NCBI GenBank assembly: GCA_000092065.1
Contig: CP000587.1
Length of the DNA: 64,000 nucleotides
Strand: one strand, 5' to 3'
From: Ostreococcus lucimarinus
Lineage: Eukaryota
Shown: piece after piece, positions 1 to 64,000 of the stretch
Position numbering within the stretch: the first letter of the stretch is position 1
How the letters are laid out: the number at the start of each line of letters is the position of its first letter
Notes under the pieces: model-generated
The model's input: the letters and a program-made list of their open reading frames with translations, nothing else
What the model was told of the DNA's origin: nothing
The model's database searches: none
Position numbers and translations under genes: made by a program

Positions 1-1226
1 GCGACGACTTGCGTCTTGCTCTTGATGCCATCCAGTGGCCCGGGATCGGGGAACACGATTGCCGCCGAACTAGGTTGCTCACGCGCGGCGCGCGCTGAGC
101 TCATCCTCGATGATCCTCCGGCCAGTGCCGATGACGTGTCGACGCCTCGAATGGCGGTGACTAACCCGGCGGTGTTTTCTAACCTGTTCGCCTCGCTCGC
201 CGCGCGACGACGACCGTTCGATTCGTTCTGCCCAGAGTCGACGATAACTCCACTTTCGTTCGAAGTCGCCACGATTTGGTCCACCATGTCCTTTTTCATT
301 CGTGGGAGCACCAAATTGGGGCGCTGCGCCCGAAACCCATCGAAGCCGCCGTCAAACGTCGAGAGCTGCTGCTTATCGAATTGAATAATGTGCGTAGAAA
401 TCTTTCGCAAAAACTCGTAGTCGTGCGACACGCACATCACAGTCGTCCCTTCCAACGCGACTAAGTAATTTGCCAGCCATTCCACGGCGCTGACGTCCAA
501 GTGATTCGTCGGCTCGTCGAGGAGCAACAAATCCGCTCGCTGCAACATCGCTCTCGCGATGGACAATCGCATCCTCCAACCGCCAGACAGTTCAGCCACG
601 CTCTTTTTCATCATATCGTCGTCAAATCCGACCGACCGCAGGCTCGAGTCGATCGCGCTCGCGTCCGCCCCCCCGAACTCGTTCGCCTCATCCGCCATGA
701 ACTTGACCACCGACGCGCTCAGCGTCACCAGCACCTCGTGTCGAACGAACACGCACTTGATCCCGGTCGGAAACCCCGCGATATCGCCCGCCGCGATTCG
801 CGTCAACAGCGTCGTCTTTCCCGCGCCGTTATGCCCGACGACGCCGTATCGCGCCCCTCGCGTCAACGACAAGTTCGTCGGCCGCAGCAGCACCTTGGCC
901 GCGTACGCCAGGATGATCCCTCTCAGGTCCAAAATCAACCCCTCCGACGTCCCGACGTCCTCCCTCGTCGACGTCGCGTTCGCCATCGTCGCCGCCGTCC
1001 CGTCGTCTCGCGCGCACATCGCTCGAACGTCGCCGTCGTCCATGTTTTCCTCCAGCACCGGCTGCACGAGCTCCATCAGCGCCTCCGTCGTCACCGCGCG
1101 TCCCTCGTCCGCCGCCTCGAGCGTCGCCTCTCGCAGCGCGCTCGCGACGTACTCGCGCACCTCCTCGTCCACGCCCGCGCGTCGCATGACGCCGTCGCAC
1201 CGCGCGAGCCAGGCGTCGTCGTCCAT
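1..1226 (-). CDS. ABC-F family ATPase (partial). The N-terminal ABC domain is complete; the C-terminal ABC2 domain runs off the left edge of the window.
   Basis: Manual minus-strand translation gives MDDDAWLARCDGV...LRPTNLSLTRGARYGVVGHNGAGKTTLL (Walker A)...GFDDDMMKKSVAELSGGWRMRLSIARAMLQRADLLLLDEPTNHLD (ABC signature and Walker B)...FPDPGPLDGIKSKTQVV (start of second ABC domain) at the window edge. ATG is at 1224-1226. The gene is absent from the ORF track because its stop lies outside the window. Confidence 0.85.
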   Translation of the reverse strand, partial: MDDDAWLARCDGVMRRAGVDEEVREYVASALREATLEAADEGRAVTTEALMELVQPVLEENMDDGDVRAMCARDDGTAATMANATSTREDVGTSEGLILDLRGIILAYAAKVLLRPTNLSLTRGARYGVVGHNGAGKTTLLTRIAAGDIAGFPTGIKCVFVRHEVLVTLSASVVKFMADEANEFGGADASAIDSSLRSVGFDDDMMKKSVAELSGGWRMRLSIARAMLQRADLLLLDEPTNHLDVSAVEWLANYLVALEGTTVMCVSHDYEFLRKISTHIIQFDKQQLSTFDGGFDGFRAQRPNLVLPRMKKDMVDQIVATSNESGVIVDSGQNESNGRRRAASEANRLENTAGLVTAIRGVDTSSALAGGSSRMSSARAAREQPSSAAIVFPDPGPLDGIKSKTQVV

Positions 1227-1261
1227 CGCGTCGACGCGTGACGCGATGACGCGACGACGCG

Positions 1262-2884
1262 ATGGACGACATTCGTCGACGCCGCGCGATGGCGTCGCGC
1301 GCGACGGCGCGCGCGGCGGCGTCGCACGACGCGCGCGCGGCGACGCGGCGCGCGCGCGTCGGCGGTGCGGCGCGCGAATCGGCGGCGCGGCGGCGCGCTT
1401 CGGGACGCGCGACGTCCGACGTCGACGGCGCTTCGGGACGCGCGACGTCCGACGTCGACGGCGCTTCGGGACGCGCGACGTCCGCGGACGCGTTCGATCT
1501 CGGACAGGCGATCGGGACGCTGGCGAGGGGCGAGCGAGGGGCGACGCTGCCGCCGGGACGCGTGGGCGCGCTCGGCGTGCGCGAGACGCTGGAGTACCTC
1601 GCGGACTCGAACGGCTTCGTGCGACGGCGCGTCGAGCGGTACGGACCGATTTTTAAGACGGCTTTGTTTTTCAAGCCGGCGATCGTGTTCGGAAGCCGAG
1701 AGGCGGTTCGAGAGTTTTTGAAATTTGAAGGCGAGCTCCCCGCGGACGAGGCGCTGCCGGAGACGTTTCGCGAATTGCACACCGAGTACGGGGCGCTGCG
1801 CATGACGGGGAGCAGACACGCGGCGACGCGCGCGAATTTCGGCAAGGTGCTGGGACGCGCGGCGCTGGAGAGTTACGCGCCGGCGATCGGGGAAAGGACG
1901 AGGGAGTTTGTGGAAGACGTAGCGCGGCGATCTGGGAAGGAGACGTCGTCGTTCAGGCCGGGCGCGGAGTGCGTGGATTTCGCGCTCGATTTGTTGTTTG
2001 AGCTCTTCCTCGGTCACGTGCCCGAGGCAAAGTACAAAGACGCGATGAAAGCGTACAACGGAGGATTACTTTCGCTCGGAAAATGGTCGTCGGAGTTTAA
2101 GGCTGGAAAACTGGCGCTGGAGGATTTGACGTCGTACGTCGAGGCGCATTACAGAGGCGTCAAAGCGCGCGGCGAACTCGATCGCCCAGAGTACTTCTTT
2201 TACAAGCAATACTCGCAAGCCGTGGACGAGTTCGACGAAGTGTTCAGCGACGATCGCATCGCGACGACGTGCGTGTTAATGGTCTGGGGTTCGTACATCG
2301 AAGCCGCCGCTCTCATGGGACACGCATGCGTTTTGCTGGGCGAGCACGACGACGCGCGGCGAGCCGTTTTGCGCGAGTTCGAGCGGGTGTGCTGCGACGA
2401 TGAAAACGGTTGTCGTCGCATCGGTACTTTGGCGGACATCATGTCCATGCAGTACACGTCCGCGGTGGCGAAGGAGTCGCTTAGAGTCATGCCGCAGACG
2501 GCGGGCGGCTTGAGAGTGAACCCGTCGCCTCGCAAATTCGCCTCGTTCGACGTACCCGCCGGTTACGTTTTGACCGCAGACCCACGCATTCCATTTCGCG
2601 ACGAAGCCAACTTCCCCGACCCGGACGCGTTCAAGCCTGAACGTTTCGTTCCAGGGACGCACGAAGCGAAGCAAAACGACGTCTCTTCGGAAACGTATTA
2701 TCCGGGCGGCATGGGCCAGCACCAGTGTCCTGGGATCTCTCTCGCGACGGTCATGACGCAAATATTTCTCGCCGAACTCGTGTCCGCTTTCCCAAACGGG
2801 TGGCGAGGAAAGACGGCGCCGAAATACGTTCAGGTTCCCATAGTCATCCTCGACAGAGAGTATGAAATCGAGTTTCTTCGCTGA
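1262..2884 (+). CDS. Cytochrome P450 monooxygenase with Arg/Ala/Ser/Thr-rich N-terminal presequence (possible organellar transit peptide)
   Basis: PERF motif (FPDPDAFKPERF) and heme-binding loop YYPGGMGQHQCPGISLA (FxxGxxxCxG). Pro-rich hinge LPPGRVG, then RYGPIFKTALFFKPAIVF. ATG verified at 1262; alternative ATG at 1289. Confidence 0.9.
   Translation: MDDIRRRRAMASRATARAAASHDARAATRRARVGGAARESAARRRASGRATSDVDGASGRATSDVDGASGRATSADAFDLGQAIGTLARGERGATLPPGRVGALGVRETLEYLADSNGFVRRRVERYGPIFKTALFFKPAIVFGSREAVREFLKFEGELPADEALPETFRELHTEYGALRMTGSRHAATRANFGKVLGRAALESYAPAIGERTREFVEDVARRSGKETSSFRPGAECVDFALDLLFELFLGHVPEAKYKDAMKAYNGGLLSLGKWSSEFKAGKLALEDLTSYVEAHYRGVKARGELDRPEYFFYKQYSQAVDEFDEVFSDDRIATTCVLMVWGSYIEAAALMGHACVLLGEHDDARRAVLREFERVCCDDENGCRRIGTLADIMSMQYTSAVAKESLRVMPQTAGGLRVNPSPRKFASFDVPAGYVLTADPRIPFRDEANFPDPDAFKPERFVPGTHEAKQNDVSSETYYPGGMGQHQCPGISLATVMTQIFLAELVSAFPNGWRGKTAPKYVQVPIVILDREYEIEFLR
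1395..1487 (+). repeat. In-frame 33-bp tandem repeat (about 2.8 copies) encoding GASGRATSDVD inside the P450 presequence
   Basis: gcgcttcgggacgcgcgacgtccgacgtcgacg is repeated head-to-tail starting near 1395, 1428 and 1461. Confidence 0.8.
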
Positions 2885-2939
2885 GACTCGAAACACATTC
2901 ATTTTACATTCAATTCAATTCATTCTAGATACCCGTTTG

Positions 2940-3719
2940 CTACTCTAACTCTACGTCGTCATCTTCATCGTCGCGAAACGTCCCACAGACGAAGTCGGGA
3001 GGCGGCGCGGTTTCCCGCAGAATCGAATTCTGCCCCGTTTTCGCGCCGTCGCGCACCAACTCGAAATAATGACAATCCCGTCCCTGTCCCACTCTGTACG
3101 GCGGCGTTTGCACCTCGAGCACCGCGCACGCCGACAGCGCCGACAGCGTGTGCACGTTCGCCCTCCTCGGATACAAAATTCTCGTCGCCCCTCGCGCGCC
3201 GTTCGCCGCCGACATCACCTCGTCGACGCAATCGCGCGCTTCGTGTTCCCCCCCCCGCGCGGCGTGCGCGTCGCGCGTCGACAACCTCGGCGCGTCGTCG
3301 ATCAAATCGTACGCCTTCACGCGCGTCTCCCCGAACAGGCACCGCATGAGCACCGTCATTCCCGGATGGTTGTGCAGCGGTATCGTCTGTCCGCGCTCGA
3401 AGACGAACGCGCCGACGGTGAAGTCCTCCTCCGCGTGCAACCGCAGGTACGTCACCGTCGCCTGCGGCGTCGACGTCGCCCGCGGCGTCGACGTCGTCGA
3501 CGCCTCGCCGTCGCGCTCGCGCGCGTCCCGCGCGTCCCGCGCCTCGGCGCGCCGCGAGAACGCGCGCAGCGCGCGCAATCCCACGTCATCCATCGACACC
3601 GCGCACACCGCGCGCGCGATCTCCTCGACCGCGCGCGGCGACGCCTCGAGTCGCTTCGCCGCGCCCGCGCGCCGCAGGTGTCGCGCGCACGTCGCGACGA
3701 GCGCGTCGAGCGTCGTCAT
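2940..3719 (-). CDS. Cupin-type thiol dioxygenase, plant cysteine oxidase / 2-aminoethanethiol dioxygenase (PCO/ADO, DUF1637) family
   Basis: IPLHNHPGMTVLMRCLFG motif characteristic of the PCO/ADO family; ATG verified at 3717-3719. Lies tail-to-tail with the P450 (55 bp between stops). Confidence 0.7.
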   Translation of the reverse strand: MTTLDALVATCARHLRRAGAAKRLEASPRAVEEIARAVCAVSMDDVGLRALRAFSRRAEARDARDARERDGEASTTSTPRATSTPQATVTYLRLHAEEDFTVGAFVFERGQTIPLHNHPGMTVLMRCLFGETRVKAYDLIDDAPRLSTRDAHAARGGEHEARDCVDEVMSAANGARGATRILYPRRANVHTLSALSACAVLEVQTPPYRVGQGRDCHYFELVRDGAKTGQNSILRETAPPPDFVCGTFRDDEDDDVELE

Positions 3720-3775
3720 CGCGCGCGGCGCACTGCGGCGGCGGCGGCGGCACTCACCGACGCGACGACGCGACG

Positions 3776-4492
3776 ATGCGCCCGCAGCGCGGCGGACGCG
3801 GCGGACGCGGCGCGCGCGGCGCGCGCGGCGGACGCGGCGGACGCGGACGCGGCGACGCGCGCGCGCCGTCGTCGAACGGGGGCATCTGGAGGAGCAAAGT
3901 CACGTGCTTCGGGTGTCGAGGCGTCGGACACACGCTGCGGGACTGCCGCGTGGCCAAGGGCGGGAGCGCGACGATGCGGCGAGGGGAGAAATCGTGCTAT
4001 AACTGCGGCGCGAGCGATCACGCGGCGCGAGACTGCGCGGCGGCGTGGACGAATTACGCGCACGCGAAGTGCTTCGTGTGCGGCGAGACGGGACACCTGA
4101 GCAAGAGCTGCCCGAGGAACGAGCGCGGGGTGTACGTGAACGGAGGTGAGTGTAAGATATGCAAGGCGAAGGATCACTTGGTGAAGGATTGCCCGCACAA
4201 GGGAGACACGTGCATTCGGTGCGGGGAGCGGGGACACTTCGCGGCGGGATGCTCGAAACCGTTCGCGGGGGCGAAGACGACGAAGGCGAAGACGGGGGAG
4301 AAACGACGGTTGGGGGGGGATGATTTAGACGATGATTTCGTCGCCGGTGGTCGTGACGACGGCGATGGTGTCGACGGCGACGCGAGCGAGGATGCGGGCG
4401 TCGAGGCCGAGGAGGTAGAGGCGGAATCGAAGAAGAATCCTTCAAAAAAGTCGAAAAAGGACAAGAAGAATCGAGAGGTTGTCTTTTCCTGA
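3776..4492 (+). CDS. CCHC zinc-knuckle protein (five CX2CX4HX4C knuckles) with N-terminal RGG/GAR repeats; CNBP/Air1-Air2-like
   Basis: CFGCRGVGHTLRDC, CYNCGASDHAARDC, CFVCGETGHLSKSC, CKICKAKDHLVKDC and CIRCGERGHFAAGC. N-terminal GGRGGRGARGARGGRGGRGRG. Acidic/basic C-terminal tail. Confidence 0.85.
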   Translation: MRPQRGGRGGRGARGARGGRGGRGRGDARAPSSNGGIWRSKVTCFGCRGVGHTLRDCRVAKGGSATMRRGEKSCYNCGASDHAARDCAAAWTNYAHAKCFVCGETGHLSKSCPRNERGVYVNGGECKICKAKDHLVKDCPHKGDTCIRCGERGHFAAGCSKPFAGAKTTKAKTGEKRRLGGDDLDDDFVAGGRDDGDGVDGDASEDAGVEAEEVEAESKKNPSKKSKKDKKNREVVFS

Positions 4493-5095
4493 TGACTGGT
4501 ACTACAATCGCTACTTTCGAGGGCTTTAGGTCGTTCGGCGAGATCGCGCGAGCGAGCTGTCCCTCCTTCGCGTGGGGTGTAGTACTGCGGCTGGGTCAAC
4601 CCTGGGTTAACCTGCCGCAGGCGAGCGATAGTTTGTACGCTATCGCCGCCTTGTTTCGGGTGTCTTCTGGCGTCGGCCTCTGCGCGAGGGTCAGTCTGCG
4701 CGGCCCGTCTCGGAGATGACGATCGCGCGAGTCGTCGCGCGAACGCGCGCGCGCGCGTCCATCGCCGCGCACATCGATTCAAAAGAATTCGTACCCGCTT
4801 TCTTTCCTTCGTTTTCGTGTCTTGCTAGTCGCGCGCGCGACGCCCGAGGCGCCGCCCGAGGCGGGATCCGGCGCCGAGAAACGCCGTTTCAACGCGCCCC
4901 GTCTCGCGCGTCCGCGCGTCGCGCGCGCCGCGGCGCGGCGCTCGAACGACGCGCGGTTCGATGTTCGACCTTTTTTCTTCTTTCGCGACGCTTCCGCGAC
5001 GACCGCGCCGAGTCGCGCGCGCGTCGCAGAGTGCCGAGGTGCCCTCGCGCGCGTCCGAGGCGCGCGTCACGAGGTCGAGACGCCGAGACGAAACG

Positions 5096-5512
5096 TCACA
5101 TGGAGGCATGACGAAGAAGACGCACGTGAAAAAGTTTCTGCGACGCCAACGACGCGTGGCGGAGAACGCGCGCGTCGCGGGGGACCGAAATTTCGCGCGG
5201 CTCGCGCAAATCGCGCTCGCGCCCGGTCAAGACGCGCACGCACGCCAGGGCGTGCGAGACGCCGGACTCGTAGTTGACTTCACGGCAGAGAGGACACTGG
5301 TGCGACACTCGCATCCACGGAAGGAGACAATCGGCGTGAAAAGTGTGAGAGCAAGGAAGCTGCGCGAGTTCGCCGACGGCGAGCGAATCGCGACAGACGC
5401 CGCATTCGCGGTCGTCTGCGAGCGGGCGCACGGCGAGCAACGCTCGCGCTTCCTGATGACTGGTTCGCGCGCGCGCGCGCGTTGTAGTGATATCTATCGC
5501 GATGAATTTCAT
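5096..5512 (-). CDS. Small RING-H2 finger protein (putative E3 ubiquitin ligase)
   Basis: CGVCRDSLAVGELAQLPCSHTFHADCLLPWMRVSHQCPLCR matches the C3H2C3 RING-H2 pattern; ATG verified at 5510-5512. Upstream exons cannot be excluded. Confidence 0.55.
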   Translation of the reverse strand: MKFIAIDITTTRARARTSHQEARALLAVRPLADDRECGVCRDSLAVGELAQLPCSHTFHADCLLPWMRVSHQCPLCREVNYESGVSHALACVRVLTGRERDLREPREISVPRDARVLRHASLASQKLFHVRLLRHASM

Positions 5513-5734
5513 TCGTTCCGTCTCTCGTTCGCTTATTAAACTCGCATTAATGTGTGCTCGTGCGAATGGATGGTTTTGGGAGAGGGCGGCGTCGCGTCCG
5601 TCGCGACGCCGTCGTCTCGCGCCGGAAGTTGTTTGTACAGGATGGAAGGCGCGAATCGTGAAAAATATTGCGTCGTCGAAACGGACGCAGGAAAAGCCAA
5701 CTTGCCGCGGTAATCTCGCGGGATCGCGGCTCGT

Positions 5735-6985
5735 TTACTTCTTCCCGGCGCCGGAGAGGATGCGATCGAAAGACTTGGCGAAGCCGTCGAGCGCGGTGGG
5801 CTTGTAGCCGACGAGCTCGGTGGAAATATCAAACACTTCGTTCGCCTTGGCCATGTCTCTGCCTTCCTTCGACGGCTTGTTGTTGAACGCAATCGTGCGC
5901 GTGTCGTCGTTGTTGTTGTTGTAGTTGTCCCAAAGCTGGTCGCCACCACCCTTCCAGGCCCAGTACGCGCCTTGCTCGCTGTATCGCGGATCGTACACGA
6001 TGGAGGCGAGGCGTTCGCCGGCTTCTTCCTCGCTGACGTAACCCTTGGTGACGTTCTTTTGAAGAATCGGGAAGAACCAGCGGAAGAACGCGGTGTGGTT
6101 GCGGAACAAGTTGGAATCCGCGATGCATCCCGGGTACATCGTGCTGAACTTGATCCCCGTGGATTCGCCGAAACGCTCGGCGAACGCCTTGATGTCGAGC
6201 ATGTTGCACAGCTTGGAATCCTTGTACGCCTTGGCGCCGATGAAGCGAGTGCCGTCGATCAACGCGCCTTGGTTACGGTCGCTATTCTTGAAGCCGTTTC
6301 TCAAGCCCGACATGTCGCCGAGACCCGCGCGCGGCGGCACTTGACCGGCGAGCGTGTTCGTGTTGCCCGTCACCGACCCGACGATGATCAAACGCTTCAT
6401 GTTCGCGTCCGGCGCTTCCGCGAGATCGTCGAGCAAGAGCAAAGACAACAAGTGGTGACCGAGATGATTCACCCCCACGCACTCCTCGAACCCATCCTTG
6501 GTGTACGACGGCACCGTGGCGTTCGGGAGATACAGCGCCGCGTTGCACACCAGCGCTTGAAAGTTCTTCACGTACTTGGATCGTCGGAACTCGGTCGCGA
6601 AATCGCGCACCGACTGCAAGTCACCGAGTTCGAGGTACATGATCGCGTACGACGACTCGTCCAGCCCCAGCTCGTTCGCCTTGACCTGCATCTTCTCCGG
6701 CGAGCGCACCGCGTTGACGACGAAGTATCCATTCTTGATCAGCGCCTTCGCCGTGTACAGCCCGAGTCCCGAGGACGAGCCCGTGACGATGGCGACCGGT
6801 TTGTTTTCCGCGTTCGCCGGCATCACGTTTTGTTGCGACGACGCCGCGCGCGCGACGACGGCGCGCCCACCGCGGCGCGTCGGCGTCGCCGCGCGTCTTC
6901 CGGAAGATCCCTTCCTCGCGGTCGTCATCCGTCCCGCCGCGTTCGGCGTCGACGACGCGCGGAGCGAAGACGCGCGCGCGTGCAT
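5735..6985 (-). CDS. POR: Light-dependent NADPH:protochlorophyllide oxidoreductase (LPOR), chloroplast precursor
   Basis: SDR Rossmann motif VAIVTGSSSGLGLYTAKAL; YKDSKLCNML catalytic YxxxK region; LPOR-typical STMYPGCIADSNLFRNHTAFFRWFFPILQKNVTKGYVSEEEAGERLA. The likely start is ATG 6983-6985 (MHARASSLRASS..., a transit-peptide-like sequence). The ORF track extends to 7108 in frame, without a verified ATG there. Confidence 0.9.
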   Translation of the reverse strand: MHARASSLRASSTPNAAGRMTTARKGSSGRRAATPTRRGGRAVVARAASSQQNVMPANAENKPVAIVTGSSSGLGLYTAKALIKNGYFVVNAVRSPEKMQVKANELGLDESSYAIMYLELGDLQSVRDFATEFRRSKYVKNFQALVCNAALYLPNATVPSYTKDGFEECVGVNHLGHHLLSLLLLDDLAEAPDANMKRLIIVGSVTGNTNTLAGQVPPRAGLGDMSGLRNGFKNSDRNQGALIDGTRFIGAKAYKDSKLCNMLDIKAFAERFGESTGIKFSTMYPGCIADSNLFRNHTAFFRWFFPILQKNVTKGYVSEEEAGERLASIVYDPRYSEQGAYWAWKGGGDQLWDNYNNNNDDTRTIAFNNKPSKEGRDMAKANEVFDISTELVGYKPTALDGFAKSFDRILSGAGKK

Positions 6986-7381
6986 GACTGGTTGGCTGGT
7001 TGGTGCGCGAGGCGTCGCGAGGTCGCGACCGAGTCGACGTGTGCGGCGCGCGCGATTCCGGGCGCGAGGTCCCGGCGCGAGGTCGGCGTGTGGATAATAC
7101 TCACGCACCTCGATCGCGATTGCAGTTCGATTTTAGCGCGGACGCGATTCACACGCGAATTGCGAAAAGTGCAGTAATATGCACGAATTAAAGCCTAGAT
7201 CGCACGCGATGCGCGAGAATCACGCGATGCGCGATCAGAGCACCCGTAACATTAGCGCCGCGTGGAGACCTCGGCTGGGGGCGAGCGCTATCGGGCGAAT
7301 TTGCATGTATACGGGTTGGAGACAACCCGATGAATTTCAGCCGGATTCAACGCCGGCGGTGACTCCTGCAACGAATGAGTG

Positions 7382-7511
7382 TTCCCGATAGTATAATGGT
7401 TTAGTATGCCACGCTGTCAAAGGCGTCACGTCGAACGACGTGAGACGAGAAAACGTGAGAAAACGTGAACACAGCGCCGTGGAGATCGGGGTTCGATTCC
7501 CCGTCGGGAAA
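7382..7511 (+). tRNA. tRNA-Asp (anticodon GTC) with a 57-nt intron at the canonical 37/38 position (about 7420-7476)
   Basis: Acceptor TTCCCGA/TCGGGAA plus discriminator A. D-arm GTAT-AATGGTTTA-GTAT. Anticodon stem CCACG/CGTGG flanking loop CTGTCA[intron]C. T-arm CGGGG-TTCGATT-CCCCG. T-run terminator at 7521-7525. The intron contains a direct repeat gagaaaacgt x2. Confidence 0.85.
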
Positions 7512-7670
7512 AGCGATAACTTTTTGGCTTTTTGGGTCGGGAAAAGCGATAACCCCGTCGGGAAATCTTTTGCATCAAAAACAACGAGTGTTGTATGTAC
7601 ATTACAAGGCGGGATGGTGGGCTATGAGGCGCCGGTGGGCTACTAGGCGGGATGGTGGGCTATGGAGCGC
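7501..7670 (+). repeat. Repeats derived from the tRNA-Asp 3' end, plus an adjacent 2x direct repeat
   Basis: ccgtcgggaaaagcgataac (the tRNA 3' end) is repeated at about 7536-7553 and partially at 7554-7566. ggcgggatggtgggctat is repeated at about 7606-7623 and 7646-7663. Confidence 0.7.
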
Positions 7671-7842
7671 CTCCGTCACGGTGCGCGGACGCCGATCGAT
7701 CTCGCGTTTTCGGCGAGACTCGTCGGCCAAGGCAAACATCCGGAGTTCCGCCACACATCCTGTTCGTCGAATCGACGTGCACGCGGCCAAGACTTCGGCG
7801 CATCGAGCGTGCAGCTGCGGCGCGATGAGCACCTCGTACACT

Positions 7843-8886
7843 TCACGGAGCGACGACTCCCCGTTCATCGTTCCAGTCGTCTGGCAAACCGCTCGGGGGT
7901 CCTCCGACCTCGTTTTGGTGCACCCATATGCGCACGATCCATTTCTCTTCGTTCGCTTCCGTGCCCTCGTGCTCGACGCGGTCGTCGAACTCGCCGTCGG
8001 CGTTCGCCGGAAAGAACACCAAGGCGCGTCCTTTCGCCGGTCGCACGGCGAGGTCACCCAACCGCCCGAACACGGTCTGACCGCCACCGCGCACCTCATC
8101 AACGTCGTTCAAGTAGACGAGCAAGGTCACTAAAGTCTGCCCGCCGCGATTGGCGTCCTCCACCGCCGCGCCGCGATTGGCGTCGAAGTGCGGCGCCAGC
8201 TTCTGGCCTCGCTCGTACCGAATCACCGTCGGCGCCTCGTACGTCGTCCACGACGTCCCCGGAAGCAATCTCTCCGTCGCTCGTATCAACTCACGCTCAC
8301 CGACCCCAGAGCCGTCCAACGCCGTGCTCGTGCTCGTTCGCAAATCCCCGAGCTCTCGCTCCTTATCTTTCACGTACGCCAGAGACGCCGCGTACGCCGC
8401 GCCGACGGCGCCCAAGTACCCGACCACGCCCTCGCCGAGCAACCCCAGGCCGGACTGCCCGAACGCGGCCGATCCTATCAACATCGCGAGCGCTCCGATC
8501 CAAACCGCGGGTCCACTGGACACCGTGGACGTCCACGCCTCGACGTCGTTCGTCCACCCGGCGTACACCACCGGGCTCTGCGTCATGTCCCCTTTCGCCT
8601 TCGCCCGAGCGATTATGTCCGCGCACGCGTCGGCGCTCAGAAAGTCATCGACGACGAAGACGTCGGGGGAGGCGTGCAGCTGCCGCAAACCGTCCGCGTA
8701 GCGGTCGATGGGGACGTGCTTGTCTAAAACCGCCGCCGAGCGCGCGGTGGGGACCGCCGCGCCGAAACCGGCGCGCGGCGGCGCGCCGCGGCGCGTTCGC
8801 GCGGGCACGCGCGACGACGTCGACGCCGGCGTCGACGCTCGCCGCTCGCAGAGCGACGCGGCGAGACGAGGCGCGGATGTCGTCAT
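7843..8886 (-). CDS. Prolyl 4-hydroxylase-like 2OG-Fe(II) oxygenase with N-terminal presequence and an internal hydrophobic segment
   Basis: PHFDANRG...QTLVTLLVYLNDVDEVRGGGQTVF...ALVFFP matches the P4H alpha-type HxD...H...R core. A hydrophobic stretch PAVWIGALAMLIGSAAFGQSGLGLLGEGVVGYLGAVGAAYAASLAYV is inserted. ATG verified at 8884-8886. Confidence 0.75.
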   Translation of the reverse strand: MTTSAPRLAASLCERRASTPASTSSRVPARTRRGAPPRAGFGAAVPTARSAAVLDKHVPIDRYADGLRQLHASPDVFVVDDFLSADACADIIARAKAKGDMTQSPVVYAGWTNDVEAWTSTVSSGPAVWIGALAMLIGSAAFGQSGLGLLGEGVVGYLGAVGAAYAASLAYVKDKERELGDLRTSTSTALDGSGVGERELIRATERLLPGTSWTTYEAPTVIRYERGQKLAPHFDANRGAAVEDANRGGQTLVTLLVYLNDVDEVRGGGQTVFGRLGDLAVRPAKGRALVFFPANADGEFDDRVEHEGTEANEEKWIVRIWVHQNEVGGPPSGLPDDWNDERGVVAP

Positions 8887-9125
8887 GACGCGGTGTGACG
8901 CGAGGCGAGGCGAGACGAGACGTTCGTGTTTTGCTTTTCCAGTGACATAACAAGAGACATTTCCTAGCGAAACGAATCGAGTTCAACGTACACACCGCGC
9001 CGCGATAGACTATTTAATTATCAGATTAACCGAGCGACGCTGGACGAGCGCGGGCTCGTTCGAACCCGCGCTCGCGTCGTCGCTCCACCCCCCAAAGAAT
9101 CTGCGTCCCTCGTCGGCGTCTCGGC

Positions 9126-9854
9126 TTACGCCTTGACAACCTTGGTGACGAGGAAACGAGTCATGGATTGGCGATGACCGTTCTTCTTGCGATAGTGCTT
9201 CTTCGGTCTGTACTTGAAAACGATCACCTTCTTCGCGTCAAAGTTCTCCAACACCGTCGCCTCGACGCGCGCGCCCTTCACGTACGGGTGGCCCCAGTTC
9301 GGCGCGTTCCCGTCGTGCGTTCCGAGCACGCGTTCGAACGCAATCTTCGAGCCCGGCTCGACGCCCTTCAACGAGTGGCACTCGTAGAAGCGCCCTTCGG
9401 AAACAAACTGCTGCGAGCCGCCGACTTCGATGATGGCGTCCCACTTCGGGGCGGCGCCCGCGGACGGGGGCGTGTTGAAACCGATTTGGTTGATCGAGCT
9501 CTCCGCCGTCGCTGCGAGGGATGAAACAAACGCGCCGTCAGTACACACAACTTTATCACGCCACTCGCGCACCGCCCTTCGCGCGCGCGTTCGCGCCTCG
9601 CCGCCTCCTCGCGCCTCGTCGTCGCGTCTCGCGCCCTATCCCCACAGGTTTTAGGTTTTTCGCCCGCCCGCCCGTCCCATCCTTCGTCGTCGCGTCGCTC
9701 GATGCTCACCCTCCACGCGCACGTCGCGCTTCACCGCGCGCGTCGTCAAGGAAATCTTCGCGCCGTTGCGCTCGACGCTCGCCTTCGCGCGCATTCGCAT
9801 CGCGCGGTTCGCCCCCATCGCGGGCGTCGCCGTCATCGCCGTCATCGCCATCAT
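9126..9854 (-). CDS. Organellar (bacterial-type) ribosomal protein bL21 precursor. Two exons: exon 1 about 9710-9854 (transit peptide), intron about 9511-9709 (GT-AG), exon 2 9126-about 9510.
   Basis: Exon 2 encodes ...KWDAIIEVGGSQQFVSEGRFYE...VLENFDAKKVIVFKYRPKKHYRKKNGHRQSMTRFLVTKV, the bL21 signature. The track ORF starts at a GTG (9572), not an ATG. Upstream ORF 9651-9854 (ATG verified) encodes MMAMTAMTATPAMGANRAMRMRAKASVERNGAKISLTTRAVKRDVRVE and ends in a consensus donor GAGG|GTGAGC. The acceptor is tttgtttcatccctcgcag|CG. Phase 1 is compatible and joins as ...RVE-A-TAESSINQIGF.... Coordinates of splice sites are +/-2 nt. Confidence 0.75.
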
Positions 9855-10187
9855 CGTTCGCGTCGCGCGCGCGTTCGCGCGTCTGAGATCGTGCGTGCTC
9901 GCGTCTCCGCGCTCGCGTTCGGCGCGAGTTTAAGTCTCGCGCGTCTGAGTCTCGCGCGTCGCGGTGGCGCGTCGTCGAGTGCCGCGCGTCGCCCGCGTCG
10001 CCGTCGTCCCGCGGTCGCGCCCGGTCGCGGGCGTCTCGCCCCGCGGACTGTTTGCGCATACGGACCGACGCGTCGTCGCACACATGGGCGTTTCTGGGGG
10101 CGCTCTACGACGTTCGACGCCGTCGCGGATTTATGGACGCATCGGCGTCGCGCCGCGTCGCGACTCGGCGGCGCGGCGGCGACGGCG

Positions 10188-10757
10188 ATGCGCGCGACGG
10201 CGATCGCGCGCGCGCGCGCGACGGCGACGGCGCGCGCGACGGCGACGCGCGCGCGACGCGCGCGGCGAACGACGACGCGCGCGGGCGTCGAGGAAGAGAC
10301 GAACTTTGCCCCCATCGACGCGACGGCGAGCGACGCCCCGGGAGGCGTCGCCGACGGGCGGTTCGGACCGGAGGCCGCGCTGCTCGTCGGGTTCACCGAG
10401 AGCGAGGTCGCGCGATGGCGCGAGACGCTGGACGAGATCGGCGCGGATTTCGTGCGCGCGACGGCGTGCGAAGAGGCGACGCTCGACGCGCCGCTCGGAC
10501 GCGCGTTGGAGCGGCTTCCGCGAGAGGACGCGAGCGCGGCTAAACTCGCGCTCGGGGTGCCGAGGATGATGTTTTTGAGCGGGATGAGCTCGGCGGAGGT
10601 GATGGAGATCGTGGACGTGTACGACGAACTCGAATGGGAGCCGTGCGTGTTCGCGTGCGCGGTGCCGAAAAATTACGAGACAAACGTCCGCGCGCTACTG
10701 GCGGAGATCATGGACGACCACGAGCGCTTGACGGGGGAGGCGCGGTGTAATTTGTAA
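10188..10757 (+). CDS. Conserved hypothetical protein (presequence plus C-terminal alpha/beta domain); identity unknown
   Basis: The C-terminal part of track ORF 9702-10757 has non-repetitive, codon-biased sequence: EAALLVGFTESEVARWRETLDEIGADFV...LGVPRMMFLSGMSSAEVMEIVDVYDELEWEPCVFACAVPKNYETNVRALLAEIMDDHERL. The first in-frame ATG downstream of the bL21 exon-1 region is 10188. The upstream part of the ORF is Arg-rich GC noise. Confidence 0.45.
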   Translation: MRATAIARARATATARATATRARRARRTTTRAGVEEETNFAPIDATASDAPGGVADGRFGPEAALLVGFTESEVARWRETLDEIGADFVRATACEEATLDAPLGRALERLPREDASAAKLALGVPRMMFLSGMSSAEVMEIVDVYDELEWEPCVFACAVPKNYETNVRALLAEIMDDHERLTGEARCNL

Positions 10758-10806
10758 AACACACGCATTGTTTGCGCGCGCGCGATGTCTCGGGCGGCCT
10801 CGATAG

Positions 10807-12369
10807 ATGTTCGATTCGTCGACGCGCGAGCGCCCGTCTTCGCGAAGCTTCGCCGCGACGACGGCGTCGCGCCGCACACGCGCGCGCGCGCGCGCCATGC
10901 TCGCCCGCGCGTCGACGCGCGCGACGCTTCGCGCATCGACGCGCGCGACGCGCGCGACGACGGCGACGCGCGCGACCGCGCGGCGGCGCGCGCGGCGGCG
11001 CGAGCTCGAGCCAAAGTCGTTACGTCACCGGCGCCTCGTGCCGCTGACCGCGGGCGACGGCGACGGCGGTCAGCGGTCAGCGGGCGACGGCGACGATCGG
11101 CTGTGGAGCAACGTCGAGCGCGGCGACGATGGGTTGCGACGCCGCGCCGGATCGCTCGGCGCGTCCGTGGCGCTCGTCGCGGGGACGACGCTCGGCGCGG
11201 GCATGCTCGCGCTACCGCTCGTCTTGCGCGACGCGGGCTTCGTGCCGAGCACGGTCGTCATCGTCGCCTGCTGGGTCTTCTTCGCCGCGACCGGGCTGTG
11301 CGTGCTGGAAGTAAACCTCGGGACGATGTGCGAGCTCGGACGGGGCGGCGGGGTGTCGGTGAATGCGATGTGTCGAAGGACGCTCGGCGACGCCGGCGTA
11401 AACGCGGCGACGGCGTCGTTCGCGTTCATCCACTACGCGTTACTCGTGGCGTACGTGCAAAAGGTCGGGGAGCTCGCGGTTGAGATTTGGCCGCAGGTGC
11501 CAGGAGGGGCGAACGCGGCGTCGGTGGCGTACGCGACGGCGATGTCGACATTTTTGTACCTCGCCTCGCCGGCGAAAATCGAACGGTTCAACTCGGCGCT
11601 CTTCGCGGGCGTCGTCGGGACGTTTGTACCGCTGTTGCTGCTCGCCGCGAGGAGCGAAACGACTTCAGTGGATAATCTGCTCGCCGTGTCGGATTGGAGC
11701 GCGGCGCCGGCGACGATTCCAATCGTCGCCGTGGCGTTCGTGTATCACCAAGTCGTTCCAGTCGTGGCGACTTCGTTGGAGGGCGACAGGAAGCGCGCCA
11801 CGACGGCCGTGCTCGCGGGCACGGCGATACCGGCGTTGATGTTCATCTTGTGGGACGCCGCCGTGCTCGGAAGCGTCGACGCGGGGGCGATCGATGTCGA
11901 CCCTATCGGCGCTCTGCAAGCGTCTTCGCCGTTGACGGCGGCGCTCGTTCGTGGGTTCGAATTCTTCGCCGTATCGACGTCTTTCTTGGGATTCGGATGG
12001 GGTCTCGCGGATTTCCTCGCGGACGGCATGAAGACGACTGATATTCACGATCCGCGGCCGTGGGCCTTGGCGCTCGTGCCTCCCGTGATTTTCGCGCTCG
12101 CGTGCCCGGGCGTCTTCCTAGCCGCGCTCGACAGCGCGGGCGCTTTCGGGGTTTTAGTCGTGTTCGGTATGATTCCACCCGCGATGGTGTATAGACACAG
12201 GCAAATGCGAGACGAGTGTGCGCTCGAGAACGACCCAGTGGGGTGCTTGCCGGTATTAGATCCGGTGCTTCCGGGCGGTGCGCTCACGCTAGCGCTCATG
12301 TTCGCGTTCGCAGCGAGCGAGGTCGGTTCGGAGACCATCGGGCTTGCGCGTCAGTGGTTCCGCATGTGA
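10807..12369 (+). CDS. Hydroxy/aromatic amino acid permease family transporter (Trp/Tyr permease-like) with N-terminal presequence
   Basis: About 11 predicted TM segments; signature LVAGTTLGAGMLALPLVL; ATG verified at 10807. Confidence 0.65.
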   Translation: MFDSSTRERPSSRSFAATTASRRTRARARAMLARASTRATLRASTRATRATTATRATARRRARRRELEPKSLRHRRLVPLTAGDGDGGQRSAGDGDDRLWSNVERGDDGLRRRAGSLGASVALVAGTTLGAGMLALPLVLRDAGFVPSTVVIVACWVFFAATGLCVLEVNLGTMCELGRGGGVSVNAMCRRTLGDAGVNAATASFAFIHYALLVAYVQKVGELAVEIWPQVPGGANAASVAYATAMSTFLYLASPAKIERFNSALFAGVVGTFVPLLLLAARSETTSVDNLLAVSDWSAAPATIPIVAVAFVYHQVVPVVATSLEGDRKRATTAVLAGTAIPALMFILWDAAVLGSVDAGAIDVDPIGALQASSPLTAALVRGFEFFAVSTSFLGFGWGLADFLADGMKTTDIHDPRPWALALVPPVIFALACPGVFLAALDSAGAFGVLVVFGMIPPAMVYRHRQMRDECALENDPVGCLPVLDPVLPGGALTLALMFAFAASEVGSETIGLARQWFRM

Positions 12370-12399
12370 AGCGTATTTCTAGGTGTATTATTGATTCAT

Positions 12400-14331
12400 T
12401 CATTCTAGCCGCTCTTTTTTGCGCTTCTGTAACTCATCGTCGCCAGGACCGACGGTGACTTTTCGCTTCGTCGCGACGACGTCGCCTTTCTTCGTCTTAA
12501 AAACGCGACCGCGCCCCCCTTTGTCGTTGTTCCACCACGATGATTTCGATTCACGCTCTCGCTGCGGCGCGTCGGCGATGCCTTCGTCGCCTTCATCATC
12601 GCTCCCTCGCACGTCGTCGGCGTGTTTGCGTTCGCCGCCGTCTCTCGCCGCCGACGCGGTCGCGTCATCGTCGTCGTCGTCGTCGCGTTCGAGCTCGCCG
12701 TGCTCGTCCGCGGGCGAGTCATCGTAGCGATCGGCGTTCGTGACGCTCTTGGCGCTTGGTTTCGGCAGCGCTTCGGCGACTTTGGCCAACACTCGCAAGT
12801 TGGGATCGACAAAATGGCCATCCTTCTCGAGCAGCTTGACCAAATCACTCGCGAGCGGTGTAAACTTGCGCGTGAAGAACGAGAGCGCGGCGCCTTTCTT
12901 GCCTTGTCGTCCAGCACGCCCGACACGATGGCGATATTGTTCTATGCTTCCTGGAAAATCCCAATTCACCACGTACTCTAGTCCCGCGATGTCCAAGCCG
13001 CGACCGGCGACATCCGTGGCGATTAACACCGGAGTCTTCCCCGCTTTGAAATCTTTCAACGCCTGATCTCGTCTGTTTTGCTTCATCGTTCCGTGAAGCG
13101 TGCTCACTTTTTCATTGTGTCTCTTGCACAAATCCGCGATGAACTGCACCGTTTTGATGCGATTGGCGAAGACGAGGACTCGGCTACGAGCGCGCCCGTC
13201 TTCGGCGCGAAGCTTTGTGATGTACTTCATCAACTTGCGACTTTTTTTGTGCTCGGCGCACACGTGTACCGTCTGCTCCACGATCGCCATGTGAACGTTG
13301 ACGTCGTCGTCGTCTTTTGGCACTGTCGCCTTCTCTGAATCAATCTTCACCGTCTCAAAGCCTTTGCGGAGCCACGTCTTGCCGATGGCGCGCACCGCCT
13401 TTGGAAACGTGGCGCTGAACAACAAAGTTTGGCGGCCGCTGTCTTTGTCAGGCAGCGCTTCGCGAATCGTAGAGAGCTGCTCTTCAAAACCGAGGGCGAG
13501 CATGCGATCGGCTTCGTCTAAAACGAGCATCGCGCATCTATCCAACTGCAGGGCGCCTGATTCGAGAACGGCGAGCAATCGCCCCGGGGTGCCGATGACG
13601 AGTAAAGCTTGCGACGTATGCTGAGCCAAGGCCTCTTCCTGCTCCTCCTGAGACGCTCCACCGTACACGGCGACCGCACGTACCGGCACAGCTTTCTTCA
13701 GTTTGTTGCAGACGCCAGATATTTGCAAAGTCAGTTCCCGCGTCGGGGCGACGACGAGCACCGCCGGCGCCCCGGGCCGTTTCTTTCCCACGTTTGGATT
13801 TTCTCTGTGATCTTTCAGCGCGGCTTCGATGGCGGGTAATAAAAACCCTAACGTTTTCCCGCTTCCAGGTGGCGCGATGGCTAAAACATCGCTACCCGCG
13901 CACGCCGGCGGCCAACATTGTCTTTGCACCGGCGTCGTGCGACGATGCCCGATGCTCTTCATCGCATCCATGAAATAATCCGGAACATCGTCCGCACTCA
14001 CGCCGTCGCCGTTCGTTTCTGTTCCATCCGCGTCATCTTCTTCCACCTCTTCCCCGCGCGCCTTCGCTTTCAGCTTTTTCCTCAGCGCCTTCGCCGCTAA
14101 CCGCTCTCGCTCCGCCTTGCGCTTCGCGCTCCGCTCCGCCGCCGTTCGCTTCTCGTCCTCTTCCTGCAGTGCGGGCGGCAGCGGCGGTGCGCTCGAGCAC
14201 ATCCCGCGCAGCTGTCGTTTCACCCCTCGCTTCGTTCGGATTCGATTCCCGTCCGCGTCTTTGCGCGAGAGCGCGCGCGCTTTCTTCGCCTCGCGCTTGC
14301 TTCGCTTTCGCTGGAGGAAATCAACCGTCAT
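12400..14331 (-). CDS. DEAD-box ATP-dependent RNA helicase
   Basis: Q motif/Walker A APPGSGKTLGF; PTRELTLQ; DEAD in VLDEADRML; SAT in LLFSATFP; HGTMKQNRRDQAL; motif VI HRVGRAGRQG. Lys/Arg-rich N-terminus and RGG-like C-terminus. ATG verified at 14329-14331. Confidence 0.9.
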   Translation of the reverse strand: MTVDFLQRKRSKREAKKARALSRKDADGNRIRTKRGVKRQLRGMCSSAPPLPPALQEEDEKRTAAERSAKRKAERERLAAKALRKKLKAKARGEEVEEDDADGTETNGDGVSADDVPDYFMDAMKSIGHRRTTPVQRQCWPPACAGSDVLAIAPPGSGKTLGFLLPAIEAALKDHRENPNVGKKRPGAPAVLVVAPTRELTLQISGVCNKLKKAVPVRAVAVYGGASQEEQEEALAQHTSQALLVIGTPGRLLAVLESGALQLDRCAMLVLDEADRMLALGFEEQLSTIREALPDKDSGRQTLLFSATFPKAVRAIGKTWLRKGFETVKIDSEKATVPKDDDDVNVHMAIVEQTVHVCAEHKKSRKLMKYITKLRAEDGRARSRVLVFANRIKTVQFIADLCKRHNEKVSTLHGTMKQNRRDQALKDFKAGKTPVLIATDVAGRGLDIAGLEYVVNWDFPGSIEQYRHRVGRAGRQGKKGAALSFFTRKFTPLASDLVKLLEKDGHFVDPNLRVLAKVAEALPKPSAKSVTNADRYDDSPADEHGELERDDDDDDDATASAARDGGERKHADDVRGSDDEGDEGIADAPQRERESKSSWWNNDKGGRGRVFKTKKGDVVATKRKVTVGPGDDELQKRKKERLE

Positions 14332-14737
14332 GGCGCTCGCGGCGACGCTCGCGCGCGATCGGCGCGACGCTCGGCGCGATCACGCGCGTGAACGATCGTT
14401 TCGCACGGCTCGACCGCGCGTCGGCGCGCGGGACGCGTCGCGCGAGACGATGGGCGGTCGAACGCGCGCGCAGCCGCCGCCGCCACGAGCGCGGTCGAGG
14501 CGACGCGTCGACGCGACGGCGCGCGCCGTGGAATAGACGGTGCGTCGATTCCGAAGTGCCGCTAAAATCTCGCGGCGCTCGCGTCGGAGCTCGCGTCGAC
14601 GGTGTCGCGCGCGTGAGTGCGAACGAAGGCGAGCGTTCTTCGCGCGACGGGACGCGACGCGACGCGACGGATGGTTTTGGATCCTCTTCGCTGTATTCTA
14701 GTAATCGTAAATCTAAGAAGTTGTACACCACGAACAC

Positions 14738-15676
14738 TCACAGGAAATAGTCCGGACACCGCTTCGCCGCCTGCTGCTCCTCGCCTCGCCTGGGCGCGGG
14801 ATCGAACTGAAGGAAAGACGTTCCCAAATTGTCGTCCACCTCCATGATGCTCGCTTGGTTACCGCACCTGTAGCAGTAATTCGGGGCGCTGAAAATCGTC
14901 ACTAACGACTGGTCGTGGTGCCAAAGGTACCCTTCCATCACCAATTGATGCGCGCGCGCGATGAGCTTCAGACCGTTGTTGTGGTTGAACTGCTCCGTGA
15001 TATCCTGCCCGAACGTGTACCCGGCGCCTCGCGGGCTCATCCCCCACCCGGCGCGATCGTCGGGATCGCTCCACACCAAATCACACACCGGTCCTTCGTG
15101 CGGAACTTCCGCGAACCGATCGATCTTACGCACGTCATCCAGCGTGTCGATCGACGGCGACAAGCCACCGTGCGGGCAGAATATCTTATTCTCGATCACC
15201 GCCGACAGAGGCATGAAATCAAAGAGATCTGTAAACGCCTTCCAAATTCCCGCGTGTCCGTACTTCCGCATGCACTCGTCGTAGAACCCGTACACCTGCG
15301 TGATCTGTCTCGACTCGTGATTCCCACGAATGATCGTCACCCGATCCGGATACCTCACCTTGAGCGCGACGACCAACGTCACCGTCTCCACCGAGTAGTA
15401 CCCGCGATCGACGTAATCCCCCAAAAACAGATAATTCGTATCGGGCGCCAGCCCTCCCATCTTGAACATCTCCATCATGTCGTGAAACTGTCCGTGTATG
15501 TCCCCCACCACCGTCACCGGCGCTCGCACGAGCTGCACGTTGCTCTCCTCCGCCAACAACCCGCGCGCTCGATCGCACAGCGTCATGACCTCCTCCTCGG
15601 GCAGAAACTCGTGCTTCAACAGCGCGCTCACCATCGCGTCGTAATCCCCGTACTCGCTCGCTCGCAATCGCGTCAT
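14738..15676 (-). CDS. Ser/Thr protein phosphatase, PP2A-family catalytic subunit
   Basis: [49 protein letters not shown], ends ...DYFL. ATG verified at 15674-15676 ([12 protein letters not shown]...). The track ORF extends further upstream without a plausible start. Confidence 0.92.
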
Positions 15677-16067
15677 CGTCGCCGCACGTCTCGCGCCGCA
15701 CGTCTCGCGCCTCGTCCCGCGTCGCGTCCTTCGGTCGCGCGACCGATCGCGCCTCGCGCGTCCTCGCGCGCGCGTCCCTCGCGCGCGCCCTCGCCGGTCG
15801 TCTCCGCGTCGCGCGGTCGCGCGCGCAGGGCCTCGCGACGCGTCGCGTCGCTCGGCGCGTCGACGCGCGTCGGCGTCGTCGCCGGGCGCGCTGTGCCGAC
15901 GATCGACCGCGCGGTGCCGATGGTACAAAGTGTGCTAGGCTCACTGTTTGCCCATACAAACTCCGACGGTCCGATATTGGCGCCGCGCGCGAGTGCGCGT
16001 TCGCGGCGTCGGCGCCGCCGCCGACGGCGCGACGGACGCGCGCGACGGCGCGACGACGCGACGCGCG

Positions 16068-17663
16068 ATGAAGCGCGCGCCGAGGCGCGGCGCGGCGACG
16101 ACGCCGAAGCGCCGCGCGCGCGCGACGCGCGATGAAGCGCGCGACGACGACGACGACGACGGCGCGAACGCGCGCGAGGGCGATTTCGCGGACGACGGCG
16201 ACGGCGACGGCGACGGCGACGACCGGAACGGACTCGCGCGCGCGCGACGGGAGGAGATGGAGGCGAACGAAAACGCGAGCGATTCCGAGCAGCGCGAGGC
16301 GGCGGCGGCGGCGAGGGAGACGGCGCAGGAGAAACGGGTGCGGTTGGCGAAGGCGTACCTGGAGCGGTTGCGAGAGGAACAGGCGGCGGAGGACACGGAC
16401 GAGGACGACGGGGAGGAGGAGGGGAAGAATTTGGACTCGCACACGCGGTTGGCGGCGCGGTTGATGGAGGACGCGCAGCGGAAGTCGGGACATCAGCGGG
16501 CGTCGATCGCGGATCGGACGACGGCGACGAGGGCGCCGGCGAGGCTGTGGCGGGGACATAAACGCGCGGTGACGGGCGTGGCGCTCGCGGAGGATGATCG
16601 AACGGCGTACAGCGTGTCGAAGGATGGATCTATATTTGGCTGGGATATCGAGACCGAGAAGCGAACGAAGTTTCCGAGGACTCCCGAGGCGGTGGTGGAC
16701 CCGACGCAAGGCGGCGGCGGGCCGCAGGCGCCGCCGAAGTGCGGCGCGCACGTCGTGTCGTGCTGCGCGGTGAGCGGGGAGAGAAATCTTCTCGTGACCG
16801 GTGGTGCGGATAAACGCGTCCACGTGTGGGACACACGGAGCATGACGCACATCACCGCTTTCGCGGGACACAGAGGGGCGATCACGGGGCTCGGTTTCCG
16901 CCACGGCACCGGACAGTTGTTCTCGTGCGCGGAGGATCGCACGGTGAAGGTCTGGTCTTTGGATGACATGGCTTACGTGGACACGCTTTTCGGGCATCAA
17001 GATCGGTGCATCGGCTTGGACACGCAGCGTCGCGAGCGTCTCGTCACCGTCGGCGCGGATCGATCGACGAGATTCTGGAAGGTGCCCGAAGATTCTCAAC
17101 TGGTGCTTCGTCCGCCGGAGGGCGGCGGGCCGGCTGAGAGTTGTGCTTTTACCGCGCACGACCACTGGATCACCGGCTCTCAAGACGGCACGGTGGCGAT
17201 TTGGAATACGCAACGTAAGCGCGCGGCGCAGACGTGGGAAAACGTGCACGGTTTCAGAGAGATTGTTGCGCCGAAAGGTTTTAGCGATGCCGACGCCGAC
17301 CGGGCGATGGCTCAACGGGACGCCGCGCAGGCGGCATGTGGGATGAGCGCGAGCGATGATGGAGGTGTGGGCGAGATGGCTTCTTGGGTCAGTGCCGTTC
17401 ACGTCGCCAAAGGCACGGATCTCGCCGCCTCGGGCGCCGGTGACGGCGCGATGCGTTTGTGGAAGACGTCTCACGAGGGCGAACCTCTCGTGCCGCTCGA
17501 CTGCGTACCCGCTCGAGGCTTTGTGAACTCGATTCAGGTCGCGAGTAGTGGTCGGTTTATTCTCGCGGGTATGGGGCAAGAGCCCAGACTTGGGCGTTGG
17601 GGCCGAGACGCGGGGGCGCGAAACGGCGTCCAACTGCATCAACTTAGTTTAGCGGATGAATGA
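16068..17663 (+). CDS. RRP9: WD40-repeat protein resembling U3 snoRNP protein Rrp9/U3-55K
   Basis: Acidic N-terminus, then RLAKAYLERLREE, then multiple WD repeats (GHKRAVTGVAL, GGADKRVHVWDTRS, GHRGAITGLGF, DRTVKVWSL, GSQDGTVAIWN). ATG at 16068 chosen within track ORF 15948-17663. Confidence 0.6.
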   Translation: MKRAPRRGAATTPKRRARATRDEARDDDDDDGANAREGDFADDGDGDGDGDDRNGLARARREEMEANENASDSEQREAAAAARETAQEKRVRLAKAYLERLREEQAAEDTDEDDGEEEGKNLDSHTRLAARLMEDAQRKSGHQRASIADRTTATRAPARLWRGHKRAVTGVALAEDDRTAYSVSKDGSIFGWDIETEKRTKFPRTPEAVVDPTQGGGGPQAPPKCGAHVVSCCAVSGERNLLVTGGADKRVHVWDTRSMTHITAFAGHRGAITGLGFRHGTGQLFSCAEDRTVKVWSLDDMAYVDTLFGHQDRCIGLDTQRRERLVTVGADRSTRFWKVPEDSQLVLRPPEGGGPAESCAFTAHDHWITGSQDGTVAIWNTQRKRAAQTWENVHGFREIVAPKGFSDADADRAMAQRDAAQAACGMSASDDGGVGEMASWVSAVHVAKGTDLAASGAGDGAMRLWKTSHEGEPLVPLDCVPARGFVNSIQVASSGRFILAGMGQEPRLGRWGRDAGARNGVQLHQLSLADE

Positions 17664-17706
17664 GACTCCGGGTGTAAAAAAGAATTCATGAATATAAAAT
17701 GCTGCT

Positions 17707-20631
17707 CTAATCTGATCGAGTCGCGCGCGCGACTCGATATGCTGCTTGGTCGAATAATACCGAGCCCAATCGCAACGCCGCCGCCTGCGCACCAGGGGCG
17801 AGTTCCGGAGCAAGGTCGACGAGCTCTTGCACGAGCTCCATATCAATCTCCGGCGGAGTTAAGGCGTTGGCTTCTTCCTTCTTGTCCGTCCCTCCATCAC
17901 TGCCGCTGAAGAAGTTGCGAAGCTCGTCAACGACTTTGAGGGTTTCCAAATCTTCCTCGCTCACGTGCGTCGCGCGTTCGAGTGGCGCCAACGTGCCCTG
18001 CGCGCTGCTCAAGAGTTCAGCGGCGGGCGCGAAAGACTGCGCGAAAGACTCGGCTGCGGAGAGAGGAGCCGATAACGCCGACGACGCTGTCGTGGACGCG
18101 AGCGCCCCGGCGTAGCGACCGAGCTCTCGTAGCGCAATGTCTTGAATCGGCCCGCCCGTGGGATCAAACGCTAGTTTCAACGCTTCGCGGGTGCTGCTCG
18201 AAATCTTCTTGTGCGCGCCTCCAGCCTTTTCAGGCTCCGTCGAAGGCTTGGCGCGGCTCGTGATCGATGTGTAGCTTCCGAACGCGGTAGAGAGTTGCCG
18301 AACGCGATTAACACTCAGAACGGCGTGTTCGCCGCTTTCCTTGCCGTACAAGAGCTGTTCCAAAGCACGTCGAGTCTCGGGTGACTTGTCCGTCAACAAT
18401 CGACGAGCGACGTACGGATAGCACTCGTTCGCGATTGAATAGTTTTTGTCGGAAGACAGCCCGATGCCCTCGAGGACGGAGAACGCACGGAGAATGTAGC
18501 CGAAATAGGCTGGAATCTGAAAAATATTTCCGTACTTTTCCTGGACACCTTCCAAATCCTTCGTCAACTGCGCCACCTTGCTATCCGTGCCCGCGGCTTC
18601 CAAGAAGGCGTCGCGACGCGCCTTGGGATCTTTGACGCCCTTTAACTCTTTGCGAATCTCTTTAATGCGCTCTTCGTCCGGAAGACCGAGTTCGTCGCGG
18701 AAACCTTGCGCCCCGCCACCGCGAGCGAGGGCAGAGAATAACAAGCCAAGCGCTCGAGCGACACCTGAATCCTCCATCGCTTCTCGTTTACCAGACGGGA
18801 TGAAACCCATCGCGTCCAAATCACCCGGTACGGCTTCGAAATCCTTGCTCACCAAGTGCGCGATGAAGCGCAAAATAGCCGCCGATAAATCCTTGGATAC
18901 TGGCGTGACGAGACCCCAGTCAAGAATGCACAGCTTGCCGTCATTCGTACGCAGCAGGTTGCCCGGATGCGGATCGGCGTGCAGGTAACCGAGATCCAAG
19001 AGCATCGCCAGGTACGATGTGAGCGCGACAGCGCAGAGTTGCGCCGTATCGTCCGCCTTGCTGTCTTGCAGACGCACGCCCTCTATCCAACCCGTGGTGA
19101 GCACACGACGAGTCGAGGCCTGACGAAAGACGGGCGCCGCCGTGACGACACCTCCCAAATCGGAGCGCGACGCCATGGCTTTCGCAAAGTTCTCACCATT
19201 CGTCGCCTCAGCTTCATAGTCAAGCTCAGCGATGAATCGTCGCCCCCACTCGTCGACCAGACCTTCGAGGTCGGAGTTCAAGTTGTTCCACTTTCGCCAC
19301 GGCTCGGCAAAAGAACGAATGATGCCGACGTCGAGGCTGATGGCGACAAGCGCCCCGGGGCGTTGAACTTTCACCGCCACCTCTTCTAATTGACCCTCGT
19401 CGTTTCGCCAAGTCCCTCTGTACACCTGTCCCAAGCTCGCGCTTGCGATGGGCGTTGAGCCGAGCGACAGCCGGTCAGCGGTGGGTCCGAGCTCGCGATC
19501 CAAAATTCTTCGCGCCAAGTCGTCGTCAAAGGGCGGCACTCTATCTTGCAGCACGCGCAACTCTTCGATGTACTCGGCCGGTAGCAAATCGGCACGACTA
19601 CTCAAAACTTGACCGAGTTTGACGTACGTTGGTCCGAGTGAGACGAGCAGGTTACGCAGCTGCGTCGCGCGCTTGGTGTTGATTTCCTTGCGCTTCGCGT
19701 CGCTCGTGTTCTCGCCTCGCGTCTTCCGATCCAACCAAAGCTTAGCGCTGAAACCGCCGAGCAAGATGAATGATCGAATCCCACGCTTCAACAACGTGAT
19801 CGGTCTGGTCGAGAAATACTTGCGCGTCGCCGCTGGGTCGTACCGCCTCAACTCAGCCGGCTCCACGTCGCCCTCTTGGCTCGCGAGCGCCGCCCACTCG
19901 TCCATGCCGTTCCCTTTCTTCGGTCGCGACGCGACCATCGCCAACGCCGCGAGACCGGCGATCAATCCAGCGCCGGTGGTAAAATCCGCACCTCCTCCGT
20001 TCACCGCGATCGACCCCGCGCGCCTCGCCGCCTCGTTCGCGAGCTCGCTCGCCTCGTTCGGCAGCGACTCGAAGAACGCCGCGCCGTCCGTCGTAAACCT
20101 TTCCCGATCGATCGCCGGCAGTCCCTCGAACGCGTCCGTCAGCGCCTTCACCAGTGTCGACATCACATCGATCCCACCACCGTCGACGACCGAATCAAAC
20201 GCCGCCATCGCCGTCCGCGCCGCGCGTTCCAGCGCGTCCCACGTCGCCGCGCTCGCCGCCGCCTCCGCCGCGTCCGCGCTCGCCCCCGCCGCGCGCGCCG
20301 CCTCCATCGCGCGTCGTCCCGCGCCCTCCGCGCTCGCGAGATCGATCGTCGCCGTCGCTTCGAGCGCCGTCGCGCGCGCGCGATCGAGCGCGTCGTCCGC
20401 GACGCTCCCGCGCGCGACGCCGCGTCGACGTCGTCGCTCGGCGTCGAGATTCCGCCGCGAGCGTCGCTCGCGCCGCGCGCCGCGCGCGTCGGCGACGCGC
20501 GCGATCGACGCGCGAGGCGCGCGCGCGGCGCCCGTCGCCATCCCGCGCGTCGGCGTCGCGCGCGGCGTCGAGCGTCGTCGTGTGCGGCGCCGCGCGCGCC
20601 GGGCCGCACTTCGCCCCGCGCGACGCGCCAT
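17707..20631 (-). CDS. ABC1/ADCK (UbiB-type) atypical protein kinase with long N-terminal Ala/Arg-rich presequence; plastoglobule ABC1K-like
   Basis: ABC1 domain: LGPTYVKLGQVLSSRADLLPAEYIEELRVLQDRVPPF, ASLGQVYRG, VAVKVQRPG, LHADPHPGNLL, ILDWGL. ATG verified at 20629-20631. Confidence 0.85.
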   Translation of the reverse strand: MARRAGRSAARRARRRTRRRSTPRATPTRGMATGAARAPRASIARVADARGARRERRSRRNLDAERRRRRGVARGSVADDALDRARATALEATATIDLASAEGAGRRAMEAARAAGASADAAEAAASAATWDALERAARTAMAAFDSVVDGGGIDVMSTLVKALTDAFEGLPAIDRERFTTDGAAFFESLPNEASELANEAARRAGSIAVNGGGADFTTGAGLIAGLAALAMVASRPKKGNGMDEWAALASQEGDVEPAELRRYDPAATRKYFSTRPITLLKRGIRSFILLGGFSAKLWLDRKTRGENTSDAKRKEINTKRATQLRNLLVSLGPTYVKLGQVLSSRADLLPAEYIEELRVLQDRVPPFDDDLARRILDRELGPTADRLSLGSTPIASASLGQVYRGTWRNDEGQLEEVAVKVQRPGALVAISLDVGIIRSFAEPWRKWNNLNSDLEGLVDEWGRRFIAELDYEAEATNGENFAKAMASRSDLGGVVTAAPVFRQASTRRVLTTGWIEGVRLQDSKADDTAQLCAVALTSYLAMLLDLGYLHADPHPGNLLRTNDGKLCILDWGLVTPVSKDLSAAILRFIAHLVSKDFEAVPGDLDAMGFIPSGKREAMEDSGVARALGLLFSALARGGGAQGFRDELGLPDEERIKEIRKELKGVKDPKARRDAFLEAAGTDSKVAQLTKDLEGVQEKYGNIFQIPAYFGYILRAFSVLEGIGLSSDKNYSIANECYPYVARRLLTDKSPETRRALEQLLYGKESGEHAVLSVNRVRQLSTAFGSYTSITSRAKPSTEPEKAGGAHKKISSSTREALKLAFDPTGGPIQDIALRELGRYAGALASTTASSALSAPLSAAESFAQSFAPAAELLSSAQGTLAPLERATHVSEEDLETLKVVDELRNFFSGSDGGTDKKEEANALTPPEIDMELVQELVDLAPELAPGAQAAALRLGSVLFDQAAYRVARATRSD

Positions 20632-21934
20632 GTCGAGCGACGCGCGCGTCGCCGAGCTCGATCGACGCGGGTACTACGTCGCCGTCGACGTCCCGCGCGG
20701 GGCGACGTTCGCGCTGGACACGGCGGAGTGGACGTGCGACGAACGCTTCGCGGGCGTCAAGGCGCTGACGCGTGGATTGCACTTCGTCGCCGTGCGCGAC
20801 GCGAACGAGCGAGGCGCGGGCGAACGCGTGGGAGAGTTCATCGACGCCGCGCCGGGAAGCGTGGAGATCCGGAGGTGGGACGCCGCGGTGGAGACGCTGG
20901 GGGAGGGAGAGGGGATGAGCGCGGAGGACGCGGAGCGCGCGCGCGCGGCGACGCGGGAAGGACGAGCGTTCGATGGAGGGTTAGCGTGGTATCCGACCGA
21001 GGTCGAGACGCGATGGATGGGATTGAGCGGATGGATCACGCGGGACAGCTTGCGGAGGTGTGGGGTGGATTGCGGGACGCGCGTGGTGGCGGGCGACCCG
21101 GAGGCGGAGACGCGCGGCGACGAACGGGGAGGAGTGGTGCCGTATTTCGATAACATACAGCGCGCGCCGACGTTTACGGTGAATGCGGTGCGGAAAAGGC
21201 CGAGTGGAATGACGCCGGCGGAGGTGTCGGCGATAAATATCGATGCGAACGCGCGGCTGGCGCACGCGGTGGCGTGCTTCGGCGACGACGGCTGGCGCGG
21301 GTTGTTGGGAGAGTTTCAACTCGCCTTCGTTCTCTTGATGGGGCTGTCCTCCATGGCGGCGTTGGAGCAGTGGAAACATCTCGCGCACGTGGTGTGCTCG
21401 TGCGCGGAGACGGCGGTGTTCGACTATCCGGAGCTTTACCTCGGGTTTGTCGACGCGCTCGATGCGCAGCTCGCGCGCGCGGGCGAAGACTTTTTCGTGG
21501 ACGATTACACCGAGGACAACTTCTTGCGGCCGTGCATGGTAGCACTGATGCGCATCGACGTCGACGACACCCCGAAGCGAGAAGTCACGGACATGGATGT
21601 CGAATCGACGCTGGACGCGATTTCGAGCAAGCTCGCCGCGCTCGCTCGCGGCGTGCGCGAGAAATTCGACGTCGACCTCATCGAGGAAGCTCGCGAGGCG
21701 AAGCTCGCGGACTCGAGCGTCGTCGACGCCGAAGAAGACGCCCCGGTCGTCGTCGAGTTGAGTGAGGGTCATTACATGGCCATGAACGCGACCGACGTCG
21801 ACGTCGAGTCCGACGCCTTCAAAACGGACGCCGAATCCGGCGCCGAGCGCATGGGCTGGATGCGCGCGTACGCGCCGACCAGCGCCGACCACACGCCGAG
21901 GAACGGTTCGAAATTCGTCAACCAACGGGCGTAG
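20630..21934 (+). CDS. AAR2: AAR2-family protein (U5 snRNP assembly factor homolog)
   Basis: GYYVAVDVPRGATFALDTAEWTCDERFAGVKALTRGLHFVAV matches the AAR2 N-terminal consensus. Conserved C-terminal region FQLAFVLLMGLSSMAALEQWKHLAHVVCSCAETAV. ATG verified at 20630-20632, overlapping the ABC1K start codon on the other strand. Confidence 0.6.
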   Translation: MSSDARVAELDRRGYYVAVDVPRGATFALDTAEWTCDERFAGVKALTRGLHFVAVRDANERGAGERVGEFIDAAPGSVEIRRWDAAVETLGEGEGMSAEDAERARAATREGRAFDGGLAWYPTEVETRWMGLSGWITRDSLRRCGVDCGTRVVAGDPEAETRGDERGGVVPYFDNIQRAPTFTVNAVRKRPSGMTPAEVSAINIDANARLAHAVACFGDDGWRGLLGEFQLAFVLLMGLSSMAALEQWKHLAHVVCSCAETAVFDYPELYLGFVDALDAQLARAGEDFFVDDYTEDNFLRPCMVALMRIDVDDTPKREVTDMDVESTLDAISSKLAALARGVREKFDVDLIEEAREAKLADSSVVDAEEDAPVVVELSEGHYMAMNATDVDVESDAFKTDAESGAERMGWMRAYAPTSADHTPRNGSKFVNQRA

Positions 21935-22170
21935 AATCGAATCGGTCCCATGCCGCGGCATCCTCGGTCGTACGTCAGCGATTCCAACTTTTCGTGGAAT
22001 CCGCTCGCGTCGCGCAGGCACCCGGGCCAGATCTCGGCGTCGCTCGTCGCCTTCGAGCCTCGCCGCGACGTCGACATCGCGCGCGTCGCGTTCGTCGTCC
22101 CGCGGCTTGTGATCGTAATCTCACGAACGACCATCCGCGGCTTCGCCTCTCGCCTCTAACGGTAGGGGTC

Positions 22171-22566
22171 GGTGATGCTGAAATCTGCTACATGTTTTTC
22201 AGACTTTTTTTGCTACAAGTTTCTGAACTTTCAGCCAATTTTTGCTACAACTTGTAGCAACTTTCAGACAATTTGCACGCAGAAAGTCTGAAACTTGCTA
22301 CGTCTCCGGTGATGCTGAAATCTGCTACATGTTTTTCAGACTTTTTTTGCTACAAGTTTCTGAACTTTCAGCCAATTTTTGCTACAACTTGTAGCAACTT
22401 TCAGACAATTTGCACGCAGAAAGTCTGAAACTTGCTACGTCTCCGGTGATGCTGAAATCTGCTACATGTTTTTCAGACTTTTTTTGCTACAAGTTTCTGA
22501 ACTTTCAGCCAATTTTTGCTACAAGTTGTAGCAACTTTCAGACTTTGGTGTAGCAAGTTTCAGACT
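22171..22566. repeat. AT-rich 137-bp tandem repeat (about 2.9 copies) full of short palindromes, at the left boundary of the low-GC island
   Basis: Copies start at 22171, 22308 and 22445. The unit contains gctacaacttgtagc (a perfect 7-bp inverted repeat) and tttcagac...gtctgaaa. About 35% GC in a genome that is otherwise 65-70% GC. Confidence 0.9.
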
Positions 22567-22836
22567 GACCCCCTCTCGCCCGAAATCGACATTCGGCGTC
22601 CGCGTCACCAATTCAACGAACTCGCCGGCATTGATCGGGCGCGACGTCACGCGTGCGCGCGAACGAAGCGAACGAAGCGAACGACGCGACCGCTCGATCG
22701 AACGGCGCGACGACGCGAACGACGCGACCGCTCGATCGAACGGCGCGACGGCGCGACGCGCGCCGGCGCGACGAATCGAATTCGCGTCGCGCGATTCGTT
22801 GAATTGCGATTGCGCATCGACGGTCGACGGTGAACC

Positions 22837-24609
22837 ATGGCGAACGCGCTGATCGCGTTTACGCTCGCGAACGCGGCGTGTGAGCTGGTGACGCCGATAC
22901 GGTACGCGCGGACGATGACGCTGTGGAGCCGAGGACGCGGGGATTGCGGAGAGACGGCGAAGATTGGAGCGGTGTGCGGGTACCTGATTCAAATCGCGGC
23001 GACGTTTACGTGGTACGAACTCGCGGTGCTGGGAATCATCCCGGGCGGCGCGAGCGACGGTACGGTGGACTTTGAATTGCGATTGATACATCAAATGTTC
23101 ACGTACGTGACATTCGGAGCGGTGTTCGCTATTTGGCTGGACGACCTCGCCGTCGTCGGCGCGCCCGTTTCGTGGTGCTCGTCGCTGGCGAGATTGTACC
23201 AGTTCTTCTCGACGCGAATGATCGCGTGCATGATGATCATGGCGAGTCGAAAAACGCCAACGGCGTGGCATCCGTTCTGGACCGCGGCCGGTTACACGGC
23301 CAGCGCGGTAAAGGGCGCGGGAACGGACGTAATTCTTAAATATGCGTACTACTTTTGCCGAGCTGGGTTCAGCGTTGTGTCCATGGCGATAGCGCTGACG
23401 GGGGTATTTTACTGGAATCCAGTTCGCGCCTGGTTTATCCGCGTAGAAGATTCTCAATCGCGCGCGAGTCGCACTTCGAACCGCAAGGAGATGATGCGAA
23501 CCATCTTTTGGCACTGTGCGTTTGGTCTGATTTTCAGCGCAATTTGGATCACGGCGTCGAATTCAGGAATTCCTCGCATCGATGCCATCAAGGGGGCATC
23601 TAGATCTACCATGTCTACGCATTACTTCGAGCCTTGGATTCCGGGACACCAGATCATCCACGCGAAGAATCACGGGCAAACGATGATAGCGGTTGCATAC
23701 GCCACTTTTATCGCGTACTCATTGAACTATATGGACGACGGCGGTTTGTGGATCTCAAAAGTTCTCTCAATTCAACTGCCCGCCCAGATTTACAACTTTT
23801 TTGTTGTTATTTACATCATCGTCGCCCTTGGTGGTGGAACCATCTTTCATCCAACCTGGTACACGAATGGTTGGGCCCCAAGCTGGGCGACACATCGTAT
23901 GCTGGATTGGCTCTTCTTCGTTGGTACTGGTCATCTGACTATTTTCGGTGTTCCACTCATCACGTACGCGCTTCTCAAGCATCTCAGTATTCCCGAATTT
24001 AAGCCGTATGCGACTGCTTCCATGGGCTTCTTTACCAAGTGCATGCGTCATGGAATGGTATCAATTTTGTTTTCTGGGCTGTGGATGATGGCCGTCAGTA
24101 CGGGCGTGCCCATGCCAGATGCCAAACTCACAGCCATGTTTGGACTTCCCCCTCTACACAAACTCGACGTGCGAGAAACTATCAAGATGCATCACGTCGA
24201 TATCATCGTGAGCATAATTATTATGGCGAACGGTTACGCCGTGCTGGCTCTCGACCGCGTTGTTCAGCTGGATTACAAGCTGCATCAATTCATCACTGTC
24301 GTATGGAAGCACTCGATGACCAGTCGATGGGTGTACTTTTGGTGTGCGAAAATTCTCTTGCATAGCGGCGAGCGTTTTACTACACCGAACGTTATCGCCT
24401 CGCTCTTGCGCTTCCGATCGCAAGTTAAGTCTACCAGCAGTGACAACTGGTTTTTCGTTTTGATCGCCGTCATGGAACTGTACTCTTTCACCGCGATGAT
24501 GCTCTTATTTCTCTTCACACTCACCCGAATGGCTCGTGCCAGTGTGGCTTACTTGAGAAATAACGGCCAAGGTCAGGTAAACTGGACAACCGGCCTGAAG
24601 CAAGAATAG
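22837..24609 (+). CDS. Polytopic membrane protein (about 12 TM segments), unknown family; likely paralogous to the N-terminal membrane region of the 26138-31984 megaprotein
   Basis: ATG verified at 22837. GC falls from about 62% at the 5' end to about 47% at the 3' end. By-eye matches to the megaprotein: NFFVVIYIIVALGGGTIFHP vs MPFFTIMTAALMNILFHHAF; HRMLDWLFFVGTGHLTIFG vs FHMFGVSLASMAHLFILG; EPWIP vs HSWIP. Confidence 0.6.
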   Translation: MANALIAFTLANAACELVTPIRYARTMTLWSRGRGDCGETAKIGAVCGYLIQIAATFTWYELAVLGIIPGGASDGTVDFELRLIHQMFTYVTFGAVFAIWLDDLAVVGAPVSWCSSLARLYQFFSTRMIACMMIMASRKTPTAWHPFWTAAGYTASAVKGAGTDVILKYAYYFCRAGFSVVSMAIALTGVFYWNPVRAWFIRVEDSQSRASRTSNRKEMMRTIFWHCAFGLIFSAIWITASNSGIPRIDAIKGASRSTMSTHYFEPWIPGHQIIHAKNHGQTMIAVAYATFIAYSLNYMDDGGLWISKVLSIQLPAQIYNFFVVIYIIVALGGGTIFHPTWYTNGWAPSWATHRMLDWLFFVGTGHLTIFGVPLITYALLKHLSIPEFKPYATASMGFFTKCMRHGMVSILFSGLWMMAVSTGVPMPDAKLTAMFGLPPLHKLDVRETIKMHHVDIIVSIIIMANGYAVLALDRVVQLDYKLHQFITVVWKHSMTSRWVYFWCAKILLHSGERFTTPNVIASLLRFRSQVKSTSSDNWFFVLIAVMELYSFTAMMLLFLFTLTRMARASVAYLRNNGQGQVNWTTGLKQE

Positions 24610-24806
24610 TCCGTGAGCAATGGACTTAATTAAAAACTTTCTGCGACTTACTACTCTTTACATCAACTGAAAACGGTCAAGAAGTGTTCGCACACCGGTT
24701 GCTATACAAAAGCCGTTTGTGCACTTTTGCCATAGCATTCTGGAACCTTGTGCGACTTCGAAAAGGATGCTTGATACAATACATATGAATATGCTATGAC
24801 TATTAA

Positions 24807-25859
24807 TTACGCTAATTTCGATGCTCGTGAAGACGAATGCGGCGCGCCATCGAGCGATTCATTGTCATGTAGTAGAACGCTGATGTATTCAAGCATCGCT
24901 TGCCCCGCCGTGTCATTCAGAATTTCCTCAAAGGAGAGTGATCCGCGATTCGAGATATCGATGCGCTCGAAAAGCTCTTTTATGTCTCGTGCGTCGACGC
25001 CCCACGTGAACAATTGCTCACGGAGCTCGCTCCCATCTAACGTGCCATTACCATCCTTATCCAGCACATCAAAAGCTGTCCGTAACGGCGTCTTACCGAT
25101 TCGCAAACGTACCAACGAATTCACTCTACCACAGATAGCTGCAAAATTGCGTTCTTTTCCGCTTTCCTCGGATCCGCACGCGTTGGAATACGCGGCAATG
25201 ATGACTATGGCAATGAGGGCACCCACGGGACCGTACACTGCTGGTATGACTAAAAACAGTGCAAGAGTTGCCCCTGTCGTGTACCGGTGCTCCTTAATAC
25301 CCGGAACATTCGTGAACGCAAATATAAACATTCTGGAATACACGAACCCCTGCGCGAGAACGAGCTGGTCGATGAAATTTTCCAATACGGCGCCGCTCGA
25401 GTCTGACGAAAGCGCGCCGGCTCCAATCAGCACTCGAAACGCTTTTTCGATGTGCGCGGTGTTTATAATGTGCAATGCAGGAGTTATAATAGACGGTGTC
25501 CCAAACGATGCGTCGATTTGAAGCATCGCCGTGAGCGCGATCACCAACACGCACGCCGCGCTCGCGCGCATCGTACCCCTCGCGCCGCCGCCGACCAGCA
25601 ACGCTCGCGCGCCCAACGTCAGCTCCATCGTTCCGAAGGCCACGTGCACCAACAGGCGCCTCGCTCGTCGACGATTCAGTCTAAATTTAGGATGCATGCG
25701 CTTCTTGCCCGCTCGAGCGTAGCCCAAGACGAGGAAAATCTCGAGCACGTACCCGATGACAATCACGGCAATCTTTTGCGTTCGCTGCTCGCTCGCCTCG
25801 CGCACGGTCCCACCGAACGCGTACGCACCGAGCGGGAGATCATACGTCCATGCGAACAT
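24807..25859 (-). CDS. Multi-pass membrane protein with a C-terminal EF-hand calcium-binding motif
   Basis: Hydrophobic helices through the first roughly 230 aa; EF-hand loop DKDGNGTLDGSELREQL; ATG verified at 25857-25859. About 50% GC. Confidence 0.6.
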   Translation of the reverse strand: MFAWTYDLPLGAYAFGGTVREASEQRTQKIAVIVIGYVLEIFLVLGYARAGKKRMHPKFRLNRRRARRLLVHVAFGTMELTLGARALLVGGGARGTMRASAACVLVIALTAMLQIDASFGTPSIITPALHIINTAHIEKAFRVLIGAGALSSDSSGAVLENFIDQLVLAQGFVYSRMFIFAFTNVPGIKEHRYTTGATLALFLVIPAVYGPVGALIAIVIIAAYSNACGSEESGKERNFAAICGRVNSLVRLRIGKTPLRTAFDVLDKDGNGTLDGSELREQLFTWGVDARDIKELFERIDISNRGSLSFEEILNDTAGQAMLEYISVLLHDNESLDGAPHSSSRASKLA

Positions 25860-26137
25860 TTACGCGTGCGTATCGAACGCGCGTCGTCGGGTCGAGACGA
25901 ACGCGTCGCGGTGTTCGGTTGGCCGTTGAGCGGGTTTGGGAAGTGCTTGTTTGAACGTTGTGCTTTTGCTTAAATAGTAAAACTGGTAGCGCGACAAACG
26001 CGTTATCGCACGATAAACGCGCTATCGTTGGGAATGTATCCAAAACTACGAATAGGCCGCAGGCTCGCGGCGGGAAGTCTTGCTCGTGGTGAGTTGGTTC
26101 ACCCACCGATTTTTGGAATTTTGACGCAACAGTGGCT

Positions 26138-29100
26138 TTACACACCAATGTTGCTCGGCACGCGTTCTGGGTGCATGTAAGGATATGCCTTTACTCCAAG
26201 CTTTGCGTTGCGGTTTTCGATCTGGCGTCCCATGGCACGCAGCTCAGAACGGAGATCTTGGAGAGCGGCGATTTCAGCCGGCGTAATCATCATGTCAGTG
26301 ATGTAATGTCCGACAAAAACCTCTTCTTTTGAGAACTGTGAAAGCGTCCAGCCAGTCGCCATCGTCTGCGCCGCTTGACCGACGCTCGGCAGCGCGTCGA
26401 TAACATCTTTTTCCGTCACCGGAACCTTCTTCGTCGGCGCAGGCTTGCGCATGATGAGCGGACGATTTGGACAATAAGAGTAATAGTCCCACTGGCTGAA
26501 GTTGACTGCGGCGTGAGTAAAAGAGCACGTGTACATCACTGACGTGCAGATATCAACAAGTTGATCGATTGAATCGATACTACCCGGCACACCGTGCTGA
26601 CTTCTGTCCGTGCCTTGGTATCCATAGCCTTGCATCTCAAGAATCATGCTCTGTATGTATGGATCGGCGGCAACTTCCGCGTCAGACGTGTAGTGCAGCT
26701 TGAAGATGCTTTTAGCGAAACGACGAAGACAGGCCCATGCTCGCAACGAGTCGTCACGATGATGATAACCTCTCAAATCTCCCTCACTTAGCACGCCACG
26801 TTTTTTAAAGGAGGTCGGAACGTGCAAATCGTCAAGCTTAAATCTCTGGTACGCTTTGCTCATCAAGTCCATGTGACCTCCTTGGCCAACTGCTACGACG
26901 CGATCAGTAACTCCTCCCGGAGATATTAACAACGACCGCCCAAGGGTATTGATGGCAATCACGTAGATGAGATGAGGACGCAATACCCGGTACACAGGAT
27001 GGTTTCTTGGAAGAGTTCTTTCGACGCAGACGGACCACGGTTCCATGAGCAAGTGCGTGCCCAATAGGTGCGATATCATCTGATGTACGTTTCCGTCAGA
27101 GCACATTAAGTGCGCTTTTGCGAGGAGCCACTCGTACTCGCCATCTTTTGGAGTCCATACCGGCGCGCTAGCACCAGACTGAAAGTGCTGGATGCAGATT
27201 GGGCGAAGTGCCGTGCTCTTGTCCGCAAAGAAGAGAGCCATGGAGTTCTCGACGCAGTAGCCTTGACCGCGCTTGATATCCTCAAGGATTTCATAGTCAA
27301 CCATGAATATGTGCCCTGCTGCCAACTCGCTTTCGAGCGTTTTGCCTGGAGGTAAAACGCCTCTTACATGTTCTTCGGTGACGCGAAACTTGGCTGGAAT
27401 TTGAGACACTTTGCGCACTTGATTTGGATGTGTTCCATTCATAAATTGACGACCAAACTCCTCGTCCGAACGCCAGTCTCTGATGATTGCAACAGGGGGG
27501 AGAGAAGCGTAAAGGCGATAGTAGTCATCCAGCGATTTAATTTCTTCGTCCTTGATCATTTCGGCGACGCCTTTATTTTCGAATCCCACAAAAGTATCGA
27601 CAAAGAAGTCCTTGTATTTTGTTGAGCTGAATTGCTCCGTGATGGGGAGCTTTGAGTGGTCGTCATATGTGCTATGATTTGGCAAGTACGAACCATTCGA
27701 CCAATCGAATTCCTTCTTCATGAACGAAAGGTACTGTTCAGTCGCATCGGCGATCAGTTGGCGACAAGCCAAGCTTGTTGTCGGCGTAATGGAGCACGGA
27801 AGAACGAATCGGACACCTTGGCCAATGTATCGCCACACATTCAACGTGAAACTCGTTGGAATTTGCGAAGTGAACGTCACATCTATCCGACCGCAATTCC
27901 AAGAGCTTTTCGAGGTTTGAGAAATAATGGCGTAAGCTGGCTCTCCAATATCGTCGGCGTGCACGAAGTGCGTGCTGATTGCTCCAGTTGCGAAGGAGTC
28001 ACCGAGATCATGCAGGACGATTTTGGGCGTAGCGCCACGCGTTCCGACGAATTGTAGCACCACATCACCGTCTATTCCAGACCCAGCGATTGAATGCGTC
28101 GTAACTTTGATCGTATACTTTTTTGACGCTTCAGGAGCGTAAACGTCTTTTCGTCCGCGGGTGAAAACGCGGCGAATTTTATATGACGTCTCGTAAACCA
28201 CCGCACGCGTCCAGTTCAAGGAGTTATAGTCTTGCGAGTTGATTGGTCGAGTGAGAGGCATGCAAGCCGGAGTACGATTCATACCGAACGATAAATTCTC
28301 AACCGAGTGTTGCGGGAGTGCGGCGTGAAGTCTCACGACTCCAACGTCGAGAAATTCAGTCCCCCAAGCTTTGTTGGGGTTGAAAATTTCCGCGGTATCC
28401 GAAGAAGTGGCCTCATATAACTGGATTTGAAGTCGGTACCTCACGGCTTCGCCCGCCACCTTGGTGCAGAACTCGTTTCGCAGATAGTCAGGCAAACGTT
28501 TCTCGTTCGGTAGTCGACGATATTTCATCATATGTGTCGTTGCGATCAGGTTCTGGTCAGCCTCGTCAGGCAAGAACGGCTCTTGACCGACGTCCGTCCC
28601 AGGGCCAGCTCCGTATGGAACGAGTCTGAACTTGCAGTATCGCTTTTTGCCATCCAAAGCATGGAATTCGCGACAAGTCTGCGAGTAATAATGTAAATCG
28701 CAGTACGAGTCGGGTGCCCTTCGCACCCCGCCGATACCAGCCTTAATGCCTGTGGGATACTTCATTCCCCATGCCTTGTAAGCGGAGTCGTTAAACGTCG
28801 CCATTTGAAATACGAACGGAAGAAACGAATCCAAGTTGAAAAATCCAGCGAATTCACCAGTGTTCAGGTGCAGATCGAATGGACTTTCGTCGACGGCATT
28901 TGAGAACTTCAGCGCACAACCTCGAATCTCAAGAGATGCGTCGTCATACATTTCCGAGTCGGCGAGCTTCACGCCGACGGCGTTCGAGTGCCTCAAGATG
29001 ATTGGCATCGTCTTGCCCTTCGTAAAGAAAGCATTTTTGGGCACCTTACTGTTCTCGATGACGGTGAATTGCCCGATCGCACCAACACCGACTGGATGGG

Positions 29101-31984
29101 TCGGGCGCCTTTTCTGCATCAGAGTGCCAAACACGAACATGAAAGCAATCTTCAACTGCATCACCAGCAACCCAAACGCATTGGGAGGTGGCATTGGAAT
29201 GGGAAACTCGGAATTCGAGGCTGCGTCGAACATTTCATCTCCGAAAGCGGCTTTATAACACTTGACCCAGTGATTTTGCCACTGTGACACCACCGCGACC
29301 AATGGCCTTGGAGAGGTGGATGGCGACTTCGACAAAATACGACCGAAACTCGACTTTCGCATCGTACTCATCTCATCCGGAACCACAATGCCCCGCTTAA
29401 ATAGTGCAGCAATGAACCTTACCTTGACGGTACTGAGCATCACCACTCGGTTTTTAACCGAATGGATCAACTTTTGAGTGGCTTTGGCGAATTGGAACCA
29501 GACATAAGTCCAACCCATGGTGTGGAGGAACAGCGAAAGCGTCAAGGGTGTACTGGTGTAACCGCAAAGCCACGAGAACCGCGAAACAAACACCAGCATG
29601 TGCATGAAATACACTCCACGGACGACTCTCATCACAGGTTTCAAGAATCGACCAAACGACGAGACGCCGCTTGTAAGGACTGAATGTGTCAGCGCGAGAG
29701 TCAAGAGACAGAAGTATCCAACGTGAAAGGAATCCTCGATGATACTGTCAGCCGATTCAAACGCGGAGAGAGTCATGAGCCGTCGACGAAGGAGGTCAAC
29801 CATCGAGTTCGAAAGAGCGCCCGCGCCAATAATACGCACTAACCTGATGAGAATATGCCAGATGTGAGATAATGCACCCAGTGTGCACATCATCTTCGTC
29901 GTCTTCTGGATTGCATGAAAACGCGACCTCGCCTCCTTCGACGTTTCGTGCGTATTCACGAGAGCAATGTGCTGCAAGTACACCCGAAGCCAAGCCAGGC
30001 ACAGTAAGATGATTTGAACATCAGTCTCGACGCTTTCTAGGTATGCATTTTCGAAGCGCTTTGCGTCACAACTGCGCAACGGGCATCCTAAGAGTATGTG
30101 AACGAGGGTTCGTGAAACTTTATCACTCTTGCCCGTCAGCGCCTTGTAATAGAGTGAGATAATCACAAACCACAAAGTGATAGTGCTCTGCGCAAAAGTA
30201 TTCATGGAGAGTGCGACTCCTTTTGGAAAAGAAGGGTTCATGAGATTGTGGGCAGCGAAAGATAACAGTAGAGGACTGATTGCGGACATTCTTGGAACTG
30301 GCTTCGGTGCGATCAAGTACGTGTCTGAAAGCGGCACAGGATGCGGTATACCACTCGTTAGCAGAGCGATCGGAAGCATAGCGCAGAGGACAAGGACCCC
30401 ATTTATCCATGCACACTTCTCTACCTGCCGTTGCAAAGCGAAATGCTTCAGCACAAGCATGCGCCAGCGTCCACGCAAATTCGTGAAACCCGTTCGCTGG
30501 CCGCTCGAATCCGGATTTCTGGAAAGGTGAACGGCGCCTCGTACGCACGCGTAGATTGAGAGCATCATGATGAGCCAGATAGTGAAATCAACCCCCACCC
30601 AATCACTGGGAGCGTGATGTAACTTTCGCGTCCACGGATTGGACATAGCACGAGCCACCAGAAAATGATCGCAGAGAGTGTAGGAAACAGACATTGCCAT
30701 CACGCCGTAGATCAATCTGGCGCTTCTTAGCGTTCGTTGGTCAGAAAATGCGCTCTTTCGAATCACGGCGGTGCTTATACCCACGAACGCGTGCAACACG
30801 ATGGAGTATTGCATCATTGAAATGCGAGCCAACTCGGCGTCGCCGCGCAGCAGCGCGTGTTCCTTGCTGAACCGTAAGCGCAGGACGGGAAAAGAAAGAG
30901 TTGACAAGCGGCGTGCGATGGTGCGGAGGATTGGAAAGTTGACCTTCAAAAGTGGTACCTGAAGGCGACCCCACTCTGGCATCATCACACCGGTGGCGAT
31001 GCCCTGGTACCACAAATTTGTGTACAGGAGACTCCCCAGTATGAACAAATGCGCCATGGATGCCAGGGAGACACCAAACATGTGGAATCCTTTGCGAGTC
31101 GGCCCGACGAAAATGGGACCGTTAAACGCGTGGTGAAAGAGAATGTTCATCAGGGCGGCCGTCATGATTGTGAAGAAGGGCATGTTGATAGAGAACCTGA
31201 ACCAGTCCGGCAGTGATCCGTGCGTTATGATGATCAACGCGAGAAGGCTCTTCGACGCTATCATGACGAACAGTGCGCCGAATGAACCTTGCCGCAGTGC
31301 AGGAATCCACGAATGAGATAGAATGCCAGTGACGAAGAGACCGGCGGAACACATACCGATGGTGTTTGGATTGCGCATGTTCGCCAAAGCGGAGAAGTGT
31401 CGACCGAACTCGAGTACGAAGATCGCCCCGCCGATGTAACAGATGCTAAATAGCACAGCCAGACGTTCGTGCATGATAAATAGCGTCGACGCTGATCGAG
31501 GTTTGGGAATCTTGAAATACCTGACCCGTTTCTCCGGCGGCACGTCCACCACGCCCAAGCGGCTCACGCGAATCAAACAAAATTTACCCAACGCGCCCAG
31601 ACCGTCCACGGACACCATGAGCGCTCCGACCGCGCAGTTCGGCATCTTCATCATCAACCGTAATCCATAAAGCGTCACGAACGCCAGCTGCGTTTCAGTC
31701 GCGTAATGCGTGTACGCGTCGCTCCCCGTGCACACGTACGACCACCCAATCGCGTGCACGCACGAGAACACGTACACCCACAGCGCCAGGCACGTCCCAT
31801 CGAACGAATTGAACACCAAATCGTTCGCGATCGCCCCGACGACCGCCGGCCGCGTTCGATCGCGCGCCACCGCCGCGTACGTCACGTACGCCGTCGACAG
31901 CACGTAATTGATTCCCTGCAACGCGTGGAAACGCCCGACCGACCATCCGGGCCTTAGCGCGTCGCTCGCCGCGTCGCTCGACAT
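26138..31984 (-). CDS. 1948-aa single-ORF fusion of an N-terminal polytopic membrane region (about aa 1-910), a catalase-fold heme domain (about aa 930-1280, AOS/HPL-like), a PLAT domain and a lipoxygenase
   Basis: Catalase core by eye: RRPTHPVGVGAIGQFTV (cf. ERVVHAKGAGAFGYFEV, distal His), MPIILRHSNAVGV (cf. TPIAVRFSTVAGE), LEIRGCALKF (cf. RDPRGFAVKF), FFNLDSFLPFVF (cf. FFIRDALLFPSFIH), proximal-Tyr region RAPDSYCDLH. PLAT: GSGIDGDVVLQFVGTRGATPKIVLHDLG. LOX: HQMISHLLGTHLLMEPW (His ligands), HAAVNFSQWDYYSYCPNRP (His/Asn ligands), C-terminus ...ERVPSNIGV (terminal Val, not Ile). ATG verified at 31982-31984. About 48-50% GC except the 5' 300 nt. Confidence 0.85.
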   Translation of the reverse strand: MSSDAASDALRPGWSVGRFHALQGINYVLSTAYVTYAAVARDRTRPAVVGAIANDLVFNSFDGTCLALWVYVFSCVHAIGWSYVCTGSDAYTHYATETQLAFVTLYGLRLMMKMPNCAVGALMVSVDGLGALGKFCLIRVSRLGVVDVPPEKRVRYFKIPKPRSASTLFIMHERLAVLFSICYIGGAIFVLEFGRHFSALANMRNPNTIGMCSAGLFVTGILSHSWIPALRQGSFGALFVMIASKSLLALIIITHGSLPDWFRFSINMPFFTIMTAALMNILFHHAFNGPIFVGPTRKGFHMFGVSLASMAHLFILGSLLYTNLWYQGIATGVMMPEWGRLQVPLLKVNFPILRTIARRLSTLSFPVLRLRFSKEHALLRGDAELARISMMQYSIVLHAFVGISTAVIRKSAFSDQRTLRSARLIYGVMAMSVSYTLCDHFLVARAMSNPWTRKLHHAPSDWVGVDFTIWLIMMLSIYACVRGAVHLSRNPDSSGQRTGFTNLRGRWRMLVLKHFALQRQVEKCAWINGVLVLCAMLPIALLTSGIPHPVPLSDTYLIAPKPVPRMSAISPLLLSFAAHNLMNPSFPKGVALSMNTFAQSTITLWFVIISLYYKALTGKSDKVSRTLVHILLGCPLRSCDAKRFENAYLESVETDVQIILLCLAWLRVYLQHIALVNTHETSKEARSRFHAIQKTTKMMCTLGALSHIWHILIRLVRIIGAGALSNSMVDLLRRRLMTLSAFESADSIIEDSFHVGYFCLLTLALTHSVLTSGVSSFGRFLKPVMRVVRGVYFMHMLVFVSRFSWLCGYTSTPLTLSLFLHTMGWTYVWFQFAKATQKLIHSVKNRVVMLSTVKVRFIAALFKRGIVVPDEMSTMRKSSFGRILSKSPSTSPRPLVAVVSQWQNHWVKCYKAAFGDEMFDAASNSEFPIPMPPPNAFGLLVMQLKIAFMFVFGTLMQKRRPTHPVGVGAIGQFTVIENSKVPKNAFFTKGKTMPIILRHSNAVGVKLADSEMYDDASLEIRGCALKFSNAVDESPFDLHLNTGEFAGFFNLDSFLPFVFQMATFNDSAYKAWGMKYPTGIKAGIGGVRRAPDSYCDLHYYSQTCREFHALDGKKRYCKFRLVPYGAGPGTDVGQEPFLPDEADQNLIATTHMMKYRRLPNEKRLPDYLRNEFCTKVAGEAVRYRLQIQLYEATSSDTAEIFNPNKAWGTEFLDVGVVRLHAALPQHSVENLSFGMNRTPACMPLTRPINSQDYNSLNWTRAVVYETSYKIRRVFTRGRKDVYAPEASKKYTIKVTTHSIAGSGIDGDVVLQFVGTRGATPKIVLHDLGDSFATGAISTHFVHADDIGEPAYAIISQTSKSSWNCGRIDVTFTSQIPTSFTLNVWRYIGQGVRFVLPCSITPTTSLACRQLIADATEQYLSFMKKEFDWSNGSYLPNHSTYDDHSKLPITEQFSSTKYKDFFVDTFVGFENKGVAEMIKDEEIKSLDDYYRLYASLPPVAIIRDWRSDEEFGRQFMNGTHPNQVRKVSQIPAKFRVTEEHVRGVLPPGKTLESELAAGHIFMVDYEILEDIKRGQGYCVENSMALFFADKSTALRPICIQHFQSGASAPVWTPKDGEYEWLLAKAHLMCSDGNVHQMISHLLGTHLLMEPWSVCVERTLPRNHPVYRVLRPHLIYVIAINTLGRSLLISPGGVTDRVVAVGQGGHMDLMSKAYQRFKLDDLHVPTSFKKRGVLSEGDLRGYHHRDDSLRAWACLRRFAKSIFKLHYTSDAEVAADPYIQSMILEMQGYGYQGTDRSQHGVPGSIDSIDQLVDICTSVMYTCSFTHAAVNFSQWDYYSYCPNRPLIMRKPAPTKKVPVTEKDVIDALPSVGQAAQTMATGWTLSQFSKEEVFVGHYITDMMITPAEIAALQDLRSELRAMGRQIENRNAKLGVKAYPYMHPERVPSNIGV

Positions 31985-32532
31985 CGCGTCCCGCGCGTCC
32001 GCCTCTTTTCGCGACCGTCTCCGCGATCGCTCGCGTCGCGTCGCCGTGCGCGCGCGCGTCTGTGTCGTGATACCGCCGCGGAATCAAATTTAATTAATCG
32101 ATTCGATCGCTAACGGTCGCGCGCGATCTTCAGCGCGCGCCGTCGACGCGACGCGACGCGCGCCCGCGCGCGGGTCGCGGATTCGCGAAAAACAAAATCG
32201 CCGCGGGCCGGCGCGCGATCCTCGGCGCGCGCGCCGTCACGCGCGATGTATCATCTTAGTCATTCTTAGCGCTTGGTTTAGCTCACTGTATAGTAGCGCG
32301 TCTTTGTAGTCTCAGCTCGTCCGACGCTCGTCTCGCCGAAACGAAACAAACTGCCTCAAAACCCGATACAGGGATCGCCGCAAAGATGGCCTCGCCGTTC
32401 GCCGTCCCGCCGCTCCGGCGGCGCGCCGCCGTCCTCGCGGCGTGGGAAACCATCACAGACGTTATCGCGGACGAAGGTGCGCGCGCGCGCGCGCGGTGAC
32501 GAGAAAACGACGTCGACGAAGACGAGCACGCG

Positions 32533-35500
32533 ATGTGTCGGATGTGTCGAAAGCGACCTCGCGAGCGTGGACTGACGGACGCTGCGGCGCGACGAACAGG
32601 ACTGGCGTCGACGCATGACGTGCAAACGTTGATAAAGTCAATATTTGCTCACGTGCGAGACGCGCGATGGCGGGTGAAGGAGGTGCGGGAGGCGATGGAG
32701 ACGGCGACGAGCGCCGCGAGCGGGAGAGACGCGGGATTTCGAAGCGTCTTCGTCGCGGCGTGCGGGAAAGCGGTGGAAAAGGGAGGGTTTAGTGAACACG
32801 AGTGTTACGTCGCGAGTCGATTGATGTGCGCCGTGATGAGCGCGATGACGTTGGAGAGCGAGGATGGGTTGTTGGCGAAGTCGCTGGAGACGCTCGCGAG
32901 GCTGCGAGCGAAGGGCGCCAAGGCGTTCTCGGCTAAGGCGTTTAAACAGATGGTGCTCGCGCACGGGGGGGATGTGGTTTTGGATAGATACATCGAGCTT
33001 GTGCAAAGTAGTGGTGGGACGAATCCGGTTCTGTGCGCGTTGGCGCACGAAGCGTTCGCCGTGGCCAAAACGACTTCTCGGCGACCAGCCGAGATCCGCA
33101 AGGCGCTTTTGGAGGTGTTTTGTACCGTCGTGCTTGGCGCCGACGCGAAAGTCGCCAAAGTTGGAGTGTCGAGCGAGTCGTTTGCGTCCATTTTGACGAA
33201 TGCTACGAGCGAAGAACTCAACGAGACCTTGCTCCCAAAAGCCGTTCGACAGTTGCGTCGCAGTCCCGAAGCTGTCTTGCCCGCCGTTCTCGGCGCGTTG
33301 AAGACGTTGAGCGCGGACGTGAGCAACATGTGCGCGGAAATGGGGCCGGTAATACTGCCTCTGGCGAAGCACGCAAACGAAGATCGTCGCGCGATGGCTC
33401 TGGAGATCGTAAGCGCCCTCGTGAATGGTTCTGCCGATGCGAGCGTCGTCAAGGAGCACATTTTTGCGCCGTGCACGAGCGAGTTTTCTTCAGGACCTCG
33501 ACCGAAGGAGTGGACCGCTCGCACCGGTTTGTACGCTGTGATTGCGTCCTGTTCGCAGTTGAGCGACCGCAAAGCGAGAGAGTTGCTCAGCGCCGACGCC
33601 ATCGGTGTTCTCTCAGCGGAACTGACCGTGGAAAAGCAACTCGAAGCGAAAGCCGCAGCGCTCAGCGCTCTAACTGCATGGCTTCGTCATGCGAGTGAAT
33701 GCCCAGAATCGCTCGCTAGTCTGGTAAAGGAGGCTTCGAAGGACACGACGGAGCGCTGCTCGACATTTCAGTGCGTAGCACAGGCTTTGCGCGTAAACTC
33801 TGCGCTTCCGGCAGGGCTATCAGGCGTCGTCGCCAACTTGTCTCCGATTGCGGTGGCGGGCAGTGGTAAGCTAGCACTACGTGCCGAGGGCTTAAGCTCA
33901 CTATACATACTTCTGCGCGTTGCAGCAGAAGACCCATCTACTGCTGAAGCGCTGAAGACGAACAAGGTTTGGGATTCTGTCGCGGCGTACTTTGAGCCTG
34001 CGACCATGACACGCTTGGACGACGAGAGTACTGAAATTCTTGCCGCGACGGGTCAGTCCATCATGGCTTTCCACGCCTCACATGCGGCGAAGATGGGGTT
34101 GGTAGATTCGGTGATTCAAGCGATTGCTTTTTTGACTGTGCACGCTCACTCACGAACACGAGCGGCGGCGAGAGAGGCTGTGCGAGGCGCAATTTCTGTT
34201 GGACAACCATCCGTCAAAATGATCCAAGGGCTGCGACATTGGCTCGCTTGGGCCGAGGCTGGAAAGTGGGAGGGTATGATGGACGACACGTTCCCGTCGC
34301 AATACGCCGGTGCTTCACTGATAGCATATTGCGAGTTCAATGAAGACGAGCAAGCCCTGACACTTCCGAATGATTTGATCGGCGAAATGCTCTTACTTGC
34401 ACATCACCCGCTCGTCAAAGCGTCTGATGGCCGACGTGGAGGCGCGTGGTCCGCAATTTTATCGCTCGTGGGGGATAACATCGACGTCGAGGACGCTGCG
34501 ATCGTGTGTAGTACCATTATGGGTGACAAGGGGTTGCGCAGCGAGTCCAGCATGGAACGTTCGTCGGCGCGTAGAGCAATCGTGTCGTTTGCAAGACTGG
34601 GCACTGAGACTGGACGTGTTGTTCTGGACACTATCGTGCCCCGTGCGTTAGAGATGCTCGATACATCGATACACGACGCCCTGAGTGCGAAGGATGTACT
34701 CATCTACAACACAGCACCGGGCTCGCTCTCCACAGATCCCGCGAACAAGCCTGCGGTTTCGACATCGACGCAACAACCGAAGAAGGAATCGAATGTGGTC
34801 TCTTTACGACCGAGCCAGGCATCAGCTGGAGCAAAGAAGACAAGTTCAAAGCCTTCGACGAAAGCGATTGATCCACGAGAAGCAGCGCGACGCGCGCAGC
34901 TAGCCGAAGAAGACACTGTTCGATCGCGAGTCAAGGAAGTCGTCCGCAAGTTTGTTGATGGACTCGAGGTCTTGACTGCTACTTTAGAAGGTCTCGGGCA
35001 TAAAGCGCGTGCGTGTGTGTGCGATATTGCGTATTCGAACGTCTTTCCACTGTTAAAGTCGAAAATCATCCCACAGTCTACGGTTCTGAAAGCAGTAGAG
35101 GCACTCGTGTATTGCGCCGCGGCGAGAGGGGCAGCGATGATGCTTTCGTTTCCACGGGAACGACAAGCCGAAGCTTTAGCCATTCGGTTGGGGGCAATGA
35201 GCTTAAACGGGACGCCCGCACCCGTTGAGATCGGCTTGAACGGTAAACCTGTATCGGTGGACATGCATACGGTTGGATTCGAGAGTCGCATCTTGGGACA
35301 AGCAATTGAGCTTGCACAAGAAGCCTTGGAGGACAATGATCCAGATCCACTTCCGGTACCTATATTTGGCGTGATGTTCCCTGTCATCGCGCACGCTCTA
35401 CTTCTTCCTGAAGCTCCAAAGAGTTTGCGCGTTGATGCTCTCGGTTTACTTGCAGCACACGCCGGTGAAGATGAAGACGGTGTGCCAATCTTGCCGAGCG

Positions 35501-38500
35501 CCGCGGCCGCTGTACGACTGTTGTTGAACACGCTCGCGAATGCGACACCAGATCTAGTAAACATAGCAAAACCCATTCTGTCAGACGTGTCGCGATACTT
35601 GCGCACGAGCGATGACGTTCTCGCATTGGTCGACGGTGTCGAAAGTGAGTACAGAGCGGTTAGAGGTGCCTCTCTATCAGGTTTGCTGAACGCGCCGCTG
35701 AATTTTGCTTCCATGGAACAGCAAACGGCTAACATCGCGATTGCAAAGCTTTTTATTGCGCGTTTCGACGCCGACGAAGTAAATAAGCAGACGGCTGAAG
35801 AGGTTTGGGTATTGTGCGGACTTTCAGACACGATTCCGTCTCCTGTGGATGTCCTGCCGTTTCTCACACACGCAAGCGGTTCCGTTAGGGGGAGTGCCGT
35901 GGAAGCTTTTGCGGCGACGATTGCTGCGCAAGAAAACGGCATGTCGATTTCACTACCGAAGCTTTTCGGCGAATTCAACTCATGTGAGCATGGGTATGGG
36001 CGAGAAGCGCTCATCAAGGGACTCGGCGCTTGTACGCCAAGTCTTAGCGCCCGTGATCTCCCGCTCGTATCCACATTTCTCACAAAGGTTCTCTCTGATG
36101 TCGACGCTGGCGTGCGTTCCGCGACGGTAGAAACCGGACGCTTGATGATTGACGCACACGGTGCAGAGCACACGCAACAGCTACTTGCTGTTTACGAAGC
36201 ATACTTCGACCGAGGAGGAAGTAGAGGTAATCTATCGGAAGAAGCAGAGGATCACGTTCGACAAGGCGTCATCGTTTTTCTCGGCGCACTTGCGGTGCAC
36301 TTAGACAAAGAGGATGAGAAAGTTCGCGCAATCTTGACTCGCTTGCTCGAGGTTTTAAGCACACCATCCGAAGCTGTACAGCGTTCAGTGGCGGATTGTT
36401 TACCTCCTCTCATGAAGAAGCTCAGTGCTGAAGAGCAACAAGCTTTGGTTGATGCTCTGCTGCAGCAACTCACGACGAGCCATGCGTATGCCGATCGGCG
36501 AGGCGCGGCGTTTGGCCTGGCAGGTGCCGTCAAGGGCATCGGTATGAGCAGTCTCAAAGGCATGAACATCATGGACACTCTGAAGGTAGCGATCGAGGAC
36601 AAAAAGAATCCCGAATCGAGAGAAGGCGCGGTTATGGCTTTTGAATTATTCTGCACGAGGTTGGGCAGGCTTTTTGAGCCATACGTCGTGAACATTCTGC
36701 CCATGCTTCTAGTTTGTTTTGGCGACGTTACTGCCCCCGTTCGCGAAGCCACGCAAGCGGCAGCGCGCGTAATCATGGCAAATTTATCTGCGCAAGGCGT
36801 GAAGCTTGTTTTACCGGCACTTCTTTGCGGGGTCGATGACGACAAATGGCGTACGAAACAAGGTTCGGTTCAACTGCTCGGCGCGATGTCAAACTGTGCC
36901 CCGAAACAGCTTGGAGCGTGCTTACCTCAGATCGTGCCTCGTCTGAGCGAAACGTTGATTGATACCCATCCGAAAGTCGTAGAGGCTGCAACGCAAGCCC
37001 TCAAGGCAGTGGGTGACGTTATTCGCAACCCAGAGATTATCGCTTTGAGTAGCTATCTCCTCGGCGCTATTCAAGATCCCACAAGACGTACAAAAGCATG
37101 CTTGGACGTACTGCTCGAAACGACGTTCGTGAACGTGGTCGACGCGCCTTCGCTCGCACTCATCGTACCGGTCTTGGTTCGCGGTTTGCGCGAACAGAAA
37201 GCAGATATGAAGAAGAAAGCGGCTAAGATCGCTGGGAACATGAGTGCTCTCGTCGCCGATCCAAAAGACATGGCTCCGTACATCCCCATGCTCGTCCCCG
37301 AGCTCAAGAAGGCTCTGATGGACCCAATTCCAGAAGTACGCGGCGTTGCCGCGCAAGCACTCGCAGGACTGATTAACGGTCTAGGTGAAGAGTACTTTGA
37401 AGACTTACTCCCGTGGATGATGCGCGCCATGCAAAGCGACGGCACAAGCGTGGAGCGCTCTGGCGCCGCGCAAGGTTTGTCTGAGTGCTTGGCCGTACTT
37501 AGCACGGATCACTTCGACGCGCTCTTCCCAGAAATCCTTTCTGGTTGTGCCAACGCATCATCGGCCGTGAGAGAAGGTCACTTGACTCTACTGCGATTCC
37601 TACCGATATCACTTGGTGACGTCTTTGAGGCACATCTCGTCGACGCACTAGCGTGCGTTCTCCAGGGCTTGGCTGATGAAGACGAACCCGTTCGAGAAGC
37701 CGCGCTGAACGCGGGCAGAGTATTTGTCGAAGAATTTTCTCACAGTGGTAGTTCGCTAGATTTGATTTTGCCGGCGATCGAAGACGGTATCGTCTCCGAT
37801 AACTGGCGCATTCGCCAATCCTCTGTTGAGCTTCTCGGTTCGATGTTGTTCCGCATTATCGGCTCGAGTGGCAAGGTGCGCGTTGAGGGTGGTGATGATG
37901 CCGAAGGCATCTCCACCGAAGCACAAGGACAAATGCTCAGTAATACGTTGGGTGAAATTCGTCATCACAACTTGCTTGCCGCTGTTTACATTCTTAGATC
38001 GGACGGAACTTTGAGCGTGCGAAACGCTGCAGTTCACATTTGGAAAACCGTCGTCGCGAACACTCCGAAGACTCTCAGAGTCATATTACCTTTACTCATG
38101 CAGCGCGTGATTTCAACAATGTCTGGCGGTTCGGACGATCGTCAGCAGACTGCGAGTCGATGTCTTGGCGATGTCGTGCGAAAGCTGGGCGAACGCGTGC
38201 TCGTATCCGTCTTGCCAATCATGCGAGAAGGGTTAAAGAGCGAGCTCGCCGAGCATCGCGAAGGCGTCGCCTTGGGTTTGGCTGAAATATTATTTGCGGC
38301 GACAGATTCTCAACTCGAAAATCATTACGACGTCGTCATTCCTACCGTTCAAGACGCGCTGTGCGATGAAGATGAAAGGGTACGTAGCGCCGCTGGCGCG
38401 GCGTTCGACAAACTCTTTCAGCACGGCGGCGGACACGCCGCGGGTGAGATCGTCCCGGCACTCCTGGAACAGCTGGAGTCGAGCCCGACCGTACTCGAGG

Positions 38501-40362
38501 GCTTGAAGCAAGTGCTTAAGGCGCAGCCAAAGATTCTTGCCACCGTGCTTCCGAATTTGGCGCAACCGCCGCTGTCAATTTCAGGAGCTCGAACGCTCGG
38601 CGCGCTCGCAGAAGTCGCAGGCACCGCCTTGCCTCCCCACCTTCCTTTGTTGATCCCGCCTCTTCTCGAAGCCATGGCCGATGATGATGAAGAAAGCCGG
38701 TCGGCGGCGAGTTCTGCAGCGCTCGCGGTCATCAAGGCTGTTCCTGAGAATTCGTCGCACCTGTTGCTGACAGAAATAAAACGCGGAATGACGGATGAGT
38801 ACCCGGGTTGTCGAGCCGCGGCAGCGAAACTGGCGGGTGAATACGCCAAGAACGCGCCTGGCTACGACGGAGATTCAGAAACAGAGGTGTTGATAAAAAG
38901 GTTGTTCGAGCTCTTCACTGACACCGACGAGGCCGTGCTGCTCGCCGCATGGAGCGCCATGGGAGACGTCACCGCCACTATTTCACGACAGGAGCTTCCA
39001 GAATACGTCGAGTGTGTATCGAAGGCTTTGACTCTCGCGCGTGACAAAGTTCGTCGCGCTAACAAAGCATCACACGAATATCTTATCCCCGCACTCTGTC
39101 TTCCGAAAGGTCTTGCGCCCATCGTGCAAATCTTTCTCCAAGGTGTTCTCTCTGCAGAGAGCGCGGATGCTCGAGAAGACGCGACAAAGGGCCTGACGCT
39201 TGCCGTCTCAAGTACGACTTCCGCGGCTTTGAAAGCGCACATTATCGCGATTACCGGCCCTCTTATTCGTGTCGTTGGCGATAAGCACCCGAGCGCCGTG
39301 AAGAGTGCGATCCTGGAATCGCTTGGTGTGTTGATCAACAAGGGAGGCATCGCGTTGAAACCATTCGTTCCGCAGCTTCAAACGACGTTCGTGAAGTGCC
39401 TATCCGATGTGCAGATATCTGTGCGCATGAAAGCTGCGACCGCTATCGGTTTGTTGATGGCTCTGCAGACTCGTGTAGACGCACTGGTCAATGATTTGAT
39501 CAGTACGGTCGAGTCCGATGAGACTGAAGCCGGTATTCGCGAATCGACATATAAAGCCATCGCCGGCGTATTTGCGTACGGCGGGAAGAACATTGCAGCA
39601 CCCAATGTGACGCGCGCCGTTGACGCGGCATACGCCGCGCTCGCTTCATCGTCATCGGGCGAGCGAGCTTGCGCGAGTTTGGCGCTATCCCGCGCGTTTG
39701 TGTGGTGTCCAACAGAAGAGCGCACCGCCGTGTTGGAAAGACTCAACGCCGGCGATGGTCGCGCGGCCGAGCATCGTGAAGGTGTTGCGGACGCTTTATG
39801 CCAGATTTCACGAGCAAACGGGCAAGTCATCATGAATGATCACGCATCAATTACGCTTAATGCGCTCGTTCGCGCTGCGAGTGATGAACGTCCGCCGAGT
39901 CGAGCCGCAGCTGCTCGCGGACTTGGTGCGCTTGCAGCCATTTCCGCGACAACTTCGGGAGGTGCGTCACCGTATCTGAGTAAGCTCATGCCAGTGTTGA
40001 GTAAACTCTTGCGGGATGCAGTCATAGAAGTGCGCTACGCCGCGACACGAGCATTTCGCGTCATTATTCATGCGGCTGGTCCTTCGGAAATGTCCATTCA
40101 TTTTGAGAGTTTCATGAACGTCCTGGCCGAATGCGCCGTGGCCGATAAGTCTTCAGAAGTCCGACATCAAGCTGAGCGCGCCGTTTATCGAGCGTTTAAC
40201 TTGCAAAATGGTATGGATGAAGCATTAGAACATTTGCGCGCCGGTGGCACCGCCCATGGCGCGCGAGGTCGCCTGTCCGACATTGCGTTGCGAGCGCTCG
40301 CCGCTCTGCCCGAACAAAGCGACGATGAAGCCGATCCGCCCGTCGAGATGGATTTGCAATAA
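32533..40362 (+). CDS. GCN1: GCN1 translational activator (eIF2alpha-kinase GCN2 co-activator), HEAT-repeat protein, single exon
   Basis: 2609 aa. The eEF3-like HEAT region is conserved: VVEAATQALKAVGDVIRNPEI...LVPELKKALMDPIPEVRGVAAQALAGL...; the overall architecture is diagnostic. GC-rich 5' end, about 55% GC in the body. Confidence 0.9.
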   Translation: MCRMCRKRPRERGLTDAAARRTGLASTHDVQTLIKSIFAHVRDARWRVKEVREAMETATSAASGRDAGFRSVFVAACGKAVEKGGFSEHECYVASRLMCAVMSAMTLESEDGLLAKSLETLARLRAKGAKAFSAKAFKQMVLAHGGDVVLDRYIELVQSSGGTNPVLCALAHEAFAVAKTTSRRPAEIRKALLEVFCTVVLGADAKVAKVGVSSESFASILTNATSEELNETLLPKAVRQLRRSPEAVLPAVLGALKTLSADVSNMCAEMGPVILPLAKHANEDRRAMALEIVSALVNGSADASVVKEHIFAPCTSEFSSGPRPKEWTARTGLYAVIASCSQLSDRKARELLSADAIGVLSAELTVEKQLEAKAAALSALTAWLRHASECPESLASLVKEASKDTTERCSTFQCVAQALRVNSALPAGLSGVVANLSPIAVAGSGKLALRAEGLSSLYILLRVAAEDPSTAEALKTNKVWDSVAAYFEPATMTRLDDESTEILAATGQSIMAFHASHAAKMGLVDSVIQAIAFLTVHAHSRTRAAAREAVRGAISVGQPSVKMIQGLRHWLAWAEAGKWEGMMDDTFPSQYAGASLIAYCEFNEDEQALTLPNDLIGEMLLLAHHPLVKASDGRRGGAWSAILSLVGDNIDVEDAAIVCSTIMGDKGLRSESSMERSSARRAIVSFARLGTETGRVVLDTIVPRALEMLDTSIHDALSAKDVLIYNTAPGSLSTDPANKPAVSTSTQQPKKESNVVSLRPSQASAGAKKTSSKPSTKAIDPREAARRAQLAEEDTVRSRVKEVVRKFVDGLEVLTATLEGLGHKARACVCDIAYSNVFPLLKSKIIPQSTVLKAVEALVYCAAARGAAMMLSFPRERQAEALAIRLGAMSLNGTPAPVEIGLNGKPVSVDMHTVGFESRILGQAIELAQEALEDNDPDPLPVPIFGVMFPVIAHALLLPEAPKSLRVDALGLLAAHAGEDEDGVPILPSAAAAVRLLLNTLANATPDLVNIAKPILSDVSRYLRTSDDVLALVDGVESEYRAVRGASLSGLLNAPLNFASMEQQTANIAIAKLFIARFDADEVNKQTAEEVWVLCGLSDTIPSPVDVLPFLTHASGSVRGSAVEAFAATIAAQENGMSISLPKLFGEFNSCEHGYGREALIKGLGACTPSLSARDLPLVSTFLTKVLSDVDAGVRSATVETGRLMIDAHGAEHTQQLLAVYEAYFDRGGSRGNLSEEAEDHVRQGVIVFLGALAVHLDKEDEKVRAILTRLLEVLSTPSEAVQRSVADCLPPLMKKLSAEEQQALVDALLQQLTTSHAYADRRGAAFGLAGAVKGIGMSSLKGMNIMDTLKVAIEDKKNPESREGAVMAFELFCTRLGRLFEPYVVNILPMLLVCFGDVTAPVREATQAAARVIMANLSAQGVKLVLPALLCGVDDDKWRTKQGSVQLLGAMSNCAPKQLGACLPQIVPRLSETLIDTHPKVVEAATQALKAVGDVIRNPEIIALSSYLLGAIQDPTRRTKACLDVLLETTFVNVVDAPSLALIVPVLVRGLREQKADMKKKAAKIAGNMSALVADPKDMAPYIPMLVPELKKALMDPIPEVRGVAAQALAGLINGLGEEYFEDLLPWMMRAMQSDGTSVERSGAAQGLSECLAVLSTDHFDALFPEILSGCANASSAVREGHLTLLRFLPISLGDVFEAHLVDALACVLQGLADEDEPVREAALNAGRVFVEEFSHSGSSLDLILPAIEDGIVSDNWRIRQSSVELLGSMLFRIIGSSGKVRVEGGDDAEGISTEAQGQMLSNTLGEIRHHNLLAAVYILRSDGTLSVRNAAVHIWKTVVANTPKTLRVILPLLMQRVISTMSGGSDDRQQTASRCLGDVVRKLGERVLVSVLPIMREGLKSELAEHREGVALGLAEILFAATDSQLENHYDVVIPTVQDALCDEDERVRSAAGAAFDKLFQHGGGHAAGEIVPALLEQLESSPTVLEGLKQVLKAQPKILATVLPNLAQPPLSISGARTLGALAEVAGTALPPHLPLLIPPLLEAMADDDEESRSAASSAALAVIKAVPENSSHLLLTEIKRGMTDEYPGCRAAAAKLAGEYAKNAPGYDGDSETEVLIKRLFELFTDTDEAVLLAAWSAMGDVTATISRQELPEYVECVSKALTLARDKVRRANKASHEYLIPALCLPKGLAPIVQIFLQGVLSAESADAREDATKGLTLAVSSTTSAALKAHIIAITGPLIRVVGDKHPSAVKSAILESLGVLINKGGIALKPFVPQLQTTFVKCLSDVQISVRMKAATAIGLLMALQTRVDALVNDLISTVESDETEAGIRESTYKAIAGVFAYGGKNIAAPNVTRAVDAAYAALASSSSGERACASLALSRAFVWCPTEERTAVLERLNAGDGRAAEHREGVADALCQISRANGQVIMNDHASITLNALVRAASDERPPSRAAAARGLGALAAISATTSGGASPYLSKLMPVLSKLLRDAVIEVRYAATRAFRVIIHAAGPSEMSIHFESFMNVLAECAVADKSSEVRHQAERAVYRAFNLQNGMDEALEHLRAGGTAHGARGRLSDIALRALAALPEQSDDEADPPVEMDLQ

Positions 40363-40409
40363 TCTAGAAGTAGTTAGAAACGTAATGGAATTCCATTCAC
40401 AAATAATCA

Positions 40410-41519
40410 TCAATCGCTATCGCTGTCGAATAACTGCAAGCTAATCTCTACATCTTTTAACGCGGCCTTGGCGCTGGAGTTTGCCGCATCAAGCTCGAGC
40501 GCTTTGTGAAGCATCTCTCGAGCTCGTTTCAATTTCCCGACGTTCTGCGTCGCATCACCGAGCGCCAAGAGAGCCTTCCCGCCTCGTACGTACCCTCGCA
40601 CGTAACTTTCATCTATCGCGATCGCGGATTCACACGCCGAAATGGCGATTTCAAGCACCTCCGCCTTTTGCGGCGACGCATCGCGAAGTTCGTTCGCGTA
40701 GAGAAGCGCCGCCGCCGCTGTGTTTCCTTGGTACGCAATCTTCCCAGGTTCCATACGCGCAGCTTCGACATACAGCGCCAGTGCGTCAGCGTATTTTTTC
40801 TTTGCGTACAGCGCCATGCCTTGGTCGTTCAATTCCTCCGCCGTCGAGAGCGACGCGACGGCATCTGACGCCTTCCACGACAAAGACTTTTTCGGCGCGA
40901 CCACGGACGCGTCGAACCCAACTCCACCCACTCGCTCCCACGGTCTCTCATCACTCGCCCCAGCTACAGCCTTTGCCGCCCACGCGAGCTCCATCTGCCG
41001 CGTCTCGTTTGCTCCCGAGCCGTCGCCCAGCGCTCGCGTCTTTGAGTACGCCGACGCCCCGCAATTAAAATCCGCCTCCGGCCGCTCCCCAGCCTCCCAC
41101 GGCACGCGCACGTCCACTCCAAAGTTCACATGCGGTCTATACTCTCCCCTCGCCCTCAACATCGCCTCGATCTCAAACGGATCCATCCCCGACAGCGCCA
41201 ACGCGAGCACGTCCTCCAACCGCTGCAGCGGCGGTATCTCGTACGTCCGCGCCCACCGTTCGTGATCAAAGTTCGCCGTCGTCAGCGTGTGATACGCGCA
41301 CGTTATCTCCGTGAACATCATCTTCGCCTTTTCCACGTCATCCGGATTCTTATCCGGGTGCCAACGCAAGCACAGCGCGCGATATTTCGCCCGGATGACT
41401 TTGGCCGCGTCCCCATCTTCCTCAGTCGACCCATCACCGCGTCGCGCGCGCGCGTCCGCGATCGACGATCCGAGCTCGAGCACTTCGAGCGCTTTTTCGC
41501 GCGTCATCGCGTCGCCCAT
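40410..41519 (-). CDS. DnaJ (J-domain) protein with C-terminal TPR repeats
   Basis: J domain KYRALCLRWHPDKNPDD...FTEITCAYHTL (HPD motif). C-terminal TPR-like repeats (ALYAKKKYADALALYVEAARMEP...). ATG verified at 41517-41519. Stops of GCN1 and this gene are 47 bp apart. Confidence 0.8.
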   Translation of the reverse strand: MGDAMTREKALEVLELGSSIADARARRGDGSTEEDGDAAKVIRAKYRALCLRWHPDKNPDDVEKAKMMFTEITCAYHTLTTANFDHERWARTYEIPPLQRLEDVLALALSGMDPFEIEAMLRARGEYRPHVNFGVDVRVPWEAGERPEADFNCGASAYSKTRALGDGSGANETRQMELAWAAKAVAGASDERPWERVGGVGFDASVVAPKKSLSWKASDAVASLSTAEELNDQGMALYAKKKYADALALYVEAARMEPGKIAYQGNTAAAALLYANELRDASPQKAEVLEIAISACESAIAIDESYVRGYVRGGKALLALGDATQNVGKLKRAREMLHKALELDAANSSAKAALKDVEISLQLFDSDSD

Positions 41520-41673
41520 CGCCCTCGAGCGCGCGCGCGCGTCGGGGTGTGCGGCGACGCGCGCGTTCGCGCGAGCGTTTTTTCAGTTTGTTTAAATTTA
41601 ATGTCATGAACGTCGACGAACGATCGCGCGCGCCGGCGACACTTGACCGCGCGACGCGAGCGCGAGCGCTTCG

Positions 41674-42189
41674 ATGGTGAGCGCGGTGTTCGTCGCGTCG
41701 TCTGCGGCGCCCGCGATGCGAACGACGGCGGCGGTGACGCGCGCGACGCGCGCGAACGCGCGCGATGGGGCGCTGACGTGGCTGGGACGCGCGCCAACGC
41801 GACGCGCGCGCGTCGTCGTCCGCGCCGCGGGGCCGGCGGCGAGGAAGGAGCTGCTCGAGATCGAATCCCGAGAAGCGTTCGACGCGCTCGTGGGCGAAGA
41901 CCGCGTGACGGTGGTGGATTTCATGGCGCTGTGGTGTCGAAAGTGCGTGTTTCTCAAAGGCAAGCTCGAGAAGAAGGCTTCGTTCTTCGGCGACGACGTG
42001 CGATTCGCGTTCGTGGACGTCAATAAGGTGTCGCAGGAGCTCGTGCGTGGATGTGGCGTCGAGAGCATGCCGACGCTGCAGGTGTACAGGAATGGGGAGA
42101 AGCTTTGGGAACTCGTGGCGGGGGAGGACGGCGAAGCCGTGGTGAAGAAGCTTCACTACGCGATAGAGGACGCGCAAAAGGAGAAGTGA
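41674..42189 (+). CDS. Atypical chloroplast-type thioredoxin with WCRKC active site (Trx-like 2 / ACHT-type) and transit peptide
   Basis: VVDFMALWCRKCVFLKGKLEK...MPTLQVYRNGEKLWELVAG. N-terminal MVSAVFVASSAAPAMRTTAAVTRATRANARDG presequence. ATG verified at 41674. Confidence 0.8.
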   Translation: MVSAVFVASSAAPAMRTTAAVTRATRANARDGALTWLGRAPTRRARVVVRAAGPAARKELLEIESREAFDALVGEDRVTVVDFMALWCRKCVFLKGKLEKKASFFGDDVRFAFVDVNKVSQELVRGCGVESMPTLQVYRNGEKLWELVAGEDGEAVVKKLHYAIEDAQKEK

Positions 42190-42247
42190 GGCGCGTTTTC
42201 GTTCGTCGTTGTGTACACGTGAAGTTTGTTGTATTACTGATCTACAT

Positions 42248-43897
42248 CTAGAAGCCGCATTTGCATTTCGGAATGTGCGAGATGGCTCGCTCGAGAACGT
42301 TCGTGGCGCGGACTCGGACGAGCGACCAGGCGTCTTCGAGTCTGGCCTGCGCGAGCGCGTCGACGTCGTCGTAAGAGTCTTCGAAACCGTGCACCGCAGC
42401 TAGTCGAAGCCAAAGCTGTGGTGCGCCGAATTTCGTTAGTTTGTGTGGTACCGTCGTCGGCGCGAGACATAAGCCATCACCCGAGGAATTCACGGCGCGG
42501 AGAAGATCGAGATTCATCGCGTTGAAATCGACGCCGTGCGACTCTTCCAATTCGGCGACTGTGAATCCGTTCGACGCCGCGCCGGTGAGACGAAATAATA
42601 TCATCGCGTCGTCCTCGTCTACCGAGTCGTCGATTTCGAATCTCAAGTCTTTCGCCATCGCGCGCGTCATCGCGCGCTTTACGCTCGGAATCGCGGCGAC
42701 GCACGACAGAGGTAAAGGTTGCTCGAGCGCTCGAATGTCTCGCATGATCTCTTCCTCGTTCAAGCCCACACCGATCACCACCAAACACGTGCTCGTCGCG
42801 CTCACGAGCTCACCCACGCTCGGCTCGAGCTCGAGTCGACGCTTGCCGGAAAAGTGGAAATCGTAGCTCTCTCGGTTTTCATCCTCGGCGAGAGTCAACA
42901 CGCCTTTGGCGCGAATCGTCGCCGCGGGCATCATCTTCGTCGCCCAATGCTGAAATCGCGCAAACACGAGCGGTGACGTGGTTTCGTGCGCCAGTGAGTT
43001 GCACGAGCTCTGCGAACCACCGGCAAAGTGCGTGGTCTTCCTCGACGGATCTAGTGATAGAGGACCGCGAACGACGATTTTTTGTTCCTCCGTCTTCGGT
43101 TTGCGTAATCGCCCGCCCGACGCCGAGAGCACGTAAGGAAGCGGCCCCGCGCCCCAATCGTGACCACTCTTTCCTTCCGGTTGCGGCACCATGTCGACGT
43201 CTAATATGCTCGTCAAAGGCACGTTGGCGTCGACGCATTCCAACACTCGAGCGCCTCGCGCCTTGTCCTCCACGACGGCTCGCGCGCGCGCCAATCTCTC
43301 TTCATCCCCCTCAAGTAAATCAATCTTATTCAGAAGCACGACGTCAGCGCACGCCAACTGCGCGTCCCACGCCTCTCGTTCGACCTCGGGTCCTCCTTCC
43401 GACGCAATCTCCGCGTCCACGACGCACACCACGCCGTCCAAACGCGCGCGCGTCAGCGCCCCAAAGTTCCTATCCAACCTCGAAACCACCTCCCCCGGAT
43501 CCACCAACCCGCTCGTTTCGATCAGCAGGTAATCAAACACCCCCAATTCCCCCCCGTTTTCGTCCGCGTTCAGCAGCTCGATCACCCCTCGCTCTAAATC
43601 GTCTCGCAGCGAGCAGCACACGCACCCGTTCGTCAGCTCCGTCACCCGCGCCGCCGCTCTCCCATCCTTTCCCTCGCCATCCCTCGCCCCGCTCGCGCGT
43701 CGAACCAACCGCGCGTCCACGTTCAGCGCCGCGAAATCGTTCACCGCCGCCGCGACGCGCAGCGTCTGTCGATTCTCCAGCGCGCGTCTCGCGAGCGTCG
43801 TCTTCCCCGCGCCCAGAAATCCAACCACCAGCGTGATCGGCAGCGTCCGCGACGCCGTCGCCGCGTACGCCGTGCGCAGTTCGTAGTTACGGAACAT
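42248..43897 (-). CDS. CobW/COG0523-family GTPase (putative metal chaperone) with C-terminal CobW-C-like extension
   Basis: P-loop VVGFLGAGKTTL; metal-binding GCVCC (CxCC); ETSGL; DAEIASEG; NKIDLL. ATG at 43895-43897 (MFRNYELRTAYAA...). The track ORF continues upstream to 44101 through an acidic low-complexity stretch. Confidence 0.85.
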   Translation of the reverse strand: MFRNYELRTAYAATASRTLPITLVVGFLGAGKTTLARRALENRQTLRVAAAVNDFAALNVDARLVRRASGARDGEGKDGRAAARVTELTNGCVCCSLRDDLERGVIELLNADENGGELGVFDYLLIETSGLVDPGEVVSRLDRNFGALTRARLDGVVCVVDAEIASEGGPEVEREAWDAQLACADVVLLNKIDLLEGDEERLARARAVVEDKARGARVLECVDANVPLTSILDVDMVPQPEGKSGHDWGAGPLPYVLSASGGRLRKPKTEEQKIVVRGPLSLDPSRKTTHFAGGSQSSCNSLAHETTSPLVFARFQHWATKMMPAATIRAKGVLTLAEDENRESYDFHFSGKRRLELEPSVGELVSATSTCLVVIGVGLNEEEIMRDIRALEQPLPLSCVAAIPSVKRAMTRAMAKDLRFEIDDSVDEDDAMILFRLTGAASNGFTVAELEESHGVDFNAMNLDLLRAVNSSGDGLCLAPTTVPHKLTKFGAPQLWLRLAAVHGFEDSYDDVDALAQARLEDAWSLVRVRATNVLERAISHIPKCKCGF

Positions 43898-44145
43898 GTT
43901 TATCGACGTCGATCGCGCCTCGCGTCGTCGTCGCGCGTCGTCGTCGTCGTCGTCGTCGTCGCGTCGTCCATCGCGTCTCTCGTCGTCATCCATCGCGTCG
44001 CGCGCGCGCGTCGCGCGGTCGACGCGTCGCGCCCCGACGCGTCGCGCGCCGTCGCGCGTCCCGTTCGGCGCGCGCTTCGCCGCGACGCGCGCGCCGAGCA
44101 TCCGCGCGCCGCGCGTCGCGGCGTCACACGCGCGCGCGCCGCGCG

Positions 44146-45990
44146 ATGCCGCCGACGCACCGTCGCGCGGCGTCGAGCGCGTCCCTCGACCTTCCCGCGG
44201 GCGACGCGGTGGAGCGCGACGCGCGGCGCGATCGCGCGCGCGCGCGGCGGCGCGCGCGCACGGCGATCGCGCGCGCGGCGGCGTTCGGCGCGGTCCTTCG
44301 CGGTGGGCTGAGCGTGGGGAAAATCGCGCTCGCGGCGACGAGGCGCGGAAGGCGCGGGACGACGGCGGGGAGGGCGCGGAAGGCGGTGCGAGACGTCGCG
44401 TCGTACGCGGCGTTCCTGGCGACGTTCGCGGGGACGTACGTGAGCGCGGACGAGGGCCTGCGAAGGCGGTACGGGGGAGAGGAGAGCAAGGCGTGGCGAT
44501 GCGCGTTGGCGGGCGCGTGCGCGGGGCCGTCGTTGATGCTCGCGGGGTCGGGCGCGACGCATTACGGGCTGGCGGGGTACATATGGGTGCGGTCGATCGT
44601 GCTGCTGACGCGCGTGGCGCAGAAGAGCGAGGATGAGACGATGAAGAGGTTGACGGCGGCGACGCGGATGGAACACGGGGACTGCGCGTTGATGGTGGGG
44701 AGCGCGGCGGTGATTTTGTCGTGCTTCATACTGAGGCCGGAGACGGTGGAACCGGCGTATAAACACTTTCTGGACGTGCACGGGGGGAAGACGAGGGAGG
44801 AGTACGCGGCGCTGCGGACGCTGTGCGAGGCGGGAGGGGATTCGGAGTTGCGCGCGCTGTGCGCGAGATTGGCGATTTCGAATACGTGGTCGGCGGGAAA
44901 GACGGCGCGGGAGATGGCGAATAAGACGGCGGTCGGCGCGATCGGTGCGGGAACCGGTGCGATCGATCGCGCGGAGTTGTATAGGATGATATTTTTCCGA
45001 GGCGCGTCCAACGCTGAGCACTTCTTGTCGCACGTGGTGAAGTCGTTTGCGGCTACGCTGAGCGTGTACGCGCCCGTGTACCTCGTTCCGGCGGCGTTGA
45101 TACACCGAGAGAAGCTTCTGTCGCGCGAGAAAGGGCCGGACTTGTTGTCTAGGATCGCCGTCGGTTCGGCGCGTTCGGCGTTGTTTCTATCGTCCTACGT
45201 CGGCGCGGCGTGGAGCGGAGTGGATTTAGCGAATCGAGCCTTCGGCGGAAGCTGCGACGGTCGTTCGTTAACGTTGGGCGTTTCCATGGCTGGTTTAGCG
45301 ACCTTCATCGAAAAGAAGTCTCGTCGGATGGAGTTAGCGATGTATTGCACGTCGCGCGCGATCGAAACCGCGGCGTTGATGGCGGTTTACCGCGGCTTTG
45401 TGCCGAATTGGATCCAGCGACGCCGCGGCGACATCTTCCTCTTCTCCATCGCCTCGGCGACGATCATGCACTGCTACAACACCGAACGCGACGTCTTCCG
45501 AAGTAAGTACCTTAGCGTGCTCGATTTCATATTCGGCTCGACCGGTCACGATTCGCAAAGCATCTCTCACGCCGCGAGTTATGAGATTTTATTCGAAGGC
45601 AACTTTGGCGAGAGCAAAAGAAAGCCGGCGGCTTCGCTGCCGCCCGGCGGCGAGCGAGAGATGCAACCGATTCGCACGTACGTCACCGAGGAACAATTCC
45701 ACGCCGCGAGTGCGGCGATGAAAGACACGCTGAGTGACGCTAGCGTGAGCGATATCCTCAAGATGTACGGCTTGTACAAACAAGCCACCGTCGGAGACGC
45801 GTGCAACCACCCGCGACCGAGCGTGATGGATCAAAGAGGTCGCGCCAAGTACTCGTCCTGGTCGCAATTCGAGGGCATGAGCGCCCAGCAAGCGATGACC
45901 GGGTATTGCATGCTCGTCGACGACTTGACGACCGCTGGGAAGTTTAAGACCGCCCCGGTCTCGCCCGCGTCATCGACCAACGCGGATTAG
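44146..45990 (+). CDS. Membrane protein with C-terminal acyl-CoA-binding (ACB) domain
   Basis: Several hydrophobic helices in the N-terminal two-thirds. C-terminal ACB signature ILKMYGLYKQATVGDACNHPRPSVMDQRGRAKYSSWSQFEGMSAQQAMTGY. ATG verified at 44146. Confidence 0.7.
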   Translation: MPPTHRRAASSASLDLPAGDAVERDARRDRARARRRARTAIARAAAFGAVLRGGLSVGKIALAATRRGRRGTTAGRARKAVRDVASYAAFLATFAGTYVSADEGLRRRYGGEESKAWRCALAGACAGPSLMLAGSGATHYGLAGYIWVRSIVLLTRVAQKSEDETMKRLTAATRMEHGDCALMVGSAAVILSCFILRPETVEPAYKHFLDVHGGKTREEYAALRTLCEAGGDSELRALCARLAISNTWSAGKTAREMANKTAVGAIGAGTGAIDRAELYRMIFFRGASNAEHFLSHVVKSFAATLSVYAPVYLVPAALIHREKLLSREKGPDLLSRIAVGSARSALFLSSYVGAAWSGVDLANRAFGGSCDGRSLTLGVSMAGLATFIEKKSRRMELAMYCTSRAIETAALMAVYRGFVPNWIQRRRGDIFLFSIASATIMHCYNTERDVFRSKYLSVLDFIFGSTGHDSQSISHAASYEILFEGNFGESKRKPAASLPPGGEREMQPIRTYVTEEQFHAASAAMKDTLSDASVSDILKMYGLYKQATVGDACNHPRPSVMDQRGRAKYSSWSQFEGMSAQQAMTGYCMLVDDLTTAGKFKTAPVSPASSTNAD

Positions 45991-46068
45991 ACGACTCGCG
46001 GCGATGGCGCCGCGAAGATATCTTTCGCCTCGTAATAACAACTCGCCGCACTTTGCATCGCACTCGAC

Positions 46069-46494
46069 ATGCTGGCCGCGCGCGCGACAACGACGACGCG
46101 CGCGACGGTGCAGACACCGCGCGCGCCCAGCGCGGGCGCGAGTCGCGCGCGCGTCGTCGCGCGCGCGTCGTTGAAACAATCCGCATCCAGCTTGGTCGCG
46201 CACGCCGCGGTCGCGCTCACCGTCGCCAATCCCGCCCTCGCCGACGCCCTCGCCGCCGTGGATGACGTTCCGCTGACGAAATCGCCCGCGTTCCTCGGAT
46301 TCGCGTGCGTCGCGGTGTGCTGGGGGATCCCACAAACGCTGGGAACGGCGATTTTGTCGCAAAAGGAAGCGAAGGGACGCGCGCTGTTGCAGAAGCGAGG
46401 CATCGACACGTCGGACATCGGGCAGGGTAATTGGGGGAAGGTGCAGCGTCGTTTGCAAGAGAACGACATAGATTGGAAGAACGAGGAAGCTTAG
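46069..46494 (+). CDS. Small single-TM protein with bipartite (stromal plus lumenal) targeting sequence; putative thylakoid membrane protein
   Basis: Ser/Thr/Arg-rich N-terminus, then hydrophobic VAHAAVALTVANPALADALAA (AxA-type cleavage site), then TM helix FLGFACVAVCWGIPQTLGTAIL. ATG verified at 46069. Family not recognised. Confidence 0.5.
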   Translation: MLAARATTTTRATVQTPRAPSAGASRARVVARASLKQSASSLVAHAAVALTVANPALADALAAVDDVPLTKSPAFLGFACVAVCWGIPQTLGTAILSQKEAKGRALLQKRGIDTSDIGQGNWGKVQRRLQENDIDWKNEEA

Positions 46495-46652
46495 TTCGTT
46501 GTTATGATTTGAGAAACGTAGATTTTTATTATTGGTATCGGTAACCATTGACAACGTATTGGCGCTATCCTGTGATGAATAATAGAAGATGGAATGTGGA
46601 CGAGAATAAGACAAGAGTAAAACAAGGGTACAGCAAGGCGCGGTTTGCGCGG

Positions 46653-48260
46653 TTATCGAACCGGAGGCATCGGCGTGTAAGCCGTTTCGCCGTGCGAGTA
46701 CACATCCAAACCGAGCTCCTCCGCCTCGGCGGGGACGCGAATGCCTCCCGTGATCTTATCGGTGAGCTTGAGGCACGCCCATGACGCACCGGCGGTGTAC
46801 ACAGCCGTGGAGACGGCGGCGATAACTTGCACGATGGTTTGCTTCATCATGGGGACGTCGTTGAAGCCACCGAGCGCGGGGTGCGCGAGAACACCGAGCA
46901 GAATTGTGCCCAAGAATCCGCCGACGCCGTGGACGCCGAAGACGTCGAGGGCGTCATCGTAGCCAAACTTCTCCTTGACCGTGGTGGAGAAGAAACGGCA
47001 CACGATGGCGGACGCGAGGCCCATTAAACAAGCGCCAACGGGGCCGACGAAGCCGGCCGCCGGAGTGATGGCGGCGAGACCGGCGATGGACGCCGTGCAC
47101 GTGCCGAGAACGGAAACCTTGCCGTTCTCGATGACATCGAGCGCGGTCCAAACGATCGCGGCGACGGACGCGGAGAGTTGCGTCGCGAGGCACGCGAAGG
47201 CGGCACCCGCGGAAGCCGCACCGGCAGAGCCACCGTTGAAGCCGAACCAGCCGACCCACAACATGGCGGTACCGAGGAACGTCAGCACCAAGTTGCCTTG
47301 GTGCATCTTGTTCTCCTTGCGCTCGCCGAGGTACATGGCGGCGACGAGGGCACCGATGCCGGCGGTGATGTGCACGACGATACCGCCAGCGAAATCAAGG
47401 ACGCCCATGTCGGCGAAGAACGCGCCCGGGCCACCCCAAACCATGTGGCACGCCGGGAAGTACACGGCGAACATCCAGAGCGTGGAAAACCACATGACGG
47501 CGTTAAACTTCATGCGCTCGACGAGCGCACCGATCATGAGCGCCGGAGTGATGATAGCGAACGTCATTTGGTACAACACCCACAGCGCTTCGGGGATCGT
47601 CCCCGCGACCGACGCCGCGGTGACGCCCGCCAAGCCGACCTTGTCCCAACCGCCGATGAAGGACGCCAACGTCGTGACGCCCTCCTTCATGCCGACGTCG
47701 CTGAACGACAGCGAGTAACCGCACAGGAACCAAAGCACGCTCATGTGTGCCGTGAGTGCGAAGCACTGAATCAACACGCTCAGCGTGTTCGTGCGTCGCA
47801 CCAAACCGGCGTAAAACGCCGCCAAGCCCGGAATGGTCATAAACAGCACCAACGCGCTCGAAATCAAAATCCAGCACGTGTCCGCGCCGACGACCGCCGG
47901 CACCGCCGCCGCCGCCGCCGCCGCCGGACCGGCCAGCGTCAAACCCGCGACCGCGACCGCCGCCGCCGCGACCGGCGTCTTCGCCCGCGCGAACACCGAC
48001 CGCGCCGCGTTCGATTCCGCTTCCGCAAGCGTCGCCCGCGCGGCGTCCACCGACACCGCCCCCGCGACGCGCGCGCGTCGCCCCGCCGTCGCCCCGATCG
48101 CGCGTCCGAGGACGCGCGAATTTTTTTCCGCGCCGTTCGCGCGCGCCGCGCGCGCGCATCCGCTCGCGCGCGCCGCGCTCGCGCGCGCGCGCGCGTCGGT
48201 CGACAAGCGCGCCCCGCGCGTCGTCGTCGTCGTCGTCGTCGTCATCGTCATCGCGAACAT
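46653..48260 (-). CDS. AMT: Ammonium transporter (AMT/MEP/Rh family, AMT1-like)
   Basis: DTCWILISSALVLFMTIPGLAAFYAGLVRRTN, FAIITPALMIGALVERMKFNAVMWFSTLWMFAVYFPACHMVWGGPG and DFAGGIVVHITAGIGALVAAMYLGER are AMT signatures. ATG at 48258-48260 (MFAMTMTTTTTTTTRG...). The track ORF extends to 48632 through an in-frame 30-bp repeat. Confidence 0.9.
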   Translation of the reverse strand: MFAMTMTTTTTTTTRGARLSTDARARASAARASGCARAARANGAEKNSRVLGRAIGATAGRRARVAGAVSVDAARATLAEAESNAARSVFARAKTPVAAAAVAVAGLTLAGPAAAAAAAVPAVVGADTCWILISSALVLFMTIPGLAAFYAGLVRRTNTLSVLIQCFALTAHMSVLWFLCGYSLSFSDVGMKEGVTTLASFIGGWDKVGLAGVTAASVAGTIPEALWVLYQMTFAIITPALMIGALVERMKFNAVMWFSTLWMFAVYFPACHMVWGGPGAFFADMGVLDFAGGIVVHITAGIGALVAAMYLGERKENKMHQGNLVLTFLGTAMLWVGWFGFNGGSAGAASAGAAFACLATQLSASVAAIVWTALDVIENGKVSVLGTCTASIAGLAAITPAAGFVGPVGACLMGLASAIVCRFFSTTVKEKFGYDDALDVFGVHGVGGFLGTILLGVLAHPALGGFNDVPMMKQTIVQVIAAVSTAVYTAGASWACLKLTDKITGGIRVPAEAEELGLDVYSHGETAYTPMPPVR

Positions 48261-48510
48261 GTTCGCGAGCGCGTCGAGCGTGCGCGCGTGTCGTAAATTA
48301 TTTAGCGCGCGTCGAACCGCGCGGTCGCGTCGTCGCGATGTGTCGCGCGCCGCGCGCCGTCGGCCGGCGTCCAATCGGGTCGACGCGACCAACCGTCGCG
48401 CCCAAGAGTCGACAACGCCGACCGTCCCCGCGCGCCGTTCAGGACTCAACACGAGGGGGGGGGTCCGTCCGGGGGGGGTCGTCGACCGGTCTCGACCCGT
48501 CGTCCGACGT

Positions 48511-48625
48511 GGGGACGTTTTCGCCCTCGCGTGGCGACGCGACGTTTTCGCCCTCGCGTGGCGACGCGCCGTTTTCGCCCTCGCGTGGCGACGCGCCGTT
48601 TTCGCCCCCGCGTGGCGACGCGCGC
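48511..48625. repeat. 30-bp tandem repeat (about 4 copies) in the AMT/CSL4 divergent intergenic or 5' region
   Basis: gacgttttcgccctcgcgtggcgacgcgac repeated head-to-tail. Translated as SRRHARAKT repeats if the AMT ORF is extended upstream. Confidence 0.8.
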
Positions 48626-48661
48626 GCGGCACGCCGCGACGCCGACGCCGGCGCGACGGCG

Positions 48662-49216
48662 ATGCCGGCGCCGACGCGCGCGGTGCCCGGGGACGTGATC
48701 GCCGAGCGCGGCGAGGCCGCGCGAGGCGCGCGCGTCGACGCGTGCGGACGCGTGCGAGCGACGACGTGCGGGGAGGTGTTTCTCGAGGACGGCGGCGCGC
48801 GCGCGGGCGTCGGCGCGCGCGCGCCGGTGGTGCCGCGCGGCGGGGACGTCGTGTTCGGACGCGTGACGCGCGTGCTCGAGAAGGCGGCGCACGTGGAGAT
48901 CGCGGCGGTGAACGGAAGGGCGCCGAGGGGAGGGGATTTCGCGGGCGTCGTGCGAAGGCAAGACGCGCGCGCGCACGCGGTGGACTCGGTGGAGCTGGAG
49001 AGGTGCTTCAGGGCGGGGGACGTCGTCAGAGCGAAGGTGCTGTCGCTGGGCGACGCGCGGTCGTTTTATCTGACGACGGCGGGTGACGATTTGGGGGTGG
49101 TGCGGGCGACGCACGGGACGTCGCGCGCGACGATGCTTCCGATCGGTTGGACCGAGGTGCAGTGCCCGGTGACGGGGGAGGTTGAGGATAGAAAGGTGGC
49201 GAGAGTGGATGAGTGA
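48662..49216 (+). CDS. CSL4: Exosome complex component CSL4-like (S1 domain plus C-terminal Zn-ribbon)
   Basis: AVPGDVIAERG N-terminus. C-terminal GDVVRAKVLSLGDARSFYLTTAGDDLGVVRATHGTSRATMLPIGWTEVQCPVTGEVEDRKVARV resembles the CSL4 Zn-ribbon region. ATG at 48662 chosen inside track ORF 48338-49216. Confidence 0.55.
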   Translation: MPAPTRAVPGDVIAERGEAARGARVDACGRVRATTCGEVFLEDGGARAGVGARAPVVPRGGDVVFGRVTRVLEKAAHVEIAAVNGRAPRGGDFAGVVRRQDARAHAVDSVELERCFRAGDVVRAKVLSLGDARSFYLTTAGDDLGVVRATHGTSRATMLPIGWTEVQCPVTGEVEDRKVARVDE

Positions 49217-49328
49217 GTGCGAATGCCGCTAGCGTGTAATGTACATATGAGTATAGCGTGTACGTGGCGTTCCGCCGAACCGCGGACGCGGCGTCGACGG
49301 CGTCTCGCGTCGACGCGGCGCGTCAAAG

Positions 49329-50219
49329 TCATGGGGTTCCATCTGTCGTGTTCGTCGTCGGTGAGCGCGCGAACCACGATGGTTCGGGTTGCGCGCGCGG
49401 AAGGCGAACGAAAGCCGCGTCTTCGACGGCGTCGAGGGACGACGCGTCGACGGCGTCGACGTAATCCGCAAACTCAGAAAATCTATACGGTTCAGCCATC
49501 AAGTCTTCGTAATCGTCGTCGCGCTCGTCGATGAGTGGCTCGCCCACGCCGTCGTCAACGTTGTCATCATCCGCCAGTTGGCGCTTGACCCAGCGAACGA
49601 ACGGGTTGGTGTCGGAAAGTCGTCTCCAGTCTTCGTCGCGTTCGCCGCTTTCTCCGTGCGTCAGGCGCTGCACGCGCACGATGGCCGCCCGCGCGCCCTC
49701 GGCCACGATCACTTTCGCTTGCTTCGCGAACTCTCTCAACTCGTCCCTCAGCGTCATCTCTTCTTCGGAGTCCGAGTCGTCCAACTGACGGGCGCCTCGC
49801 GCGTTTCGGCCGCTCGCGCCGCGGCGTCGCTCTCCGAGCGCCCGCGCGCCGCCCAACCCGATCCCCACGTACACCAGCCCCGACACCACGATCAGCGTCA
49901 GCGCGGTAAAAATCACCAACGCCGCCCCGTCCGCGGTTCGCGCGATCGTCGGCGGCGGCGGCGACGGCGGCGGCGGCGGCGACGGCGGCGACCTCGGCGT
50001 CGGCGACGGCGGCGACCTCGGCGGGTGCGGCGCGCGCGGCGCCGGCGGCGGTCGCGGCGGTCGCGGCGGCGCCGGCGCCGGCGGCGCCTCGGGATACTCC
50101 GGATACGGCGGGTACGGCGGCGCGTCGACGGCCGCGGCGCTCGCCATCATCGTCATCGCGATCGCCGCGCGCGCGAGCGCGACGCGACGCGCGCCGACGC
50201 GTCGCGCGCGCGCGCGCAT
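49329..50219 (-). CDS. Proline-rich (extensin-like) single-pass membrane protein with acidic cytoplasmic tail
   Basis: Signal-like VALARAAIAMTMMASAAAVDA; Pro-rich PPYPPYPEYPEAPPAPAPPRPPRPPPAPRAPHPPRSPPSPTPRSPPSPPPPPSPPPP; TM ALVIFTALTLIVVSGLVYVGIGLG; acidic C-terminus. ATG at 50217-50219. The track ORF runs to 50906 but is antisense to ACBP there. Confidence 0.4.
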   Translation of the reverse strand: MRARARRVGARRVALARAAIAMTMMASAAAVDAPPYPPYPEYPEAPPAPAPPRPPRPPPAPRAPHPPRSPPSPTPRSPPSPPPPPSPPPPTIARTADGAALVIFTALTLIVVSGLVYVGIGLGGARALGERRRGASGRNARGARQLDDSDSEEEMTLRDELREFAKQAKVIVAEGARAAIVRVQRLTHGESGERDEDWRRLSDTNPFVRWVKRQLADDDNVDDGVGEPLIDERDDDYEDLMAEPYRFSEFADYVDAVDASSLDAVEDAAFVRLPRAQPEPSWFARSPTTNTTDGTP

Positions 50220-50331
50220 GGCGCGCTCACGCCCGTCGCATCGCGCCCGCGCGATCGGAGCGCGGAGACGTGCGCGCGCGCGGCGGTGTGCCGCACATCG
50301 CGTCGCGCATCGACACCCATCATCGATCGTC

Positions 50332-50691
50332 ATGGCGACGCTCGAAGAGTTTAACGCCGCCGCGGAGGCGATCAAGGCCGTGAAAGAGGTGCGCCGATCG
50401 CGACGACGATCGCTCGCGCCGACGCGACGACGCGACGCGACGCGACGACGCGATGACTGAGCGAAAACCGCGAACGATGGATAGACGACGAACGAAGAGA
50501 TGCTCGAGCTGTACGCGCTGTTCAAGCAAGCGAACGTCGGAGACGTGAACACCGCGCGACCGGGGATGATGGATTTTAAGGGCAAGGCGAAGTGGGACGC
50601 GTGGAAAAAGCGCGAGGGGACGTCGAAGGAGGACGCCATGACGGCGTACGTCGCGTTGGTCGCCGAGCTAAAGTCAAAGTACGGGAAGTGA
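50332..50691 (+). CDS. ACBP: Acyl-CoA-binding protein (ACBP, about 87 aa). Two exons: exon 1 50332-50388, intron about 50389-50484 (GT...AG), exon 2 about 50485-50691.
   Basis: Exon 1 is [19 protein letters not shown]. Exon 2 is (TTNE)[64 protein letters not shown], the canonical ACB motif. Donor aaagag|gtgcgc; acceptor gatggatag|acg. In phase; an in-frame TAG precedes exon 2. An alternative acceptor lies 12 nt downstream. Confidence 0.75.
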
Positions 50692-51089
50692 GCGCGCGTC
50701 GCGCGAACCGTCGCGATAGTGCGCTCGCGTTGTGAATGAACGACGTTCATCGTCGCGTCGCCGACGGGCGTCGCGTCGAGATTTGAATTTGACGTCGACG
50801 CCGACGACGCGACTCGACTCGACGCCGACGACGCGACTCGACGCCGACGACGCGACTCGACGCCGCACTGCGCGCCGCGGCGCGACGAACCAGCGCGCGA
50901 GCGCACGCGAAGAGACGCGCACGAGTGATACCGCGCGCGCGCGTCGACGACGATCGCGCGAGCGCGGCGCGCGCGACGACCACGCGCGCGCGTTGATTCG
51001 CATTCGACGCGGCGGCGCGTTCGACCGCGCGCGCGCGCGCGGCGCGCGTCTCCGCGCTCGACGCGCGCGCGAAAGACGCGAGAGACGTC

Positions 51090-52460
51090 ATGTCGCTCGC
51101 GCGTCAGGAGAGCGGCGAAAAGGTGCGCGGCCGGGCGTCGACGCGGTTGAAGTTGAATTCAAAACCGCGAATTGAATTGAATCGAGTCTCGTCGAGTCGC
51201 GCGCGGATGGACGATGGACGACTGACGACGCGTGTCGGCGCGCAGGATGCGAATGGCGAGGAAAAACTCGAGCGCGCGTACTCGCCGAGCCTGCGAAGCG
51301 GCGAACACGGCGAGGTGGGGTGCCGGGAAGCGATGGAAGACGCGACGGTGTTGGACGATAACGTCCCGGTGGAGGGCGCGCGGGACGTCGTGGCGTTTTA
51401 CGGCGTCTTCGATGGACACGGTGGACGGGCGGCGGCGGAGTTTTTACGAGATAATCTCATGAAAAATGTGGTTGAGAATGAAAATTTTATGCGCGATCCA
51501 GAGCTGGCGCTGAAGGAGGCGTTTTTGAGGACGGATGAGGATTTCTACGACAAGTCGGGACCGGGCGAGACGAGCGGGAGCACGGGGTTAGCGGCGTGCG
51601 TCATTGGAGGTAAGTTATATATCGCCAATGCCGGGGACTGTCGCGCGGTTTTGAGCCGGAAAGGTAAGGCGATCGATTTGTCCATCGATCAAAAACCGAG
51701 TTCAGTGGGTGAGATGGAACGCATCAAGAACGCGGGCGGTTTCGTGGAGGATGGGTACGTGAACGGGTTGCTTGGCGTCTCGCGAGCGTTCGGGGATTGG
51801 CACATCGAGGGTCTCAAAGGACGTGGGGGCAAAGCTGGACCTGTGACCGTCGATCCAGAGATAGAAAAGACACGCTTGACAGAGGACGACGAGTTCTTGA
51901 TCCTCGCGTGTGATGGTTTGTGGGACGTGTTTAGCTCACAAAACGCCGTCGACGTCGCGCGGGCAAGCCTGCGTCAACACAACGATCCGACGATTACAGC
52001 GAAAGAGCTCGCGGCAGAAGCTTTGAGGAGAGACAGTTCGGATAATATTTCGGTAGTATGCGTGTGTTTGACCCCTGAAGCGCCGAAAAAGGAGACATTT
52101 ATTCGCACTTCTCCGAGCTTGTTGCGTTCGCTCTCGGTCGAAGCAATGTCTATCGTATCAAAAGCCATGACGGATGACGCCAACTCGCCCGCAGTTCCCG
52201 AAGCGTTCGCGCCAAAACGCGTGCAAAGCATTCGGAACTTTGCAGGTCACGGACGAACTGGATCCGATTCCGATTCCATAGCCTCGGATGTCGCGTCGCA
52301 GCCATCCGCCGAACAAGTTTCGGAAGTTTTAGAAAGCATCGCGGCTCTCAACGTGGTGAATAAAGTATCGACTGGGGCGCTCGGTTTAGAGCGTCTGGAT
52401 AGCGCCGATACTTCGTCGGGAGTAGCTAATGAGTTAGACACGCTCGAAGAAGAAGATTGA
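51090..52460 (+). CDS. Protein phosphatase 2C (PPM family)
   Basis: MEDATV; FYGVFDGHGG; DGLWDV; LAACVIGGKLYIANAGDCRAVL; SRAFGDW; DNISVVCVCL. ATG verified at 51090. Ser-rich C-terminal tail. Confidence 0.9.
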   Translation: MSLARQESGEKVRGRASTRLKLNSKPRIELNRVSSSRARMDDGRLTTRVGAQDANGEEKLERAYSPSLRSGEHGEVGCREAMEDATVLDDNVPVEGARDVVAFYGVFDGHGGRAAAEFLRDNLMKNVVENENFMRDPELALKEAFLRTDEDFYDKSGPGETSGSTGLAACVIGGKLYIANAGDCRAVLSRKGKAIDLSIDQKPSSVGEMERIKNAGGFVEDGYVNGLLGVSRAFGDWHIEGLKGRGGKAGPVTVDPEIEKTRLTEDDEFLILACDGLWDVFSSQNAVDVARASLRQHNDPTITAKELAAEALRRDSSDNISVVCVCLTPEAPKKETFIRTSPSLLRSLSVEAMSIVSKAMTDDANSPAVPEAFAPKRVQSIRNFAGHGRTGSDSDSIASDVASQPSAEQVSEVLESIAALNVVNKVSTGALGLERLDSADTSSGVANELDTLEEED

Positions 52461-52531
52461 GTGCGTAAGCTCTCACCGTTTGTATTAAAACACAGTACCA
52501 CTACAACTCGACGCCGAAACCGCTGAATCGC

Positions 52532-53719
52532 TCAGCCAACGTTCGCGTTCTCCATCACGACATCGCACATTTCATAGTAGATCTCCCCTAAACGAGTCAC
52601 CACCGGCGTGGACTCTTCACCTTCGCGAAGGAGACTCACTCGCAAATTAATCACGCTATCTATGAATCGGCCTGGGCGCAAATCTCTCGAGTCCAACCCA
52701 GCCGCCGTCGCAGCGGCTCGTTCGATGCGAGGTTGGAACCCGCGCGTCGTCTTCTTCAGTTTGACTTTACCGCTCGATCTATCGAAGTCTTGATCAAGCT
52801 TATCTCGCGTTTCGTCGAACATCTGCGCCAGCAACGCGCGCCGTTGGGCCACCGTGTTAACCACGACGAGTTCCTTGATGAGCGCGGATTCCGCCTTTGG
52901 AAGCTCTGAAGGCGCGAACGAACCGGAGACGACGACGTCGCTGTACACCCCACTGGCGTCCGCAGCTTTCGACAACTGTCGAGCGGTCTCTCGCACGACG
53001 ATAACTTGGTACAGGAGGTCCCAATTAGGAATCTGTTCCTGAAGTTCGAGCTCGTCGATGAGTTGCGCGGCGGCGCGTTCAATTTTTTCCACGCTCACCC
53101 CCGGAACGTCTACATCCCCCAACGCCCGACCGCCACCCGCGTGCGCGACGCGTATGACTTCAAACCGCTCTTCATTACTCTTCAGCCTCGCCACGAGCTG
53201 CACGACCTGCATCTCATCCGTCAACGAATCCGTCACCGTCGCCAGCGTCTCCTCCTTGATTGCGTTCAACAGCGACACCAATTGCAAATCCCCGCTCGCC
53301 TCACTCGCCCGCACGTACGCCCCCAGCGCGGCCAAAAACGATCCATCCAACTCTTCAAAGTGCGATCGCACCACCGCGCGCAGCACCGCGCGCTTATCCA
53401 CCGCGCTCTCCACCGCCTCTCGCTCGTTCGCCGCGCTCGCCTCGTTCAGCACCTCCGTCGCCGCCTCCTCCAAAAAGATTCCCTCCACCGTCTCTCGTAT
53501 GATCTTATCCAGCACCTCGCTCGCCGCGTCCACGCGCTTCGCCGTGTCGTCGTCTTCCATCGCGCGCTCGTCCTCGATCGCGTCCGCGCGCGCGTCGCGT
53601 CGCCGCCGTCGCCGCCGTCCCAGAATTCGTCGCGCGCGAATCGACGCGTCGCGTCCCGCGCGGCGCGTCCCGAGCGTCGCGCGCGGCGCGATCGCGCGCG
53701 GCGACGCCGCGGCGAGCAT
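52532..53719 (-). CDS. Hypothetical protein with Arg/Ala-rich presequence and acidic, helical mature region; family unknown
   Basis: ATG at 53717-53719 (MLAAASPRAIAPRATLG...). Codon-biased, non-repetitive body. The track ORF extends to 53950 only by reading through the upstream 46-bp tandem repeat. Confidence 0.45.
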   Translation of the reverse strand: MLAAASPRAIAPRATLGTRRAGRDASIRARRILGRRRRRRRDARADAIEDERAMEDDDTAKRVDAASEVLDKIIRETVEGIFLEEAATEVLNEASAANEREAVESAVDKRAVLRAVVRSHFEELDGSFLAALGAYVRASEASGDLQLVSLLNAIKEETLATVTDSLTDEMQVVQLVARLKSNEERFEVIRVAHAGGGRALGDVDVPGVSVEKIERAAAQLIDELELQEQIPNWDLLYQVIVVRETARQLSKAADASGVYSDVVVSGSFAPSELPKAESALIKELVVVNTVAQRRALLAQMFDETRDKLDQDFDRSSGKVKLKKTTRGFQPRIERAAATAAGLDSRDLRPGRFIDSVINLRVSLLREGEESTPVVTRLGEIYYEMCDVVMENANVG

Positions 53720-53788
53720 CGCCGGTCGTCGACGCGCGCGCGCGTCGCGGTGTCGCGCGCGCGCCGCGCGGGACGCGACGCGTCGATT

Positions 53789-54050
53789 CGCGCGCGTATA
53801 CCACCGCGAAAACGCCCATCGAGGGTGGACGCGCGTATACCACCGCGAAAACGCCCATCGAGGGTGGTCGCGCGGACGCGCGTATATTACCGCGAAAACG
53901 CCCATCGAGGTGGCGAGCGGACGCGCGTATATTACCGCGAAAACGCCCATCGAGGGTGGCGAGCGGACGCGCGTATATCACCGCGAAAACGCCCATCGAG
54001 GGTGGCGAGCGGACGCGCGTATATTACCGCGAAAACGCCCATCGAGGGTG
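53789..54050. repeat. Six tandem copies of an approximately 46-bp unit containing a TATA-like core, in the divergent promoter between 52532-53719(-) and PI4K(+)
   Basis: Unit acgcgcgtatat(t/c)accgcgaaaacgcccatcgagggtgg(cgagcgg). Each unit has gcgtatata plus a ccacc...ggtgg inverted repeat. Followed at 54320-54370 by a purine-rich run and (gattgattgattg). Confidence 0.85.
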
Positions 54051-54382
54051 GCGACCGGCCGATCGACCGTCGCGGTCGATCGACGCGTGTCGAGGGCGCG
54101 TCGGCGCGCAGAGCGCGACGCGCACGGCGCGCGACGGCGGCGGCGGCGCGCGCGCGGAGCGCTCGCGAGGGATCGCGATCGCGCGAGAGACGCGCGCGAG
54201 AGACGCGAGAGACGCGCGCGCGAAGCGCGCTTAGGGGGGGGAATTCGATCGACGCCGACGCGGTGCCCAGCGCGTGGGACGCGAGGACGCGGGGCGTCGC
54301 GCGCGCGAGCGCGAAGGGATAGAGAGCGAGAGGGGGAGAGGGAGAGAGAGAGGGATTGATTTGTTGATTGATTGATTGGACG

Positions 54383-56647
54383 ATGGCGCTGGATGATCCG
54401 GTGCCCGTGCTGGTGACGCCGCGACGAGAGGCGCGGAACACGCCGGCGCGCGTGGCGTTGGGTTTCGACGTCAAGGACGTCGTCAAGGATGTCGCGGTGG
54501 GCGGATCGAGCGATGCGGGATCGCCGACGACGGTCGTGACGTCGCCGCTCGCGCGCGCGGGATCGGGGAGCGGGGAATTCGGTGAGAGTTTGTTGAACGC
54601 GGACGAGTTGGTCGCGCCGAAGCACGACATTAGAATCATGCTGAAGAATGGGTCGTCGAAACCGGTGGAAGTTTTGCGATCGCAAATGGTGACGTCGTTG
54701 ACGCTGAGCATGAAACCCGAGTGGTTCACGAAACATAGACATGTGTTCTCGCGCTCGAGTCGACTGTTGCTCGGCGAGTCGTCTTTACCGGCTGATATCA
54801 GTCGGGACGAATTGTACAACAAGCTCGACGATCCGAACGAGTACCGCGAAGTGGTGATGAAACTCGCCGATTTGCAGTATATTCGAGTCAAGGCGGTCGT
54901 GAACGTAAACGAGGCGGGAGACATCGACGAGCGCGAGTATTGGTTGCCTCTGAATAGATCGCAAACCGTCGGCGAGATAAAGCGCTTGGTCGCCACCGCG
55001 GACGACTTGGAATCGTCCAAGGAAAAGTTGCTAGACAACGTGGACTTATCGACGGGAATGAGCATGATTTTGCGTGGTAAAGAGTTGAATAATGATTCCA
55101 CGATCGAAAGCCAAGGTTTGGAGCACAACGCGTTGATACATTTGTTCGTCAAGCGCGACGCAAACGTCAACGTGTCGATGCGCGGAAACAGCGAGTTGGA
55201 GATTCGTCTCAACGTCAATAAGACTGCGGAGACGTTTCGCGATCAACTTCACATGGTCAAGCCTGGTTCAGTGGATAGCGCGCAGTACGCCCATCGTCGA
55301 AGTGGTAGCGTTTCCATCTACCCAGGACGCGGCTTGCGAAACGGTCCCTTGAGCTCGTACGGCGGACGCGAGGGTACATCGCTCGAGTTGCGTCCGCACG
55401 TGCCGCGAATATCGCCGCGACGAAGTTCGTACACGAATTCTATGGCGATTCCATCACCACATTCCGCGTCGTTTGGTGCCCACTCCTTCGGTGGCCGCAG
55501 TATGCCTATTGCTTCTTCTTGGGGAGCAAGAGCCGCGCTGAATTCTCATCGGCAGAGCGGTAGCGTGAACGCTGACTCCATATCGCCACCAAGCGCGCCG
55601 ATAACGCCTTTCGGTAGCCCTGGTACGCTTTCAGCGTCGTTTGACATGGCGCGAGAAGGTTTACTCATGGGTAACGCCCCTCAGCTTTCGCAAGGAGGCA
55701 ACGGTGGCGCATACTTTTTGAAGGGCATCGATGGCAAACCCGCCGCCGTGTTCAAACCGGCGGACGAAGAACCGTTCGCTCCGAACAATCCGAGAGGACA
55801 CCGAAGTAGCCATAATGGCGAGGGTATGCGCAAAGGGACGAAGGCGGGCGAAGGTGCCACGCGTGAAGTTGCGGCGTACTTGCTCGATCACGGTGGTTTC
55901 GCCGGCGTTCCCGCGACGTCTCTCGTCAACTTGACGGATGGGACCGAAGAGGATGATGGAAAGCTCGGCTCGCTTCAGGAATACGTCGAAAACACCGCTG
56001 AGGCAGAGGAGTATGGCCCAAGCATGTTTCCTACGGAAGAAGTGCACAAGATTACCGTTCTCGATATTCGCTTGGCGAACACCGACCGCAACGCTGGAAA
56101 CATTTTATGCCGTAGCGACGAGAATGGCAACATCGTGGCGTTGATTCCAATCGACCACGGGTACGCACTTCCGCACACACTCGAAGACGTCTGTTTCGAG
56201 TGGGAATTCTGGCCCCAAGCATCAATTCCATACAGCGACGACGTCAAGGAGTACGTCGCTATGCTCGACGCCGACGCCGACGTCGAGTACTTGCGAGAAA
56301 ACGACATCGAGCTTCAAGCCTCCTCAGAACGCGTTCTTCGCGTGTGTACTTTGGTTCTGAAAGAAGCTGTACGCCGCAACTTCACCGCAGCGAACATAGC
56401 CTCCATGCTCAGTCGAAAGATGTCCAACAGGAAGTCGGACATTGAAAAGATTGCCGCGCAAGCGGCGTCGACGGCCATCGCCGAGGGGCGTTCCGAACGT
56501 GGTCTTTTGGTGCATAAATCGCCAGAAAACGGTTCGTTTTGGAACGACTTGGCTGACGATGAAATCGCCGAAACGCGTTTCATCGCTCAATTCACCAATA
56601 TCCTCAACGATTTCCTCGACAATTACGAACCGGAAGCCGACGGATGA
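54383..56647 (+). CDS. Type II phosphatidylinositol 4-kinase (PI4K-gamma-like) with two N-terminal ubiquitin-like domains
   Basis: UBL-like segments (IRIMLKNGSSKPVEV...; MSMILRGKELNNDSTIESQGLEHNALIHLFV). PI4K-II kinase motifs GGAYFLKG, AVFKPADEEP, ILDIRLANTDRNAGNIL, IPIDHGYALP. The track start 54368 is a TTG; the first ATG is 54383. Confidence 0.75.
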   Translation: MALDDPVPVLVTPRREARNTPARVALGFDVKDVVKDVAVGGSSDAGSPTTVVTSPLARAGSGSGEFGESLLNADELVAPKHDIRIMLKNGSSKPVEVLRSQMVTSLTLSMKPEWFTKHRHVFSRSSRLLLGESSLPADISRDELYNKLDDPNEYREVVMKLADLQYIRVKAVVNVNEAGDIDEREYWLPLNRSQTVGEIKRLVATADDLESSKEKLLDNVDLSTGMSMILRGKELNNDSTIESQGLEHNALIHLFVKRDANVNVSMRGNSELEIRLNVNKTAETFRDQLHMVKPGSVDSAQYAHRRSGSVSIYPGRGLRNGPLSSYGGREGTSLELRPHVPRISPRRSSYTNSMAIPSPHSASFGAHSFGGRSMPIASSWGARAALNSHRQSGSVNADSISPPSAPITPFGSPGTLSASFDMAREGLLMGNAPQLSQGGNGGAYFLKGIDGKPAAVFKPADEEPFAPNNPRGHRSSHNGEGMRKGTKAGEGATREVAAYLLDHGGFAGVPATSLVNLTDGTEEDDGKLGSLQEYVENTAEAEEYGPSMFPTEEVHKITVLDIRLANTDRNAGNILCRSDENGNIVALIPIDHGYALPHTLEDVCFEWEFWPQASIPYSDDVKEYVAMLDADADVEYLRENDIELQASSERVLRVCTLVLKEAVRRNFTAANIASMLSRKMSNRKSDIEKIAAQAASTAIAEGRSERGLLVHKSPENGSFWNDLADDEIAETRFIAQFTNILNDFLDNYEPEADG

Positions 56648-56910
56648 TTCCGCGAGCCCGAGGCGCCGCCTCCTCGCGCAGCGTCCGTCGCGCGCCGACG
56701 TTCGTTGTACAAACAATCGAATCGCGCACAGCGTGCAGACATTAAAACATTTGTTCATCGTACTTGTAACACATACCCACCTATATTTTATCCAACGTCT
56801 CGCCTCCGGCTTTCGCGCGTTGCCGCGCGACGCGCTATCCAAATCCAGCCGCCTTTCGCGATCGACAAGATGTCTCCACATCGCGCCGTCGTCGGCCCGT
56901 GCCTCTCGCG

Positions 56911-58950
56911 ATGGCGCCCAAGTCGTTCGAAGACATGTTCGCGTGCTCGCCCGCGTCGCTGACCAAGCTCAGGGCGTCGCACGCACCGCACGCGTCGCCG
57001 GCGGCGTCGCACGCGCGTGACTACTCGCCCATCGCGTTCCCGTCGATGCGTCGAGACGACGAAGACGAACGCGCGCGCGCGGTCGCGGGCGCGTTCGATG
57101 ACATGTTCGCGTGTTCGCCGGCGTCGCTGAAGAAGATGCGAGGATCGGCAGTGGAGCGGGCGTCGGGAGGGGTCGGGACGCCGACGGGGACGCCGACGCG
57201 GCCGACGGCGAGTCGCGAGGATTTAGCGTCGGCGTTCGGCGATATGTTTTTAGCGTCTCCGGCATCGTTGAAGAAGATGCGCGCCACGAATACGGCGGTG
57301 ACGGGAACGAAGGCGCGCGAGCGTGGGGATGGATTCGGATCGCCCTTGCGTTACGACGGCGACGCGAACGCGGCGGAGCCGAAGAAGGAAGCGGTGAGTT
57401 TCAGTGAAATGTTCGCAAGTTCTCCCTCGGATTTGGCCAAGATGCGACGGTCGGACGTCGGTGGTGCCGCGCGCGGATCTAATGTGGAGGTTGCTAAGGT
57501 GGCAGTGGACGCGCGAGAGCGCACGAATGCGTTCGCAGGCATGTTTGCCAGTTCACCGGCGGATTTGGCCAAGATGCGCGGGAGGTCGCAGTCGTCGATT
57601 TCTTACGCCGAAGGGCGGCACGGCGCGAGCGATCGATTTCAGGTTATCGCGCCTGATTTTCAAGCCATGTTTTCTAGTTCGCCGAGCGATTTGAAAAACT
57701 TGAGAAGCGCGTCGTCGTCGTCGAGGAAGAGGCTCGGCGACGAAGCTGATAGATTTGAGGTGACGTACTTGCTCCTCGCCCCTTGCGAAGCGGCAGCTCG
57801 AGAGAAGGTTTTAGAAATTTGTTTGGAACAGACTGTGGAGTTACCAGCGTCGCTCGTGCCGGAAGGGACTTGGATTCGAGAGCATGTCGTCGGTCGATTG
57901 GAGTCTTTGACGAAGCCGAAGACCGGACCGCACGCCCGTCGTCCGGACGCGTGGAACGCGATTGTCAGCTACCACGCCGACACTGCGGGTGGGGAGTTAA
58001 CACAGCTTGTGAACGTCATCTTCGGCAACACGAGCATGAAGGAGAACGTGATGGTCGTCGATATCGAACTACCTCGCACCATGCTGCGCGAGTACCCTGG
58101 GCCACGATTCGGCGTTCACGGTCTTCGTCGTTTGCTCCGCGTACCCGAAGGGCCTCTGGTGATGACGGCACTCAAACCAATGGGATTGTCTAGCCAAGAA
58201 TTAGCAGAAATTGCGTACGGTTTCGCCAAGGGAGGGATCGACATCATCAAGGATGACCACGGACTCGCAGACCAGCCGTACAGCCCTTACGACGAGCGAG
58301 TTCGAATGTGCGCTGCCGCTGTAGCGCGCGCCAACGCAGAGACCGGTCGAAACGTTCTCTACGCCCCGTGTATCAACGCTCCCGCGCATTTAATCATTTC
58401 TCGAGCGCACGCTGCGAGACAGGCGGGCGCGGGCGCGGTGTTGATGATTCCCGGCATTACGGGTTTGGACGCCATGCGTGAGCTCGCTGCAGACCCGAGC
58501 TTCAACCTCCCCATCATCGCTCATCCCGCGTTGCTCGGGTGCATGCTAGGCGGAGGGAGCACAAATAGAATAGCGGGCTTTAGTCATGAAGTCCTTCTCG
58601 GGTTATTACCGCGGTTGGCCGGTGCGGACGCCACCGTCTTCCCGTCCTTTGGCGGGCGGTTTGGATTCAGCGTGGACGAATGCAAGGCCATCAACGTCGG
58701 GTGCACGCGGGTGATGGGAGATTTGCCCGCCATTTTACCCTCTCCGGGCGGTGGCATGACGCTCGAGCGCATCGCTCAGATGCGCGAGGTGTACGGCCCC
58801 GATTTATTACTTCTCATCGGCGGTTCTTTGTACTCGCACTCGGAAAATCTCGTCGACGGCGCTCGTCACTTCATGAAACTCGCCGGACGCAAAGAGCTCT
58901 ACGGTCCGCTCGAGTGCCCGCACGACGGTTACCGCGGACATACGATGTGA
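56911..58950 (+). CDS. RuBisCO large-subunit-like protein (form IV RLP) preceded by an approximately 285-aa N-terminal region with six copies of an F-x-DMFA(C/S)SP(A/S)(S/D)L(K/A)KMR motif
   Basis: RLP region: LKPMGLSSQELAEIAYGFAKGGIDIIKDDHGLADQPYSPYDERV (RuBisCO KDDE-type active-site region), LPIIAHPALLG, VFPSFGGRFGFS. Repeats: EDMFACSPASLTKLR, DDMFACSPASLKKMR, GDMFLASPASLKKMR, SEMFASSPSDLAKMR, AGMFASSPADLAKMR, QAMFSSSPSDLKNLR. The track start is a GTG at 56899; the first ATG is 56911. Confidence 0.8.
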   Translation: MAPKSFEDMFACSPASLTKLRASHAPHASPAASHARDYSPIAFPSMRRDDEDERARAVAGAFDDMFACSPASLKKMRGSAVERASGGVGTPTGTPTRPTASREDLASAFGDMFLASPASLKKMRATNTAVTGTKARERGDGFGSPLRYDGDANAAEPKKEAVSFSEMFASSPSDLAKMRRSDVGGAARGSNVEVAKVAVDARERTNAFAGMFASSPADLAKMRGRSQSSISYAEGRHGASDRFQVIAPDFQAMFSSSPSDLKNLRSASSSSRKRLGDEADRFEVTYLLLAPCEAAAREKVLEICLEQTVELPASLVPEGTWIREHVVGRLESLTKPKTGPHARRPDAWNAIVSYHADTAGGELTQLVNVIFGNTSMKENVMVVDIELPRTMLREYPGPRFGVHGLRRLLRVPEGPLVMTALKPMGLSSQELAEIAYGFAKGGIDIIKDDHGLADQPYSPYDERVRMCAAAVARANAETGRNVLYAPCINAPAHLIISRAHAARQAGAGAVLMIPGITGLDAMRELAADPSFNLPIIAHPALLGCMLGGGSTNRIAGFSHEVLLGLLPRLAGADATVFPSFGGRFGFSVDECKAINVGCTRVMGDLPAILPSPGGGMTLERIAQMREVYGPDLLLLIGGSLYSHSENLVDGARHFMKLAGRKELYGPLECPHDGYRGHTM

Positions 58951-58984
58951 AGTTAAAGTATCGTGTAATAACAAAGGTATAATA

Positions 58985-59536
58985 CTACCGCCACGCGTCT
59001 TCAGATACGATGCCGCGTTTCGCCGCCCACCCCACCGCCGGCGACACCAGCGTCGCCAGCATGTGCACCCCGAGCAAAGGCTGAAACAAAAACGGCCACA
59101 AAAATAACCACGTCCCCAAAAACGGTTCATCGTACGACAGCCCGTTCCCTTTGCTCAACCGCACCCCGACGCCGACGACGAGCCACGCCAGGATGAACAA
59201 GATGACGAAAAAGTCATACAACAAAAACGTATCGATCGCCTCCTTCACGCCGTCCATCGCCCCCGGCGCGGCTTTCGCGCTCGACGACGCTTCCTCCGCG
59301 CTCGTCTCGCGCGCCTTGGCCTCGGCGTAGCGCGCTATGTCGGCCTCGAGCTCGCTCGACACGTCGAAATCCCTGCGCTTGGTGATGTCATCGTCGTCGC
59401 CGTTCTCTCTCGCGCGCGGCGCGTTTCGCGCGCGTCGGCGCCCCGGCGCGGCGCCCCGGCGCGCGGTGCGTCGCGCGGGCGTCGCGCGGGCGCGCGCGGA
59501 CGCCGCGACGGCCGTCGAGGACGCGATTGAATTCAT
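58985..59536 (-). CDS. Small membrane protein with presequence (two C-terminal TM helices); family unknown
   Basis: ATG at 59534-59536 (MNSIASSTAVAASARARATPARR...). Lower-GC, codon-biased C-terminal part: FLLYDFFVILFILAWLVVGVGVRL...WLFLWPFLFQPLLGVHMLATLVSPAVGWAAKRG. Confidence 0.4.
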   Translation of the reverse strand: MNSIASSTAVAASARARATPARRTARRGAAPGRRRARNAPRARENGDDDDITKRRDFDVSSELEADIARYAEAKARETSAEEASSSAKAAPGAMDGVKEAIDTFLLYDFFVILFILAWLVVGVGVRLSKGNGLSYDEPFLGTWLFLWPFLFQPLLGVHMLATLVSPAVGWAAKRGIVSEDAWR

Positions 59537-59627
59537 CGTCGGGGCGTTATCGCGTCGCGAAGTGACGCGCGGCGCCGACACAACGCGACGCGTCGGCGCG
59601 GCGCCCGCGGCGCGCGAGGCGGCGGCG

Positions 59628-61007
59628 ATGGCGCGCGCGGTGACGACGGCGCGCGCGCGAGCGACGGCGCGCGCGCGCGCGGTGACGGTGCGACGAAAAG
59701 ATGTCGATTTCGCGACGGCGTCGACGTCGGGACGACGACGCGCGCGGCGCGCGGCGACGACGACGCGCGCGACGGCGACGACGCGCGGCGCGACGCGCGA
59801 TGGGATCGATGGTCGCGCGCGCGCGCGCGCGGCGTCGATCGAGAGACGGGGTGAACGCGCGGCGCGAACGCGCGCGGCGGACCCGACGTTCGCCGACGCG
59901 CTGGGGGTGACGGCGGCGACGTGGGAACAAGTCGAAGGCGGCCTGTTCGGCGCGTCGTTGTTCCCGTACCTTGGATTTCTGTATTTTTTGGCCAAGCCGG
60001 AGGCGAGGTGCCCGCGCGGGACGCTTTTCGGATTCAAATTCTTGCTCGCGTTTGTGTTCGGGACGATTCCGTTCGCGATTTACGCAAAGGTCGAGTACGA
60101 CGAGATATTGGCGAACGTCGACGTGCTGCACGGGGTGGCGGAGTCGCTCCTGACGATGACGAATGTTTTCATCGTGCTCGGGTTTCGGCAAGGCCTGCGC
60201 GACGCGAGCGAGGGGGGAGATGGAGACGGCAGGCGGCGGAGGAAGACGAGTTTGGGCGACATCGGCGCGGCGTTGTTTTGCACGCTCGCGACGTCGAGCG
60301 CTATTTTCGGCGCGACGGAGGCGTTTGCGGGAACGGAGATCGCTGAAACGGCAGCGATTTGGGATTCCACGTGGCCGCACGTCGAGCCTGCGAACGCGTT
60401 GAGCTTGCCCACGTGGGTGATTCACGTGTCGAGCTTGGTCGAGTGGTTGATCGCGATGGGATTGGCGTGGGAATACGCAGAGGTGACCAAGAGACCGGCG
60501 TGGAAGGGCTTGACACTCGGGATGATCCCGTGTCACGCCTCCGGCATCGCGGCGTGTACGTTTCACTTGTTCTACAACGCCCCGGCGCTAAACAGCGTCG
60601 TGGCGATGCAAGCGCTCTTGACCGTCGTCGGCAACACCACGTGCGCGCTCGCGTCGTATCGCATCGCCAAGGAGGGCGAACGAATGTTGGCGTCGCCGCC
60701 GACGACGACGGAGCCGGAGACGGACGTCAACGACGAAGTGGAAATCATCGAGATCTCCATCGGTAACGAGTCTTTGAAGGGTTGGGAAGATTTAAGCGCC
60801 GCGTGGGCCGCGGATTCCGACGCCGTGCTCTTGCTCAAGCTCGCCTTAGTCTCCGCCGTCGCCTCCGCAGGCGTCAAGTACGGCTCGCTCCTCGTCGATT
60901 TCCCGTTCGAACCAAACCTTTGGGTGGCGTATTCCATCATATTTGTCCCGACGCTGTTGAATTGCGCCAAGTGGAAGCAATTGAGCGACGAAGGCGCCGC
61001 CTTGTAA
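59628..61007 (+). CDS. Chloroplast-type membrane protein with DUF3593-like and Ycf49-like (DUF2499) regions, with transit peptide
   Basis: Ycf49-like segment ALSLPTWVIHVSSLVEWLIAMGLAWEY; upstream multi-TM region FPYLGFLYFLAKPEARCPRGTLFGFKFLLAFVFGTIPFAIYAKVEYDEILANVDVLHGVAESL. ATG at 59628 chosen within track ORF 59337-61007. Confidence 0.5.
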   Translation: MARAVTTARARATARARAVTVRRKDVDFATASTSGRRRARRAATTTRATATTRGATRDGIDGRARARAASIERRGERAARTRAADPTFADALGVTAATWEQVEGGLFGASLFPYLGFLYFLAKPEARCPRGTLFGFKFLLAFVFGTIPFAIYAKVEYDEILANVDVLHGVAESLLTMTNVFIVLGFRQGLRDASEGGDGDGRRRRKTSLGDIGAALFCTLATSSAIFGATEAFAGTEIAETAAIWDSTWPHVEPANALSLPTWVIHVSSLVEWLIAMGLAWEYAEVTKRPAWKGLTLGMIPCHASGIAACTFHLFYNAPALNSVVAMQALLTVVGNTTCALASYRIAKEGERMLASPPTTTEPETDVNDEVEIIEISIGNESLKGWEDLSAAWAADSDAVLLLKLALVSAVASAGVKYGSLLVDFPFEPNLWVAYSIIFVPTLLNCAKWKQLSDEGAAL

Positions 61008-61057
61008 CAACAACGAATTGCTGTAGAGCGCGCCGCTCTCACCGGCGCGCCGTGACA

Positions 61058-61573
61058 ATGACGGACCGACCGTCCACGAGCGGCGCGAACGACGAAGACG
61101 AAGACGACACCGCGCGCGCGCTTCGCCGAGCCCTGGGCGCGACGAAACACGCGCCAGAACTGCGCGAGTTTTTGCTTTCGCTCGGCATTCGCGACCCTCC
61201 GTCCGACTCAAAAACTTTCGCCCCGAGCTGCGAGTACGTCAATTTCAGGCCGCACGGGTTATCGCTGTGCTTCGAGGGCGGGAAGCTGGACTGCGTGCAC
61301 TGCTACGCGGGGTGCGATGGGTTCGGGACGTACGCGGGCGGTTTGCCGACGGGCGTGGCGCTGACGAGCGCGGCGGCGGACGTCGTGCGGAAACTCGGCG
61401 AGCCGACGAGCAAGGGAGGGCAAGGCAGGATGATTTGGTTGTCGTACGATCATCTAGGGGTGAAATTCGACGTCGCGGCGAGTGGGTGGGACGAGCCGGA
61501 CGCGCGGCTGACGTCGGTGGCGATTTGGGACGCGAGCGGTTACGGCGAAGACGACGTAGCCGCGAAAAAGTAG
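61058..61573 (+). CDS. Hypothetical soluble protein (about 171 aa), family unknown
   Basis: ATG verified at 61058 (MTDRPSTSGANDEDEDD...). Cys/His-containing core CEYVNFRPHGLSLCFEGGKLDCVHCYAGCDG. Codon-biased. Confidence 0.4.
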   Translation: MTDRPSTSGANDEDEDDTARALRRALGATKHAPELREFLLSLGIRDPPSDSKTFAPSCEYVNFRPHGLSLCFEGGKLDCVHCYAGCDGFGTYAGGLPTGVALTSAAADVVRKLGEPTSKGGQGRMIWLSYDHLGVKFDVAASGWDEPDARLTSVAIWDASGYGEDDVAAKK

Positions 61574-61651
61574 ATGTAATGCGTAGTTTAGTACCGTAGA
61601 TAGCACAGAGTTCGACTAGTTTGCTATTTTGACGACGAAACGAGTCGTCGA

Positions 61652-62542
61652 TCATTTCTTGCGCCGCTTGCGACCACCCTCCGCGCGCGTGCGCTGTGGC
61701 TTGTTGCCATCCTTGCTCGCCTCCGCCTTGGCGCGTTCACTTCGCTCGACGAGTTTTTGAGCGTGATTCTTGATGTAAATCGGATCTTTAGTCACTGGAA
61801 GTTCTTTCTTTGGAATGTGCACGGGCGTGCGAGCTTTCTTTGAAGACGACGAACTCGACGAACTCGAACTCGAACTCGACGAACTCGAACTCGAACTCGA
61901 ACTCGAACTCGAATCACTATCGTTTCCATCGTCAGATTCATTCAAGAAGAAGTCGTCCTGCTCGGCATCTATCGCAGCATCGCCTTGCGCCGCCATGTCC
62001 GCGCCGCCCTCGTTCTCGTCTCCGAGCGCCGCCGACGCCGCCAAGTTCGCCTTGACCAATTTCCGGAGCCTCGCGCGTTCCTTCGTCGCGTGTTCTGTAT
62101 CTCCCTCCTTCACCAACACGCTCACATACTTCTCCCCTCTTGGAAAGTTCATCACGTACTCTAAATCTTCCTTCACTTGCGCCAATTCGTCTAATTCATC
62201 CGCGCCCAACGCCCCGTCGTCGTCTCGCTTCTTCTCGAGTTGCTCCTTTCGCCGCGTCAACTTTACCCGCTCGAAAAACTTCACCTTGTGATACTTGGTC
62301 GACAGTTTCTTCTCCCGTTCGATTCGAGCGTTCTCTTTCCCAGCATCTCGCAGCTTTTCCAGCTCGCGCGCTTTTTCCTCGCGCAGTTTCGGCGGTATTC
62401 CTTCGCGCTTGAGGAGGCGCTCGATGCTTCGAATTTGATTCTTCACGCTCGGACGCTTGGCGGCGGCGTGTTTACCGCCCGTGCGCTTGACCCATTTGCG
62501 CTTGACGCCACCCTCGGGCGCTCTTTCGTTTTGCGGGCGCAT
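61652..62542 (-). CDS. Lys/Glu-rich coiled-coil nucleolar-type protein, possibly rRNA-processing EFG1-like; contains poly-Ser tract
   Basis: KNQIRSIERLLKREGIPPKLREEKARELEKLRDAG...KYHKVKFFERVKLTRRKEQLEKK pattern. A 24-residue poly-Ser is encoded by a (tcgaac)/(gaactc)n microsatellite at about 61850-61920. ATG verified at 62540-62542. Confidence 0.4.
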   Translation of the reverse strand: MRPQNERAPEGGVKRKWVKRTGGKHAAAKRPSVKNQIRSIERLLKREGIPPKLREEKARELEKLRDAGKENARIEREKKLSTKYHKVKFFERVKLTRRKEQLEKKRDDDGALGADELDELAQVKEDLEYVMNFPRGEKYVSVLVKEGDTEHATKERARLRKLVKANLAASAALGDENEGGADMAAQGDAAIDAEQDDFFLNESDDGNDSDSSSSSSSSSSSSSSSSSSSSSSSSKKARTPVHIPKKELPVTKDPIYIKNHAQKLVERSERAKAEASKDGNKPQRTRAEGGRKRRKK

Positions 62543-62752
62543 CGGCGACGGAACGGGGACCGAGCGCGCGAGACAGTGTCGGCGTGGCGTGTCGAAAAAA
62601 GTGGCGGCTGCGTTTGCTCGGGCGCAAAGAAGTGCATTTTAATTTTCGTTTACATTCGCGCCTTTCGGACGAGATAAGCTATACAATGAGCAGAGTTAAC
62701 AAGTAACAAGTAATGATCGCGCGCGCGCGCGCCGTCAAACGTGAAGCTCGCT

Positions 62753-63295
62753 CTACCCGAAGAGCGCGCGCCCGGTGAGCATTTGAGTCGACCGCGAAGA
62801 GCCTCTGCTCATGCGCGGCGAGGCGTTCATCTCCAAGTGCAACTTCATCGCCATCTGTTCGTCCGTCAACTCTTTCGGTTCCGCGTTAGAATCGTCGTCG
62901 TCATCTTCGTCAGATTTCAACGCCTGTGTCGTCGAGCGATCGCGTTTCGTCGACAGCTTCTTCTTCTTCTTCTCCGTCGTCGCCGTCGCCGTGTTGAGCG
63001 ACGAAGAGCTCATATTCCGCGGTCCCTTCTTACTCTTCGTCGACGCCGACGCGCCACCGTTTTCTCTATCGCTACTGCCTCCGTCCACATCGTATCGCTC
63101 CTCGCTCACGATCTCCAACGCCTTGCCCAACAACCGCGGGTCCCGCAGCGCCGTTCGCACGTACGCCTCCCCCGCGAGACGCGCCTTCTTACTCCCCAAA
63201 TCCGTCGGCGAGTGCGCCACGTCTCGCAGCACGCACGCCAAGCGTTTTCGCGGCGGCAGCGTGTGCACTTCCGCCGAAGCGTACAAGAAATCCAT
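62753..63295 (-). CDS. Hypothetical protein (about 180 aa), basic/Ser-rich; family unknown
   Basis: The first ATG is at 63293-63295 (MDFLYASAEVHTLPP...). The track start 63322 is a TTG. Confidence 0.3.
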   Translation of the reverse strand: MDFLYASAEVHTLPPRKRLACVLRDVAHSPTDLGSKKARLAGEAYVRTALRDPRLLGKALEIVSEERYDVDGGSSDRENGGASASTKSKKGPRNMSSSSLNTATATTEKKKKKLSTKRDRSTTQALKSDEDDDDDSNAEPKELTDEQMAMKLHLEMNASPRMSRGSSRSTQMLTGRALFG

Positions 63296-63669
63296 CGCGA
63301 TTCGGACGATTCGTCGGCGCAATTTCCGACGTCACCCGCGATTCAGCGCGCCGCCGTCGCGAACGAGTCGCGGCGTCGTCTCGGCGATTCTCGCGGCGTC
63401 GAGGGACGCAAAACGTGCGCGCCGCGTTCGAATCTCCCTCGGCGAGCGATCTCGCGTCGCGTCGAGCGTTTCGCGCGGCGACGGGGAATGCGGCGTCGGC
63501 GGCCCGATCGCCCGCCGGCGCCGCCAGCGCACGGCGGCGACCTGTAACAACGCGCTCGACGACGAACGCGAACGGACAGCTTCGAGTTTATGCGTTTATT
63601 ACATAGTCTTCGGAACTAGTAGCGTATGGGAAACCGTAAAAAGTTTCCGAAATCGCTTCATCTAGCCAC

Positions 63670-63740
63670 GCGCCAATGGTTTAGTGGTAGAATTCCTGTT
63701 TCCCAAACATGTGGCCCGGGTTCGATTCCCGGTTGGCGCA
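63670..63740 (+). tRNA. tRNA-Gly (anticodon CCC), 71 nt, no intron
   Basis: Acceptor GCGCCAA/TTGGCGC plus A. D-arm TGGTTTAGTGGTAGAAT. Anticodon loop TTCCCAA. T-arm CCCGG-GTTCGATT-CCGGG. T6 terminator at 63747-63752. One C-U mismatch in the anticodon stem. Upstream hairpin ggaaaccgtaaaaagtttcc at about 63629-63648. Confidence 0.75.
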
Positions 63741-63769
63741 CTGCAACTTTTTTAGAGCTACGCGGTGCA

Positions 63770-63853
63770 CTTTTCGTTCGCGTGCGATTCTGGGCTACGC
63801 TACGGCGCTTCTTTTGCGTTCGCGTGCGATTCTGGGTCACGCCACGGCGCTAG
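63770..63853 (+). repeat. 2x direct repeat of about 38 bp downstream of tRNA-Gly
   Basis: ttcgttcgcgtgcgattctgggctacgctacggcgct / tgcgttcgcgtgcgattctgggtcacgccacggcgct. Confidence 0.6.
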
Positions 63854-64000
63854 AGCTACGTCTATTTTCTATCTTCTATTTTAGCGGGCCCGCCGCGCGC
63901 CCGCTCGCCGCGATATCGCACTTCCAACTCTTGCACGTCTTTGCACGACCCCAACGCGGTCTTCATGCCGCGCAACACGCGCTTTCTGATTTCCTCATCC

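What the first reader, a model, noticed from the sequence alone, without database searches (positions are those of the whole stretch)
56911..58950. RuBisCO-like protein with a novel N-terminal domain of six repeated FxDMFA(C/S)SPxxLxKMR motifs
The C-terminal roughly 400 aa is a form-IV RuBisCO-like protein (KDDH in place of KDDE in ...GGIDIIKDDHGLADQPYSPYDERV). Eukaryotic RLPs are rare; they are reported essentially only in prasinophytes. Here it is fused in the same ORF, with no stop between, to about 285 aa containing six evenly spaced copies (about 40-45 aa apart) of a short conserved peptide: EDMFACSPASLTKLR, DDMFACSPASLKKMR, GDMFLASPASLKKMR, SEMFASSPSDLAKMR, AGMFASSPADLAKMR, QAMFSSSPSDLKNLR. 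I do not recognise the motif. A repeated short linear motif suggests a multivalent docking or regulatory region; SP sites are plausible proline-directed phosphosites. This would be an undescribed accessory domain on an RLP of unknown function.
Basis: partly seen in the sequence, partly recalled or inferred. Interest (0 to 1): 0.65.

Follow-up and report, generated by a model that had tools for sequence, protein, structure and literature searches.

The report
RuBisCO-like enzyme with repeated docking peptides
A tiny marine green alga (Ostreococcus lucimarinus) makes a RuBisCO-like sulfur-salvage enzyme that carries six copies of a short peptide on a floppy N-terminal tail. The peptide is conserved as strictly as the enzyme and was found in no other protein family, so it is probably a new kind of tether, though its binding partner is unknown.

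Summary
Window 56911-58950 (+) is one 679-aa ORF, identical to Ostreococcus lucimarinus XP_001418678.1 ("predicted protein").

- **C-terminal part (aa ~279-679):** an intact RuBisCO-like protein. Its closest solved structure is Rhodopseudomonas palustris RLP1 (3QFW, DeepYkr clade, a 5-methylthioribulose-1-P 1,3-isomerase). KDDH is a family signature, not a peculiarity of this gene.
- **N-terminal part (aa 1-278):** not a folded domain. It is a disordered tail with six copies of F-x-[DE]-M-F-x-[AS]-S-P-x-x-L-x-K-[ML]-R, each predicted as helix-SerPro-helix.
- **Selection:** dN/dS is about 0.065 in the motifs, similar to the enzyme (0.03-0.05), and about 0.53 in the spacers.
- **Distribution:** Ostreococcus, Bathycoccus and Micromonas-like orthologues keep 4-7 copies. 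A profile search of 1.84 billion proteins found the motif only in this RLP lineage.
- **Paralogue:** the same genome encodes an RLP fused to a cupin homologous to the R. rubrum MTXu-5P sulfurylase. This points to the MTA-isoprenoid shunt.

Best reading: a Mamiellales-specific RLP duplicate that lost the cupin and gained a multivalent docking array. The partner is unknown and phosphorylation is untested. I rate it a new variant of a known kind, of moderate to high interest.

The parts
56911..58950 (+). Complete single-exon ORF (679 aa plus stop) of Ostreococcus lucimarinus CCE9901, XP_001418678.1 / ABO96971.1 / UniRef A4S040. Called 'RLP-A' in this report.
   Evidence: The translation is identical to P0141, which NCBI names as this protein.
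56911..57744 (+). N-terminal intrinsically disordered region, aa 1-278. Rich in Ala/Ser/Arg/Gly/Pro, net charge +7, eleven [ST]P sites.
   Evidence: AlphaFold2 gives spacers pLDDT <50. Composition. Spacer identity among Ostreococcus orthologues is 36% and spacer dN/dS is 0.52-0.54.
56926..56973 (+). Motif copy 1, FEDMFACSPASLTKLR (aa 6-21).
   Evidence: The first copy sits within 6-10 residues of the start Met in the Ostreococcus and Micromonas-like orthologues examined.
57094..57141 (+). Motif copy 2, FDDMFACSPASLKKMR (aa 62-77).
57235..57282 (+). Motif copy 3, FGDMFLASPASLKKMR (aa 109-124). This is the best-conserved copy among Ostreococcus orthologues.
   Evidence: AlphaFold2 predicts helices 102-114 and 117-130.
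57400..57447 (+). Motif copy 4, FSEMFASSPSDLAKMR (aa 164-179).
   Evidence: AlphaFold2 predicts helix 164-169, a break at SSP, then helix 172-182, with pLDDT 72-77.
57532..57579 (+). Motif copy 5, FAGMFASSPADLAKMR (aa 208-223). The 44-aa unit ending in this copy is duplicated in a 7-copy natural variant (P0001).
57658..57705 (+). Motif copy 6, FQAMFSSSPSDLKNLR (aa 250-265).
57745..58947 (+). RuBisCO-like protein body, aa 279-679: an N-terminal alpha/beta domain from DRFEVTY (aa 280) and a TIM-barrel catalytic domain (Pfam aa 402-652).
   Evidence: Pfam PF00016 at 81.6 bits. pLDDT is mostly >90. Foldseek top hit is 3QFW, R. palustris RLP, with target-normalised TM 0.94 and rmsd 1.7. phmmer gives 232 bits to 3QFW. 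dN/dS is 0.03-0.05.
58249..58260 (+). KDDH (aa 447-450). It sits at the position of the RuBisCO KDDE motif (carbamylated Lys201, Asp203, Glu204), with His replacing Glu204.
   Evidence: K447, D448 and D449 are invariant and H450 is >=90% conserved across 50 eukaryotic and bacterial relatives. The same KDDHGLADQ is in 3QFW. The residue numbering correspondence comes from established knowledge of RuBisCO motifs.
58165..58185 (+). TALKPMG (aa 419-425), the counterpart of RuBisCO T173-x-K175-P-K177. K175 is kept and K177 is replaced by Met.
   Evidence: K422, P423, M424 and G425 are invariant in the family alignment. The mapping to RuBisCO numbering is by motif and established knowledge, not computed here.

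Best explanation
The ORF encodes a two-part protein.

**Enzyme part.** The C-terminal 400 aa is a catalytically intact RuBisCO-like protein of the DeepYkr-like lineage. It most likely isomerises 5-methylthioribulose-1-phosphate (from the SAM by-product methylthioadenosine) to 1-methylthioxylulose-5-phosphate. This is the first committed step of the MTA-isoprenoid shunt, which yields methanethiol and the isoprenoid precursor DXP.

**Origin.** The gene (RLP-A) is a Mamiellales-specific duplicate of an ancestral RLP-cupin fusion (RLP-B). RLP-B is still present in the same genome and carries the next enzyme of the shunt. RLP-A lost the cupin and gained a ~280-aa disordered N-terminal tail.

**Tail.** The tail carries six copies (4-7 in relatives) of a 16-residue amphipathic helix-SerPro-helix peptide, F-x-[DE]-M-F-x-[AS]-S-P-x-x-L-x-K-[ML]-R. 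Three properties point to a specific binding role:
- The peptides are conserved as strictly as the active-site domain.
- The spacers between them drift.
- The peptide occurs in no other protein family.

The tail is therefore most likely an array of multivalent docking peptides ('stickers on a string'). An RLP-A dimer would display about 12 of them. The array would tether the dimer to a partner belonging to the same system, most plausibly the RLP-B/cupin enzyme or RLP bodies themselves. That would assemble the salvage enzymes into a higher-order complex. The invariant Ser-Pro may be a helix cap, a regulatory phosphosite, or both.

**Status of each step.**
- Shown here: the ORF, the repeats, their selection, their exclusivity, the RLP fold, the paralogue and fusion relationships.
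- Inferred: the enzymatic reaction (by homology and gene fusion), the docking function, and the identity of the partner.
For: **Repeats are real and far beyond chance**
- Six copies observed against a maximum of one in 200,000 shuffles.

**Selection acts on the peptide**
- Against two Ostreococcus orthologues, dN/dS is 0.064-0.067 in motifs, 0.52-0.54 in spacers and 0.03-0.054 in the RLP domain.
- Protein identity is 77% in motifs, 36% in spacers and 90% in the RLP domain.
- 45% of identical residues between copies use different codons.

**Conservation across genera**
- Orthologues at 48-79% identity keep 4-7 copies (O. tauri XP_003080289.1, Bathycoccus prasinos, Micromonas-like MAG and metagenome sequences). 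The consensus is FxxMFxASPAxLxKMR; P and L are invariant, and F, M and S are >=90% conserved over 107 distinct units.
- A natural 7-copy variant differs by an exact 44-aa unit duplication.

**Exclusivity**
- An hmmsearch with the motif profile against 1.84 billion representative proteins gave 22 hits with E<=1e-3.
- All are this RLP lineage or its fragments, plus a single copy in the RLP-cupin linker of Bathycoccus RLP-B.
- The one exception is a repetitive junk-like ORF that matches only half of the motif.

**Structure prediction**
- The RLP body has pLDDT >90. Each motif is predicted as helix-break-helix with pLDDT 55-77, and spacers are <50.

**Enzyme identity**
- Best solved relative is 3QFW, the R. 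palustris RLP that is distinct from rlp2 (232 bits; target-normalised TM 0.94).
- R. palustris RLP1 and R. rubrum Rru_A1998 are 5-methylthioribulose-1-P 1,3-isomerases (PMC5893883; PMC4958253).
- All family-invariant residues, including K422, K447, D449 and H538, are present.

**Link to the pathway**
- The O. lucimarinus paralogue XP_001419378.1, and the Bathycoccus, Micromonas and Cymbomonas relatives, are RLP-cupin fusions.
- The fused cupin matches PDB 3JZV (Rru_A2000, the MTXu-5P sulfurylase) at 4e-20 and 3IBM at 9e-29.
- Among the 80 closest bacterial loci, 12 have this cupin nearby and 7 have MTR kinase (TIGR01767, 431.8 bits).

**Duplication history**
- In an NJ tree the Mamiellales A and B clades are sisters, nested among cupin-fused eukaryotic forms.
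Against: - No binding partner was identified.
- AlphaFold2 gives only moderate confidence for the motif helices and no sign of confident docking in cis. This holds for this protein and for the Bathycoccus RLP-B, whose linker motif has pLDDT <50. Only per-residue confidence could be inspected, not contacts.
- This protein itself has no cupin, and none lies in the 64-kb window.
- The enzymatic assignment rests on homology (35% identity to 3QFW in the Foldseek structural alignment; 46-54% to uncharacterised bacterial RLPs).
- Most of the closest bacterial homologues (56 of 80) are linked to a split transketolase rather than a cupin, so the clade's chemistry could differ in detail.
- No proteomic or phosphoproteomic evidence for the O. 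tauri orthologue was found in the held supplements, which were truncated.
- Single degenerate copies of the motif in unrelated proteins would score below the detection threshold, so exclusivity is proven only for good matches.
Confidence: 0.5

Rival explanations
1. The tail is a regulatory phospho-region. The invariant Ser-Pro in each motif, plus other conserved SP islands, would be proline-directed kinase (CDK/MAPK-type) sites. Multisite phosphorylation would switch the activity, stability or localisation of the RLP, for example over the diel or cell cycle. The flanking residues would serve as the kinase or phosphatase docking context rather than as a structural tether.
For: - [ST]P is invariant in 107 of 107 units: S in 101, T in 6, P in all 107.
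- There are eleven [ST]P sites in 278 aa.
- Further conserved SP islands lie in the spacers: DYSP(I/V)AF at aa 36-42 and FGSP at aa 142-146.
- The sites sit in a disordered region and would be accessible.
Against: - Conservation extends over 16 residues with a hydrophobic periodicity (F, M, F, L, M). This is far more than a kinase consensus needs.
- No basic residue sits at +3 as in the full CDK consensus (recalled knowledge).
- SP at the start of a helix is also a classic N-cap.
- No phosphopeptides from the O. tauri orthologue were found in the held phosphoproteome supplements. This is not conclusive because the files were cut.
- This reading is not mutually exclusive with docking.
Confidence: 0.2
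2. The enzyme scaffolds itself. The motifs would bind the RbcL-like body of RLP-A and/or RLP-B dimers. Twelve stickers per dimer would cross-link many dimers into a condensate or lattice. This would be a cis version of Rubisco linker proteins such as EPYC1, CsoS2, CcmM and PYCO1.
For: - The architecture matches: evenly spaced short helical stickers separated by disordered spacers.
- The motif is private to the RLP family, as expected if reader and motif co-evolve within one protein family.
- One copy also sits in the RLP-cupin linker of Bathycoccus RLP-B.
- RLPs are homologous to the Rubisco large subunit that such linkers bind (linker biology is recalled knowledge).
Against: - There is no sequence similarity to known Rubisco-binding motifs, and no Trp.
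- AlphaFold2 gives no confident cis docking.
- No experimental data exist.
- It is unclear why a low-flux salvage enzyme would need a condensate.
Confidence: 0.12
3. The motif is a generic adaptor or localisation signal read by unrelated cellular machinery. The first half, F-x-D-x-F, resembles the AP-2 alpha-ear motif, and it also has the Phi-x-x-Phi-Phi pattern of activation-domain-like helices. It would direct the RLP to a membrane, an organelle surface or the plastid.
For: - Three of the six copies read F-x-D-M-F. The resemblance to ELM LIG_AP2alpha F.D.F is recalled from memory only.
- DXP, the putative pathway product, is used in the plastid, so localisation near or into the plastid would make sense (inference).
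Against: - Asp at that position is present in only 53 of 107 units, whereas Met, which the F.D.F motif (as recalled) does not specify, is in 103 of 107.
- The conserved second half, SPxxLxKMR, has no counterpart in those motifs.
- A generic signal should occur on other proteins, but none was found among 1.84 billion representatives.
- The first motif starts 6 residues after Met1, leaving no room for a classical transit peptide.
Confidence: 0.08
4. The N-terminal region is an artefact or neutral sequence: a mis-annotated 5' leader or upstream ORF, or a neutrally drifting low-complexity extension with no function.
For: The public annotation is only 'predicted protein'. No O. lucimarinus transcript was examined here.
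Against: - dN/dS in the motifs is about 0.065, against about 0.53 in the spacers.
- The frame is preserved across genera despite spacer indels.
- An MMETSP complete transcript ORF contains both parts.
- There is no start codon that would yield an intact RLP alone: the next Met is aa 376.
- Synteny and architecture are conserved in other Ostreococcus contigs.
Confidence: 0.02

Closest known systems
DeepYkr-clade RuBisCO-like proteins (Rhodospirillum rubrum Rru_A1998; Rhodopseudomonas palustris RLP1 / PDB 3QFW), 5-methylthioribulose-1-P 1,3-isomerases of the MTA-isoprenoid shunt
   Same: - Same fold (target-normalised TM 0.94).
- Best sequence match among solved structures (232 bits).
- Same KDDHGLADQ active-site signature.
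- Same functional partner in the lineage, the Rru_A2000-type cupin, here fused in the paralogue.
   Different: - Eukaryotic and nuclear-encoded.
- Only 35% identical to 3QFW in the Foldseek structural alignment.
- Carries a 278-aa disordered N-terminal array of six private peptide motifs that no bacterial member has.
- Has no adjacent or fused cupin itself.
- Enzymatic activity is untested.
Mamiellales / prasinophyte RLP-cupin fusion proteins (O. lucimarinus XP_001419378.1, Bathycoccus prasinos 771-774 aa, Micromonas commoda XP_002508354.1, Cymbomonas KAK3238031.1)
   Same: - Sister paralogue, 60-67% identical in the RLP domain.
- Found in the same genomes.
- Bathycoccus RLP-B carries one copy of the same motif in its linker.
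   Different: RLP-B has no N-terminal repeats. Instead it has a C-terminal coiled-coil linker, a cupin domain and one or two C-terminal 'SACEW' Cys motifs.
Rubisco linker/scaffold proteins with repeated short helical stickers (EPYC1, CsoS2 N-terminal domain, PYCO1). This is a comparison of mechanism only, from recalled knowledge.
   Same: A disordered protein region with 4-7 regularly spaced, short, conserved helical peptides separated by fast-evolving spacers. It is associated with a Rubisco-superfamily protein.
   Different: - No sequence similarity.
- Here the stickers are fused to the RLP enzyme itself.
- Binding to any Rubisco-fold protein has not been shown.
- The organism group includes species without pyrenoids (recalled knowledge).
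MtnW / YkrW-clade RLP (2,3-diketo-5-methylthiopentyl-1-phosphate enolase)
   Same: Same superfamily. It is the best-scoring NCBIfam model (PRK09549, 205 bits) and also acts in methionine salvage.
   Different: Scores are far below the equivalog cutoffs (205 against 409; 147 against 513.6). Solved MtnW structures match worse than 3QFW (130-165 against 232 bits).

Membership tests
RuBisCO large-subunit superfamily, form IV (RuBisCO-like protein) | Significant match to the RuBisCO large-chain catalytic domain model. | tested here: met
   Pfam PF00016 at 81.6 bits against a gathering cutoff of 30.1, aa 402-652.
RuBisCO large-subunit superfamily, form IV (RuBisCO-like protein) | N-terminal alpha/beta domain plus TIM-barrel fold of RbcL/RLP. 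| tested here: met
   AlphaFold2 gives pLDDT mostly >90 for aa 279-671. Foldseek finds RLP and Rubisco structures, with 3QFW at target-normalised TM 0.94 and rmsd 1.7.
RuBisCO large-subunit superfamily, form IV (RuBisCO-like protein) | Substitutions at residues essential for carboxylation, which separate RLPs from bona fide RuBisCO. | tested here: met
   KDDH replaces KDDE (E204 to H) and TALKPMG replaces T-x-K-P-K (K177 to M). The form I/II/III NCBIfam models score far below their cutoffs: 124 against 497, 118 against 438, 69 against 489. The residue correspondence is by motif and established numbering.
DeepYkr-clade RLP (5-methylthioribulose-1-P 1,3-isomerase) | Clusters with R. rubrum Rru_A1998 and R. 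palustris RLP1 rather than with the YkrW, Photo, NonPhoto or other RLP clades. | tested here: inconclusive
   The best solved relative is the R. palustris RLP 3QFW, at 232 bits. The next scores are 165 (4NAS), 135 (MtnW), 122 (C. tepidum) and 104 (rlp2). No phylogeny including all named RLP clades and the R. rubrum sequence was built.
DeepYkr-clade RLP (5-methylthioribulose-1-P 1,3-isomerase) | Genetic linkage to the cupin-type MTXu-5P methylsulfurylase (Rru_A2000 family). | tested here: inconclusive
   Met for the lineage: the sister paralogue and basal eukaryotic relatives are RLP-cupin fusions, and the cupin hits 3JZV (Rru_A2000) at 4e-20. In addition, 12 of the 80 closest bacterial loci have the cupin. 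Not met for this gene itself: there is no cupin in the ORF or the window. Also, 56 of the 80 bacterial relatives are linked to a transketolase instead.
DeepYkr-clade RLP (5-methylthioribulose-1-P 1,3-isomerase) | Catalyses MTRu-1P to MTXu-5P plus MTRu-5P. | not testable with these tools
   This needs an enzyme assay. Only the conservation of family-invariant residues was shown.
DeepYkr-clade RLP (5-methylthioribulose-1-P 1,3-isomerase) | Upstream enzymes (MTA phosphorylase MtnP or MtnN/MtnK, and MTR-1P isomerase MtnA) are present in the same genome. | not tested
   Only a 64-kb window of the alga was available. MtnK is present next to 7 of the 80 bacterial homologues.
MtnW / YkrW RLP (DK-MTP-1P enolase) | Scores above the equivalog cutoffs of NF007095 and TIGR03332. 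| tested here: not met
   205 against 409 bits and 147.2 against 513.6 bits.
Rubisco linker-type multivalent scaffolds (EPYC1 / CsoS2 / PYCO1), as a mode of working | Several regularly spaced, short, conserved helical motifs in an otherwise disordered, fast-evolving sequence. | tested here: met
   Six copies 42-56 aa apart. Motif dN/dS is about 0.065 against about 0.53 in spacers. Motifs are predicted helical and spacers have pLDDT <50.
Rubisco linker-type multivalent scaffolds (EPYC1 / CsoS2 / PYCO1), as a mode of working | The motif binds a defined site on a Rubisco-fold protein and drives higher-order assembly. | not testable with these tools
   Only single-chain AlphaFold2 with per-residue confidence was available, and it gave no sign of confident docking.
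Rubisco linker-type multivalent scaffolds (EPYC1 / CsoS2 / PYCO1), as a mode of working | Sequence similarity to known Rubisco-binding motifs (for example [D/N]W[R/K]xx[LIVA], recalled). | tested here: not met
   The consensus FxxMFxASPAxLxKMR contains no Trp, and the pattern is absent.
AP-2 alpha-ear F-x-D-x-F ligands (recalled ELM class) | An F.D.F core conserved in the copies. | tested here: inconclusive
   The core is present in copies 1-3 only. Across 107 units, Asp is in 53, Glu in 18 and Ala in 18, while Met at the 'x' position is in 103 of 107. The rest of the motif is unrelated.

The most novel reading that the evidence does not exclude
RLP-A would be a self-scaffolding enzyme. Its 4-7 N-terminal stickers would bind the RbcL-like bodies (or the cupin) of RLP-A and RLP-B dimers and cross-link them into a condensate or lattice. 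This would form a dedicated methylthioadenosine-salvage / DXP-producing metabolon. It would be a linker-plus-client system like EPYC1-Rubisco or CsoS2-Rubisco, but evolved independently, built in cis, and on a non-carboxylating member of the Rubisco superfamily.
Probability: 0.12. Interest if true: 0.85.

Novelty: new variant of a known kind. Interest (0 to 1): 0.55.

Why it matters
**Ecology and metabolism.** Mamiellales (Ostreococcus, Micromonas, Bathycoccus) are among the most abundant marine picoeukaryotes. The data suggest that they run a bacterial-type MTA-isoprenoid shunt: an RLP isomerase followed by a cupin sulfurylase, yielding methanethiol and DXP. If so, these algae would be a source of volatile methanethiol. 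SAM turnover would also be linked to plastid isoprenoid supply in a eukaryote. I found no paper describing this in the held library.

**Protein biology.** The repeat array is a clean natural example of a short linear motif that is private to one enzyme family. It is selected as strongly as the catalytic domain, and its copy number changes by unit duplication. Identifying its reader would show how a Rubisco-superfamily enzyme is organised or regulated. It could also reveal an independently evolved sticker-and-spacer system on a Rubisco-fold protein.

Tried and rejected
1. **Word-indexed motif search.** I searched with a synthetic two-unit motif alignment (A2). It returned only three N-terminal fragments of the same gene and missed the known orthologues, so it was uninformative. 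The exhaustive HMM search replaced it.
2. **Cupin in the window.** I looked for a cupin gene by tblastn with four fused-cupin queries. There was nothing below E = 0.04.
3. **Origin from the RLP N-terminus.** I tested whether the motif arose by duplication of the RLP's own N-terminal strand/helix (DRFxVxY...AP...). hhalign of the two profiles gave probability 0.1%. Rejected.
4. **Pfam Ddi2_HDD.** The hit at aa 111-129 scores 17.6 bits against a cutoff of 32.8. Treated as noise.
5. **DNA-level tandem repeat.** Tandem Repeats Finder found only short GC-rich microrepeats. Rejected.
6. **Docking in cis.** AlphaFold2 of the window protein and of Bathycoccus RLP-B gave no high-confidence docking. This is not decisive, because contacts could not be inspected and no multimer modelling was possible.
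7. **Proteome supplements.** Searches of the O. tauri phosphoproteome and proteome supplements for orthologue peptides or accessions found nothing. At least some files were truncated.
8. **Literature.**
   - Tabita 2007 and 2008, Erb 2012, Imker 2008 and Warlick 2012 are not held.
   - No held paper links RLPs of Mamiellales to the MTA-isoprenoid shunt.
   - No held paper links MTXu-5P to transketolase.
9. **P0127.** This 1340-aa ORF has 22 repeats of 'ALLASPADLEKRRQ'. It matches only profile positions 11-22, lacks FxxMF and is a monotonous repeat ORF. I judged it unrelated.
10. **Gene neighbourhood in the alga.** The neighbours are a PI3/4-kinase-like gene, a DUF3593/DUF2499 gene, PP2C and Efg1. 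They give no functional link, as expected for a eukaryote.

Full report
**1. What is there**

Window 56911-58950 (+) is one uninterrupted ORF of 679 codons plus a stop. Its translation is identical to P0141. NCBI and UniRef name that protein as Ostreococcus lucimarinus CCE9901 XP_001418678.1 / ABO96971.1 / A4S040, "predicted protein". The window is therefore nuclear DNA of this prasinophyte.

The neighbours are ordinary eukaryotic genes: a PI3/4-kinase-like gene upstream, a DUF3593/DUF2499 membrane protein downstream, and PP2C, GCN1, a lipoxygenase and Efg1 further away. The same PI3/4K - RLP - DUF3593 order is found on contigs of two other Ostreococcus species.

**2.

- Six copies of F..MF..SP..L..[ML]R lie at aa 6-21, 62-77, 109-124, 164-179, 208-223 and 250-265, spaced 42-56 aa apart. 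None occurs elsewhere in the six-frame translation of the window.
- The core MF..SP..L never occurred more than once in 200,000 shuffles of the N-terminal 285 aa.
- No DNA-level tandem repeat of that period exists. Of residues identical between copies, 45% are encoded by different codons. The repeat is old and is maintained at the peptide level.

**3. The C-terminal part is a RuBisCO-like protein**

| Test | Result |
|---|---|
| Pfam RuBisCO_large, aa 402-652 | 81.6 bits (cutoff 30.1) |
| NCBIfam RuBisCO form I/II/III models | far below cutoffs |
| NCBIfam MtnW equivalog | 205 bits (cutoff 409) |
| Best solved relative by sequence | 3QFW, 232 bits |
| Best solved relative by fold | 3QFW, target-normalised TM 0.94, rmsd 1.7 |
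| AlphaFold2 confidence, aa 279-671 | pLDDT mostly >90 |

- Foldseek titles 3QFW "Rubisco-like protein from Rhodopseudomonas palustris", distinct from rlp2 (2QYG). It is therefore RLP1, the DeepYkr-clade enzyme.
- RLP1, like R. rubrum Rru_A1998, isomerises 5-methylthioribulose-1-P to 1-methylthioxylulose-5-P (PMC5893883; PMC4958253).
- KDDH (aa 447-450) is real. H450 is >=90% conserved in a 50-sequence alignment of eukaryotic and bacterial relatives, and 3QFW has the same KDDHGLADQ. It is a clade signature.
- All residues invariant in that alignment (for example K422, K447, D448, D449, H538, H559) are present in the window protein. The enzyme looks intact.

**4. Two paralogues, and a fusion that points to the pathway**

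The homologue search revealed two eukaryotic groups.

- **Group A** (48-79% identity over the full length) has the N-terminal extension. It includes O. tauri XP_003080289.1, Bathycoccus prasinos proteins of 629-632 aa, and Micromonas-like metagenome and MAG proteins.
- **Group B** (55-67% identity, RLP part only) is RLP + coiled-coil linker + cupin. It includes O. lucimarinus XP_001419378.1 (741 aa, same genome), Bathycoccus prasinos (771-774 aa), Micromonas commoda XP_002508354.1 and Cymbomonas KAK3238031.1.

The fused cupin matches PDB 3IBM (9e-29), 3JZV "Rru_A2000" (4e-20) and 3KGZ. Rru_A2000 is the cupin-type MTXu-5P sulfurylase, which acts directly after the RLP in the MTA-isoprenoid shunt. 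A fusion of consecutive enzymes is strong evidence that this eukaryotic RLP lineage performs the DeepYkr reaction.

An NJ tree of the RLP domain groups all eukaryotic sequences together. It makes the Mamiellales A and B clades sisters, with cupin-fused forms (Cymbomonas, an MMETSP transcript) outside them. RLP-A is therefore a duplicate that lost the cupin and gained the repeat tail.

**5. Bacterial context**

Of the 80 closest bacterial loci (46-54% identity):
- 56 carry a split transketolase immediately upstream of the RLP.
- 12 carry the Rru_A2000-type cupin within about 2.5 kb.
- These two contexts never co-occur.
- Seven loci also carry S-methyl-5-thioribose kinase (TIGR01767, 431.8 bits against a cutoff of 275).

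This supports methylthio-sugar metabolism for the clade. It also shows that the downstream enzyme varies, so the exact fate of the product in each organism is an inference.

**6. The N-terminal region is a disordered string of selected peptides**

- **Structure prediction.** AlphaFold2, with a 50-sequence alignment, predicts each motif as helix - break at S-P - helix (for example H164-169 and H172-182) with pLDDT 55-77. The spacers are below 50.
- **Protein conservation.** Among seven Ostreococcus-clade sequences, identity to the window protein is 77% in motif residues, 36% in spacers and 90% in the RLP domain.
- **dN/dS against two orthologues.**

| Region | dN/dS |
|---|---|
| Motifs | 0.064-0.067 |
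| Spacers | 0.52-0.54 |
| RLP domain | 0.03-0.054 |

  dS is near saturation, so the absolute values are rough, but the contrast is robust.
- **Consensus.** Across 107 distinct units from all group-A proteins, the consensus is FxxMFxASPAxLxKMR. P and L are invariant, and F, M and S are >=90% conserved.
- **Copy number.** It varies from 4 to 7. One natural Ostreococcus variant (P0001) has an exact 44-aa unit duplication. Some Micromonas-like sequences show decayed copies.
- **One translated protein.** Frame preservation despite spacer indels, an MMETSP transcript ORF marked complete that contains both parts (P0008), and the absence of any Met between aa 253 and 376 all show that tail and enzyme are translated together.

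**7. The motif is private to this family**

A 30-column profile of 110 units was searched against 1.84 billion representative proteins and gave 22 hits with E<=1e-3. Single good copies are detectable at 36-44 bits.

- All hits are group-A proteins or their fragments, or the Bathycoccus RLP-B linker, which carries one copy (SRFESIFAASPAHLKQRQ).
- The exception is one monotonous repeat ORF that matches only half of the profile.
- Pfam has no model for the motif.
- The held literature says nothing about it.

**8. How it most likely works**

The evidence has four features:
- a hydrophobic periodicity (F, M, F, then L, M) on two short helices;
- a flanking acidic residue and basic residues;
- multivalency on a dimeric enzyme;
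- strict selection combined with exclusivity to the family.

The best-supported reading is an array of docking peptides whose reader belongs to the same system. The most plausible reader is RLP-B with its cupin, the enzyme that must consume RLP-A's product. The RLP bodies themselves are the alternative. The single copy in the Bathycoccus RLP-B linker fits a reader inside the RLP/cupin pair.

This step is an inference. AlphaFold2 showed no confident cis docking in either paralogue, and no multimer modelling or experiment was possible. The invariant S-P could be a helix N-cap, a proline-directed phosphosite, or both. No phosphopeptide evidence was found, but the held data were incomplete. I put overall confidence in the combined explanation at about 0.5:
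- identity, repeats and selection: about 0.95;
- enzymatic assignment: about 0.55;
- docking role: about 0.5;
- partner within the RLP/cupin system: about 0.25.

**9. Rivals**

- A purely regulatory multisite phospho-region (0.2; not exclusive of docking).
- A self-scaffolding or condensate-forming enzyme analogous to Rubisco linker proteins (0.12; the most novel reading).
- A generic adaptor or localisation signal such as the recalled AP-2 F-x-D-x-F motif (0.08). Asp is present in only 53 of 107 units and the motif is absent from other proteins, which weakens this.
- An annotation artefact or neutral sequence (0.02). The selection data effectively refute this.

**10. Novelty and verdict**

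The gene and its RLP nature are in public databases, and I recall that an Ostreococcus RLP is mentioned in RLP reviews, which I could not access. The following appear undescribed in the held literature:
- the N-terminal sticker array, its conservation and its exclusivity;
- the A/B paralogue relationship;
- the implied eukaryotic MTA-isoprenoid shunt.

I class it as a new variant of a known kind, with interest 0.55.

Noticed in passing
L005-L084 (80 bacterial loci), for example L009 3967-7056 and L006 3892-7047: In 56 of the 80 closest bacterial homologues, the RLP gene directly follows a split transketolase (N- and C-terminal subunit genes, often with overlapping stop and start). In 12 others an Rru_A2000-type cupin is nearby instead. 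The two contexts never co-occur, and 7 loci also have MTR kinase. This suggests an undescribed variant in which the RLP product (a xylulose-5-P analogue) is cleaved by a transketolase. No held paper links the two.
   Followed up: partly
Not in the window: O. lucimarinus XP_001419378.1 (P0270), and P0029, P0037, P0043, P0049: The RLP-cupin paralogues end in one or two copies of a conserved Cys-containing peptide, (G/P)SACEW(K/T/R)P, separated by a Lys-rich stretch. This may be a swinging thiol arm or docking tail for the sulfurylase reaction. A predicted coiled coil (pLDDT 66-82) links the RLP and the cupin.
   Followed up: no
P0049-P0053 and P0138 (Bathycoccus RLP-B), aa ~467-484: A single copy of the RLP-A motif (SRFESIFAASPAHLKQRQ) sits in the RLP-cupin linker of Bathycoccus paralogue B. 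It was not seen in the Ostreococcus and Micromonas B-type paralogues examined. AlphaFold2 gives it pLDDT <50.
   Followed up: partly
P0001 (JGI metagenome, 723 aa) compared with window 57448-57579: This natural variant has seven motif copies. It differs from the window protein by an exact 44-aa (132-nt) duplication spanning the spacer after copy 4 plus copy 5. The array therefore changes copy number by unit duplication within populations.
   Followed up: partly
Window 57016-57036 (aa 36-42, DYSPIAF) and 57334-57348 (aa 142-146, FGSPL): Two further small conserved islands, each containing Ser-Pro, lie in the otherwise fast-evolving spacers of Ostreococcus orthologues. A GSPV counterpart occurs in Micromonas-like sequences. 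They may be extra phosphosites or a second minor motif.
   Followed up: no
Window 26138-31984 (-): This is a 1948-aa ORF whose last ~430 aa are a lipoxygenase domain (229 bits). It is preceded by ~1500 aa with no Pfam match. It lies in a stretch of lower G+C (about 0.50-0.54, against 0.58-0.71 over most of the rest of the window) that continues, mostly at 0.54-0.57, through the adjacent 2609-aa GCN1 gene.
   Followed up: no
Window 58985-60037 (-) and 59337-61007 (+): Two long ORFs on opposite strands overlap by about 700 nt just downstream of the RLP gene. The + ORF carries DUF3593 and DUF2499. The - ORF has no Pfam hit but ends in a hydrophobic, membrane-protein-like C-terminus. The true starts of these divergent genes were not resolved.
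   Followed up: no
P0075 and P0105 (metagenome proteins, 505 and 552 aa): These further RLPs branch with the eukaryotic group and carry different, unrelated N-terminal extensions (no FxxMF..SP motif) and no cupin. Their source organisms are unknown.
   Followed up: no
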